Positions 1 through 64,000 of a DNA stretch of 64,000 bases are shown in pieces. The position numbers and the translations under genes were made by a program. The stretch is from positions 51,150,001 to 51,214,000 of the forward strand of contig CM060731.1 in NCBI GenBank assembly GCA_030704615.1, in the 5' to 3' direction. How positions within the stretch are numbered: the stretch's first letter is position 1; each line of letters opens with the position of its first letter. The stretch is from Takakia lepidozioides (lineage: Eukaryota; Plantae; Bryophyta). The notes under the pieces were generated by a model. It had not been told where the DNA came from and did not search any database. It saw only the letters and a list, made by a program, of their open reading frames with translations.

Positions 1-3000
1 AGTAGCCCCTCACTGACTGCCATGTCAGTAATCAGCAGTTGTTATGGACATTAAAGTAGTGGTTACTTTATACCCTAGTTTTTATTTTGAAAAAAAATGA
101 TGTGTCTACATCTCATCTCCGCCACTAGATGGACTTGGACCGTCCGATGCAACCCGGAACCTGGACAACGTCGCGACAGGTCTCTCATTTTTTCTCTACT
201 CACACACACAGTCTCTCGCGTTTTTTGCATAAATCGCTTTTACACATTGCTAAGTGCCTCTCGCGATTGTTTTCCGAGTTCCTACTTTAGAGATAAATAA
301 TGCGCCTCGCGAAAAACCCGTTATGTGTGGAATGGCCCATTGCGAAGAAGTAGTCGTTTGAGTACAAATACTCATGTTCACATGGGTGTGGGAAAAAAAG
401 AGTCGAGCGACTGGGAGAGGAACTCGAAGGAGGATAATACTGCGACTCGTAGTGCAGATTACTCACCAGAGATCTTGACCAGGTCCAAGTGCAAACTTAT
501 TAACTAGATATTATTTAGTTAGTTTCACACTAACAGTGAAACTTGACATAGTGTTTATGTGTTTGGTTTTTAAGTATTAAGGATAAGAGAATTTTTCTCT
601 CATATGGCGAAATTATCGCCAATTTTTTTCATGTTCTAAAGTTTTGAGGCTAGTGGATTATCCCCCGAGAGGGTCATAGGCCCACCGTGGAATCACGAAA
701 CTAACTAAAAAGAGCAATAACTAAGAGTAAGGGCTGCCCAAAAAGGCAGCCACCCAATCTATAAGTGGGACGATCTTAGGGGTATGGTCAAAGGTCAAGA
801 AAGCGTTTTTTAGTGGGATACTTGACGTCACCATCACGGCCAACTGCCGCAAGACCCGCATTATAGTACGACAGAAAATGATAGTGGCCTACTGGATAAT
901 AGCGTCTAGCGGCCATATCCGTGAGCTCAAATCGTAAAGAGTTGACTGGGCGGTTAATGTTGGACGGCCGCATTTCACGCTTTATTTTGCGGTCACGGAC
1001 CGCTGGCCTAGAAGCGTCGCACCACTTGGCGCCACCATGCCTCTCCGATTGACCTGAGGATTTACAGGCACTTACGGAGCACCTAATCATAATTTATTAC
1101 CAATTTTTGGGATTTATGGTTAATGTTAGCAGCGGCACCGAAATACAAGGCCTATGGCACTTGTGGCGACCGATTTAAGTGATTTCTATGTATGTCATTG
1201 GATGAAATGACTCAAATTCGTCCTGGGGGTTTTGGATGTTAACCGCCACTTAGTGGTCAAAGAGGATGAGGAAGAACCTTAACTTGATGAGACTAAATAC
1301 AAATCCAATTTGTAAAACTAGTAGAGATTATCTTTGCAAATGAAACATATAGCATTAATTTGTAACCACATATCAATGCAATCCTTATGAAAACTATGCT
1401 TGCAGAATGACAGTTGTCGAAAAAAATCCCCATATGCAAGAGCTCCAAAGTAAATAGAACATGTTTGCTCTTCCCTTCCGACGGGAAGAACCTCGCAAAC
1501 TAGAGAGAGATATGATAAAAAAACTACTAAAGTGCAATAAACAAATATTTAGATGAAACTCATTCGGGAAACCGGTCAGTTTGTGGTTGACTTTATCTTG
1601 TACATTGTGTCATTGGCTATTGCGTCATGATTGACTCTATTTTATTGCGTATAAAATTTCATAATATGTTATGTATAGATACCTTGGGTTTGCACATAAT
1701 TTCACTATATACGTTGAATCATTTTTTGTGCTTCTCATGGTCTTTGTTGCTCCTCACTATGAAAGAGAAACCACCATAAGTGTCCAAAGTTGTGTTCTTC
1801 TGTAAGCAAAAACTGTCGCTTTCTGGATTTGAGGATAGATAGAGTCAACCGCAAACTTGATTTTATTATGTCTAGGATGAGACTAAATACGAATCCGACC
1901 CTAAGAAACTATTAGTAGTTGTTAGGGAATTGTGCAATACCAGAACTACACTGCACCCATTATGGAAGGTACACTGCGTTAGAGATACTGGTTCGAACAA
2001 GTTGCGGCCATTGGACTCGTTGATGATTCCATCTAATCTTCTAGATCAACTCCAACATAATTTGCGCAACCCTAACCCAATTTGTCGTGAATTTATCATC
2101 CATCCATAAATTCATCAATATATTGGAGATGAAGATGGTGCAATCAGGCGCCCAGTGCATATTGTCTGCCTCGTGCTGCAGTGAATCGTTGTTCTACGAT
2201 CTTGGAGATTCAGAAGACATGTACTTTTCTATAACTCTCCCTGGATTTCGTTTACTTGTTGCGCATGAACAGTGCCGTGCATTTATCTAGATGCAGATGC
2301 AGCACCTATGGCCCACTACATCATGATGAATTCGAGAGCGTGCATTTGCACTTTTATAATTTAAAATTCAATATTCATGGTCTTGTTGTTCTTAAAGACT
2401 AGTTCCATTAACCTCTCAGTAATATGTGAGTTCGCACCTTCTCTTCATTAATAGTGCTCAATCCAAATAATGCGTAGTGCACTACACATGCATTGCATTT
2501 CGTTTCTGGGTGCGGATCAAAACTAACGTGATCTTCCATGATGCCTTCTTCAGGATAACAAGTGAAAATAGACCATTGGAAAACATCCCAAGCAGACTTG
2601 GGGTTGCATACCTCAGGATTCCCATGAATATGGGGATAGGGACGACAAAAGAAGATGGATATGCATCACAAAAAGATCCACTGATACCAGATGTAGCAGA
2701 ATTTTTTCCAAAAATGCTGCCATTGTCCGTCATAAGCCGCTCTTGTCCGTTATTTGCGACTGCTAAATTTGACAGTTGCATCAATTCTTTTAAAATAATA
2801 AAAATTCAAATACCGCAGCTTATCAAAAAATACTAAATATTCAAGCGACCCCAAATATTTAACGGTTGCAAATAATTAAGATAATTTTAATAGCTGCGAC
2901 TGCCAAATTTTGGCAGTCATACTAATTAAAAATTCAAAAAATTGAAAGGACCGCCAAAACTCGAAGGTCGTAGTTAATTTATTAGTTTTAAAATTATATA

Positions 3001-4529
3001 ATTGAGAAAGAATTAGTGCTAGTTAGATCCACGTGTGCAGTCCATAGTCCACTTGGACTGCCACCTTAATATATACGGTAAAAATATTATGAGTAAAAAT
3101 TAAACGTAAATTTTTTTTATAAGTCCATGGCATAGCAAATTGCACCAAATGCATAAATTGCACAAAATAGCATATGAAATTGCACTAGATGATAGTTACA
3201 CAAATGAAATGTAGGTCTCTAACACATCAGCGACGAGCGTCATATAATCTCTCAATATTTTAAACTTTATACTTCAAAGTTAATCTTGATAATACATAAG
3301 GACAGTTTTGACGATAATATGACAATATGTCAGGACATCTCAATTGTTCTAAAATTACTATATAAGTTTGAAATCGCAAGCTTTGGCATAAATTATTTAA
3401 TTTATCTTTTTGGAATAAAATCAAAACTTCTAGGCTCTAACGGGACCGTCATTTTGATGGTCATCCTTTTGTTGGATGGAAAAAAATTAGGGAAGCGGGG
3501 CTGATAGTTCCAAAAAAAATTACTATTCATTTAATTATTTGATAAAATTGAGATCACCAGAGCTGGCGGTCCCATTTTTTCTTTTGATGTAAACTTATAT
3601 GATAAATCGGGATCGCCAAAGCTAAGATCGTCGGCTTAGGCATGCCCCGTTTTATCTTTAATTTGTTCATGATAAAGTATTCAATCTATTTTTTCCTTCT
3701 GCTGTAATCAATTAAGAGAGCCTCATTCTAGGCGACCTTGTCAAAAATTACGGAAGATGTACAAAAATGTTGAAAGAAGCTAAGCAAGATCATGAGATAC
3801 TAGAAAACTGTAAGACATTGTGAAACACTCTGAAAGACAACAACAGAGTGGAAGACGGTGAAAAACTATAGAAGTTCACATACAGAGAATGTGTGAAGTT
3901 AACATACCTATATACTCTTAAGATAATACTATTAAATAAATATATAAATCAAATTTTTTATTTATAATATAATAAGTAGTGGTTGCAAATATTTATGAAG
4001 ACTAATTATTAATCACACCAACCACATGTAGCATTCATTACTACAAACTGACCGAATATGTAGAAACTAACAAAATATATAGGTTATCATTGTTTATTAC
4101 AAATGAAACAAAATTCTAGTAATGTTGGTTACATTAATGATGACAGTCACCAACTCCATTATTTACTAGGATTCATAATAAACATGTCTATCGACTTCAC
4201 TTATTAATTTAAAATTGTAGTCAGTAATAGTTATGAAGAGTTATGGAAGTTGAATATTAATCACATACCCATAACGAATAGCATTCATTACAAAAACCTC
4301 ATACAGGGTTGCCATTATTTATTATGAATTTAAAAAAAACTATTTATAAAAAATATCATCAGTTATGTACCGACAAAATTTGTAGGTTGTCACCATCTAT
4401 TACAATTAAGAAAAACTTTATTCTCGGTAAACGTTCATACAGCTATTTGTAATGCACCGACATCCATTTTTAAATAAACCTTCATGAGTTAGTACCTATA
4501 TAAAAAGTTTGTAAAAATAAAAAATATAT

Positions 4530-6180
4530 AAATTGCTATTTATATATGTCCTAAGGACTCCTTAGAAACGCTCGAAAGACTCCTTAGAGCAAAAAAATAA
4601 AAAATAATAATTACTATTTATATTCGCCCTAAGGAATCCTTAGAGCCACTCTAAAAATTTCTTAGAATGAAAAAATAAATATATGTACATTGCTATTTAC
4701 ATTCGACTTAAGGACTCCTTAGAGCGAGAAATAGAAAAATATAAATTACTATTTATATTCGCCCTATGGAGTCTTTAAAGCGACTCTAAGAACTCCTTAG
4801 AGAAGGAAAATAGAAAAATATAAATTATTATTTATATTCGCCCTAATGACTCTTTAGAGCGGGAAAATGGGAAAATGTAAATTACTATTTATATTCACCC
4901 TACAGACTCCTTAGAGTCACTCTAAGAATTTCCTAGAACAAAATATATATATATATATATAGATAAATTATTATTTATATTTTCCCTAAAGACTCCTTAG
5001 AGCCACTCTACAGACTCCTGAGAGCGAGAAAATAGAAAAATATAAATTATTATTTACATTTGCCCTAAAGACTCCTTAGAGCAAAAAATAGAAAACTATA
5101 AATTACTATTTATATTTGCTCTTAGGACTCCTTAGGGCCGCTCTAAGGATTTCTTAGAGCAAATAAATAAATAAATAAAAATTGTTATTTATTTCTGTCC
5201 TAAGGATTTATATCCGCATTTGGGCGAATATAAGTAGCATTTTATATTTTTCTATTTTTTTACTCTAAGGAAAATTATGTAATAATTATAATTATAATAC
5301 TATTATATAATTATAATACTATTATGTATTATTATATTATTATTATTATATTATATAATACTTATTGTGTAATAATAATTATGTTATATATAATATTATG
5401 CGAATAATATTATATATTTAATATGATATACCAATTCAATCTAATGATGCAATAAGAAATCCTTAGAATGAATCTAAGAAACTCTTAGAGTGAATGTGTG
5501 TTTTTCTTTAATCACTCTAAAACATCCTTAGAGCGGCTTAGAGCGGCTCTAAGGGATCCTTAGAGCAAATGCAAATAGCATAGTTTATTCTGTTTTCTTG
5601 CTCTAAGTAATGCTTAGATCAAATGTGAATAGCCATTTAAATTTTTTTGTTTTCCCACTCTAATAAATCCTTAGAGTGGCTCTAAAGGATCCTTGGAGCA
5701 AATACAAATAGCAATTTAGCTTTTTCTGTTTCCCCGCTCTGAAAAATCCTTAGAGCGGCTCTAGTAAGGGATCCTTAGAGCGAATCTTTTTCTGTTTTCT
5801 TATTCTAAGTAATACTTAGATCGAATGTAAATAGCAATTTAGTTTTTTCTGTTTTTCCGCTCTAAAAAATCCCTAGAGCGGCTCTTAGAGCGAATACAAA
5901 TAGCAATTTAGCTTTTTCTGTTTTCCGTTGTATGAAATCCTTAGAGTGGCTTATAGCGGCTTTAAGGGATCCTTAGAACGAACATAAATAGCAATTAGCT
6001 TTTTCTAATTTCCCAATCTAACAAATCCTTACATTGGCTCTAACTTAAGATAACTTGGGATCCTTCTAATAAATGCAAAAAAATATTAAGGTTTATCTTC
6101 TTGGTCATGGTTGACTGTTTTGTTTTCCCGCTCTATTAGAACGGCTCTAAGGGATCCTTAGAATAAATGTAAAAAATATG
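4530..6180. repeat. Inverted arrays of ~60-80 bp subrepeats around an AT-rich core
   Basis: Left units resemble aaattactatttatattcgccctaaggactccttagagc (4530-5200). Right units are the reverse-complement form gctctaagggatccttagagcgaatacaaatagcaattt (5450-6180). A TA/TTA low-complexity core lies at 5270-5430. Confidence 0.8.
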
Positions 6181-6199
6181 TTATGGTTTTTTTTCTTCT

Positions 6200-7134
6200 C
6201 TTTTTTTTAAAATAAAGGGTAACACCTGGGAGCAACATCTCACAAAAAAGGCCCCTTGGTAGAGAGAGGAGAAAATAACCAGTGTTGGGCGGTTATTTGA
6301 TTTTTTTGATATCAGGCGGTTACGGATGTTTCACTTTAACTTTGTATTCATATCCTCCGGTTCCAGAGTTTTGGATCTTTTTCATTTTGATATCCTACCG
6401 GTTAACAATAAATATAAAATTTAAGCCTATGCGGTTATGGACAAATGGACTTTCTCTCTAGACGGCATCCGGCGGTTCAGTATCCGGTTATCAAACAAGT
6501 CATGGTTTGTTATAATGATGTAAAATAAACCATAATCTGACCTAAATCATATCACAGTTGAACATATTTGAGGTGTTCATCAACATTCCTTGAAGATCGC
6601 AATAAGGCCATTAGGTGCAAGATCTGCAATCGCCCTCTCTCATAAATCCTATGCCACCCTTCCTAATGAGTGGAAAGAATATGAAGGATCCACCTCATGC
6701 CACATCGTTTATGTAACCATATATTAGTAACCTCCGGTTAAAAGGGCGGATAAAAAGGTTCATAACCTGCCTCGTGTGGGCTACTAGTTCCGGATCAAAA
6801 CAAATATAAAAGAAAAACAAAACCACAGGTTCTCAACCAGATCCGGTTATTCAAGCTATTCATATCCGGCGGTTCCTAATGGAGTCAGATATTTAAATTT
6901 TTGACCTCCGGCAGATCCACATATATATATCCGGGTTGGGATCCGGGGGTTTGAGGCAGAATCAAATATCCGCCCAAAACTGAAAATAACCTCTCAGTAA
7001 CCTCGCCGTAAGGCTTTCTGATGCGAAACTGCGCAGGGAAGGGGGAGAATAGTGTACCACACCCGTCAAGTAGTAGGGTTTGACCCCAAGGTCATCCGGA
7101 TGGCACTTTACCAACTGTCTACTGACTGTTGGTT
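6200..7134 (-). mobile_element. tRNA-derived SINE, split by a hAT MITE
   Basis: 6213-6279 joined to 6983-7133 aligns with the uninterrupted copy at 34539-34760. It has an A-rich tail on the minus strand and a near-duplicate ggtttttt(tt)cttct on both flanks (~6185 and ~7135). Confidence 0.65.
6280..6982. mobile_element. Non-autonomous hAT-type MITE
   Basis: 22-bp TIRs cagtgttgggcggttatttgat / atcaaatatccgcccaaaactg (2 mismatches). Perfect 8-bp TSD aaaataac at 6272-6279 and 6983-6990. ccggtt subterminal repeats. Confidence 0.9.
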
Positions 7135-7360
7135 GGTTTTTCTTCTTGGTCATGGTTGACTGTTGAGGCCGTATGGCACCCTTTGGGATTTAACTCTTTT
7201 TCCCCCTTTAATAATTCACCTATCAACAATTTAGTTATTTGGTTTAAAAAATGTGACCTTTTGGCTAAAATATATTAGGGTTTAGCCAGAACTTGTCGAC
7301 GCGGCCTTCTGTCTTGCTGAGAAGAAAAACTTGGCACTTAGCTGGCATCCTAATAATCGC

Positions 7361-9472
7361 ATGATGCAATGCACTTGGGCAGGCAGACAGGAAATGGGCA
7401 GTGGAGTGGTGCTGGGCGCTGGACCCTTGCAACTGATGGCTATCCCGGCTTCTCAGCTTGCACCAGACTTGAGACCCAAGCTGCCACAGGAGGGATTTTG
7501 GGTTGAGAATTGGTGGAACCCTCCTTGGGTGGAAGGGTTTTTTGAACCATGCAGCATGGGAGTGTTGGATCAAACACAGGTAAGTGGTAGCACCCCCACC
7601 GTCACCAGTGCCATTGAAAGAGGAGTAAGAGAGCAAGTGAAGAAGAACTCTTGTGGCAGCTATGGGGATGTGAGGACACTGTGCCAGGCAGGACAAGTGA
7701 AAGAGGCGGTGCACATTTTGAAGCAATCAGACATTCGGGCGGACTCCAATACTTACGTCTGTATCTTGCACGAGTGCACCAACATGAAAGGCCTGGCAGA
7801 GGGGAAGCAGGTGCACGCACACATGGTTGGAAGTGGATTCAAACCAAACCTGTTTCTACTCAATACCCTTGTCAACATGTATGCCAAGTGCGGGAGCGTG
7901 GTGGATGCACGCCAAGTATTTGACAAAATGCCTGAACGAAATGCATTTACGTGGACTATAATGATAGCAGGATATGCCAACCATGGGTGTGCTAGGGAGG
8001 CTTTTGAGATCTACGAGCATATGCAACGAGAAGGGGTGGCGCCTGATAGGGTCACCTTCATTTGTGTTCTCAATGCCTGTGCCAGTCTTGGAGCACTGGA
8101 AAAGGGCAGAAAGGTCCATCGTGACATCCTAAGAACTGGAATTGCGTCATATATAAATTTGGAGAATGCCCTTGTTGATATGTATGCCAAGTGTGGAAGC
8201 ATGAAGGATGCACGCCAAGTGTTTGGCAATATGGCTAGAAAAAATGTGGTCTCATGGAGTGCGATCATCGCAGGTTATGCTCAGCATGGGTGTGGGCGGG
8301 AGGCTTTCGAGATTTATGACCAAATGCAACTTGGGGGGGTGATGCCCAATGAAGTGACGTTCATTTGCGTTTTGAACGCCTGTGCCAGCCTAGGAGCCGT
8401 GGAAAGGGGCAAAGGTGTCCATGCCGACATCATAAAAGCTGGACTTGCATCATATGTAAACTTGGAGAATACCCTCGTCACCATGTATGCCAAATGCGGG
8501 AGCGTAATGGATGCTCGGCAATTGTTCGACAATATGACTGAGAGAAATGTGGTAACATGGAATGCCATGATCGGAGGATACTCTCAGCATGGGTGTGGTA
8601 GGGAGGTCGTCCAACTATTTGAGCAGATGGTACAGGAGGGCTTGAAGCCCAATGGTATAACCTTCATATCTCTTCTCTCTGCATGCAGCCATGCGGGTCT
8701 AGTGGATGAAGGCCTTCATTACTTTGATTCCATAAGCCAGATTCATGGGCTTGCTCCAACTGTGGAGCATTTTGGCTGCATGGTGGACTCGCTTGGCCGG
8801 TCAGGCCAATTGGATGATGCAGAAGACTTTATCAAAAACATGCCAATCAAACCAGACACTTCTGTGTGGAGGGCCTTGCTAGGTGCCTGCAGAGTTCATT
8901 GTGATGTGGAGGTTGCAGAACGTGCAACTAAAAGCATTGTGGAAAGTGATCCACAGCAAGCTTCAGCTTATGTGCTGCTGTCGAACATCTATGCTGCAGC
9001 CGGCAGGTGGGAAGATAAAGCAAAGGTGAGAAAATTGATGGAGAGCAGGGGTATCATTAAGGATGCAGGTCACAGCTTCATTGAGGCTAACAACCTGGTG
9101 CATACATTTGTGGGATGGGATGAATCGCATCCACGAATTAAGGAAATCCATGCCGAGCTGAAGAGATTGTCTGGTCTGATGAAGGAGGCAGGCTATGTTC
9201 CTGACACACGATATGTATTGCATGATTTGGAGGAGGAGGAAAAGGAATTCTCTCTTTGCCATCACAGTGAGAGGCTGGCTATTGCTTTTGGGCTCATCAG
9301 CACCCACCCTCAGACACCTATTCGCATCTTCAAGAACCTTCGTGTGTGTGGTGACTGCCACACAGCCACCAAGTTCATCTCGAAGATTGTTGGGCGAGCA
9401 ATAGTTGTGCGTGATGCCAACCGCTTTCACCACTTCCAAGATGGGGTTTGTTCTTGTGGGGATTACTGGTGA
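7361..9472 (+). CDS. PLS-class PPR protein with E1-E2-DYW domain (organellar C-to-U RNA editing factor)
   Basis: Intronless ORF with first ATG at 7361. Motif order is L-S-P-L-S-P-L-S-P2-L2-S2, then E1, E2 and a DYW domain with PG-box variant KDAGHSFIE, HSERLAIAFG, CGDC and terminal CSCGDYW. Confidence 0.97.
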   Translation: MMQCTWAGRQEMGSGVVLGAGPLQLMAIPASQLAPDLRPKLPQEGFWVENWWNPPWVEGFFEPCSMGVLDQTQVSGSTPTVTSAIERGVREQVKKNSCGSYGDVRTLCQAGQVKEAVHILKQSDIRADSNTYVCILHECTNMKGLAEGKQVHAHMVGSGFKPNLFLLNTLVNMYAKCGSVVDARQVFDKMPERNAFTWTIMIAGYANHGCAREAFEIYEHMQREGVAPDRVTFICVLNACASLGALEKGRKVHRDILRTGIASYINLENALVDMYAKCGSMKDARQVFGNMARKNVVSWSAIIAGYAQHGCGREAFEIYDQMQLGGVMPNEVTFICVLNACASLGAVERGKGVHADIIKAGLASYVNLENTLVTMYAKCGSVMDARQLFDNMTERNVVTWNAMIGGYSQHGCGREVVQLFEQMVQEGLKPNGITFISLLSACSHAGLVDEGLHYFDSISQIHGLAPTVEHFGCMVDSLGRSGQLDDAEDFIKNMPIKPDTSVWRALLGACRVHCDVEVAERATKSIVESDPQQASAYVLLSNIYAAAGRWEDKAKVRKLMESRGIIKDAGHSFIEANNLVHTFVGWDESHPRIKEIHAELKRLSGLMKEAGYVPDTRYVLHDLEEEEKEFSLCHHSERLAIAFGLISTHPQTPIRIFKNLRVCGDCHTATKFISKIVGRAIVVRDANRFHHFQDGVCSCGDYW

Positions 9473-9639
9473 AACAAGCAATGTGCATGAAAGCTCCCTT
9501 CTATTGAAGTCAACTTTCAAGGAGGTAAGTTTGGGTTGGTTACCAAGAGGAAGTTCAAAATCCTGGAAGAAGAATGCCACCGGCTCAAGCCAGCAAACCT
9601 TATGGTTCCATTTGGGGCTGCTGCCCTATGGCCACTTTC

Positions 9640-11990
9640 TGATCTGGGTTATATATGATCTGGGTTCTTACCCCCTACTCTGGCCCTGGATATTAGATCT
9701 CCTGAGGTACTCACAGGCAAAGGCCCTGCTGAGTACTGAGTGGACCGTGGTGCATATCCTCCAAAAATAGTCCACTTCCAAGAGCCTTGAGCTAAATAAG
9801 GATTTAGTACTGTGTGGCCAAAGTGATCTAACCTCTTGAAGCTTTAGATATTGACTGCATGGCAGTCTACCTCGGAATGTAGAACCTTGATGCGCTGAAA
9901 GAACGCACCAAATTGTCTTCGATGACTGCTCTTGGGTTATAAGTGTGTCAACCCATACACTTCAGCCAAGTGCGTAAGGTGAGCTGCAAATGTCAACTCG
10001 ATTTAACAAAATTGATCAGCTATTTAGGCAATAGTACAATTGAAAAATCTGTGACTGCCATTGGATAAACCCAATCATGCCATAGCAATTTTTGGGTTTG
10101 GTGTCTCCACCCCTGGTGTATGGAAACCTTAAGCGACTTGCAAGGATTACTACCCTGGAGGCTTGTCACCACTATGGATTGATAGCCAACTTCGACAGAA
10201 CCGCATGAGGTACAAGTATCCTATTACTCCCACCACCCTTTCACATTCGATACGAGATTGGCATCAACACTACAAGTGGATTCGTAGGCAAGGTGACTGG
10301 AATTGATGTTTACAGGCATGCAAGAAGCTGGAGTGCTTTGATCTGTCAGGTTGTGAGATCCTCTTGTGAGATGCTCTTATCCTCTTGTTTTGGCGCCATC
10401 CATCTATGCAAGATGAAGGTCAGTTTCTTCTTATCCTTCTTTAAATGATTTCTCAGGAAGAGCATTCGAGAGCCCTGCTGTCCATGGATCCAAGCTTGTG
10501 CTGCTACCAGTTTGTTTCTCTTACTCAGAACTGGAGAATGACTGCTTTTGACTTGGTTTTCTGATCCAGCAGTCTGGGGGAGAACATACCACACCCAACA
10601 AGGTAGCAGGATTTGAACCCAGAATCACCTGGGTGGCACTCAGTGCTGAGCTACCGACTGGTTGTAATGTGGTAACCAGAGTTTTTACCAGAGGATGAAG
10701 GAAGACTAGGGCTTCGCGTTGCTCCGCACTACTAGCGACGAATTCTGAGAACTACATTCAATTTTCACAAAAAGGACGGGGTCATCCCCGTGTTTCATTG
10801 TTTCGCGCAAGAAGAGTGGCAGAGTGTTGCCGAAGCTATCATGTCACATCTCAGCATTTCCTTCTTTGATTATATTTCCGTGGTTTGTGGTGGATTTTCG
10901 AACCTGTAATCCATACAAGCAAGATGCCACAAAGTGGAGAAATGCTACGCAGGCAAGAAGAGCCTTATCGCAACAAAGGTGTAGGCTTAGCTAACAGCAC
11001 TATCTTGAAGCCGAAGCCACCTCTGGAGCCACATCAAATCAAAACTACATAAGAAGAAGGAGCAACTTGGATAACATGATGAAGAGAAAAAGATCCGGAT
11101 CTGAAAAACAGAGCAAAGGATGGCGGATCTTGATTCCTCCATAAGCACCAACGGGGCGTTAAATCAGTTCTTGGATACATGTATTTCAGCTGCATTGTGT
11201 TGAGTGTAACTTACAGCTTGGCCCAAAGGCTTACATACTGATGTGCATGGTCCTTTCATGGAATAGGTAGCAAGACGGCTGAAGAAAACACAAATCCAAG
11301 AGTTGATTATGTGCAACACTAATGCGACGTGGTGGACAACATGCTCATACATTTGAAACCTACACAAAACTAGGCAACTTCAGGTCAACCATTCACACAC
11401 ACTTGATGCTTCTTTTGAAGTAGAGATGGATGTTGAATGATTGACAATTTGCACATCCACATAGATGGATCCAAATGATAGATCCCTCAGAGGTCATTGC
11501 AAGGGAGATTGTTGAAAACCTTTGCACAAACTTACAGCCAGACATAGAAAGGCTCAACTTGCTTATTTCGAATCATGGGCATGTGCATGGTATGAGATGG
11601 TAGGTTCAATAAGCAAGTCGACAAGCTCACAAAGAGATAAGCAACCTACTATAAGTAAGGATGTGATTTCTATGTAATTGAGCTGCATTAATGGAAATCC
11701 ATTTATGAGGATAGCATTGCTATAGATTGTAACTGTGCTGTGTCAACAAAACATGTCTATTCTCTCCCTCCATTTGGAACTACAAGTGGGAGGATGCATT
11801 CGCCATGAAAAGGCTTCATCCCTGGAAGATGGTGCACACTCCCATATGCTCAGTGGCTCCATCCACCATGACCACTTTGACTCTGCCTGCCGTGCCTTTT
11901 CTCATGCAGGCCGGCCTGATTTGTCAGAGCGGCTGCTCAAACAGCTCATGCTCATGCAGTACGGACTCTCATACCATGTTTGTTGATGGT
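9640..11990 (+). pseudogene. Scattered, highly degenerate PPR / E / DYW-like remnants
   Basis: Short broken motifs: DCSWV (~9925), HAIAIFG (~10075), VHGPFME*VARRL (~11245) and SACRAFSHAGRPDLSERLLKQL (~11880, L2-like). No continuous frame. Confidence 0.35.
10577..10663 (-). mobile_element. Partial tRNA-derived SINE (head region)
   Basis: Matches the 34660-34760 and 7040-7133 copies. The minus strand shows tagctcag (A-box-like) and gggttcaaatcc (B box). Confidence 0.6.
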
Positions 11991-12290
11991 CCAAAACTCG
12001 TTGCACACATTGGCAGCTCTGTAAATTGTTTCTTATTCACTTCCTGAGTGTTGAACTGTGCCTTCTGCAGCCACTTGCAATAGCATGTAGCTCTCACCAA
12101 CAGTCAAAAGTCCCTGTGGACTGGGGAGGAAGCGGGTGAAAGATAAGATATCTAAGGATGCAGCACAAATGTGCAGGTCGCTGGCATTGGAAGTCCTCAT
12201 GCAGGCTGCTTCAAAAGACAATGCACCAGAGAAGGAACAGAGGAAGTACAAAGATAATTGTACCATTAATGAACAGGCAGACATCTATTA

Positions 12291-13220
12291 TGCTAGCAGC
12301 TGACAATGACAGCCTAGAATTGTCAGCAAACACCCCAACCCTACTTATCACATTAGTTCCTATGCTGACTTCCATCTGCTTCCAACAGGCATTCACATTT
12401 TTGCCTGATTGTTCCACCATTGACTGGGATCGGAAACGTATTCATTCCAGAGCTTCTTCTCGTCTCTGGTATCTGTTGTTTGATACTTTCCTGTCGAGCA
12501 CATTGGCAGTAACAATATCACTCCAAAACCACCATAGATCCACCAACGAGCTAACTTGCAGCATTCAGCATGGAAATTTAGGGACGACTCTGATAACAGG
12601 GAAAAACAGGGTGAAAAGTGTTGAAGGTGCCTTCATTAGCAGTGCCTTGTTCTATCAATTGTGCTGCTGCAAAGCTGCTGTTTCCAGTTGACCGTCTACC
12701 CACACAGATTTCTTGTAGCTATTGATCCACAAGGAATCAGAAGTAATCTTGTGTTTGAAATCCGGCCCTCTTTGATGAATCTGGACCTCTATCCCTGGTC
12801 CTTCCGCTATCCCTGCCTGTGTACAAATCATGAAAACGTCATCATCATTGCTGCTAGCAGCTGACACTGACGGCGTGAAGTTCTTCCAGCAAACACCCCA
12901 ACCCTACTTATTACAGCAGTTCCAATCTGAATTGCATCTGCTTCTCTTTGTAGTCCAACAGACATTCACCTTTTTGTCTCCATTGTCCCACCATTGACTG
13001 GGGTCGGAAAAGTGTTCATTCCAAAGCTTCTCCTCATCTCTGTTATCTGTTTCTGGATACTTTCCTGCTGCCACATCGGTAGTAACTTGTCGAAGTCACT
13101 CCAAACCACCACATATCCGCCCAACGAGCTAACTTACAGAATTCAATATGCATCTCAGGGCCGAGTCTGATGAGAGGGCGAAACTGGCTGAAATAGGTCG
13201 AATAAGAAGGTGCCCTCACC
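12291..13220. repeat. Diverged direct duplication of ~350 bp (12291-12635 and 12852-13220)
   Basis: Shared blocks tgctagcagctgaca, cagcaaacaccccaaccctactta, ccaccattgactggg, ccaacgagctaactt and gaaggtgcc appear in the same order. Confidence 0.85.
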
Positions 13221-13300
13221 ACATTGTCCTTGACCTTGTGTCATGACCCATGGAGGATTTGACCAACCATCAACCGAGAAGGACCCAGGATCACATAGGT
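12397..13300 (-). pseudogene. OSB-type 'PDF' motif array, intron-containing and partly decayed
   Basis: Exon 13067-12970 (GKYPETDNRDEEKLWNEHFSDPSQWWDNGDKK) splices GT-AG to the exon at 12780 (IHQRGPDFKHKITSDSLWINSYKKSVWV), giving the WWDNxxxKxxxxxPDFKHK spacing of OSB PDF motifs. A second unit EKKLWNEYVSDPSQWWNN (~12465-12400) is 1 nt short at the donor. A motif tail FSVDGWSNPPWV lies at 13280-13245. Confidence 0.75.
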
Positions 13301-13652
13301 TATGCACAGGCAAGGCACAAACACCCAACCACTAGGCTACCTGCTCTCAAGCGCCAGAAAGCCGAAACTAGGTTTTTAAAATGGCTCGGGCATGAACGTT
13401 TGTCTTGCAAATCTTCTTCGAAAGTGCCTCACAGACGACATCCAATCAAGTGAATCTTCATCCAAAATCCGTCATCATTCCCGAGCCTGAACATCTTTTC
13501 CAGCCTTAGACTCGGCAGACAAACCTATAGCCTTGGCCCGAGACTGACTAGGGAGGAAAGCAAATCGAAAGCGAGAGAGAAAGAGAGATGAATAGGACAA
13601 TATAGTTCAAGTAACTTACTTGCCGTGCACTCCAAATCAGTTCAATACTGTA

Positions 13653-14275
13653 CGTTGCTGTCAGATTCGATAGCACAGTGCCGAAATAATCATTTTTATG
13701 AGGCTCAGTCCATTCGGCACCTCATATTTTATATTCCAGGTTTAGGCAGTTTAGGATTCAAATTTTTCGGGCACTTGGGCAGCCAGGTAGTATATAGCAC
13801 ACATATGTATTCTGTCGATTTTTTGAGATTTTCCACATTTTCTTATTTTTGGACAAGCTGAGTACGTAATATTTCTGGATTTTTAGACATATCACTTGAG
13901 TTTCTAGGATTCAACCTTTTCTCATTGCGTGATAGAACTCTTATCCTATCACCTCCATGCTAGTTTTGCTTGCTCATATCTCCCTTAGAACTCCATGTTG
14001 CATCTACTCCCTTTTAGAACACCTGCTCTTTGCTACATTTGCTTCTGTTTCTTGATTTAGCTGGTACGCTTATGTTACGGAAAAGTTTCCCGTCGGTGAG
14101 CCTTTATGGCCTTCCCCGGGTGGTTATTTTTTCCACTTGTTTTGACACTTTTTATTTTAATTTGATTAAAAGGGCCCCTGGTCCCCTAACATAAAATAAT
14201 AATAAAAACTTGAGTTAATTCAAAAATTTCAACAACCCAAAATATAATTAATTTGTGTCGAATCTGACAGCAACG
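13653..14275. mobile_element. Tc1/mariner-type MITE
   Basis: Perfect 18-bp TIR cgttgctgtcagattcga / tcgaatctgacagcaacg, flanked by TA on both sides. Confidence 0.75.
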
Positions 14276-14552
14276 TAGGGTAGTCCACCAATCTTATTTT
14301 TTTATGCTCATGCATTTGGCATACTGCACCTCTCAATTTGTTGTCTTTATCCAATTGTACACGTTCACAAAAAATTGTAACATATGTGGGATGTTGTAGC
14401 ACCATCTGTCGCCATTTGCCGACTTAGCTAGCAAGGTTAGACCTCATGTTGACAATTGGATGATGTTGAAGTTCAAATCCAATTGTCTTATTGTATTTTA
14501 TTTTTCTCACTTCTTTTGTCATCCAACCAAAATATTTGACATAACCTTAGAT

Positions 14553-14734
14553 ACATCTGAATCAATTGATTAAAATAAGTAAATATTGGTCATGGACAAT
14601 TGGAAAGGCAATATATTATATCCTTCATGTGGATACATTTGCCAACATATCAGGTTATGTGTCAGATATAATATATTGCCTTTCCAATTGTCCATGACCA
14701 ATATTTACTTATTTTAATCAATTGATTCAGATGT
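14553..14734. repeat. Perfect 70-bp inverted repeat with 42-nt loop
   Basis: 14553-14622 is the exact reverse complement of 14665-14734. Confidence 0.95.
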
Positions 14735-15112
14735 GTAATGTCGGATAATGTAATACGTCGGTTAATATATATATGTCGGATAATGTGTCGGCAAATGTAT
14801 CCGATATATCTTTTAACCTTTTCATATCGATACAATTGTGACATAAATTTTACTTGTTGTTTGGGATGATTTAACAATGTCAATTACAACTATGGAGTAT
14901 TTCACTGGTTTATGTTTTACCAATGTCTAGACTTCTTTTTGCATACTTACCCTACATAATGATAAGATCTCATGTAATCTATACCCTTGAAACCATCATA
15001 AGATATGATCAACCACATGTGATTTAACTGTCGTGGTTTTAGTCATGGTTAACTAGAATTACCTACTTCTAGTTAACTAGGACATTTTAGATATTTATAT
15101 TTATATTTTGTG

Positions 15113-17070
15113 TGTTGGGACTTCATTTGGTCTCACATGCCAAATGAGGTGTCAAGCCTCACTTGGGACATGGGGATGGATTTTCCCCTTGTGAGGGTTG
15201 AGGAAGGCTCATCTTCTTGTAGTTGAGCCTCCATGAGCCTCTCTCACCTCCATAGCTCTAAGTATTGAGAGAGAGTGTGGTGAAGGCTTTGTAGGGTGGA
15301 TTCCTTTAGCAAAGTAAACACAATGGAAACACTCCACTCATGAATCCACTCAATCACATAAACTAAGTCAAGCCAAGGGCACCTTCACCTCCCCTTTCTT
15401 GTCACATGCTAATGTGTTGCTACGCATGCCTTGAGCCACAATCTCTTTTCTTCATGAAGACCACCTCCAATGATCTCCCACATGTGTTCCAAGCTCTTCA
15501 ATGCTCTAGGCTTGGTTTCACATCATCATGGATAGAATTTTTACCTACATGCTTCCCTTTGGAGTCATCTTGAGCTTCTTGATGCTCTCCAAGTGTTTGC
15601 TTTTGTTGTCTTCAAGCCCTAGCCTATGTAGCTCCTTAGCTTCTCTTCCACAACATGCACCCCCTCTTTTAGCAAGCCACCAAGCCTTGTCTCCTTTCAA
15701 ACCTTGGTCATTCAAGCTCCCTTCACTTGCTAGCTCAAGATCCACTCCTCTCAAGCTTCAAAGGGCAAAGCTTAAGCCAATTAAAACATGCTCCACACAT
15801 GCACCATCTCATACACAAATGAATGAACTTGCTCATTTCACCTGCTAGCTCTCCTCAAGCTTAAAGTTGGAAGCCACATTTGGAAAACTTACTCCACACA
15901 TGCGCCACTTGCTTGGTCAACCACTTGCTTCACCAAGAGCAATCCAAGAACTCATAGAACTAGCAAAAGCACTCCCTTCCAGTGCCTTAGCTTGCTTGTT
16001 TGTCAACAAATGAAACCCCACTTGGCTTCATTTCACCATGGATAAAACAACCACTTCTTAGCTTCTCTTGAACTACTCAATGCTTCTCAAGCTAACCTTG
16101 TTGTATTCCTTCTATGGTGTTTCCAACCCAAGCATGTGCCGCTCTTTGGCTTCTTTTTCAAACCATGAACAACTAGAGCTTGCTCTTGAAACCCTAGTGT
16201 TTATCTTCTCCACATATAAGACGCTTCTCTTGTGATGCAAGAGCTCTTTTCCAAGCTCTCAAACCCTTGGTGCACAATAATGCTTCTACAAACCCTCAAT
16301 GCATTCTTTTCACCATAGAAGCCACTTTCTGCAAATGGTTGTCACAACACTTGAGATACAAGAGATGGCGCTCCTTCTTCTCAAACTTTCAAACCTTTTG
16401 CTTCCACACACAAGACTTTCTTCCTTGCAATACTTGTAAAGTCTTATAACTCAAGAGCTCTCTCCTTGAGCTCTCCACTTCCTTGATGCAATGCAAACAC
16501 ACTCTCCCTTGTAACACTTTGCAAGCACAAGAGCTCTCTCCTTGAGCTCTCCAACCCTTTGATAGAACTCACATGCACCCTCCATTGCAAATACCTCGCA
16601 AGCACAAGAACTCTCCTTGCTCTCTACCTCCTTACACACAAGTGCAATACTAACCCTTACACTTTGCACTCACAAGCATAAGGTCATTTAGGGCTTATGA
16701 CTTCAAGTTTGAGAAGATGAGCTCTTGAATAGAGGTGTGGATACACATTATTGTGAATGAAGACAACACCTAGGCCAAGAGGTAGAAGTGTGTGAACTAG
16801 CCTATACAAGGGAAAGCGCATCGAAGATGGCATACAAAAGTCAAATTGAAGCAAGGCTTGGCGCCTATCATTGGGCACATTAGCTTGCCATGAGTTCCGA
16901 GGAGATCAAGAAGAACTTGTAAGTTTGTGATGGATGCATTGCAAGATAAGACAATGCAATCTTGCATACATGTTAGGGATGAAGATACCATGAAGAAAGT
17001 GTTTCCCACCATCACATAAACTCCTTAAGCCTCGGGGTAGAAGCATGGATTAGGAGCGATAATGTGTATG
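15113..17070 (+). mobile_element. Probable LTR or leader of the gypsy-like element whose gag starts near 18052
   Basis: Starts tgttgg and is strongly CpG-depleted. Shares aggctcatctt...agttgagcctc and gtgtcaa motifs with 58780-58890, which precedes the second copy of the same gag family. Confidence 0.4.
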
Positions 17071-18051
17071 GTGTTTCTTACTATACTCTACAAACCCTAG
17101 TCTCCATCCACTTCAAAAACTGGGTATGGCTCATTCTGCCCACCATACAGTTTTGTGATAAGAGTATGGCTCATACTGCCCAGCATACACTTTTGTGAAC
17201 AGTGTATGGATAGAGGTGGAGAAACTTTGCCTACCATACGTTTTTATTAAAAGTGTATGACATATATGGTGTAGCTGGAGGAGTATTGCCTTTAGAGGAT
17301 CTTTGGGGGGTCCTTGGAGGAGCTTTTGGAGGACACATTGAAGAGCCTTTGGAGGGCTATTTGGAGGACTACTTGGGGTCCTTGAAGGCCAATATTTGGG
17401 TTTGTGGAATCTTGAGGGTTCTTAGAGAGTTATTTGAGAGATCCTTGAAAGGTCTTGTCTATTGCTTAAGTAAAAGAGTGTGGAGATAGGGTAGTGGGAT
17501 GAGAGCATGCTATGGTAGGAATTGCTTGAGTCTCTCTTCCTTGTAGTCTTCCACCCTCTTTGTAGGCCAAAACCTTTCCATAGGTGGAGGTAAGAGTCAG
17601 TCCGGGTTTGGGCTGGGGTGTCTTGCAGGAGCGACACTGTGGAGTGTTTTTGGTGTGGGGGGGTTACTGTTTTGATTTTCTTGTGTTTGGATCCCCTCTA
17701 CACTTGCATTCTTGACTGTGCGCCATGTTAGTTTTGTGTGGGCGCTTATTTTCATAGGAGGTTGGTCCGGATTTGATCACCGGCCGATCCTAGAGCGTGC
17801 TGTAGGTGGTGAGGTTGGGGTGATGACCAGTCAGACCATCATTGTTTCTCTTATGTTGAGGCTGGGTTGATGACCAGCAGACCATAGGAGTGCTTGCGGT
17901 GGATGTAGGTGCAGGTACAGGTCTACATTAGAAACCTAGTATTCATGTTTGAACCACCAGCCGCAACAGGTTCTCTGCTCGGTTACCTTGTGGAAAGGGG
18001 GATTAGAGACAGGTTTGCAACCGACGTGGTTGTGAGTTTTTCATCACGGAG

Positions 18052-19930
18052 GTGCCACTAGTTGCTGAGGGAAGTGCCAGTACAAGCACCAGCAATACTA
18101 GTGGGTACACGAGACGAGGTGTGCGGTTTAGGCCACCTTCACCTTCAGTGTCTTCTCAGGAAGGTTCAGACTCGGAGTCAGGAGGATTCTCGCCGAGGGT
18201 GCAAGCCATTTCCGTGCCATTGTTGTGGGACACGATGGATGAGATGTATGGAGCTACCAAGGGGCCACGTAGGTACTCTAGAGTTGTGGGCACCATCGAG
18301 CTTGATGACTTCATATATGAGTTCAATAGTTGGTGTGATTTGCAGCAGATGCGCAATCCAGAACTGTTTACGTCTTTTATGGCATGGAAGGGGCTGTTTC
18401 AGCACCTTGAGGGGCCGCCCATGGACGATTACCATGAATTTAGGCAGGGACATGAGGTGGAGATTGAGGAATGGCGGGAGTATTGGTCACCTGACTATAT
18501 CTCCATCACCAGAGACACAAGAGCAGCCGCGACACCAGCAGCTACACCAACATCCCCAACCGCAAGCACTAGTAGTGGGACAAGTGGTACAGGAGCTGGA
18601 AAATCCACTCAAGCTCCTGCTGAAGCACCAGCACCCGTGTTTGGCTTTAACCCAGTTGTGGAGTTCTTTGAGGAGTTGAGGAGAAACTACCAGGGGATAA
18701 GGACAGAGAAGTTGCGGAGCTTGCAAGAGTTCCAACGGAGGCCTACTGAGAGTTTGAGGGAGGCTTACACTCGCATGAGACGCTTGATAAACGTAACCCA
18801 AGGGGTTACAGAAGCTCAGGCAGTCTAGTTCTGGTATGGGACAAGGAGCTGAGGAGAAGGGTGCGGGATGCAAAGTCTCTCCTACAGGTGGCCCAACCCA
18901 CCTTAGCAAATGTGCTTTTGCTGGCAGAGCGGATAGAGCTCAATATGGTGGAGGAGCGGGTGGTTATGGTGGGTTTGGCAAGGAGACACAACGAAGTGGG
19001 GCTCCTAGCCAACACCAACCACTACCCCAACGTGTTCAAGGCAACAAGGGGGCTCAAGCAAAGCCCAAGGAAGGACAGAAAGGATCTCAGATGCAGAGGT
19101 CTCTTCCTTCATTCTCATGCCAACCACAATTAGGCGTGATTTGTTGGGTTTGTGGAGGACCTCATGTTAAGACGGATTGCCCGGAGAGAGGCAAAGGGCC
19201 AACACAGGCACAACCTACACAATTACAGTGTAGGCATTATGGCAAGTATGGGCATGAGGAGGCCTGGTCGCTTTCTGAAACCAATTTGTCAGGCTCCATT
19301 GTATTCTGCAATGACAATTGCAATGTCAGGGATTCGGCCAGCTGCAGTGTTTAGACTGGCAGCTACACTTTGTGAAAGTGGTGATGCATCAGCACTGTTT
19401 GCGAGGATAGTAGATAAGGTGCAGTCCATACATGATGTTATGGATCCAAGGGTGATGACAGCCACGGTTGCGTCATGGCAGGCGGCAGCTGCAAGGTTGC
19501 AAGAGTTACCATCTAGGCAAGCCATCGAGCATGCTATGGTGACTCCTGGAGTAGTCTTGGTGGATAACCAAGCTTGTGTGTTCCAGTTGTGTGGCCCAAC
19601 CGAGAGATAGAGGAGGCAAAGGTCATGGTGGAGGTCGTAACCACAACCAAGGAGCACAGGGTCAAGGTCAAGATCATGACCAAGGCATGGTGGATAGACT
19701 TGCCCAGCTAGAGCAACGTCTTGCTGCCATGGCCACTACTCATGTTGCGCCAGCTCCAAGGCTTGAGGTTCAAGCCCCACCTGCACAACCTCTTATACCT
19801 AGGGAAGACCAGATTGGTATGGGCTTCATGTGTGGAGCCGCACTTGGAGGGCCATTGCATGTATTGGACTCTACTGCTGCTATCACTCGAGCAGCAACGC
19901 GTGCTCCTGAGCCAAGAGGAAGTCATCTTG
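18052..19930 (+). mobile_element. Degenerate Ty3/gypsy-like gag region (copy 1)
   Basis: Retrotransposon gag-like FQRRPTESLREAYTRMRRL and zinc knuckle CWVCGGPHVKTDC, with stops and frameshifts. Homologous to 59713-61040. Confidence 0.75.
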
Positions 19931-20169
19931 TGAGTGGACCAACAACGATGTGACACTTGTTCATATTATGAACATATATGACTACATGACTACACATGAC
20001 CAATGAAAACACGACATGTGCATTAATTAAAGTGATAACGGAAGTGGCGTAGTCATACTCACGTCTGTATCTTATGACTTCTTGACTACAATCACCCAAC
20101 GAAATGTCGACATGTGGAGAAGAGGATCGTTGCATTCAAAATTCAAACTAAAGTGCTGAAGGGAAAGTG

Positions 20170-20392
20170 GCGATCTTACCGGAAGAGAACAGCGTTGGAG
20201 AAGAGGATCCCTCCCGTGTATCATGTAATGATTCCTCACTGTTTCCAACAAGAGTACTTTTCCTCCATGACACTCATCGCAGTTGCATAGCATTTTTGTA
20301 TGCCCATTCCTTGTGGCATAAGCTTCTTCCATTCGCCATAGATGGTCATCTATTCTACGCCTACGCATCCGTTCGCCACATGCACTGTACAT
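20170..20392 (-). pseudogene. CACTA transposase N-terminal (transposase-associated) domain fragment
   Basis: MLCNCDECHGGKVLLLETVRNHYMIHG matches the CxCxxC...VxxHxxxxG pattern. Confidence 0.65.
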
Positions 20393-20971
20393 GCTTTGAA
20401 CGTCACCCCTTCCCTCTTTGCATGCTACGCACAGTGCATTGTCTCTAGTTTTGCACCAGCTGCCAATGTGCTATTTCTATATCTATAGTATACTATAAGT
20501 ATCGTTTCTGAGTGTCCATGGTGAAGCGGAAGGTCTTCAAAGTGACAGTCCCTCTCACTGAGTACGAGAAGTTCCGAGAGCGCCGGATTGCTGCCATAAA
20601 GGAGGTGGAAGCAACGTTCAAGCAATCGATAGATGGGTGAGTTTAGTTCCTGACTTTGGATACCCACCCACTAAACTTGCGATTTGCCTTATCCTCTAAC
20701 CTTCCTACAGCGATCATAAGCTTCATAGCACAAATGGGGGCGAGTAGCTGCGACTTGTACAAACAGAGAGGCAAACAACATACAGTGAGTGACGATTAGG
20801 TTTGAGGAGGGTGTGTCATTAGGCGGGAGATGTCCGCCGTCATTCGTGGGCAGGCATTACGTCTTGGTAGGGTGCGGCTGTGGTTCAGCGTAGGCTTAAG
20901 AGTATTAGGGTATGTATGCTTACATTTGTTTGTGATTGTTTGAGAGGGAGGTCATGGAGGTGTTTGTGCAG

Positions 20972-23900
20972 GCTTGCGGGAGCGAATCGCCCTCGCAAGC
21001 CACGCACTCCGAAGGAAAAAGGTAGGAATCAAGGTCCTGCAAGGCAAAGTGCCAGACTGAAGACGATGACTGAAGACTGAAGACTACGATTTTGCATGAG
21101 GGCTCTTCTGAGGACGATGAGGACGATCCACTCCTCCCACGCCAATGCGAGGCGAGTGCGTCGTCGGCGGATGCCACGGCAAGCCGAGGAGAACATGCCC
21201 ATGCTCATGTCGCAGGACAAAAATGCCCATCATCTACACTACGAACACCTTCTCCGTCTGTGAGTTATAGTTCTTCACAATGACCATGATTCTAATTATG
21301 TATGTTTTTGGTAAAATCACGAAGAGATAGGGTATGTCTGTCAAGACAGGGAAGTTGGACAATGCAGGGGTCAGCCAAGGCACAATCATAAATGATTTCC
21401 ACTAGACAAGTTGAAGTGCCAAAGGCATGATGTCAGGCCAATGTAGACTTCAGGTGTGTTCAAATTCTTTGCCCCATGAAACCAACGTCCTAGTACTAAG
21501 CTACAATGGCTACTTATGCACCCAGAATATCAGTAAAACTTGGAGGGATACTTCTCATGGACCCATCAGCTTTGTCCATTTGAATTCTTGCTATGGATTT
21601 CAAGAACACCCCATACCTAAGAGGGCTCAAAAATGTACTGGGAGGACATCATTGGGGCCAATCAAATTTGGGAGATTTACTGCCCAAGATCATACTGAGT
21701 TTTGGGTAATCTTGTCTTTACAAATGATATGTGCTTCCAGTTTGTTTTGCCTGAATTCAAGGATTTGCTGCTTGCTGCCTATATGTATGTGTAATCACCC
21801 ACATTGTACTGGGGGAATTTCTTTTTAGGGCAAGCACAAGCGCACTGGATCCACGATCCCTGCTGCTAGCAATGGAGATGGCGCCCACAAGAACGCAGGA
21901 GGTGGCCCTAACTCTCCCAACATTGTGGGTTCTGTGCCACCAGTACCCCCACCTTATTATGGTATGCCTCAGTACCCACAGTCTGGCACTCAGTATGGTC
22001 AGGGTCAATATGGTGCTCCTCCATATGGGCAGTATAGCCAGTATCCTCCTCCACCATATTTGCCACCCCCTAATAGCTATGGGGGTGGTAGGCCACCGGA
22101 ATATCCTCCTGCTTATGGACAGTATGGCCAATATGGTCCTCGGTCTTCTGGCCAACAACCATGGCCACCAGTCCCTACTTGGCAGGATCCTGCTTTGAAT
22201 TCTCCTGAGCGCACGGAGGTCTCTGAACGAGGGGAGGGTGTCGTTTCAAAGAATGATAGAACCAATGCTTTAAGGAGGGCTAATAGCTCAGCCAAAATTG
22301 AAGCTGCCAAGGTCAAGGAAGAGAGAATAGCTGCAGGTCTTCTTCCCACGGTGATTTTGACGAACCTCAAAGGAGCCCCGTATGGTCAGACCCGGAATGT
22401 ATGGCACGCTGCCCTTAAAGGACATGCTTATCGCAAGCTAGATCGTTCCCTTGCCATCAACAACCAACCTGATGAAGTTGTATACGAAATCAGAGATCAC
22501 CTGGCTAAGCTATTTTCATATACACCGCACGAGTTAAAAGACTTCCACCTAAAACAAACAATTGGCAGAATAATGAAGAACCAGCGTTATGAAGCACACA
22601 CTGCGTGGTTGGGTGGTAAGGGGAAACCCATTACTGTATCTGATGAGGTATGGAACAAGCTTGTAAGTTACTGGCAGACAGAGGTGTTCCACAAAGTGTC
22701 GGGCAACATGAAGAAGGCAAATGGTGCAATTCTGAATCCTACCAAGACTGGCCGTGGTGGGAAGGCAATGGTGGAAGCATGCTTGGTAAGTGGCATCATC
22801 ACGACTCTGTATTTTGTTCCTCATTGAATTGCTATGTGTATATAGTCAGCCCTCACATTGCTTACTGACTTGTGGCATGGGTTTGTTTGTGGCATGGATT
22901 AATTTGTAGGAAACACTATCAGGGTGCCCTCCTACATTATATGAAATTCAAGAGGGTTCAGTGTCACGGTTGTCAGCTAGGAGTGACAGGCGGGTAAGTG
23001 TGTTTTCCACGTTTGCTAGAGTGGTTGCTGCATCATAGGTTGCTAGGGTTTTTTTCACGGCTTTTGGCCTAGGTTTTCTTTCCAATGGTTGTTCATGCTA
23101 GGTTTTTTTGGGTTTGATTCATACTTGGGCAAGTTTTCATGGATTGGCAGGAGGGAAGTCTCGCATATTCTACAGTAGTTGGCAGGATGGATGGCTTGGA
23201 CAAACTGGTGGAATCACAAGGACGTGACATGGCAGAATTAAAATTACAGATGCAGAGTATGATTGAGTACCAGAAAGCCATTGTGACGAGATTGGGGATT
23301 AATCTACCAGGCGCAGGACCAGTGACATCTACGATGGATACGTCTGCTGTGACAGTATCAAAATGTTTGGAATCCCAATTTCAGACGGTAACTGGTGCTC
23401 ACTCTAAGCCCTTATGTCTTCCTGTCACTGATGATCTTTTGAATTTGACCGAGCAGCAGCAGGATACAGGGAAGGCCAGCTGTGAGGTACACGTGGAAAT
23501 TCAGCCCTTGCCACGTACAAAGGCAGTAGCAGTCCAGGGGGCAATGGTGACAGAGCGGCCGGGCACACCGGATTCTGGTATGCAGGTATGTGGGAGTTTA
23601 GATGGGGAGGAAGATGCAGATGGGGACAAAACAAACAAGCAGGTTGCTTTAATTTCTCCTGCTCACATGTTGAAGCCAAATGTCAGTTTACTTCCTGGAC
23701 CAACGAGGAAACATTTACTAATTCTGGACTTAAATGGTCTGTTATGTGAATCTTTTCATTCTGCTAATGGGCCTGCATCCCTTCCCAAAGGTTTTGTGGG
23801 GAAGATGTGTGGCAAGAAGATGGTAGTTTTGAGACCACGCTGTTATGACTTTTTGCAAAAGTGTTTTGAACACTTTGAGGTGGCGGTGTGGTCTTGTTGC

Positions 23901-24691
23901 CAAGCTCGCAACTTCTTCCCAATGGTGGACTATATTTTTGCAGCCCACACTAACCTGGTTTTCCAGTGAGATGCCCTTCACTGTGACGAGGATCCAGTCC
24001 TCCCATGCCGTAAGGGGTCTGATTCAAAGCCATTATATTTCAAGAACTTGTCTACAGTGTGGGCAGACTGGCCAGAATGGACTTATGAGGACACTGTTCT
24101 TGTTGACGACACACCAAGAAAGGCGGCAAACAATCCTCCCTTCAGTGGGATTTTTCCAGAGCCATGGAAGGTGCAACCAGATTCACCAACTGATGAGTAT
24201 CTAACAGAGGTGTTGTGGCCTTTCTTGTGGAAGGCATCGAAAGCTGCCAGTATTCCCAAGTTTTTGGAGTCTCAGCCTGTTTTCGGACAACAACCATACA
24301 ACATTGCTACTGTACCCTCTCTTTAACTCGCAAATGTTGAGTGTCCTAGTCGTGTGTATGTCATGGGTTTTCACATCGTGTTCTTTTTTGTGTGGAGTTG
24401 GGATCACAGTTCAGGGTGGGTGACGAGGTTCGGTTGTTGGATGTGAACTCCAAACGCAAGAAATGTGGAGTAGGGCTGATTGTTGCTCTTCAAGGTGCTG
24501 TGGTGGGTTACGGGTACCCTGCTGTGCCCCTTGATTATGCCTGTGTGTACATCAAAGAGGCATGTGTCAGTAACACCCCTCTACCATATGTGAATGGTGT
24601 TAGGAAACAGACCGAGTTGGGGCAGGTGGTTGGCCAGACAACACTTTGGAGTCTAAAGTTACTGAAACTTATGGAGCTGCGGAAGGGATAG
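20972..24691 (+). pseudogene. Multi-exon CACTA TnpA-like gene: Ptta/En-Spm domain, FCP1/NIF HAD-like domain, C-terminal Tnp1-like domain; one in-frame stop
   Basis: VWNKLVSYWQTEVFHKVSGNMKKANG...TGRGG is Transposase_24-like, followed by a small exon at ~22910-22993. The HAD-like region reads KHLLILDLNGLL, LRPRCYDFLQKCFEHFEVAVWS, FQ*DALHC (TGA at 23967), YFKNLSTVW and TVLVDDTPRKAANNP. 24412-24691 ends PLPY...TELGQVVGQTTLW. Confidence 0.75.
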
Positions 24692-26289
24692 TCAGTATTG
24701 CACTGTTTAACAGAGTTCTTGATTCTAATAGCACTAGAACATACTAGCTATAACAATTCAGCCCATGTGTGGGCTTACTTGTTTTTGGCTGGGCCTTTTG
24801 AGGCATGGATTTTTTGACCTTGTGGTGTCCATTGGGATATTGGTCTCATTTGGATTTTTGTAATGTGATTTATAGGGCTTGTATTGCCCTGTACTTGACT
24901 ATTTTCATTCTCCTTGTGGTTGATAGTATGCAGGAGGGATCCATTCTGTTTTCATGTTGGAATTTCACCATGTAATGAAGATTTTAAATCATTTAATTCA
25001 CTTTCATTTTAAATAATAATATTAAAAATAATACCATTAAAAAAAATTCCAAGGCTGCAATCTCCCTGTTCTTTTAAATATTAAATGAAAACTAAAAATT
25101 AAAATATGAACATTAAAAATATAAACTATTTCGGAAAACAATCTTGATGACACGTGGCATCACTCTTGCTCAAACCAGAACACGTGGCAGTATATGACAC
25201 GACATTCTTTATCCATATTTTCACCACGTGTAAACATTCGTAGTCATATATGCTAGTCATATATTTTGTCTGTGTGCCACATGTCACATCTCAAGTGCAA
25301 CAGGTGTTCCGCTAATATCTCTCCATGTAGACATCCCTGTAGTCATATAAGCGAGTCATGTAGTCACCACGTGTGAAATCTGCCATAGCACACGTGTCTC
25401 GCTAGCGCCTCTCCATGTAGGCATCACTGTGCAGACATGTAGTCATATGATCATGGCAAGAAGTCGTGACATGTCAAATTCGCAGTGGCGCACGTGTCCA
25501 TCCGTCGCCTCTCCATGTAGGCATCATTTTGCAGTCATATAGTCATATGATCCCCTGACGAATGCATGACGTGTCGCTTGTGCAGTGGCGCACGTGTCCC
25601 GCTGAAGCCTCTCCGTGTAGGCAGCACTCAACAGACAATGTAGTCATATAGTTGTGACTGCAACCCTCTCTGCAGCAGGACTCCAGGTGCCACGCAAGCA
25701 GTCATGGATATGACTTGCAAAACGCAGTCCTAAAGACTAGTCGCTATGACAGGGCTTTTTTCACTACAGAGTGATGTAGTCATGAACGCATATAAGACTG
25801 AAAAAATAGTCATATGTGAAGTCATAAAAATGCTCATCTGTTGTAGTGATCCTTGCGGCTTTGCGGAAAGAATTTACAGGGCATGAGATCACAATTGAAG
25901 AGGCTACGGTATTTGCATCAACTATTGGTAAGAATGAGAGCACACCTTTGCAGATACAACAGACGTTTTTCAACTGGGTATATCGTAAACGTGCACAGGA
26001 ACACGCCCTTCGCAGGTAAATACCACTCCACTTGTGTACATATAATGAGGCAGAAGCATGCTACAGTGGCTCACTTTGCGAAATTTTTGTCCAGTTTAAA
26101 CTAGTCTACTTTCATTTATATCTTTTTTTATAAGAACTTTAAATTAGGTGTTGCAATTTATTTTTGTTGTCAACTCAATTTGAGATCACCCAAAAATTGG
26201 TTTCCAAACAAAGCTCCAAGGGTGGATCACCATCTGGGAAGCTGCAGCTCACTCCAGAACAACGAGAAAAGCGCAGGTAGGAGATTGGA

Positions 26290-29200
26290 GAACGTAAGAA
26301 AGTTACTGCATGTTGGAATTGTGGGGAGATCGGACACTGGGGAAAAGAATGTACCAAGGAGATGAGAGCTGAACCGAAGAAAGAGGAATCAAAAGGGCCA
26401 TCTGGTGGAAAGACTCTCCGAGCCTTCATGGCCTCTGCTTCGGCGCCCTGCTCTGAAAATTGGTATGTTGACAGTTGTTGCTCGCAACACATGACTCAAA
26501 CCAGAGAGTGGTTTTCTACCTATCGTGACATCTCAAGCGAGAAGCAGCCGGTAGAAGGAATTGGAGGAGTGGTACTTGCCCAAGGAGTTGGTGACATAGC
26601 ATTCACAACCTGGGTCGACGGGTAGGAGCATCACGGTGTCTTGAAGGACGTTGTTCACGTTCCAAAATTGGGTCGAAACTAGTTCTCAACCTCTTGAGGG
26701 GTTCATCGCGATATACTTCACACCCAAGGTGGTTGCAACTTGATGGCTGGAGGGGAGGTTGTAATGCGTGGCATTGAGGAGTGCGGTATTTACAGGCTCC
26801 TTATCTCTGTCGTCTTGCCATCAGAATCCAGCAACCATAGTGCTTTCTCGGCCAAGGTGATTGGAGTGCAGACAAAAAAGGATAGCACCCAGAATATTGA
26901 TATCTGGGATTTGCGACTTGGTCACGTTCATCATCAGATGATCAGAGATATGGAGGCTAAGGACATGGTTGATGGGCTGATTATCAGTGGTAGAAGCCAA
27001 AATCCATCATTTTGCATTGGTTGTGCATATGGAAAGATCATCGTGAGAAAGCTGAGATGATTGGTGACTTGGTCCACTGTGACTTGTGCGGACCCATCAA
27101 CGTTCCTACAGTAAGTGGGGCTAAGTATTTTGCCCTATTTAAGGACGATCACTCTGGCTTTCGGGTCATCTACTGTATTAAGAAAAAAACAGCGATAACA
27201 ACTCTCGAGTGCCTGCGTCGGTTCCTAGGACAGATGATACGAGAAACTGGGCATACCATAAAGATCCTCAGGTCTGATCGTGGTATGGAGTTTTGCAACG
27301 CTCAGTTTGAAGAGTTCTTGGCTGCAAAGAATGTCAAGCACAAGGTGACATGTGCTTACACCCCAAAACAAAATGGGGTGGCTGAAAGAGACAACCGCAC
27401 CATCATTGAGTCAGCACGCAGCATGATCTATGCAAGCGATGTTCATCCACGCTTCTGGGGCGAAGCTGCTCACACAGCTGTCTACTTGCTTAATCACACT
27501 GGTTCACGTCAGCTTCCCAACTCCACGACCCCTTATCAGATGTGGTACTGGGTCAAACCTTCAGTAGCCCATGTGCATGTATTTGGTTCCAGTGCATATG
27601 TCTATATTCCTTCTGAGTTACGTAAGAAAATGAATCGGAAAAGTAAGCACTGCATACTCATGGGCTACAGTGAGACAAGTAAAGCCTACAGGCTGTGGGA
27701 CAATGTTTCTCGTCGCATCATTGAAAGCCGGGATGTATTTTTTGACGAGCTAAATTTGAATGGAGGTGACCGATCTGACCCACCAGTTGACAGCTCCATT
27801 GTTCACTTGAGTGACCGCGTTTTTGATCTGCCAGCTCAAGCAGTGGGAGTGCGCGCTGGAGCCTTGCTCCATGTTGCTGCTGAGGTGGTACCTATGGAAG
27901 ACTTTCCTCTTGTCGTCGAGCTCGGCATCCCCGAGAGCCCGGAGTGGCTTACACCACCCGATGTCACCACCTCTGGCGATGATGAGCTTTGCCACGAGGC
28001 ACCAGTGAGCATTGATGCACCCGAGGCTGCCATCACCGGTGAACCCAACATCACTCTCGAGCGTGATGCTCGCTCTCGCCACCCCCCCTCCCGTTTTGGC
28101 GATTGGGTGGTCCTTGTTGGAAAAGGGAGCTACACATGTAATGTTGCCACTACATCTGGTAACGTCCTTGATGAACCCCTGACCGTTGACGAGACCCTCA
28201 CCTCCCCAGAACGCAATGAGTGGATTTGTGCAATGCAAGATGAATATAATTCCCTGCTTGAGAACGAGACTTGGATCTTACAAGATTTACCCAAAGGCCG
28301 CAAGGTTGTTCGCTCTAAGTGGGTTTTCAAAGTGAAGCTTGGCGCTGATGGTAGTGTTGCTCGATTCAAGGCCAGGCTGGTGGCCAAAGGCTTCACTCAA
28401 AAGGAAGGTTTGGACTATACTGAGACTTTTAGTCCAGTTGTCAAGTTTGATTCTATCCGCACCATCCTTTCTCTCGCAGCAGCAGAAGACATGGATATTA
28501 CTCAATTTGATGTACGTACAGCTTTCCTGTATGGAGAAATTGATGAAGAAATTTATTTGGAGCAACCTGCTGGCTTCACCGATGAGGAGCATCCGCATAA
28601 AGTTTGCAGGCTGGTGAAGGCCATTTACGGCCTCAAGCAATCTTCGAGAGTGTGGAATCGCAAGTTCAACCATTTTTTTCCTACGCACAGCCTGATTCCA
28701 TCCACCGCCGACCCTTGTGTGTACGTGAGCAACACCGATCCCCGTTTAATCTTGTGCATTTCGGTGGATGATGGCCTTGCATGCAGCGTTCAAACCCACA
28801 TGATCACGCAAGTCCTCAGCGAGATGAAAGGTGCTTTTAGCATCACTGAGGGTCATCCCGAAATGTATGTGGGGTTGCACATCACACGTGATCATGTCTT
28901 TCGCTCCATCCAGCATGACCAACACCGGTACATTGAACGTGTTGTGAAGAAGTTTGGGCTTGAGCATGCTTCCCCACTCTCCATCCCAGCTGATCCCCAC
29001 TACTCGGCCGAATTTCTCTCTGCTCAGAATGAGCCATGTGAGACCAATTTTCCTTATCGCAACTGCATTGGCAGTTTGCAGTTTGCTAGCACCGGCTCTT
29101 GGATTGACGTGAGTTATTCTGTTAGCCATGCAACCCAATTCTGTGAGACACCCAAAGCACCCCATGTTGGAGCTGTGTGCCGCATCCTCAAGTATTTCCA

Positions 29201-30045
29201 CGGCTCTCCAAGTGTGCGCATCACCTACAGTGCTCAATCTAGTTTGGCCAATCAGCTTGTTGGTTACTGTGATGCTGACTACGCAGCTGATATTCAAGAC
29301 CGGAAGAGTAGATCTGGATATGTGTTAATGCTCAATGGAGGGCCTGTTTCATGGGGAAGTCGCAAACAAACTTGTACTGCTACCAGTACAACGGAAGCTG
29401 AATATATTGCCGCTCACCTTGCCTGCCAAGAGATCATCTGGCTCCGCCGTCTCTTGCATGACATGTGTTATGTTCAAACCGGTCATACTATCATCAGGCT
29501 GCCATTCGGCTTGTCCGGAATCCTGAGTTCCATAAACGGACCAAACATATTGATGTCAAATTCCACAAAATTCGTGAAGCCAAGGCCAATGGGGAGATTC
29601 ACATCACATACATCAACACCACAGACAACGTGGTTGATGTACTCACCAAGGCTCTCCCCCGTGACAAATTTTGCTGAATGAAGATTATGCTTGGCCTTAC
29701 TGACGTCGTCATCAGTCCATCAACCTCATCCCGAGTGGGAGTGTAGTAGTAATATATCTAGGTTCTTATACGGTATGAGGTTAGTTGCTCTATACATGTT
29801 CTTGATATATACAGTTCTTGATACGTTAGGGAACGATTAGTTATTACATGCAAGCATCCCTGCAGCCAGGATGCATGAAAGCTTGGCAATGGTGTGACTA
29901 CTTATATAGTCCAGTGGCAGAATGCGTACATATGCTGGAGTTGCAGTAAGTTAGTGTATGAGGCAATCACGGAGGTTTTTGCTGTGTAGTGCAATCTGAG
30001 ATCTACAACTAATACATTCTCTTTTATCAGTTCTGTGAGTCAACA
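26290..30045 (+). mobile_element. 5'-truncated Ty1/copia retrotransposon with 3' LTR
   Basis: Zinc knuckle CWNCGEIGHWGKEC, protease WYVDSCCSQHM, pre-integrase WDLRLGH, integrase (HCDLCGP, LRSDRGMEF, QNGVAER), RT (SKWVFKVK, KARLVAKG, SVDD) and RNase H (GYCDADYA). PPT gagtgggag is followed by an LTR at 29742(TG)-30045(CA). Confidence 0.93.
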
Positions 30046-33000
30046 TCTTGTGTAAGTGATTGCTTTGCTCAAATAGTTACTGTAGATCAAAATATCATCT
30101 AAAAAGACTACCACAAATCTATCTAAGAATGGGCGGAAGATATCATTCATGAGGCCTATGAATGTGGCTTGGGCATTGGTGAGACCAAATGACATAACCA
30201 TGTATTCAAAATGTCCATACCTAGTGCGGAAAGCGGTCTTATATACATCTTCATCAGCGACTCAAATTTGGTTGTATCCACTCATCAAATCAAGTTTCGT
30301 AAAGTATTTTGCTCCTCGCAGTTGGTCAAATAGATCGTCTATGCGTGGTAATGGGTACTTGTTATTCATTGTCTGCTGGTTGAGTGCTCAATAATCAATG
30401 CACATGCACATTGCTCCTTTTGTTTTCTTCATAAACAACACCGGCGCTCCATACGGCGTTTTATAAAGTCTTTTGATAGTAGGTCCTCGACTTGAGCCTT
30501 ACATTCTTCCAATTCGTTTGGTGCTAATTGATAAGGGACTTTACAAGAAGGAATACTACTTGGGACAACCTCAATCTTATGATCTACTCTTCTATTTGGC
30601 GGAAGCCGTGCTGATAGGTCATCTGGAAATACATCTTTGAACTCTTCCAATACACTCTGTAATTCTATAGGGACCTCACTCATGTTTTTTTTTGGATTTT
30701 CCACGTCTCTTATTAAACCTACAAATAATACATCTTTCTTATATATAGCTATAGTACCTATAATAAATGATGGTAGGTTTCGATATGGTGTTCTCACTTG
30801 ATCTTCCCATATTTCCAATTCTGGGTTTTGACTATTTTTCGACGTAAATCAACATCGGGGTTATGAGATTCCATCCAAGATATGCTTAATATTACGTCAT
30901 ATCGAGCCAGTCTGACCACTCGTCATTCTAAGATTTCTCTATATTTACCGATCGACAACCCTATGCTTTTAGGTAGTGTCTCAATGGCCCGTGTATGTCC
31001 ATTTGACATTTCTACTTCCTCTCTTTCATCCTTTTCTAAGGGGAGTCCTAGTTTCAAGGTAGGTTTTCTAGATAAGAAGTTTTATGTTGCCTCAGGGTCT
31101 ATCAACACTCTCATATGAATACCTTCTAAGGTTCCGTCTGCCACAATTAACTGCGTCTCTTTCTTGCCCACATGATTGATCTGTCTCTTCTCCTTGTAGG
31201 GCCCCTCGCATTTTCTTTTTTTTGTAGAACCAGTAAGATCGCGAAGTTTGCTTACTGGTTGTCCTCGTTTTCCGCTCATTGCGATGTTTGTTATCTTCTC
31301 CTCTCCTTAGACTGTTAAGAGGTTTTCGATAAGTTTGTCGATTGTATCTTCCACTTCGGCAGTTGGCCGCAAGATGTCCGTATTTTCCACAGTTGTAACA
31401 TTGTCTGGTTTCCTTTTATCCTTCTGTTTGTGAGAATATCGAGGAGGTCACATCCTCGTCATTCAAATTCATTCGCCGTTGTGTGTTATCTTTCCCATAT
31501 CTGATTCCCGGCCTATTTCTTTGAGAGTATTGGGAGTTATCCCGTCTTCGAAGATTTCCAAGCTCTATAGGCGTTTGGTCCGTACTGGGTCAATGGAACG
31601 TGTATACATTCGTCGTATCTTGGTAGCATCCCTTCAATCTTTTGGGCTAATGAAATTGTTTCGTGGACATCAACCGGGTTGTGTAAAATTACATCTCCTT
31701 GAATTTTCTTCTTCAATCCTCTTATGAAGTTGTCTAATGCTTCTGCAGGACTCATGTTTTCGATTTGGACCTTAAATCTTCAATGTAATTTTGCACACTC
31801 CCGCGTTGTTCCAAATTCCATAATTTCATTCGAGCAGTTGTAACAACATCTACTGCCTTGAATTGTTGGAGCAGTCCTGCTTTCAAGGTGCTCCATAATA
31901 AATGTTCTCTTTTTGCAATCTATCTTCTCTCCCATGTCTGTAACCATGTTGAAGCATTGTCGTGTAGAAAAGATCGTATGAACATTCCGTGGTCTAAATC
32001 GCTTGATGTAGGGAAATATGACAGATGTATCTCCATTCGATAAATCCATCCTTCTAGCACTCTCATGGTGCGACTTCCTTTATACGGCTTGACCTTGCAC
32101 GTCTCGGTCATCTTTTGCAGTAACGTATCCGACCTACCAGCAACCAGTCCCGGGGCGGTTGATTGTCTCACTTGTTTAAGCTCCTCCATCAACACGTTAT
32201 TTTGTTGTTGGGTCGTGACAAGAGCATTCTGCAATTTGTGTAAGCACTCCATTATCCACTCCATCTGATCATTGGCTTGACGAGTAGTGTGTGCATTGTC
32301 CACTATTTCTTCATTGTCTGCCATCTTGCCCCACTACTCCTTCCTTCGTGGTGTTTGTTTTCTAAGATTAATGTATACTATATCTATTCTCTTATCCTAA
32401 TATAGTATGTAAATAGTACAATCCCAAACCATCCCGTACGTGACTATTGGTAATACAAAAAGGACGTTTGAACTCATGACATGGTTCATGAATTCTACTC
32501 CAAATTCTGCAACTAAAAATCTTACAAGATGATGTTTGTCGATGGCGCGCACATTGATACTAAATACATTTAGCGGTAGAAAATTAAGCGAAAAATATGT
32601 ACCTCGATCCATGAACTGTGTATATACATATATGTATACTTTTTAATTTCTAATTATAGGAAAGACGACATATCATCGGTTTTGTAACATTTCTTGATAT
32701 TGTTTCTCTCCAAATCTCTGTACTATCATATCTCTAATTTCTGCCTTACGACGACATATAATTTTAAACTCACACTCTGAAGGAAAATCACGGAAAGAGG
32801 GTTGATTTAAGTCCATAAATTTTTTATTCTATCGTTATGATGCACCATCACTACTATCCATTCAACACTTAAAAATATTAACAACAAAAATTTCTTTAAA
32901 AAAACATCTTAATCGAATGCTCCTAAAGAGGGTATTCACTCCCAACTTCAAGAAAGACTAGGCTCTGATACCATTATAACACCCATGATCTACACAAACT

Positions 33001-33338
33001 AGAATAGAAGTACTTCTTAACTTTTTCCCAAAACAACTCGATGCCTTCTAGGCTTTCATTGCATGTTTATATACCCTTCACAATATGATTATTTTAAAAT
33101 TTTGATTTGAGAGCCTCAAGTCAAAACTTCCTAAAGTCAACCTTCTTAGGTTTGACATATTCTCTACAAGATGACTTTATCAAACATTTGACCTACTCTC
33201 CATAATATAAATATCTTATAGGTTTGACTTGAGAGCCTCAAGTGAAACTTCCTTAAGTCAAACTTCCTAGGAACATTTCTAGTTATTTTGGAAATTTCTA
33301 GTCTCCATCTAGAACCTTCTAGATTATACTCTGTTACA
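30046..33338 (-). mobile_element. Degenerate Ty3/gypsy element: 5' LTR, PBS, gag, protease, partial RT
   Basis: PBS tggtatcagagcc (32973-32961) and LTR ~32975-33338 with t(a/g)taac...gttaca ends. Gag motif FIRGLK and protease VLIDPEAT. RT reads [25 protein letters not shown]...FGLTNA...[10 protein letters not shown] and is cut at the copia LTR. Confidence 0.88.
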
Positions 33339-33920
33339 GATGCATTGTGAAAAGAATTTGTGTAATCTCGAACATAATTATGACTATAATTGGTGAAAAA
33401 TATACGTTGAGATGTCGTCGGGATATGGAATTGCAGAGTCTACGTCGGACCCTATAGTTGCAGCAACATCCAAACAAGGTGAACACAGTCATAAAGCCAC
33501 ATGCACCTTACGTTTTGATTGTTGATAAACTAAAAGTTTTTCTCCAAACTATTCAAAATCTAAAAGTCCCCGTAGGGTACGCATCTGCATTCAAAAAATA
33601 CATCATAAGTATGAAACTAGGTTCTTTGAAAAACCATGATTATCATGTGTTTATGCAGTAGGTTTTGCCCATTGCACTTCGTGGGTTGATGGCCAATGGA
33701 CCCCGGAAAGCCGTAATGCGCATGTCCCGTGTGTTTAGAAAACTCTGTAAGAAGTGGTTGCTCCTGCAGAGCACAACGAACTGAAACAAGAAATGACTAT
33801 CACTCTTTATCTTCTTGATAAAGAGTTTACATCCAGTTTTCTGATGTTATGACCCATCTTCACATCCACCTAGTGAACGAGTTAGATTTGTGTGGTCCTG
33901 TCGGCACTCGGTGGATGTAC
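33339..33920 (+). pseudogene. CACTA transposase (Transposase_21 / DUF4218 region) remnant
   Basis: MHCEKNLC at ~33340, then LKVPVGYASAF...LKNHDYHVFMQ*VLPIALRGL, and HLVNELDLCGPVGTRWMY. Confidence 0.85.
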
Positions 33921-34529
33921 CTACCCCCCTTCAAATTGAAGAGACCTTGAGTACAGCTGATCCGATGCAAGGTGAGGCGATTGAAGTAACGGCGGAGGAG
34001 CATGCTTCATTGTTTCAGTCTATTGGGACTGATTCTGGTTATGAGGGCGATGAATTTTGGGATGAAGCAACAATGAAGAAGATGAAGACAACCACTAGTA
34101 TCAGTTGGATGATGTTGATTAAATCCTCCCGACACTTTATGAAGATTCATAGAATCATGAATGTGTGCACATAACGACCATTGAGGTTAGATTGGGACCT
34201 GTGTTGACACCAATATAAGTGGATTGCCTGCAGGTCTGTAGGCTTTGAGAAAAGGCAGGAAGTCCAAATTCACGGCATCCCCTACACATTGTAGTATTGT
34301 GAACTATCCATAGGGTTATTTTGTGAACAGAGTGTGGGCATGATTGTAAAGATTCATCATAGTGAGGACAATTTCTGCTCCCAAAAGCTTGGTGGAATGT
34401 GAGAGGGGCAAGTCGTGCTGGCATGGGATAGTAGGGCTCATAAGTACTTTTGAATAGACCCCGAATTGTAGGTTTATGATTTGTGGAGCAACAGTCCATG
34501 AGTCATGTGGGTAACACACCACTCTTATG

Positions 34530-34760
34530 TGTTTTTTCAAAGGGAAACACTTGGGAGCGACAGCTCACCAATCAGGCCCCTTAATTACAGTGAGAGGAAA
34601 AAATAACCTCTTCCAAAGTAACTGCGTCGTGAAGGCTTTCGCATGGGACACCACTTAAGGGAAGGGGAGAAGAACATACCATAGCCGTCAAATGTAGCAG
34701 GATTTCAGAATCATCTAGATGGCACTTAGTGCACTATCCAACTGAGCTACCAACTGTTGG
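34530..34760 (-). mobile_element. tRNA-derived SINE (most complete copy)
   Basis: The minus strand begins ccaacagttggTAGCTCAGTTGG (A box) and ends in an A-run. Homologous to the 6213-7133 and 10577-10663 copies. Confidence 0.65.
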
Positions 34761-36384
34761 TCGGTATGTGAATTTCAACTATTGTAATGAGTAAAATGTT
34801 AACCCTTATACGACGACGCGACCTGAATCAGGTCGGGTCATTTTTCATCCAAAACGTAATTTTCTTGGATGAAGTCAGATGACATTCATCCTGAACAAAA
34901 GAATGTGCGCCATGAAGTTTTCGGTCCCCTCCAATTGACAAGCCGCAAAACTAGTAAGTACAACACCGTCAAGAATTTTTCTTAGTAAAGGGGGGGGCAA
35001 CGCTTGGCCCATATGGTGCCAGCAGCATTGACCCGGTGATGTGGCAGGCCGGAAGCCCCAGTGGGCATGCCATTCCGGCGGTCAGCGCGTTTGGGGGGGG
35101 GGTGGATGTACGCCGAAAACTGCTGCCTGCTCCGGCCATAACAGCCTGAGTTGGGATGCAAGAAGAAAAGAGCCCAAATTCAGATCTGAGGATTTACTTT
35201 TGGAAGAATCCAAAAATTCTTTTGGCATTCTCTGTGCACTGGAAAAGAGCACAACATAATTGTAGGAAAAAATTCATAGCTAAAAATTGAGCACCCCATG
35301 GAGCAGAGTGTAAACCTTTGTTGGGGGAGTGCAATTTGACTCCCCCAATTTCACATACAAAGGACCCCACAAAAAATTTGGGGGTATGGGGCTGAAATTT
35401 CAGCCCTACATCATGTGAGTGCCCAGGAATGTGAACATGTGGGCCATTCCCCACAGGAAAAATCAATAACCCCCACTTCGAGCTTGGTCAAAGCTTTTTT
35501 TGGGGGTCGAAATGGTGGCCATGTGGAAAAACCACATTACTATTTTGTTATAATCTGCCATTTCCAATGGTGAAAGTCTCTGCAAATTCATGGGCACATG
35601 GATGTAGTAGGTAGGAACATTTCTGTAAGGTTGATTTCTGTGGATGATTCATGCCAGGAAGTTATGGCATCATCAATGACATTATATACCCTTTTTGGGC
35701 TGGCCCACCAAAATGGTGGTTGTCGGTTAAGGGTTAACTTCTTTTATGAAGATGTGGTAGTAGATAAGGACAAGACGAAATGAATTTTGTAAAACCAAAT
35801 TTAGATTACGTAATGCATGTTTGGCCATATATTGGTCATATAAAACTTGCTTGACACAGTTTTTGGGGGGATAGCCTTAGGGATCACAAGGCTATCCACC
35901 TACACTTGGATTTTATTTTTGGTAATTCTATACTAAATGTGACTATTATAGTTGGAATGAAATGTAAGCAATTATTTTGTGAAGCCTTGTAGTGAGTTCA
36001 GTTATTTTATATTTTATATTTTCAATATTTATGCAACTGGTTTAATTTCATTCACTTTAAAATTCATTATTAAATTTTGAATTTTATTCATCACTACATT
36101 CATCCAAGGCACTTTTTGGAAGACATCTTTCACTGTCAGTATAGCAGATAAGTTGTTTGATTTCACTATCCCTCACCACTAGACTATTATTTTACTGTTA
36201 ATGTGCTAGGTCAGTGAAAATATTTGTTTTACTAGAGAGTGCTTGGAGTAGTGAAAAGTGACAACATCGATGAAATAGTCAAACTTGAAAGTTATAATAA
36301 TCAGGGTGTGTTGTAGTGGTACCAAACCACAATGGCCAGTCTTACCTTCACTGAATTTATAGATCTCGACCTCCAGCCTGGGTA

Positions 36385-37670
36385 GGGAATTCCAAAAAGG
36401 CCTTGATGTGAAATGCATCGCAATTCACTTGATCACCCCCTAAAAGTGCGCAATTCAATTGAACTAACCCTAATTTGCAATTCAATTGAATTGTCGGCAC
36501 ACGATTCAATTGAATTGCGAATTGACAATTCAATTGAATTGTCAACTCGTAATTCAATTGAATTGCAGTCAACAATTCAATTGAATTGTCAACTCGCAAT
36601 TGAATTGAATTGCCAATTCGCAATTCAATTGAATCGCTAGTTGGCAATTCAATTGAATTGCTGACTACAATTCAATTGAATTGTGATCTATAATTTTTAA
36701 CTTATTTTTGTATATAATATATAATATACATGTACATGTATATATTCAAATTATATTTATACACATATAAGAGTATAAGCTAAAAATACATGTTGCCCGT
36801 CTATTCTTGCTGGCCCTCTTTCTTGTGCCCTTGAGGAAATTGTGGAGTTGTGAAGCCACCCTCAGCCTCAGCCTCAGCGAGAAAGGGAGAGCCACAGACG
36901 GAGACAGATCAGCAGCTTCCTGTGATTCACTGGCAAAAGAAACATGGCTGGCTCCGAAAAAAACAGACAAAATCAAACCTGACAATTGATGAAAGGCTTC
37001 CCCTGCATCACCATGTAGTCCCCTAACACTAGTATCTCGCCTAGGATAAAGAAAACAAAAAATATGTTCATCTTGAGAATTATCAAAAATTTCGATACCC
37101 TTACAAAGGTATCATGTTGAAGTTGGGATGTGTGTTCTATATAAGTTTAATATATCAAACTCTTGCACGTTGATACTCTTACATTGGTCTCATGTTTGGT
37201 ATATGTACATAGCCATATATTGGCACCAACATCCACAAAGAGAGACAATCCCGCTTTTACAAGTGCTTCATGACTTCCTCTCTCTCTCTCTCTCCCTCTC
37301 TCGCTCTCCCTTAGGCTTATCTTGGGCTCAAGCCTTACCACGGGCAAAGGATTGACAGACGGACAGCAAGAACAGACAGCAAGAACAGACGGGCAACATG
37401 TATTTTTAGCTTATACCTGTGTATGTTTATATGTATAATTTAAATATATACATATATATTATATACAGAAATAAGTTAAAAATTATAGATTACATTTCAA
37501 TTGAATTGTAGTCAGCAATTCAATTGAATCGTGTGCCGACAATTCAATTGAATTGCAAATTAGGGTTAGTTCAATTGAATTGCCCTTGCAATTCAATTGA
37601 ATTGCGCACTTTTAGGGGGTGATCAAGTGAATTGCGATGCATTGCACATCAAGGCCTTTTTGGAATTCCC
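36385..37670. mobile_element. Foldback-like long-TIR element flanked by TA
   Basis: Arms 36385-36811 and 37377-37670 are reverse complements (gggaattccaaaaaggccttgatgtg...). They carry ~10 and ~5 copies of the palindrome caattcaattgaattg. TA lies on both flanks. Confidence 0.88.
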
Positions 37671-38556
37671 TACATGGGGCCAAATGTGCAGCGCACAAAT
37701 ACCGTACCACTCATGAAAATGACGTAGCAAGAGTTGAGGAGGGTAACACAAAGTGCACTCTCCGGCTAAAAGTTCAAAAAATGTTCAAAATGGATTTTAG
37801 GGTTGGGGGATTGCGTTCAGCAACGAGTCTAGGTTCTGCTTTGTTTGTGTATTGGGATGATTTGCAGGATATGCATAGCTTGGGTGCGAGATGGAGGCTT
37901 CGACCTATACGCAAGTGATGCTGGGAGGGTTGAAGCTCGACCATATCACGTTATTTGCAGGTCCGTGTTGGGCAAATAGCGGAGATCCGAAACTCTCATA
38001 GTGTAGTTGATTGTCGAAAAACCCAGGGGATCCTTTTTGGTACGGTGGGCTGGATCTCGCGGTATGGCCTGTTTGTAATGGAAGTAGGAGAGTCAACCTG
38101 GTAATAGGAGGACAAGTAACATACGTCCTGGTAAAGGAGTCTAAAGTATCGACGTTTAGTAGTCAAAGTACAAGTCTAATGTCTGGGAGATGGACCCTGA
38201 CACGCAGGCTGCAAGTTTTTGGACCAGATGTTGGAGATGGGTTTTCACACTTGCAAGGAAAGGTGGTTGGATTGCGGATAAGGGCTTCACAGAGGGACGA
38301 TCAATCAGATACCAGGACATCCCAAAAGCTGAGAGAAAGGGCACAGAAGGCAGAAAGAGAGTCACTGGAGCCACAGTCCTATAATGCGCATCTTTCTTCA
38401 GAGAATGTGGAGATAGCACTTCAAAATAACTGATGTTGCCACAGCTTCCTCCTCCACCTCCTCACCACCCACTCAAGAGGGGTCAGCGGGCCTACCAAAA
38501 GGTTTAAGAATCGGTTTCAGCTGGGACTGGTGAAGCTTAGCACGATTCTAATGCAG

Positions 38557-39284
38557 CAGAAGGATTTTTCCAGAGTGAGATTCGAAAGCGCATTTTTGTG
38601 ACAGTGGTCCTCCTCATGGCCATCCGCATGGGATACTTCATTCCCTTGCCTGGTTTTGATCGCCGCTTCATGCCTGGCGATTATCTGGGATTTGTTTCTG
38701 GAGCTGTGGGTAAGCATATACAGAAATTACTGACTGGTCTTGTTTCAGATAAGGGTTTAGATGGCAATAACAAACAGACTTTTGAAAATAGGGATTTTCT
38801 CATTTACACATTTTAAAGCACAGGTACTTCAATTTGTGGTTCATATTTCCACGTTTGGCCTGATTGCCTTGGTGTATGTTGTAAGTAGACAACCCATGAC
38901 CTAGATACTTGCAGCAGGAGGGAAAGATGCACTCATTGACAATTCCCTGTCAACATTGGGTATGATCTGTCCCTCAGGGCGTAGTTCCTTCAAACATTAT
39001 ACCTTTCCTAACTGTGGGGGGTTTGTAATCCAGGTCAGTCAAAATGCATTGAACTTGAGAGCAGCAGCCAACAACGACTTAGGGCTGGTACTGAAAAGAG
39101 GGCGAGAGACAGAGAGGTTTGTAAGGTCTTACTGTTGACGTCTATGTCGGCTGTTGCAGACCAGACAAGTATCTCACGTCTGTGTTGTGGTTCAATTTGA
39201 CAAGAGGAGCTGGGCTCAGAGGTGAAGCTATCTGTCTTTCAGCTGGGCATCAGCCCCTATTTCTTCGCCTCCATTGTCATGCAG
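38557..39284 (+). pseudogene. SCY2: Two-exon fragment of plastid SecY2 (SCY2)-like translocase
   Basis: Exons ~38557-38709 and 39205-39284 join in phase to give GFFQSEIRKRIFVTVVLLMAIRMGYFIPLPGFDRRFMPGDYLGFVSGAVEELGSEVKLSVFQLGISPYFFASIVMQ. No further SecY exons were recognised. Confidence 0.8.
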
Positions 39285-41036
39285 GTAAACCTGCCCCTTT
39301 CTCCAACTGATGTTCCCACACTTTATTTTGTAATCCCAACTTGAGAGGGAAAAACGGAGGTCACACGGACATTTGTAAGTATGAAGTTAAACTGTGTGAA
39401 GCTAGGATGGCACCATGAGGTTCTTTAGTGGAAGGAGATGGTTAAACCTCTATCTCTCGATGCATGTTGGAGCCCAGTGACAGCTTGTGCGGTCTTTTGT
39501 TCATGTTTTCTGTAAGGTTTTGCTTTCCCACCCTCCACCCTGAAGCCCATGATTGTACTTTTTAGGCTTTGAATTCCACATGGTGCTCAGGGCTTCAAAC
39601 TGAAACATGCAAATTTGGGGGCCCATTTGATCCAACATATGTTTTCCCCTCAGCCTCATGCCAAACCATCAGGTCTAACTCTGTCCGTGAAGTAGCTGGA
39701 AGTTCTTGGAGAAGTTGGAAGCCAACTATATGCGTCTTAGGAGGGGAAGACAGAAATGGATGCAGCAGTAGATCATGGGCATGTTCAGAAACCAGTGATT
39801 ACGAATTCCAGCGAATGGGGAGAATCTTACAGGCCGCTCCCTTACTTTTTTTTCAGGCTTCTGATAATGTGGATAGTTCTGGTGTTTATCTGGACCTTAA
39901 CCACTTGGACCAAGCGGAGATGGCAGGTATGCTACCACTCTACACCATCATTTGTCTCTTTCTGTGTTTCATTATGTGAAAGGTTGAAGGACATGTAGGA
40001 TTAATGTGATCATCAGACTGACTCCTGGCTTTAGAGGATTTGGAACTCTTTAAGTTACCTCTCTTTTTTGCCCCTTCCTCCCCACCCGCCCCATTCCACG
40101 GACGTACTATGCTTATGGCCAGTATGCTTTAATGCATATTTCAATCTTCTTTATATCTTGCAAACTCAGTTGGAGGTTGGTGTGTGTAATGGGCCGTTTT
40201 TACGTTTCTTGGGAACCGGAGAAATCCCTAATTTGCAACCCCAGGTTCTCATAGATGAGCTCAGCAGAAATATGACAGCAGCTGAATCAAAATGAATCTA
40301 AGAATAGAATTCCAACGGTCTTCTAGTCTCTTTAGGTGGCATAGTCCACACATACAATCTTTGGTGGTTTCAAGTGGTTAACTTGGTTAACTCCTGCAGT
40401 CAAGCAACATACTGTGGACGTCGCTCCACATCAACATCTTCTTCTGCTAGACGCTTGCTAATATTAGTTAGCAAGTGGGATGACAACTGAAATGAAGTAG
40501 CTCAGATTGGTTGGAGTTCATGGTATTTTCAGAAATGAGAACATGAGATTTTTACTGATTTGGAGGCACAACAGATGGGATCAGTGTTTGATGGAGTTCA
40601 ATCTATTTTCTAATTGATTTGTGCATGTTTGTCTAATTGTCATGGAACAATGGAGGGAAAAACCTGGTGGTGCAGGGGTTTTGTGTTTTAAACTTTCGGT
40701 ATTAAGTTCTCTGGGTCTCACTCCTTCCTACAGCCCCTGCACTTGTGGCCCTCTTTGGCCGTTATAAAGTTTCTTTCTCAAGTTTGCTAACGTGAAATGT
40801 TGGATTTTGGGGCAGACGAGTAATTTGCGGTGGGTTTTAACATCAGTACCGATTCTCAAGGCGCTCGTGCTATGCCTCTCCTTTGTGTTTGGGTAAGTTG
40901 GCTTCCAACAAACAGAAGTGATTTCACAGGGTGGCTCCCATAGGAATATGTTGTGTCTTATGCTAATTTGAATCCTCTTTTCAATATAGGAGCTGTAATA
41001 GGTTGGTATTTGTAAGTACTACATCATACTCAATAG

Positions 41037-41154
41037 TGAAATGTATGACTAGATATTTCCACAACAAAGTATTACATTCCATTACATGTCAGCAATGAAA
41101 TGTATAACTAGATATTTCCACAACAAAGTATTACATTCCATTACATGTCAGCAA
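41037..41154. repeat. 59-bp tandem duplication
   Basis: tgaaatgtat(g/a)actagatatttccacaacaaagtattacattccattacatgtcagcaa occurs twice. Confidence 0.9.
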
Positions 41155-41409
41155 TATTACATTCGATTACACATCAGTATTCATGGTGTTTACCACTTCG
41201 TTGCGTTGTGTAGATTCCTTTCAGTCATGTAGGGATTAGATTCACTCACTACTAAGCGATTGATTAATAGACGAGAAACTGATGAACGGCACAAACTCCC
41301 TGTCAATGCTGATTGCTGTAAAAACGTTGTCCTTTCCCACTTTAAATTGTGAGGTCTTAGCAAGGTCTGTCAAAATGGAGTGATTAGTTGATGACTACAA
41401 GTATTTAAT

Positions 41410-41775
41410 ATAGGTTATACGCCCGCGCACCTTGGTGCTACACAGAACACTAGTTGTGAGAGACTATATTTGAGAAAGTCAAGAAAGAAAGCAAGCTGCA
41501 AGACTGATGGATCTAGGAAATGTCAGAACGTTTTTCCGAAGAGAATTTTCACCTTTGGAAATTTTAGGTGACAACAGTCTTCAGAGGAGGAGATTTCGTG
41601 TCGATTGTAGATGGAACACAAAGCAGAGACAACACTTCCTTACATGAAGTGGAATGGAGTATGAAGGATAACATTGCCATGAGTCCGTAGAAGACTGATG
41701 AACCAATTCTCAAGTTGTGAGACGTCACACAATATGTGGAGAAAGCTGATCACGATTCATGGACAAAGGGCAAGT
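41410..41775 (+). mobile_element. Copia gag N-terminal remnant with PBS-like site
   Basis: ggttatacgccc is PBS-like. ENFHLWKF* and SCETSHNMWRKLITIH are copia gag motifs. Confidence 0.55.
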
Positions 41776-42697
41776 CACTACAACATGACACTGATTTTTA
41801 CAAATATATGTTTCACTATTATGGTAGTCCTATCAATACCCCATAGTTGTTTTAGGCGAGTCAAAGGAGGCATGCAGGGAAACCACTTTCACTATGGTGG
41901 AGCCCACCAGAAATTTGGGGCAATGAATAGGTTTCATTATACAGGTACCCCCATGAAGTTTCAATGGGTGATATTTTACTAGACCAATACACCAATACAC
42001 GTGGACCTACTTTGTGTGTTGACGTGTAGATAAATTATTACTATGTAGTGAAAATATGTGGGTTATCTATTTCACTATGGAGTACAAAAAATACTCTTGT
42101 TTGGTAAGTCACTATCTAACTACTCTTGGCGGTGACGGTGACATGTACCTTCGCAAGTAGTTCCTAATCGAAGTCTTGTGGTAATGCTCACTAGTCGATT
42201 GGATTTAGGATATCCAACAAAAGGTCCTCAATTCCATGAGCGATACGACCCTGGGGCAATGTCATGCGAGTGGCCCACCTGCCAACCATCTAAAATGGCA
42301 AAATCATGGAGCCCCCCTCGACAACGGTGCTATCGCTAGACTTCGACCGCGACATCAACTGGAATCTCTTCTCACACTCGTCTGCACATTTTTTCAATGT
42401 GCCCATCTAATGGAGAAAGCATAATCTAAATGGATATTCAGTGCATGAATTGTTTTCTAGAATATAAGGCTTCCTTGATGCCGACGTTCCCCTTATTGTA
42501 ATACTTATCCTCAGGATGGAAAGATGGACTTCATCAACAACACTGATGAGAAGGCCCACCATGGCAGGATGTGACGGGGCATATCCAACTGTCACAGTAA
42601 GCATATTAGCATATCCTAAGGAAACATGCACCAGCACCAAGTATCTTTAGCAGCACCTGTCAGAATATCTCGTAGGAGCCTTGAGAGCTTCAGGGCA

Positions 42698-42704
42698 TAT
42701 ATAA
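42698..42704 (+). promoter_or_regulatory. Candidate TATA box of the SPH gene
   Basis: tatataa ~390 bp upstream of the ATG, followed by a plausible 5'-UTR intron (gtgag ~42767 to ttctgcag ~42958). Confidence 0.45.
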
Positions 42705-43090
42705 GGTTTGGACGTTTGCACGGACTCTCACCAGCTTCACTCGGCTGCAATACGTTTCCTGGGCTTGTGAGGTGCCTTGTTTGTCTCCTCTTTTCTTGTT
42801 GATGTCCAACTGTGTTATGGCTGTCTTTGCTGTTTTGCTCGATTGCTTTTGGTGTTACGCATTACCGTCCACTCTGATTAGCCATTCAAGATTTTAGTGG
42901 ACGTATGAGAGTTTCTTTAGACTTTCAAGTGCTTACTGTCGATTGATGCTTTCTGCAGAGTACTTCCGCAGGACCCCAACTTCCATGTCACCAACATCAT
43001 GCATGTGTTCCCTCATCTTGGTTCGTGTCCATGTTTTTGTTAGTGGAAGAACTAAAATGTGGTACGGGTGGTCTTCGGGTTAATCCAGAT

Positions 43091-43516
43091 ATGACGTCGC
43101 ATCGCCGTGCAATGGGAAAGTGCATGAATGTCACAGCTTTTGCCTTGGTGACGATGGCTCTTATCGCAGAGGCTCATGCAAAAGACGAATCCTCCGTTCA
43201 AATCATCAACCAGGTGGGGGGTACTATCCAATTACACTGCAGGTCCAAAGACAACGATCTTGGATGGAAGACCCTTAATGATGGAACGAACTGGTCATTC
43301 TCATTTGGAGCCAACATCTTTGGAAACACACTTTTCTGGTGTGATTTCATCTGGGGTGCCCATACTCGGGGGTTCACTGTCTGGCATGGGGATGGGTTTT
43401 GGCACAATCATTATATGCCCTGCCATCAGTGCGTTTGGTATGTGTTTGCCGAGGGATTTTATCGGATGCAGGAAAACGCCGATGTATCTCCTCAGTTCGT
43501 CTATGCATGGAACTGA
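43091..43516 (+). CDS. S-protein homologue (plant self-incompatibility S1 / SPH family), secreted
   Basis: Signal peptide MNVTAFALVTMALIAEAHA, then LHCRSKDNDLG, WSFSFGANIFGNTLFWCDF and CHQCVW (four Cys), with C-terminal YAWN. The start could be 43091, 43112 or 43124. Confidence 0.9.
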   Translation: MTSHRRAMGKCMNVTAFALVTMALIAEAHAKDESSVQIINQVGGTIQLHCRSKDNDLGWKTLNDGTNWSFSFGANIFGNTLFWCDFIWGAHTRGFTVWHGDGFWHNHYMPCHQCVWYVFAEGFYRMQENADVSPQFVYAWN

Positions 43517-46500
43517 ACTAACTCAGGTTTGTCAATACTCACTGGGCCACTAGTTTGCTGCTATTGTCAGTGCCCGTTTATGTTGTGTGAAGCAGAACTT
43601 CTAGCTGTAGTATCATGGATTCATTATCTTCGAAATCCGGTTGCAATGTATGAATTTGGCTGCATTCGAAGGACGTGTAAATTTGTGGAAAGAGAGAGAC
43701 TGGATTCCGGCTCATAATTCAAATCTGCGCAGGGAGCTGGCGTGGTGATCTGTACATATGGTGCCAGCACTTCCCTTCCAATCCGACATAAAAATATTTA
43801 AGAATAATGCTTTGCCTAGCTCTCCGGATGATGCCACAGTACCATTTCAAATGATATGTTGGTATCTAGGCTATCGCTTCTGGCTGTTACATGCACCTTT
43901 GCTGCTGAGATATATAGCTGCAAAGTGTGCAAGATAAAACTTTAGTTTTTGGACATGATCTCCTTTTCTCCCTGGTGTAATTTAAATTGGAGTGACTCCT
44001 TAAAAAAGAGAGAATTCTTCTCATGATATAATGAGCCGATACATTGCAAGTGGGGGATGTCACGCAGCTTTTTCTTTTCCAGCCCTGGAACTTTTGTCTT
44101 ATGAATATATCAAGAATCATTCTATGTATCTGTCTGGATCTTGACCTGGTCTTGCCCCCTATGTATAAACCTAGTTGGCAGCAGGATTATGCGTCCTGAC
44201 TTCAGTTTCCGACCCACTTTTTCATGGGGCTACAGATACTAGGAACTTGCAGTAACAAACCATCCCAGCAATTCAGTACCTTGCATATTGATAGATCTTG
44301 CTTCCCCTTCCTCTGCGAGTCTACGATCTTTCATTCACATCACTGCGTGGTATGTATGATTTGTCATAAAGTAGAGAGAGACAGAGTGTTAGGATGACAT
44401 TCGTGAACATTCAACATCTCGATATTAGCAGAGACTCGTTAACGATACCTGTGACGTGACTGGTACCTGACAAAATTAAACTCCCTTGCCGCCCAACTGT
44501 GAGAAGACATGCAATGGTGAACATACAGATGCGTGCAGCACTACAAACAAGCTGTACTGTTGAGGTCTATTTGATAAAACCTGTCAACTGGGCAACCCAA
44601 TCGCCCAATTGCCCAATTCCCCAATTCTAAACCTGGGGCACTTATTGAACCATTTTGCTTTGCTGTTGTAATTTTGCGCTTCTGCTGGACCATTCCAGGG
44701 TAAATCGTAAATTGTGGTGTCTTTCACAGATGAATAATTCGAACCCTAGATCACCTAGCTAGTCATACACAGGCAAGGCACAAACTCCGTTAGACATAAC
44801 GCCACACCTCCAAGTAAAAACTGCAATTCTACTCAGTCAGAATGATTGTTGTGCCGAACACATTTTTCAAGTAATTATGTGAAAATTACGATGCTAGAGG
44901 TTGACAGACCGATATGCCAAAGAAGAGTCACTTTAAATTCAAACGAGATCCACAAGTATTCACAAACCTTCAACCAATTTTAGTAATACAGATTCCTCAA
45001 ACCCTCATATTTATTTTAGCCAAGTAATTAAATTTGATGTTCAAGATTCTAGGATCGGCCTTTGCTTGCAAGCGGTTCCACAAAATTGCGAATTCAAATA
45101 TATCATGATTATCATTCCATCTAGTCGACTGCCAAAATCCTTCGTCAAGCTTGTCATTTGGTTCTAGCAATGGTTTGTCAAGTTCCACTCGTACTTCCTT
45201 TCAATAATCATCTGCATAGTTCTTCATATGCAGATGGTACCATAATTCTTATCCAGCTCTATTCCGCTCCTCCCAAGTCTGCGGTACTTAGAGATACCAT
45301 CCACAATATAGACATTTTTATGATTAGGATCCGGATGGCTCCGAGATCTCTCGTCCTCACTCACCTTCCACATTTTAACAGCACCCAATTTATTTGTTAT
45401 ATTCCATTGCGGTCGTATGCCTCTATACCAAATTTTTAAAGATTTCAAGAGAATATGTACCCCCAAACTGTTCCTACCAAGTCCGGTAGTTGACTATTAT
45501 GAATGAATTCAAAAATGTGTGTGAGAAATATGTTACATCATTTGCCTTTAAGTTTTCCACCTGTATCAAATAGACCATGTAAAATATCCTACATCTTACA
45601 TAGTTGACGTGCCACCTCATGTTGTGGTACTTCCAAAACAAAGTGCAACGACTCCAACGGTCCCTCCAATGTGCCACATTTGATCTGCTTTTATACAACT
45701 GAAAGATTAGCCGTTGGATGTGCAAAGTGTGATGCGCGGGTGTTGTGAGAACAACCCATGTCTCTTGTTGTCTTTTTATTTATTTTTTTGTTTTTTTGGT
45801 TGTCTTGTTGTGAGAACCAGTGTTGGACTGGTATATAGGTGACTGGTATAAAGTACTGGTATATGCACTGGTATTAGATACCAGACCAAGTCTGGTATCA
45901 TTTGGGAGAATACTTGGTCATATACCGGACCAGGCTGGTATCAGTTTTTTCATACCAGCCACAATACCAGTACTCCCCCGCGGTCTACCTCATTTACTCT
46001 GGTATGTGTACCATATTAATTTATGTGTACATTTGCCTACATATTTGTATTTATGTATATTTAGATCAATACTTTACCAGAGAGGGGTTTTTGAAAAACA
46101 AATTGTATAAAATATATGTATGGGAAGGGGTATGATTGGTTAAAATATTGAAGTATACAAAGATCTATAAATACATATAAGAGTACAAGTTATGTATATA
46201 TATTTTTGCATTTGTTGATGGGATTGACCCTAAGACCTAAATTTTTCTCTCTTTTTGTAGGGGGAGGGGCTTTTTTAAAAATAATTTTTTTTACAAGTTT
46301 TTATACACAAGGGATGGATAAATTGGTAATTAAAATACATACGGCGGTTAATATCAGTGTAGAATGCTGAGTACACAGGTATTAAAAAACATGTCTTGAT
46401 CGCACATGTTATGAGATTTATATGAATAGTGAACCCCTAGCTTGGGAACTTCCTTGACATGTTTCCAGTTGATGTCCCTGTCTATGTCAAATTCCGGCGA

Positions 46501-46933
46501 TGCAGTGGATTGATGAAGCGAGGCCTTCCTCGCTTCGATTAGCAGATCCTAATACAAAGCCGACAAGAGAGTGGACAGAGAGCAAGTGGTTCCATCAAAG
46601 GTTCACTTGCATCTTGCCCTCCATATGTGCCATAGTGTAGCTGTTTTTTTTGGTTTTGTTGTGAGGTTTGGTATTATACCAACTATAAAACATAACTTTT
46701 AGGTCAACAAGTCGCGTAACGTGCGGGCTAGATAACGTTGGGTTCGATCCGGTTGTCTGGACTTTTGGAAGGCTTCTAGCTTTAGCTTTTCAAATTAAGC
46801 TAAGGCACTAGGTGAAGAGGAGACATCAGAATTTATGCTTGTTTTGGCAAAAATTCAATTTTCTACATGCAAGTTTTTATATCATTGAAAGGTATACATG
46901 TATCCATATTCCATTTTAATGTTCCAAATGAAT

Positions 46934-46960
46934 GAGAGAGAGAGAGAGAGAGAGAGAGAG
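46934..46960. repeat. (GA)n microsatellite
   Basis: Direct reading of the sequence. Confidence 0.95.
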
Positions 46961-47510
46961 GGGATTGTAGCCCTGTAAAACTAAATATTTATATCATTGC
47001 CAAAAGGTCCCAAAAAAACATCATGCATGCAGAAATGATTCTTAAGCTAAATAATTGTTTAGTTGTTTCACTTATAAATAGTACAATAATTCAAATAAAG
47101 CTTAAATGGGCTTCCTCCCTTTCCCCAAATTTAAAAAAAGAAGAAGTAAAATAGTCAGTATTGTTCTAAGGAATGCTCTTAAATAATAATAACATAGACT
47201 AGAGTTTCTTCTTGGAAAAAACTGTAGGGGCATGAGAGGATTTATGTGGTGTACATATTCAATGGGGTCTTACAGTGTTATTATAACAACATCATAAGCC
47301 CAACAGCCGCTGATCGATCAGCATCGACGATTCGCACTGTTTTCGTGCAAGCGCGGTTAGTGGGACCTCGGCCATGAGTAGCTGAAGATAGATAGATACC
47401 CTCTGATTGTCCTGGAGACTTGACAGTACTGTCTCACTGGTATATCACACAATTGTAGACTTGCTTCCTTGAGTTGCATCCGTGAGAGCTCCGGTTGTCT
47501 GCTACTGAAG

Positions 47511-50500
47511 CTAGAGAAGAAACCCAGGCAGGGTCAAAAAGCTGAAGTTGTGCCAAAATAGGCAAAGCCAAGTATTGTACGTGATGTGGTCCTCTTTTGC
47601 AGTCCTGTAGCTCATGGTTCTGCAGTTCAATGTCGGCCAATACATCATATAACTGTATGTCAATACTTGCATGTGAGTGTCAACGCAGGTAATTATGTTG
47701 AACAGTGTTATGTTAATCGAAAATTCATGTAGTGATAGAGCTCTGCTGAAACCAGTTAAACTAAAACTGGCCGAAAGAGATCTTCTTACGATCTTACATT
47801 CTGGTTATGCCAGACGACCATCTCACTTTCTCTGAGACCCTGGTGCAACAAAAGATTATATCAGCTTGAACATTTTGAGGATATGACTAATGTGAATGTC
47901 TAATGAGACCCACCTTGCTTCACCTCTCTAGAGATAATATCTAGTCTCGAAATTGCACCGCCTTTCAATCCTAAATTATCAAGCTCACAAAAGAGATCAG
48001 TGATAAGATAAACTCTCGTTTCTGTGAACAGTCCACCACGGGTGATAGATAATGGAAACCTTAGCGCTACAGGGGCAGTTGGGGAGCCTAGTGGCCATAT
48101 GGATTAGAAAATCTTGATCTTAATCCGCTCTGCAAGGGTTCATTCTATAATTCACACAGAGAAAATGGTGATGCCTGTACCGGTAAGCCAGACAGCCAGA
48201 CAGGACGGCACCGAAAGCTTCGCAGATGAGTTGTGGAGTAGAGTATGATGAGTCCTTCATGACAACATAGTGCGTGAACAGTGGATCCATGAGAAAGATG
48301 AATGCCATTATTTTCCGAGCTAGATCATCTCCAAATATCATTGGAAACGTTCTTCTTCCAATCTTGGTATCACCAGCCACGTCTCTGAAGTCCTACATCC
48401 ATCCAAAAAAAAAATAGTCATTTTTGTCCAGGCTGTAAGTGATTATTACTCAAAGACAGTCGAAGCGGGGCTGTTGCAGGAATCACTGACCTGACTCCAA
48501 TGGTGGTTTCCAGCTTGGGCTGCTCTTGTCAGTGCCCACCACAGCAACTTGTCTGTTCCCACATTTATCAACTGTAAGAAGATATAGAGTCTGTACAAAT
48601 GATATTATGAGCTGATTGGCTTAAACTTTTGCACATTTAGAATTTTTTGGAACAGGATACGTACACGACTAGATCTTCAGGGACCGCTCTAGGACATGGC
48701 CCTCCCAATATTGCTGCAAGGCGAAGCTAGTACGCGAAAGTTTAGAGTGTACAAACTTAAGCTGTTCGCGAGCTTTTCATAGATTCATTACACCAGGTAC
48801 TAGGCGTAACTAATCCATGTACCCATTGCCTCTGGGCATAACGCCAAACATAACAGTTGGGAAATCTTGGCAGGGCCTCTTGGTAGTGCGATAGTGTACC
48901 TGTCAGAGGATTTGCAATACTTATAGACACAGTGGTAAGTGTGATAGTGCCGACACACATTGCAAGACTTTTCCCCACACCTGACGAATTCCCCTGCTGC
49001 AGGCCTAGAAGGTCCCAAAGGACTATTCCCTGCCACATCAATGTCCAGGGCAGCACTCCCATCTGACGCAAGCACGAGACCACAACCCGGGTTGTCACTG
49101 TCATGACCACTGAAACAGCTGAAGCTTCAGTACACAATCCATTACCAGATGATATCTCAGGACACCCACGTTGCAGACTCAGTATCTCTAGCGGTAAGAC
49201 TTTTCAATCATTGGAAACAAATTCAGATGTAGGCACTCCTAAAATTAAAAGATGCTACTATGCCTAGCTGACACTTATAACTCAGTTGAGGAAACAATAA
49301 ATTGCCTTTATAATCCAGTTAGTGTGAAGGCTTCAACTATTTTAAACTGATCTGTAAACCCGAAACTCTTACATTCATGGCCCGCATTAGTCTATGTCGT
49401 ATGTGTACCCTGTTTTCACTAGAAATATCAGCGAGCTCTTCCGATTGATTGAGACGACTTCAGGATCTCCCTATATGCTAGTAAAGAGATTCGCGTAGAA
49501 ACCTTCTCTCCTAATAATATCTATTTCAACAGAATTATGAATTCTTACATGCCAGCCTACGAAGCCGAAGAGTAAGTTTATCAAGATGTAGCGACTGAGA
49601 CACCCTTCCCGAGAAACTAAACCCGAAGCGACGGGGCGCCATGGCTTGTCGATCAGGTCATCCGGTCCACCAACGTACTGATTGGCAAGATTGAAGGTGT
49701 AGAGGTACAGCCACGAATACAAAACTTCCTTACTAAACGTTTCTGCAGCATGAATCCAAAATTGTCGATCTAATCTGTACACAAACGAAGCCTTATGTGA
49801 GAGGATCGATTGTTCAAGGGTGCAGTCAAAAGCCTTGGAATAGTGTCACTACCCTTTTAGTGCAGGAAGGAGAAATAGGGTGCGCTCTCACCATCACTAT
49901 GCACTTGCAGCTATCAGGACTATCACTGTACGCTATGAAATTTCAGGAGTACCCCACTGCATAGATATGATTACCAAGTACCACAGGGTTAATTTGTCCG
50001 AATGGCCCAGTATGCTTGTGCAGCTCCCTTATACTTCTATATTGTAAGGACCAGCTTCCGTGACATCTGAAAGGCGCGATGAGCTGCAGCTGCAGATATT
50101 ACTCCAAGGTAGTACGTATATATTCAGATACAGACTAAGACGTATCCCGTAGTTACATTAGATAGAAGTAACATTAAGGACACCTCTTTGTAATTGTATA
50201 TCACGTACACTTAGTCTCTTAAACACATGCAATGTGCTTTCAAAACCTAATCGAGGACAAAAAGTCTTGCCCGTGAGATTGTGGACTTACCCCTGCATAT
50301 GGGGTTGTATTGCTAGAATGTTGATGCCAACACACCAAAAGGGAATCATCGCAGAAGGTATGTCGTTGCATGTTGCCAAGTAGATTATCTTCATCTCCTT
50401 TTGTACAAGCTTGGACATAGCTGCTATGGGGTGGTCCTCTCCCACTATCGGCCCGATGGTGCCTCCTGTGCTTACCTCCCTGAGTAATGTCTTCCGTGCA

Positions 50501-50589
50501 GATGGTAAGGGATCACCTCCCTCGACAGGCATGGGATTCATAGAGCGCATCTCAAAAGATTCTTCATTCGGACCTGCTCGGATCGTCAT
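47511..50589 (-). CDS. UbiA-superfamily membrane enzyme of microbial terpene-cyclase type (6 exons, 356 aa)
   Basis: Exons 50589-50291, 49774-49549, 49062-48900, 48552-48491, 48392-48181 and 47619-47511 are all GT-AG and phase-compatible (1071 nt, no internal stop). Motifs: YTFNLANQYVGGPDDLIDKPWRPVASG, GVLPWTLMWQ, QDFRDVAGDTKIGRRTFP and RTAKEDHITY. Confidence 0.88.
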
Positions 50590-51176
50590 TTGACAAGTCC
50601 GCTTCTACAATACACACATGAGCATTCCATCAGTCCCACTTGCTCTGAATCCCTTAGAGCTGTTCCTTGTTTGGGGGGCAAGAAGTAATTTTTCCAATCC
50701 TGAATAGTAAAGTAAATGCACTTGTAAGGAAGTGTTGTTACAAGCCACTAAAACCGGCTGAAGCAAGGTCAACCCGAGGAGGTGATCAAGTGTTATGTCA
50801 AGCGGTGATCAGAGTTATGAAATCTTGAGACAAATTTGAGATTTTACCATATACCATGGAGCAATGAGAGTGAAAAGCCATGACACATAAATTTGTATAT
50901 ATTTTTGGGGTTTCAAGTGACTTGGTGAGAGCATGTATTTTAGTCCTCAGACTTCAAATTACAGCCGTCTTGTCTTGATCTCGGCCTCATATACATCTCT
51001 TAAGATTCCTCTCAGATTCATTCTGTGTTATGGCTGCTCCAGTAACAATATCGTTTGAGACCAGTACACAATTCATTTTTGAGTGAAGTCCAACTGCTAG
51101 ATTGATAAGCCATCCCAGGCCGTTGTGGCTGTCATATTAGGCTGTGTCGGATGTGTCCCGTAGTAGACAACTATAA

Positions 51177-51750
51177 AGAAATGAAACGGTGCTTTAGAAC
51201 GTCCGCGGAAAGCTCATAGAGCTTATGGGACAAAATGGAAATGAAATGAAATGAAATGGTGCTTTATAACGTCCGCGGAAAGCTCGTAGAGCTTATGGGA
51301 CAAAATGGAAGAAAACATGAGAGAGGAACAAATCCAGAAACCACAATTAATGTTCTAGCGATTGTCTAAGGGTGAAGGCCTCGTGTAGGTAGGCTGCCAC
51401 GCATTTTTGATCCTCATAGTGAAAGACATCAGTGAGAGTTTGGGTTCCACTGAATAAACAGTGAAATCTCCCACGGATCTCGTAGTATAGAGGGCAGTAG
51501 AAGAAGAAGTGTTCTTCAGTTTCAATTTCCTTGCTGCGCCCTATGCAAGCTGGACATAGGCGGTCCTCCCGTTGCAGGTTTTCCCATCTGCCAGTCTCTA
51601 TCCGTAGGTTGTGGGAACCCACCCTGAACCGCCCCAATGCCCTCAAGAGGGAAGGAGATAAGGAGATAATGGAAGAAAACATGAGAGGAAACAAAACCAG
51701 AGCCAAGAATAAGAACTATTGCTCGAGTGATTGTGTAAGGGTGAAGGCCT
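51177..51750 (-). mobile_element. 3' end of a non-LTR retrotransposon with (ATTTC)n tail
   Basis: RFRVGSHNLRIETGRW...DRLCPAC...ETEEHFFFYCPLYYEIR is the C-terminal zinc finger of a LINE ORF2. The 3' terminus is duplicated with gaaat repeats, and a second 3'-end fragment lies at 51670-51750. Confidence 0.85.
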
Positions 51751-54013
51751 TGTGCTGAAGAAGAAGAGTATAACTCTCGTTTGCAATAAAAGGACTAGCG
51801 AAATGCCGAACAACAAGATAGTCAATGGCAGACTCTGGACCTCGCTCTCAACATCTGTCACTGTTCTAGAGATCAGAGACTGTACTGAGAAGCTTAAAAT
51901 ATATCACATGTATTCATTAGTGGAATTGGCCAATAAATTCAGAGCTGCGTACTTAACCATCCCAATTCGATGGTCAAAAGACACCTGCATGTTACCTAGA
52001 TTATAATGGAACTGAAAATCCAGTTCAAAATGTTAGACCTAAAGAAAATCTTTTAGTTAATCTTGTGTAGCACATATCTTTATTGACCCGTTTAACGGAA
52101 AACATGACAACAAGAACATTAAGGTGGCAAACGATATGCCTCTTGGGTTGGTTGTGGTCAAGTGAGTAAGGGTCTCCTGCTACTGCACTAAGGCTCTTAC
52201 AAACAGATGAATTGCAAGTGGCTTCGCGGGCAAACAGCATTAGTACGAGTGACTGTATTGATAAACAAAATTTTCAGTACTTGTCATCAACAAGCATTTC
52301 CTACGATAGGATCCATCAGATATAATGGCTACTCACTACTACTGACCTTCCACCTAGCACGGCACCGATATATCACTCGAAATCATTATATAGCGTTTTC
52401 TTGTTTTCTTACGTGAGATATTCGGCAACAGCAAGTGCGCTTCGCGAAGTAAACCGGTCCCAATCTGGTGTATTGTTGTTTCTGAAGGCTATGGTCGTCC
52501 CGGTGCAATAAACCCCTAGTTGCAGAGTCCCCTACCTTCAACCCACTACCACTGCAACTGATCACAGCTGCCATGGTCCTCCAACCAACTGATGACCCCC
52601 CCTTGCAGACTTGGTATATTACGACTATCAAGTCTACCACACACAACTTTGCCGAGTGTGAGAGAGAACAACGAGAGACACTCGTCTGTTCGAGCAATGC
52701 GTAAGACCGACCATACACTATAATGATCCTGTCAGGGATCCTTTGTACTTCCACAAAACTCTGTAGACTCTACATGTATATATTTCGTGTCGTGGACGCC
52801 AAATCGCTGTGCAGTTCATAGAGGCGCGGTACTCAACTTTAGATGCTGCCATTCTTACAGTAGGTTTTGTAGCGGGTGTTGTATACAACTTGGGCGATAG
52901 ATGCATGGCCATGGCCATAGATTATTGCAATTTACTGCTAGTGGTTGGCAATCTATTTTTGATAAATTCCTAGTAATATTGCGGTAGAATTCCCAGACTT
53001 GCAATAGTTGGTTGTGGACTTTGGGAGTGCAATTGAGAGGGGTGATGGAGTTAGGGAAGGAGTTTGATTGCATCTTGTAAATGAGCTGACCATGTCCATA
53101 AACATATATGTACATTGGAACCCACTAGCACAATAGCTGCTAAAATGAGCCACCCTAAACATTCCCGACAAAGCAATGTTTCCAGATTCACTCCAAGTTT
53201 GCCGGTACATTCAATTAGGATAATAAGGGAAAGAGAAATGGGTGGTTTGAATTCATTCTGCTTAGAATATGCTTTGCAAGAATCAAACCTACCCTCAGGA
53301 AAATTTAAAATTTGTTGTCTTATTCAGGATATTTTTTAGATTAATAATACTTTGTAATTGTAGTACTTTATGCCATGATCCATCTAGGTGGTATTGGGTT
53401 CAAATCCTGGCAATTATAGCCACCAATTTGCAGGATGGGTTAAATCGTTAAATCTTCACCTTGGAAGATGAGGTAGTCTATTCACCCTCCTTTTTGGTGG
53501 GCCGCCCCAAAAACAGATTTTACTTCCATGAAGTCCTACCAGCTCCCCTGAATCCATAGATATGAGCCTTTACTCTCCTACATCTATCCAGAGTAAGAAT
53601 TCTGAGCAAATTCACCATTGAAATTGCGAAATAATAACAAAACAATATGGTTGTCTTTTCATCCCACACAAAATATGTTCCGGCAAAAACAAGTTTGATC
53701 ATGGTATCATTGAAATTTTTCATTTCTGAATGCGCTCCAGATTCACAATCTCGGGCACCGCAAGATGCTCTCGCCAAGTTTCAGATCAAAATACCTAAAT
53801 TTGCTGAAGGGGTGCTTTGTATGTGAAAGCAGAGGGTATTTTCAATTTCTAAATGCACTAGGGGACAAACACCATCACGTGCTTCCAACTTTGTAGATAT
53901 GATTCCTTCTATAGAACGCTAACAAAGTGATTGTATTTCATATACTTCAACCAAAAGATACTTATATATCCTTGGGAGACTAGACCAGAACTTTCCAAGA
54001 TCCGACAACTATA

Positions 54014-54484
54014 GAGAGAGAGAAGACACCGGCCATAGCCAGCGTAACTAAGAGTCGGGTCCGTGGGCACTCTCAAACGCCCCAAGCAAGCGCCCCTGGA
54101 TGGAACCGCCCCTTAAAAGTGAAAGGGTGGTTCCATGGACACCTTTCCATCCACCCCTCTCGAAATCTTGGTAGCAATTGCCATGTGGACCCATGACATA
54201 GTGATTGACAATTAATATAAGTTTTGGATGAAAATGTCAAAAATCAGTAGGATTATGTAAGGCTGCGGGTCCCGCTGTAGGAAAAGACGCAGCCGTGGGT
54301 TAGGGGCGCCGTGAAAGTCGCTGGGCCCTTGTGAAGAGACGTCTTTTTTTCTTTTTTTTGCGCCCAAGGGCGTGGGGCCGCCCCTTAAGGAATATTCTAT
54401 TTCGACCAAAAGCGCCTCATTACTCCTGGGGCGATAGGGCCACTTCACCTTGCGGCTACTACCCTTTTCGGGGGTGGGCTCTAT
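54014..54484. mobile_element. 471-bp GC-rich structured insertion with 13-bp TSD (SINE-like retroposon)
   Basis: tccgacaactata occurs at 54001-54013 and 54485-54497. One end is (GA)n and the body contains several hairpins. Confidence 0.7.
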
Positions 54485-55111
54485 TCCGACAACTATAATG
54501 AGATTGACTATAGATTGTGTGTATAACGACGAAATGTACTATACTGATGTGAGTATATTTTAATGCACATGACTATGCATAAAGGCGGTACTATAAACTA
54601 TTACGTTTAGTAAGCTTGCTTCGACAAGAGTCATATATCTATTTTATTGTTTCTATAATATATATACATATATGCAATTTGGTCCACATTTTTATACGCC
54701 ATGGTCGATTGGTTGTCCGTTCTAATGGAAGCCACTTCAAATAAGATGTTGGTCGATTCCCTAGTGGTGGTGAGCCTGGTGGTGAGCCAGGGGGTCCACT
54801 CTTCATAAAATATACCTATCATGTGAACCCCTGTATATAGGTCATTCATGATTTTAAGACTTTTTTTTTTCAAAGTTATAAAAGATCGTAATATAAATAT
54901 TATAATACTAAAATAGATTACCCCTTTGCATGTATATAAATGTTTTTAATTTCAAAATATCATTATCAATTTTAAGTAATATAGGTATTAATGACTTAAG
55001 AATATAAACATTAATAAAAAATCTCTACTTACCATTGATAACATTATCAAAACTTTTTAGTTATTTACATCAAGTTCATATCTATTAGAACTTGCATGAT
55101 ACTTAAGGGGA

Positions 55112-55830
55112 ATTGCAGCCTATGGTGGACCAAAATGAAATACACCATGAGTCCATAATATTAAAGTCCAAAAACAGAGAATTTGTTTTCAAACTAAAAA
55201 ATAATAGGTCATTGGATGGGACTGTTGAAACCGTCAATTATTGACAGAGTTGACACTATATAATCATTATGAGTGGCGATTTCAATCACCAAACGGATAA
55301 TGTCCATCATTTTTCTTGCACCTTCAGTACATAACCAAAGAAAAACATCCAAAAGTCCCAAGACTTCAATTCGCTCTTCATCTAAGGAAACTTAACATGT
55401 TTATTGAATGAAGTTTACTTGTAAAAAATAATTCTTATAATAAGGGACTCTATGGAATCAGTTTATTTGTAGGCACCAAAAAAGACCTAAATTCCTTTTT
55501 CGACTTTAATAATTTTCAGTTAATGTTCTCACTTTACATTTTTCATCTTTCAATGCAAATTTGGCCAGGTCCTTTTTCTGAATTACGTTATGAATGATTA
55601 AAAAGTCCAATGGCTTTTAAAATGAAGTATAACAAATCCTTATGGACTTTTGAAAAAATCCATAACTACTAGCCATTTGTTTTTTCGCTTGTGAGACTTG
55701 GAAATGTATGTAGTTGAGCCCCCATAGACTAGTCCCATTTTATCATTTAAGAATATGATAGTTTACAACTAATTAAGGTCCTAAGAAAATAGTGTTGTGA
55801 CAACATTTTTGGTCCACCGTAGGCTACAAC
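55112..55830. mobile_element. TIR MITE (copy 1)
   Basis: ttgcagcctatggtggaccaaaa ... ttttggtccaccgtaggctacaac-TA. Homologous to 58056-58546. Confidence 0.75.
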
Positions 55831-57139
55831 TACATTTTAAACAAGCTAATGTTATAATGCTCTCTAAATCAACCATCATGTTGTCCATCATAACATAGGT
55901 ATATATTGATCCGCTAAACTGATTTGCATGTGAGAATGACAGTATAATAGAACAACATCATCTCTAATTGAATTCACCAATTTTTTACTTTTCTTTGCAT
56001 TCTTTGAACCCTACCTAATCAAATACCTTTGGTTGCTGCTTTAGAGGTTTTCGTTGGTCTACCTTTTTTTTTTCCTAGTTTGGACCTCAATATCATCCAC
56101 AATAAAAAGTACATCAGAGTCTCAACTTAGACTTAGTTCTGAGCTTGTAGTTTTATTATTGATCGTTGGTTATTTTCTCTACAAAATAGCATCGATGCAC
56201 TTCTTACTCATGTTAACCTATCATTGGATAGAGTAGGGTTGCCATTAAGTTGGCTAACCAAGGTACTCTTAAATATAATGGTTTTCCCATCTCTTCAACA
56301 ATTGGAATAATCAGCTTGTTATCTTTTGTCCTTCTTGCTCATCAACAAGGACATCCAAAGGGTAGTTGCAGGATAAGGTGAACCAAAAACGGCAGATGCT
56401 GCCTTCCATGGAAGTCCATAACCAAATTTAAATTGACGACATTTCCCCAAATAATTTCAAATGATGATAGAAAATGGTATATTTAACATTTTTAGGAAAG
56501 GGTCTTACCGAAAACATCAAATATGTGTTTTACTATAAATTTTAGTCTTTAATTTGGATAAGATTTGACATATCAAAAATTAGAATTTACATCGATTTGT
56601 CTATATACAAGCAAGCGACCATCATAGATTATATTTTTGTATCATTTGCAGTAAAATATGACACCTCAAAAGCTCAAAACACAAGATGTACTAAACTAGA
56701 ACAAATCCACCTATATATAACACTCATATTAGTCCATAAGTAGTAAATGACAGCTGATATTGTCATTTTAAATTGAAATCTAAAGTGTTTTCTAAATTGA
56801 CCCCCTTATCTCAAAAGTTCAAAGCAATACACCAAAGGCACAATGACTTATTTTGAGTCCATATATTTTCATTTGCAGTGGTAACAGTCCACAATTGTCA
56901 TGTTCAAAAGTCCATACCTCTTGGACATTTTATTTGATTGACAATTAGACGGTTGATATAGGTAGATATTAAAGTTAGGAATCCAGCATGGAAAATGTTT
57001 CTCAATGGGTGCCATGTAGAGGGCTGATTTGTCGTTAATTTGACAAAGACCTTATCTGGTCTTGTCCATGTTCCGACAAGACAATATTTACAACGCCTGC
57101 AAGGGCATAAATTACCTAGCAATTTTCTTTTTCCCAGCT

Positions 57140-58055
57140 GTCTCTCTTGTAATGCAATACTAATGGGTCACATAAACTATCAGTCGCTTTATTGGCTTAG
57201 TCACAGACAAATGGTCACTGAGATTCCTAAATGACCCCAAATTGATCATGTTTGTGAAGGATGTATGCTAGGAAAACAGACTAGGGAGATAACCCCTAAG
57301 ACATCCACCTTTAGAGCACAATCAGCTCTTGATCTCATACACTCAGATTTGTGCGGACCTATCTCTGTCCCATCACTCTCAGGGTCAAGATTCTTCATGA
57401 CTTTTACAGATGACTATTCTTGTAAGACTTGGATCTATTTTATGAGAGCAAAGTTTGAAACCTTGAGTATGTTCAAAATATTCAAGAAGGAAGTTGAGAA
57501 TCAAGCTGAGAGAAAAATCAAAATGTTAAGAACTGATGGGGGAGGCGAAAACATGTCGAACCTGGAGTTTGTAGCATTCTGTCAACAAAACGGGATTAAG
57601 TGTCACCTGACTCAGGCCCATACTCCCCATCAAAATGGAGTATCAGATTGGAAAAATCGAACAATTATGGAAAAAGCTAGGAGCATGTTTCTAGGAAGCA
57701 ACATACCCAAGTACTTGTGGACAGAAACAATGAACACTGCAAACCACTTGGTGAACATGTCACCTACACGAGCAAATAAAGGTGTGACACCCGAGGAGTT
57801 GTTTTCTAAAAGAAGACCAAATATTCGACATCTAAAAGATTATGGTTGCGAAACATTCCTACATGTTGCGAAGGAGTCCAGAAAAAAATTGGATGCAAAG
57901 ACTATCAAGTGGATGCTGGTGGGATACGATGAGCAAACAAAAGCATATCGATGTTTCAATCCAATTATCCGCATAATTAGCTGTGATGTGAAGTTTAATG
58001 AACATCGGACTGATGTGTCGAAATTGGAGACTTCAACTGTACCAAACCCCGAGTA
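57140..58055 (+). mobile_element. Ty1/copia pre-integrase and integrase remnant
   Basis: MGHINYQSL, LDLIHSDLCGP, FTDDYSCKTW, LRTDGGGE, TPHQNGV and VGYDEQTKAYR. Confidence 0.9.
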
Positions 58056-58546
58056 GTTGCAGCCTACGGTGGACCAAAATGAGACACACCATGAGTCCCT
58101 AAAAGTATATAAAGGGGGATGTGGCGAATCCTCAACCATTGGATTCACTTCAATTTACGATCTCAACCGTCTATTATTGACCATTAAAGACTTTATTTTC
58201 AAATCGCGATAGTTTCAGATCACGATAGTTTTTTTTAAATTTGACCTTGATCCACCCCGGGGGTCTACCCTTGGTCTATATATTTAATAAGGTAGTGTTG
58301 ATATTTCAAAAAATTCTATATGTAAAGGACTTTTATGGATTATAACAAATCCTTATGGAGTCCATAATTTCTAACCATTTGTTTTTTTGGTTATGAGACT
58401 TGGAATAGGGGAAATATTTGTAGTTGAGCCTTTATAGCTTAGTCCCTTTTTACTATCAGCGTTGCCATTTAGGAGTATGATAATTTACAACTAATCAAGG
58501 TCCCAAAAAACAGTGTTGTGACATCATTTTTCGTCCAGGCTGCAAT
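58056..58546. mobile_element. TIR MITE (copy 2) inserted in the copia remnant
   Basis: TA-gttgcagcctacggtggaccaaaat with a degenerate right TIR. The junction creates the stop codon of ORF 57265-58056. Confidence 0.7.
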
Positions 58547-58765
58547 TGCCAGATCTGGTCATTGAACATGCTCAGAATGATGAATTTTGGAACGTCCCTG
58601 CAAAAACTACCGTCAACACTGACATTGAGATTCCAGAATCAAGTCACAATATATGTGAGAGGATGGTGATGAGAGTAGTCGACAAACCATCAGAAGAAGA
58701 GAGCGCATCTGTCAAATTATTTTACTACTAGTGTGAAACTAGCTAGGAAATAGCTAGCTTTTACA

Positions 58766-61700
58766 TATTGACATTTGGGATTGGCTCAAGTGTCAATCCA
58801 GGGGTCAAGGCAGATTTAGGCCCTGGAATGGTTATCTTCACGGCAAGCGCGGGAGGCTCATCTTTCTCGAGTTGAGCCTCATTGCGCCTAGCTATGGCGC
58901 CGTAGTGTGGATTCCCCATGGCGTGGGGTGCACTTGGCTCGACTTGTATTTGAGTGATGAGGTTATATATGCATGAGTTTATGCTTCAGCTTTGTGAGCT
59001 CGCATGAGCTTGTGCTTGTATTCTTCTTCTTTATCACTCGAGAAAGATGAGATCGTATCTGTGAGTGCCAGATACGAGTTAGATGTAGCACTTGTGGTTT
59101 TTGCTTGAGAATGAGAGAAACCAGGTTGTTATGCAATGAGCACCGTGGAGCTCTTGGTTGTTAGAAGCGAAGGCGATGTGGGTTACGAGGTGGTAGACCT
59201 TGGCATTCGATCTTCAGCTTCAGAGATGAAAGCACCATGCTGCAGGATTGCAAGACCAAGCGAAAGGGCTGATTTGGCTTGGGGCAAATCAGTGTACTTT
59301 GTGGAGTATGTTGAGATTGGGTTTCAATCTCGAGCTTTAGCATTGAGAGGGCTCTTGTCATGGCAAGAGCAGGGCTGGAATAGGAGCTAAGAGGTGCGGC
59401 AAGGCCATGGAATGTGCACCTAGGGTTTCAGAGCTTGGAAGAAGAGCTCTTGCACCACAAGAGGAGTGTCTTGTGGCTGGAAATGTAAGCCTTAGGGTTT
59501 CAGGGGCTTGGCAAGGGCTGTGGAGTGCTTAGTCTTGTCTTAGAGATCATCAAGGAGCTAAGGAGCCAAAGATAGGGGGCTGATACCTCTTGTGTGAAGA
59601 GGTTGCATGTATAGAGCATGTATTCAGCTCATTGAAGCTTCCATCTTCAAGCTTGGAGGGCAAGCAATGAAGAGGGAAGGGCTGACTTCCCTTATGTGAG
59701 AACAATGCAGGGATGCGGGATGCAACTCTCATACATGCGCCTCAACCCACCTTAGCAAATGTGTTTTTGCTGGTAGAGCGGATAGAGCTCAACATGGTGG
59801 AGGAACGAGTGGTCATGGTGGGATTTGCTAAGGAGACACCACGGGGTAGTGGTGCTCCTAGCCAACCACTACCTCAACGTGCTCAAGGCAACAAGGGGGC
59901 TCATGTGAAGCTCAGGGAAGGGCAGAGAGGACCTCAGATGCAGGGGTCTCTCCCTTCATTTGCAGGCCAACAACGGGTGGATGTGGTGTGTTGGACATGT
60001 GGAGGACCCCACGTCAAGAAGGATTGTCCAGAGGGAGGCAAAGGGTCGGCACATGCACAGCCTGCACAGTTGTAGTGTGGGCATTGTGGCAAGCACGGGC
60101 ATGGAGAGGCCCAGTGTTATGGTTTGTATCCCGAGTTGCGCCCAGGCCAGTTCTAAGGGAACAATGGTGGCCGGGGGCGAGGGGGAGCAGCCCAAAGAGG
60201 ACGAGGTGGCCAGGCACGAGGTGTAGGCCAAGGGCAAGCTCAACATGGCCAAGGACGCGGAGGTCAGGGTGTTGACCAAGGCATGGCCAACCGGCTTCAG
60301 CAGCTAGAGCAGAGGCTCGCTGCCATGGCTACAGCTCAGGTGGTACCGGCTCCAAGGCCGGATGGTCCACCTCCTGTTCTTGAGGGAGGAGATATAGGAG
60401 GCATAGGATTCATGTGCGGAGCAGCACTACCACTAGTGCAGGTGGAGTCTGCTGCAGTCGTGACTCGAGGAGCAGCACGAGTTCTCGAGCCACAAGGTGC
60501 AGAGGTGGAGTTGGATCCACAGCGTGGAGAGGCAAGCCGTCAGGCTAGGCTCCCTCAGTCATTCACATTGGCGGAGACATGTCGACGTCATCCATGGCAC
60601 CTAGTTCTCGCCCGACTGTTACCGAGGCGGAGGTTACTACGCCATTGGGGAGAGCTACACGGGTAGCACCACTACCTAGTGTTGCAAAGGCTACGGCAGC
60701 TAGTGTGCTGCTGGGAGCGGCCACATCTGTGTGTCAGGCTCCATTGTTCTCGGCTACCATGATTGCGACGCCGGGGGTAAGACCAGTTGAGGTGTTCAGG
60801 CTGGCAGCTACACTCCGTGAGAGTGGGGAGGTTACTTCATCTTCTACGGAGATAGTGGGAGGTGTAGTGCCGGAAGGGATCCTCGGATTTGAGGGTCAAG
60901 ACTGCCACGGCGGCGCCATGGCAAGCTGCAGCTGCCAGGTTGATGGAGCTGCCAACTAGGCCAGCCATTGAGCGCGCCATGGTGACACCTGGAGTTGTCA
61001 TGTTAGACAACCAGGATGGCATTTTCTGTTTGAGTGGACCGGCAGGCAAGAGGTACCGGCAAGAGGTACCAGGCAAGAGGTACCAGGCTTGGGCCTCACG
61101 GAGGCGGATATGGAGCCTTGTCCTTTCCAGATACAGATGTCTCTGGGAGGATTGGAGCAGGCTCGGGGCATGACACTGCATGAGTTGGCTATCAAACTAC
61201 GGCCGGATCACCCTACAGATGGCTCAGTGATGCGAGCCAATGTCATTGTGACAGACGCGGTCTCGTACGATGTCTTGGTTGGTGGGGCAATGTTGTACCC
61301 CATGGGCTTCACCCTGGATTTTTGGGAGGAGTTAGCTTCCTATAGGCTTGGATGGCAGTCAGGGAGGGCCGACATGTGCAGCTCCCTGTGACGTTTATAG
61401 GAGGAGTTGCGGTTGCCCAACAGGGCAAGATGCCGACACTAGCAGCATTCACAGCTGCAGTGACTTGGCCTGGAGAGTTGCTTGAGGGAAACGCTCATTC
61501 AGAGGATGACATACCTCCAGGAGAACAGGATGACATGTATGATATGGCGGAGTTGTCTGCCATGGTTGCTCAGACTCCATTGTAGGGCACGAGCAAGGAT
61601 TTGCAGCGGGTTGTTGATCGACAGGTGCAACAAGCCTGGGTGGAGGCTTTTGTACCATCAGGAGAGGAGGAGAATGCGGGGATTGCACCAGGACCACCTC
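58766..61700 (+). mobile_element. Degenerate gypsy-like element (copy 2): LTR-like leader, gag with two zinc knuckles, protease C-terminal part
   Basis: CWTCGGPHVKKDC and CGHCGKHGHGEAQC, then YDVLVGGAMLYPMGFTLDFW. Homologous to 18861-19930. Confidence 0.75.
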
Positions 61701-62381
61701 AGTTGTAATGGGCATGCAGAGGCCACCAACAAAATACTATGTACTGTCTTGGCTAAGATAGTCAATGCAAACAGAACAGATTGGGATACAAAGCTGCTGA
61801 CAGCTTTGTGGTCATACAAGACTTCATATAAAGTCACCACTAAGTATACACCATTCCAATTAGTTTATGGTATGGAAGCTTTACTTCCAGTGGAGTTATT
61901 GTTACCTACCATGAGAACTGAATGGGGAAGGAGAATGGAATTGGAAGATTCAATTAAGGTCAGGAAACATGAATTATACCATGTGGAAGAAGTACGTGCT
62001 GATGCAGCAAACAACATGACCAAAATTCAGATGAGGAGGAAGGATCAGTTTGATGAAGGTAAATTAAAGACTTTTAAGACGGGAGATTTGGTACTGTGGT
62101 TGCAGAAGAAGGGAAAGATTAAAGCTTCTAAGCTTAAATCACCATGGAAAGGACCTTATGTCATACAAAAGATGTATGATAACAACACAGCCATGTTGCA
62201 AACCATTAACAAAGAGATGCTGGGAAGAGTCAATGCCAATAAGTTGAAGGGATACAGTGGTATCCATGACAAACCATTGCAGCACGATTTGCTTGTTGAA
62301 ACACAGAAACAGTCACAGGCTGCACCGGTGATACCAACGGAGTGTGGAGCATTTGTCATTAAGCCGAGTATGTATGGCTAG
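61700..62381 (+). mobile_element. Gypsy (Athila/Tat-like) integrase C-terminal fragment
   Basis: NGHAEATNKIL...DWDTKLLTALWSYKTSYK...TPFQLVYG...WKGPY...VNANKLK. Confidence 0.85.
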
Positions 62382-62414
62382 GGCGGAAGGTACAAGTGTT
62401 CGCATAGCTATCAG

Positions 62415-62550
62415 AGCCCACCACAGGGTGACACAGTCAATCACAGCCCACCACAGTGTCACATAGTCAATCACAGCCCATCACAACATCACACAGCCTA
62501 TCACAGCTCGTCACAGTCTGACACAGCCTGTCACAGCCTAACACAGCCCA
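62415..62550. repeat. cacagcc / tcacag tandem repeats downstream of the integrase
   Basis: Direct reading of the sequence. Confidence 0.8.
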
Positions 62551-63344
62551 CGCAGGTTGCACAGTCCATAGGGTTAGTGACAGGTGGATGCGGGTTAACG
62601 TCAGAAAAGTGGCGGTGGGTGAACGGACAGCTTGGAAGTCAAACACAGAGAATGTGCCACACGGACAGGGGAAGACGGAGGCATGTCTAAAAATGAACAC
62701 GTGGCCACTAGGGCGAAGCACACCGCGGTGCATATATTGCAAAAGTGGGTGTCATCATACAAGAGGACAAACTGGGCCGTCAAAGTACCTAACCGGTACA
62801 ACAGCCAAAACTATTTGTGGGCCCATTAATGCATTCAGGGTGAAAGTAAAGGAACCCTTCACGAGTACAGAAAAATGGGACTTTTGCCACATGTGCTGTC
62901 CTAGTGGACATTCCAGGTGGGAATGTCTACTGAGGGAGGTAACATTAAGAAGTTACTCAAGGGGGCAATAGCCAATCTGGAGCGAGAATTTCATGCAGGA
63001 GGTTCCCTCCAAGAAACAAGAACAAGAAATTAGAAATGTTATGAGCGGAAGAGTCGGGGTGACTCCGAATAACCAGTGTCTCAACAGGAGGGGCAATCAA
63101 AGCTATAGCTTTGTAGCTATGGCGGATATTACAGATTATACGCTCGCTTTACTTCTTACGCAGTGGCGCAAGGACGGACGGGTTGAGAGTACATTCTCTC
63201 TCACTCGGTACTTGCAAGCCCCACACGCACTTACCCATTCTCTTTTGTGCCAATCATACTTTTATGCTCTACGCCTTGCAAGCCTTCCTACAACTGTTTC
63301 AAACAAGGCCTTCTTGTTTGTCTGGGATGAAGAGAGTGAGGGGA

Positions 63345-64000
63345 ATGGAGGATATCAGGGTGAAGAGCACCATGATTCTGCAGAAGCAAACAATTGCTAC
63401 ACCACAGGCAGTGCAGCTGCTAAAGGAGTTGCGATTGGAAGGGCTGCTATGCAAGGACTGGTCTTTGGATCATCGGAAGTATCTGATTCAATTCATTCAG
63501 AACTTTGAGCCTAAGACAGGAGTTACACAGGTGAGGGGAGTAGATATAGAGATTACTCCCCAGTACTTGCAGCAACTGTTTGAATTGCCATTTGGGCATG
63601 TGAATGTGGATGAACACAGGGCAAGATTGCAAATGGTCAATTTGTTCCAAGAAGGGAGTTTCTTTAAAACTCAAGGATACACCTGCACCAAGGCTGAGTA
63701 CCCAGGGCTAAGAGAAGTTGGCCAAATACTGAATGTTCTGTTTGCCATGAAACAGAACCAACAGTACATGAGCAGATCATTCACGGAGGAGATACTGAAA
63801 GCCTTGAGGGGAGAGGATGTAGCTTGGGCGGAGTTGATGTACAATGGTCTAGTGGAAGAGATGAAGCGGTTACAGGGCACTGTAGCTAAGTCTCCGATCA
63901 TAGTGTCTGGCCCAATAATTACGCAAATTATCCTTGATTCTTGCATACTTGATGCACAAGAACGTAAGGAGATGGGAGTGTTTGAGACAACAACCACTGC
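63345..64000 (+). CDS. Extra 3' ORF of the gypsy element (plant-transposon / PMD-like), open to the window edge
   Basis: From ATG 63345 the frame reads MEDIRVKSTM...LIQFIQNFEPKTGVTQVRGVDIEITPQYLQQLFELP...VAWAELMYNGL with no stop before 64000. It is absent from the ORF track. Confidence 0.6.
   Translation, partial: MEDIRVKSTMILQKQTIATPQAVQLLKELRLEGLLCKDWSLDHRKYLIQFIQNFEPKTGVTQVRGVDIEITPQYLQQLFELPFGHVNVDEHRARLQMVNLFQEGSFFKTQGYTCTKAEYPGLREVGQILNVLFAMKQNQQYMSRSFTEEILKALRGEDVAWAELMYNGLVEEMKRLQGTVAKSPIIVSGPIITQIILDSCILDAQERKEMGVFETTTT

Follow-up and report, generated by a model that had tools for sequence, protein, structure and literature searches.

The window, the whole 64,000-nt stretch of Takakia lepidozioides DNA analysed here, carries on its minus strand an intron-containing gene for a UbiA-type membrane protein. 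A sequence-only reading of this DNA had proposed six exons joined across five GT-AG introns. The first of these exons was placed at 50589-50291, the others coincide with coding exons 3–7 of Table 1, and the introns between them measure 516, 486, 347, 98, and 561 nt. The join comprises 1071 nt and encodes 356 aa plus a stop codon, with NQYVGGPDD, DKPWRP, QDFRDVAGD, GRRTFP, and DHITY all present in the stop-free frame, as had been stated. RNA supported the six exons, whereas the protein proved to be incomplete, because an upstream coding exon had been missed. The full gene model has seven coding exons with 1248 nt, encodes 415 aa, and contains 0 internal stops.

Table 1. Features of the UbiA-type gene, with positions numbered from the first letter of the window
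Feature	Position	Strand	Evidence
Coding exon 1, 54 codons; basic, Ser/Thr-rich, acid-poor N-terminus	52413-52574	-	RNA loose ends, open frame
Intron 1 (GT-AG, 1808 nt), which harbours a 66-nt tandem duplication and what is probably a LINE remnant	50605-52412	-	RNA
Coding exon 2, 314 nt (exon 1 of the sequence-only reading plus 15 nt); linker, first membrane helix	50291-50604	-	RNA
Coding exon 3; motif I, KPWRP loop	49549-49774	-	RNA, Pfam UbiA match
Motif I N-x3-G-x3-D, NQYVGGPDD, residues 190-198 of 415	49657-49683	-	Definition in PMC9835599
Coding exon 4; membrane helices, conserved Lys retained, microbial-family Asn/Trp/Asn gone	48900-49062	-	RNA, alignment
Coding exon 5, 62 nt; plant-clade Arg...NHHW segment and Gln of motif II	48491-48552	-	RNA
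Coding exon 6; remainder of motif II, GRRTFP	48181-48392	-	RNA, Pfam UbiA match
Motif II QDFRDVAGD, residues 309-317	48392-48369 (DFRDVAGD part)	-	Bridges the exon 5/6 joint, RNA-supported
Coding exon 7; C-terminal R...D-x2-TY motif (DHITY), stop codon	47511-47619	-	RNA
Proximal 3′ UTR, to the limit of the RNA contig match	47422-47510	-	RNA

RNA-type contigs from two public runs under one species label covered the exons only and skipped all five downstream introns. The runs are likely RNA, since their contigs are intron-free; their nature was otherwise guessed. A single contig of 2211 nt reached across all six downstream exons. The RNA joints were exact at introns 2–4, and exact except for a few replaced letters at the last two introns. 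The main deep contigs differed from the window by about 7% (about 93% identity), which indicates that they originate in a paralogue or a close relative. The support for introns 2–6 comes through these paralogue contigs only, and that for intron 1 through a window-identical contig. The gene is real and transcribed, and the description of it as a spliced plant gene was correct. Gene structure, splicing, and motifs are established. Alternative exon 4/5 boundaries gave products of 352, 388, or 392 aa that were likewise stop-free, so RNA was needed to fix the model; the RNA joints ruled out these variants and picked the 356/415-aa model.

In coding exon 1, the ATG stands in the context ACCATGG and the donor reads CAC/GTAAGA. 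All RNA contigs continued beyond 50604, where the window shows an AG acceptor, and their loose letters matched 52413-52451, the end of the open frame from the ATG at 52574. The loose-end consensus of two contigs in run X1 was a column-wise mix of the window and paralogue exon ends at 30/30 letters. The agreement expected for such a mix is 0.683 and that reported was 0.68; the runner-up site in the window reached 26/30. One X1 contig at the exon 1/2 junction was identical to the window over 110 nt, indicating that the copy in the window itself is transcribed and spliced at intron 1. A tblastn search of the window with liverwort N-termini did not find exon 1, which was located by the RNA loose ends. 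The first 60 aa contain 10 Ser/Thr, 10 Arg/Lys, and 3 Asp/Glu, with Ala at position 2, and the N-terminal extension of liverwort-type homologues has a similar composition. By composition, this N-terminus resembles a plastid transit peptide, and it could also be a mitochondrial targeting sequence.

Two further contigs were observed in run X1. Record 4 (window 48263-49765), a third transcript, diverges further: large stretches inside it are deleted or replaced, and its exon 5 differs by 4 nt. It is probably a decayed paralogue. Record 2 (window 47591-47873) is a low-depth contig over intron 6 sequence with 15 differences, and represents either unspliced RNA or DNA from another copy. Within intron 1, an ORF of 119 aa at 51347-51706 (-) shows a Cys/His arrangement reminiscent of the zinc finger at the C-terminal end of LINE reverse transcriptases. 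It had no Pfam match and is flanked by a 57-nt imperfect direct repeat; the region is probably a truncated retroelement. The 66-nt tandem duplication in the same intron (51175-51310) is 94% identical.

Elsewhere in the window, an intact single-exon S-protein homologue (43025-43516, +; Pfam Self-incomp_S1, E 6e-24) lies about 4 kb downstream of the 3′-end of the gene. An intact DYW-type PPR gene (7331-9472, +) has best natural matches of 55–68% identity and clusters with seed-free plant sequences with weak support. An ORF with an NIF/FCP1-like phosphatase domain (23139-23969, +) lies beside a weak En/Spm transposase match (21925-22827, +); the two may belong to a CACTA element that captured cargo. 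Among the long ORFs of the window, neither a P450 nor a prenyl synthase was found. The UbiA-type gene is integrated in its host, as seen from its introns, its plant neighbour genes, and its GC3 of 0.53 (0.51–0.52 in host genes). Contaminating microbial DNA was rejected as a source, since the window contains the PPR gene, the S-protein homologue, and plant retroelements, and its codon GC matches.

Relatives and distribution

Searches were run exon by exon, and full-length questions were answered with database homologues. A search of 1.84 billion representatives with exon 3 returned two matches at 63–67% identity, followed by a gap to matches of mostly 35–50%. The close group consists of several paralogues of the liverwort Calypogeia fissa and two Logan contigs, with proteins of 444–452 aa and a similar N-terminal extension. 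CAM6099353.1, CAM6092244.1, and their paralogues from C. fissa belong to the same clade as the window gene, with 39–66% identity exon by exon, and share with the window protein this extension and an NHHW-x-QD segment. They differ from it in that their genes have no introns and in having Gly for the Asp that stands before the last Asp of motif I in the window. The distribution of this plant clade was patchy: no members were found from Sphagnum, Ceratodon, Diphasiastrum, or Ginkgo, all of which are in the collection, at the sensitivity of a word-indexed search.

Two C. fissa copies lie near a plant P450, and the two gene–P450 pairs represent one duplicated segment. Co-transfer of this P450 was considered and rejected, since its motifs suggest an ordinary plant P450 of the CYP71 clan. 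In one C. fissa copy (L006, 9580-10897), a frameshift close to the N-terminus breaks the gene in two, and gene fragments in inverted orientation (L004, 6667-7218) lie close to another copy. The Calypogeia family shows birth and decay of its members.

The next matches were bacterial (Streptomyces, Crossiella, Sorangium, and Aureispira) and fungal (Basidiomycota, Ascomycota, Mucoromycota, and Glomeromycota), together with dinoflagellate matches. Nearly all of them read NQ-x2-G-x-E-E-D and QD-x2-D-x3-D. The closest homologues outside the bryophytes are bacterial and fungal, which bears out the proposed microbial affinity. At the exon level, the closest of these matches are bacterial proteins that resemble UbiA-type terpene synthases (UTS), and a polyprenyl synthase and a P450 often stand next to their genes. 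A polyprenyl synthase gene adjoins four of the six bacterial relatives examined, and a P450 is also nearby in two, an arrangement typical of terpene clusters. In contrast to these bacterial genes, the window gene has no operon or adjacent prenyl synthase, is spliced, and is apparently plastid-targeted.

Proteins with UTS motifs were also observed in the dinoflagellates Symbiodinium and Effrenium (P0009 and P0039) and in early-diverging fungi of the Glomeromycota and Mucoromycota (P0089, P0162, and P0030), groups that include liverwort symbionts. No report of these dinoflagellate and fungal proteins was met in the literature searched. In a Polyangiales genome (L009, around 5001-5666), a UTS-like domain stands at the end of a 1222-aa open frame, a possible multi-domain fusion. 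The plasmid CP123774.1 (L069), labelled Bacillus subtilis, carries a UTS-like gene with a polyprenyl synthase, an IDI, and an FAD monooxygenase; its taxon label looks doubtful, the source being a mixed culture.

Family placement

UTS are defined by N-x3-(G/A)-x3-D with QD-x2-D-x3-D, and prenyltransferases by N-D-x2-D-x3-D with D-x3-D (PMC9835599). Fma-TC, EriG, and Tps1A carry the UTS motif pair, and mutation of Asp abolishes their product (PMC9835599). The window protein has the first motif as NQYVGGPDD and the second, Q-D-x2-D-x3-D, as QDFRDVAGD, so the recognition of a UTS signature in the sequence-only reading agrees with the published definition. It departs from a stricter form of motif I, NQ-x2-(G/A)-x2-ED (PMC13483135), as the window reads DD and liverwort-type proteins read GD or AD. 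It also departs from the plant HPT/HST motifs NQ-x2-D-x3-D and KD-x2-D-x2-GD, having Gly where the central Asp would stand and Q in the position of K.

Coding exons 3 and 6 each matched Pfam UbiA (PF01040) at E ~3e-4, under the cut-off as fragments, and full-length homologues scored 65 bits against a cut-off of 34.2. The NCBIfam scores of a full-length homologue were 37 for ChlG (TIGR02056; cut-off 436), 16.6 for homogentisate phytyltransferase (PRK12887; cut-off 226), and 25 for MenA (cut-off 102), and the DGGGPS model was also far under its cut-off. In a comparison of 61 UTS-like microbial proteins with 21 primary UbiA-type rows, approximately 14 positions beyond the motifs that are common in the former and rare in the latter were kept in the window protein, from the first helix to the C-terminal D..TY. 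The kept residues include Q212, G215, F207, R241, W265, Q331, R344, R357 (P0128 numbering), and the C-terminal D..TY; the position of G215 is Asp in 95% of the 21 primary rows.

In the phylogenetic trees, the window was represented by two exons entered separately. The trees contained neither experimentally characterised UTS (EriG, Fma-TC, and Tps1A) nor plant HPT, HST, COQ2, and COX10; the UTS label of the clade therefore rests on motifs and gene neighbours. The window exons fell within the plant clade with a support of 100. The plant clade grouped with the UTS-like proteins and apart from BchG, DGGGPS, UbiA, MenA, and CyoE, with SH-aLRT support of 91 and 96 in quick PMSF trees and 89.5/98 in the LG tree. 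It arose at a basal fork without clear order, on a long branch with a stem of 1.0–1.5 changes per site. AU tests were performed on a smaller LG tree with 5000 replicates, and the constrained trees came out of fast searches, a setup that favours rejection. They rejected the union of the plant clade with BchG (p 0.022), with UbiA+CyoE (p 0.002), and with DGGGPS. The union with E. coli MenA, a single long branch, was not rejected (p 0.17), nor was any of three candidate donors. The expected grouping with microbial UTS-motif proteins, apart from the sampled primary UbiA enzymes, was thus recovered, while the AU test left the union with MenA standing. We regard the family placement as established.

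The fungal UTS (Fma-TC, EriG, and Tps1A/Tps2A; PMC9835599) share with the window protein the motif pair, the UbiA domain, and the lack of a canonical TPS domain. The identity of the window protein to the fungal members found is approximately 25–35%. It differs from fungal UTS in its plastid-type N-terminal extension, in D-K-P for N-K-P, in lacking the Glu that precedes the final Asp of motif I, in an NHHW segment that replaces T-I-H-A, and in its land-plant host. Bacterial UbiA-type diterpene synthases have been described (Yang 2017 and Alsup 2025, as cited in PMC13483135). UTS have been recorded from fungi, bacteria, sponges, and now red algae (bioRxiv 10.64898/2026.10.28.762581). The red algal Laurencia UTS of that report and the sponge AcUbiA1 (PMC13483135) are likewise encoded by eukaryotes and lie outside the primary UbiA clades. 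For the Laurencia UTS, acquisition from outside the lineage was proposed, and activity was found in N. benthamiana (bioRxiv 10.64898/2026.10.28.762581). The Laurencia genes stand in clusters with genes for IDS or haloperoxidase, and activity has been shown for the Laurencia and sponge enzymes, whereas the window gene is known from sequence and RNA.

The microbial terpene synthase-like (MTPSL) proteins of non-seed plants are soluble class I enzymes with DDxxD/NSE motifs. The window protein is an unrelated integral membrane protein, and its family is not retrieved by TPS/MTPSL profile searches. Surveys of plant terpene synthases use TPS and MTPSL profiles and would miss the UbiA-type family. The MTPSL provide a precedent for acquired microbial terpene synthases in seed-free plants (PMC12513842). 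No report of a land-plant UTS was found in the literature searched, which covered few subscription papers; the family may already be included, without a name, in the supplementary lists of the survey of gene transfer into bryophytes (PMC12513842).

Active-site changes and rival explanations

The AlphaFold model of the Calypogeia homologue P0002, used as a proxy, showed the UbiA fold with a pLDDT of 84, which establishes the fold of a close homologue. In Foldseek, the top 15 matches of P0002 were membrane prenyltransferases. The TM-score of the model was 0.83 to an ascomycete UbiA cluster vs approximately 0.6 to solved primary enzymes, and an Atlas feature search also returned fungal clusters.

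In motif I, a Glu precedes the last Asp in 98% of the microbial rows; the plant clade has Asp (window) or Gly/Ala (liverwort-type) in its place. The plant clade has also lost N273, W284, and N288 (P0128 numbering), and the hydrophobic helix of microbial proteins is replaced in it by an invariant Arg...NHHW segment. The changed residues probably line the cavity. Their possible effects are a different product, quenching of the cation by water, or a new site for a polar acceptor. Since four microbial-family residues are lost in the plant clade, the chemistry may have shifted, and this remodelling of the pocket is the main reason why the terpene synthase reading is not put higher. A lesion by a compensated frameshift in exon 5, whose shifted frame reads ETTIGV like the microbial segment, was considered and rejected, because all liverwort-type homologues read NHHW-M-QD in frame.

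The lost family residues and the invariant Arg...NHHW segment, together with the long stem branch of the plant clade, also fit a protein of UTS ancestry that re-evolved into a two-substrate prenyltransferase. In that case, the Arg and His-His-Trp preceding motif II would serve as a binding site for an acceptor in the plastid, polar or aromatic, such as a phenolic acid or a bibenzyl. The plant aromatic prenyltransferases are plastid UbiA proteins, which also favours such a reversion. However, all other UTS-specific positions are retained, among them the C-terminal D..TY and the Gly that replaces the second Asp in motif I, and primary prenyltransferases use N-D-x2-D-x3-D (PMC9835599). We consider this reversion possible but unlikely. 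A vertical history, with the gene as a fast-evolving branch of an inherited plant prenyltransferase (HPT, HST, ChlG, or MenA) and its UTS likeness due to convergence or long-branch attraction, is far less credible, and we give it very little weight. The long branches, the unrejected union with MenA, a tree built without plant HPT and HST, and the predicted transit peptide would suit it. The best non-plant matches, however, are all microbial and UTS-like, about 15 UTS-specific residues are shared along the whole length, HMM scores to the primary families reach 5–25% of the cut-offs, and the Calypogeia copies are intronless.

It is rather improbable that the copy in the window is a weakly used, drifting duplicate and that the working enzyme is the paralogue behind the deep contigs. 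The window-identical contig had a depth of 7.8 vs approximately 180 for the paralogue in X1 and was absent from X2, although contig depth is a poor measure, and in a subset of the window–paralogue differences 25 codons had an amino-acid change vs 10 that were silent. Against drift stand the open frame of 415 codons, the canonical splice sites, both motifs in whole form, and the spliced transcript, and the excess of amino-acid changes fits diversification of the product equally well. Slightly less probable again is a synthase that is not a cyclase, which would ionise the diphosphate without cyclisation and yield an acyclic hydrocarbon or alcohol of the geranylgeraniol, geranyllinalool, or farnesene type. 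In its favour, the metal-binding motifs are intact, and the residues that probably line the cavity have become polar and might hold water; the characterised UTS, on the other hand, mostly give cyclic bisabolene, bergamotene, cyathadiene, or elisabethatriene.

Proposed function, origin, and significance

Our preferred reading, held with moderate confidence, is that the gene encodes a horizontally acquired membrane terpene synthase of the plastid that probably uses GGPP. With acyclic products included, the prediction of a terpene synthase is somewhat firmer, and we regard it as likely. A horizontal origin as such is highly probable.

The mechanism proposed here was inferred from the UbiA and UTS literature. 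The protein would be imported into the plastid and inserted into the membrane with the UbiA fold. Motif I (Asn and Asp) and motif II (three Asp) would bind Mg2+ and the diphosphate of the prenyl diphosphate, which in the plastid compartment would most likely be GGPP (or GPP). Loss of diphosphate would give an allylic cation that is cyclised or quenched in a membrane-buried cavity without a second substrate. The released terpene skeleton would probably be tailored by P450s encoded elsewhere.

In this proposal, a UTS gene of microbial origin was domesticated in bryophytes, having gained a plastid-targeting exon, with six introns in the Takakia lineage. It may have entered a bryophyte ancestor once, or one lineage from which it spread from plant to plant. 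The transfer would have been followed by gain of the targeting exon and by duplication, and then by intron gain in Takakia or intron loss in Calypogeia. We put forward, more tentatively, a third class of terpene-scaffold enzyme for land plants, as yet without a report: a UbiA-type synthase of plastid membranes that goes back to one early bryophyte acquisition from a microbe, was retained in a few liverworts and an early-branching moss, and has a remodelled site with a new skeleton or chemistry.

Liverworts and some mosses contain many terpenoids without known enzymes; UbiA-type synthases have filled gaps of this kind in red algae and fungi. With Takakia as its host, the gene is common to an early-branching moss and leafy liverworts. 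The surprise of the finding is lessened by the recent sponge and red algal UTS reports and by the frequent transfer of microbial genes into bryophytes. The land-plant clade, with its predicted plastid targeting, is a small and directly testable set of candidates, including approximately five Calypogeia genes. Its altered pocket may also shed light on how enzymes of the UbiA type change from cyclisation to prenyl transfer and back. If activity is confirmed, the gene would represent a further land-plant route to terpenes, through a family so far reported from microbes, sponges, and red algae.
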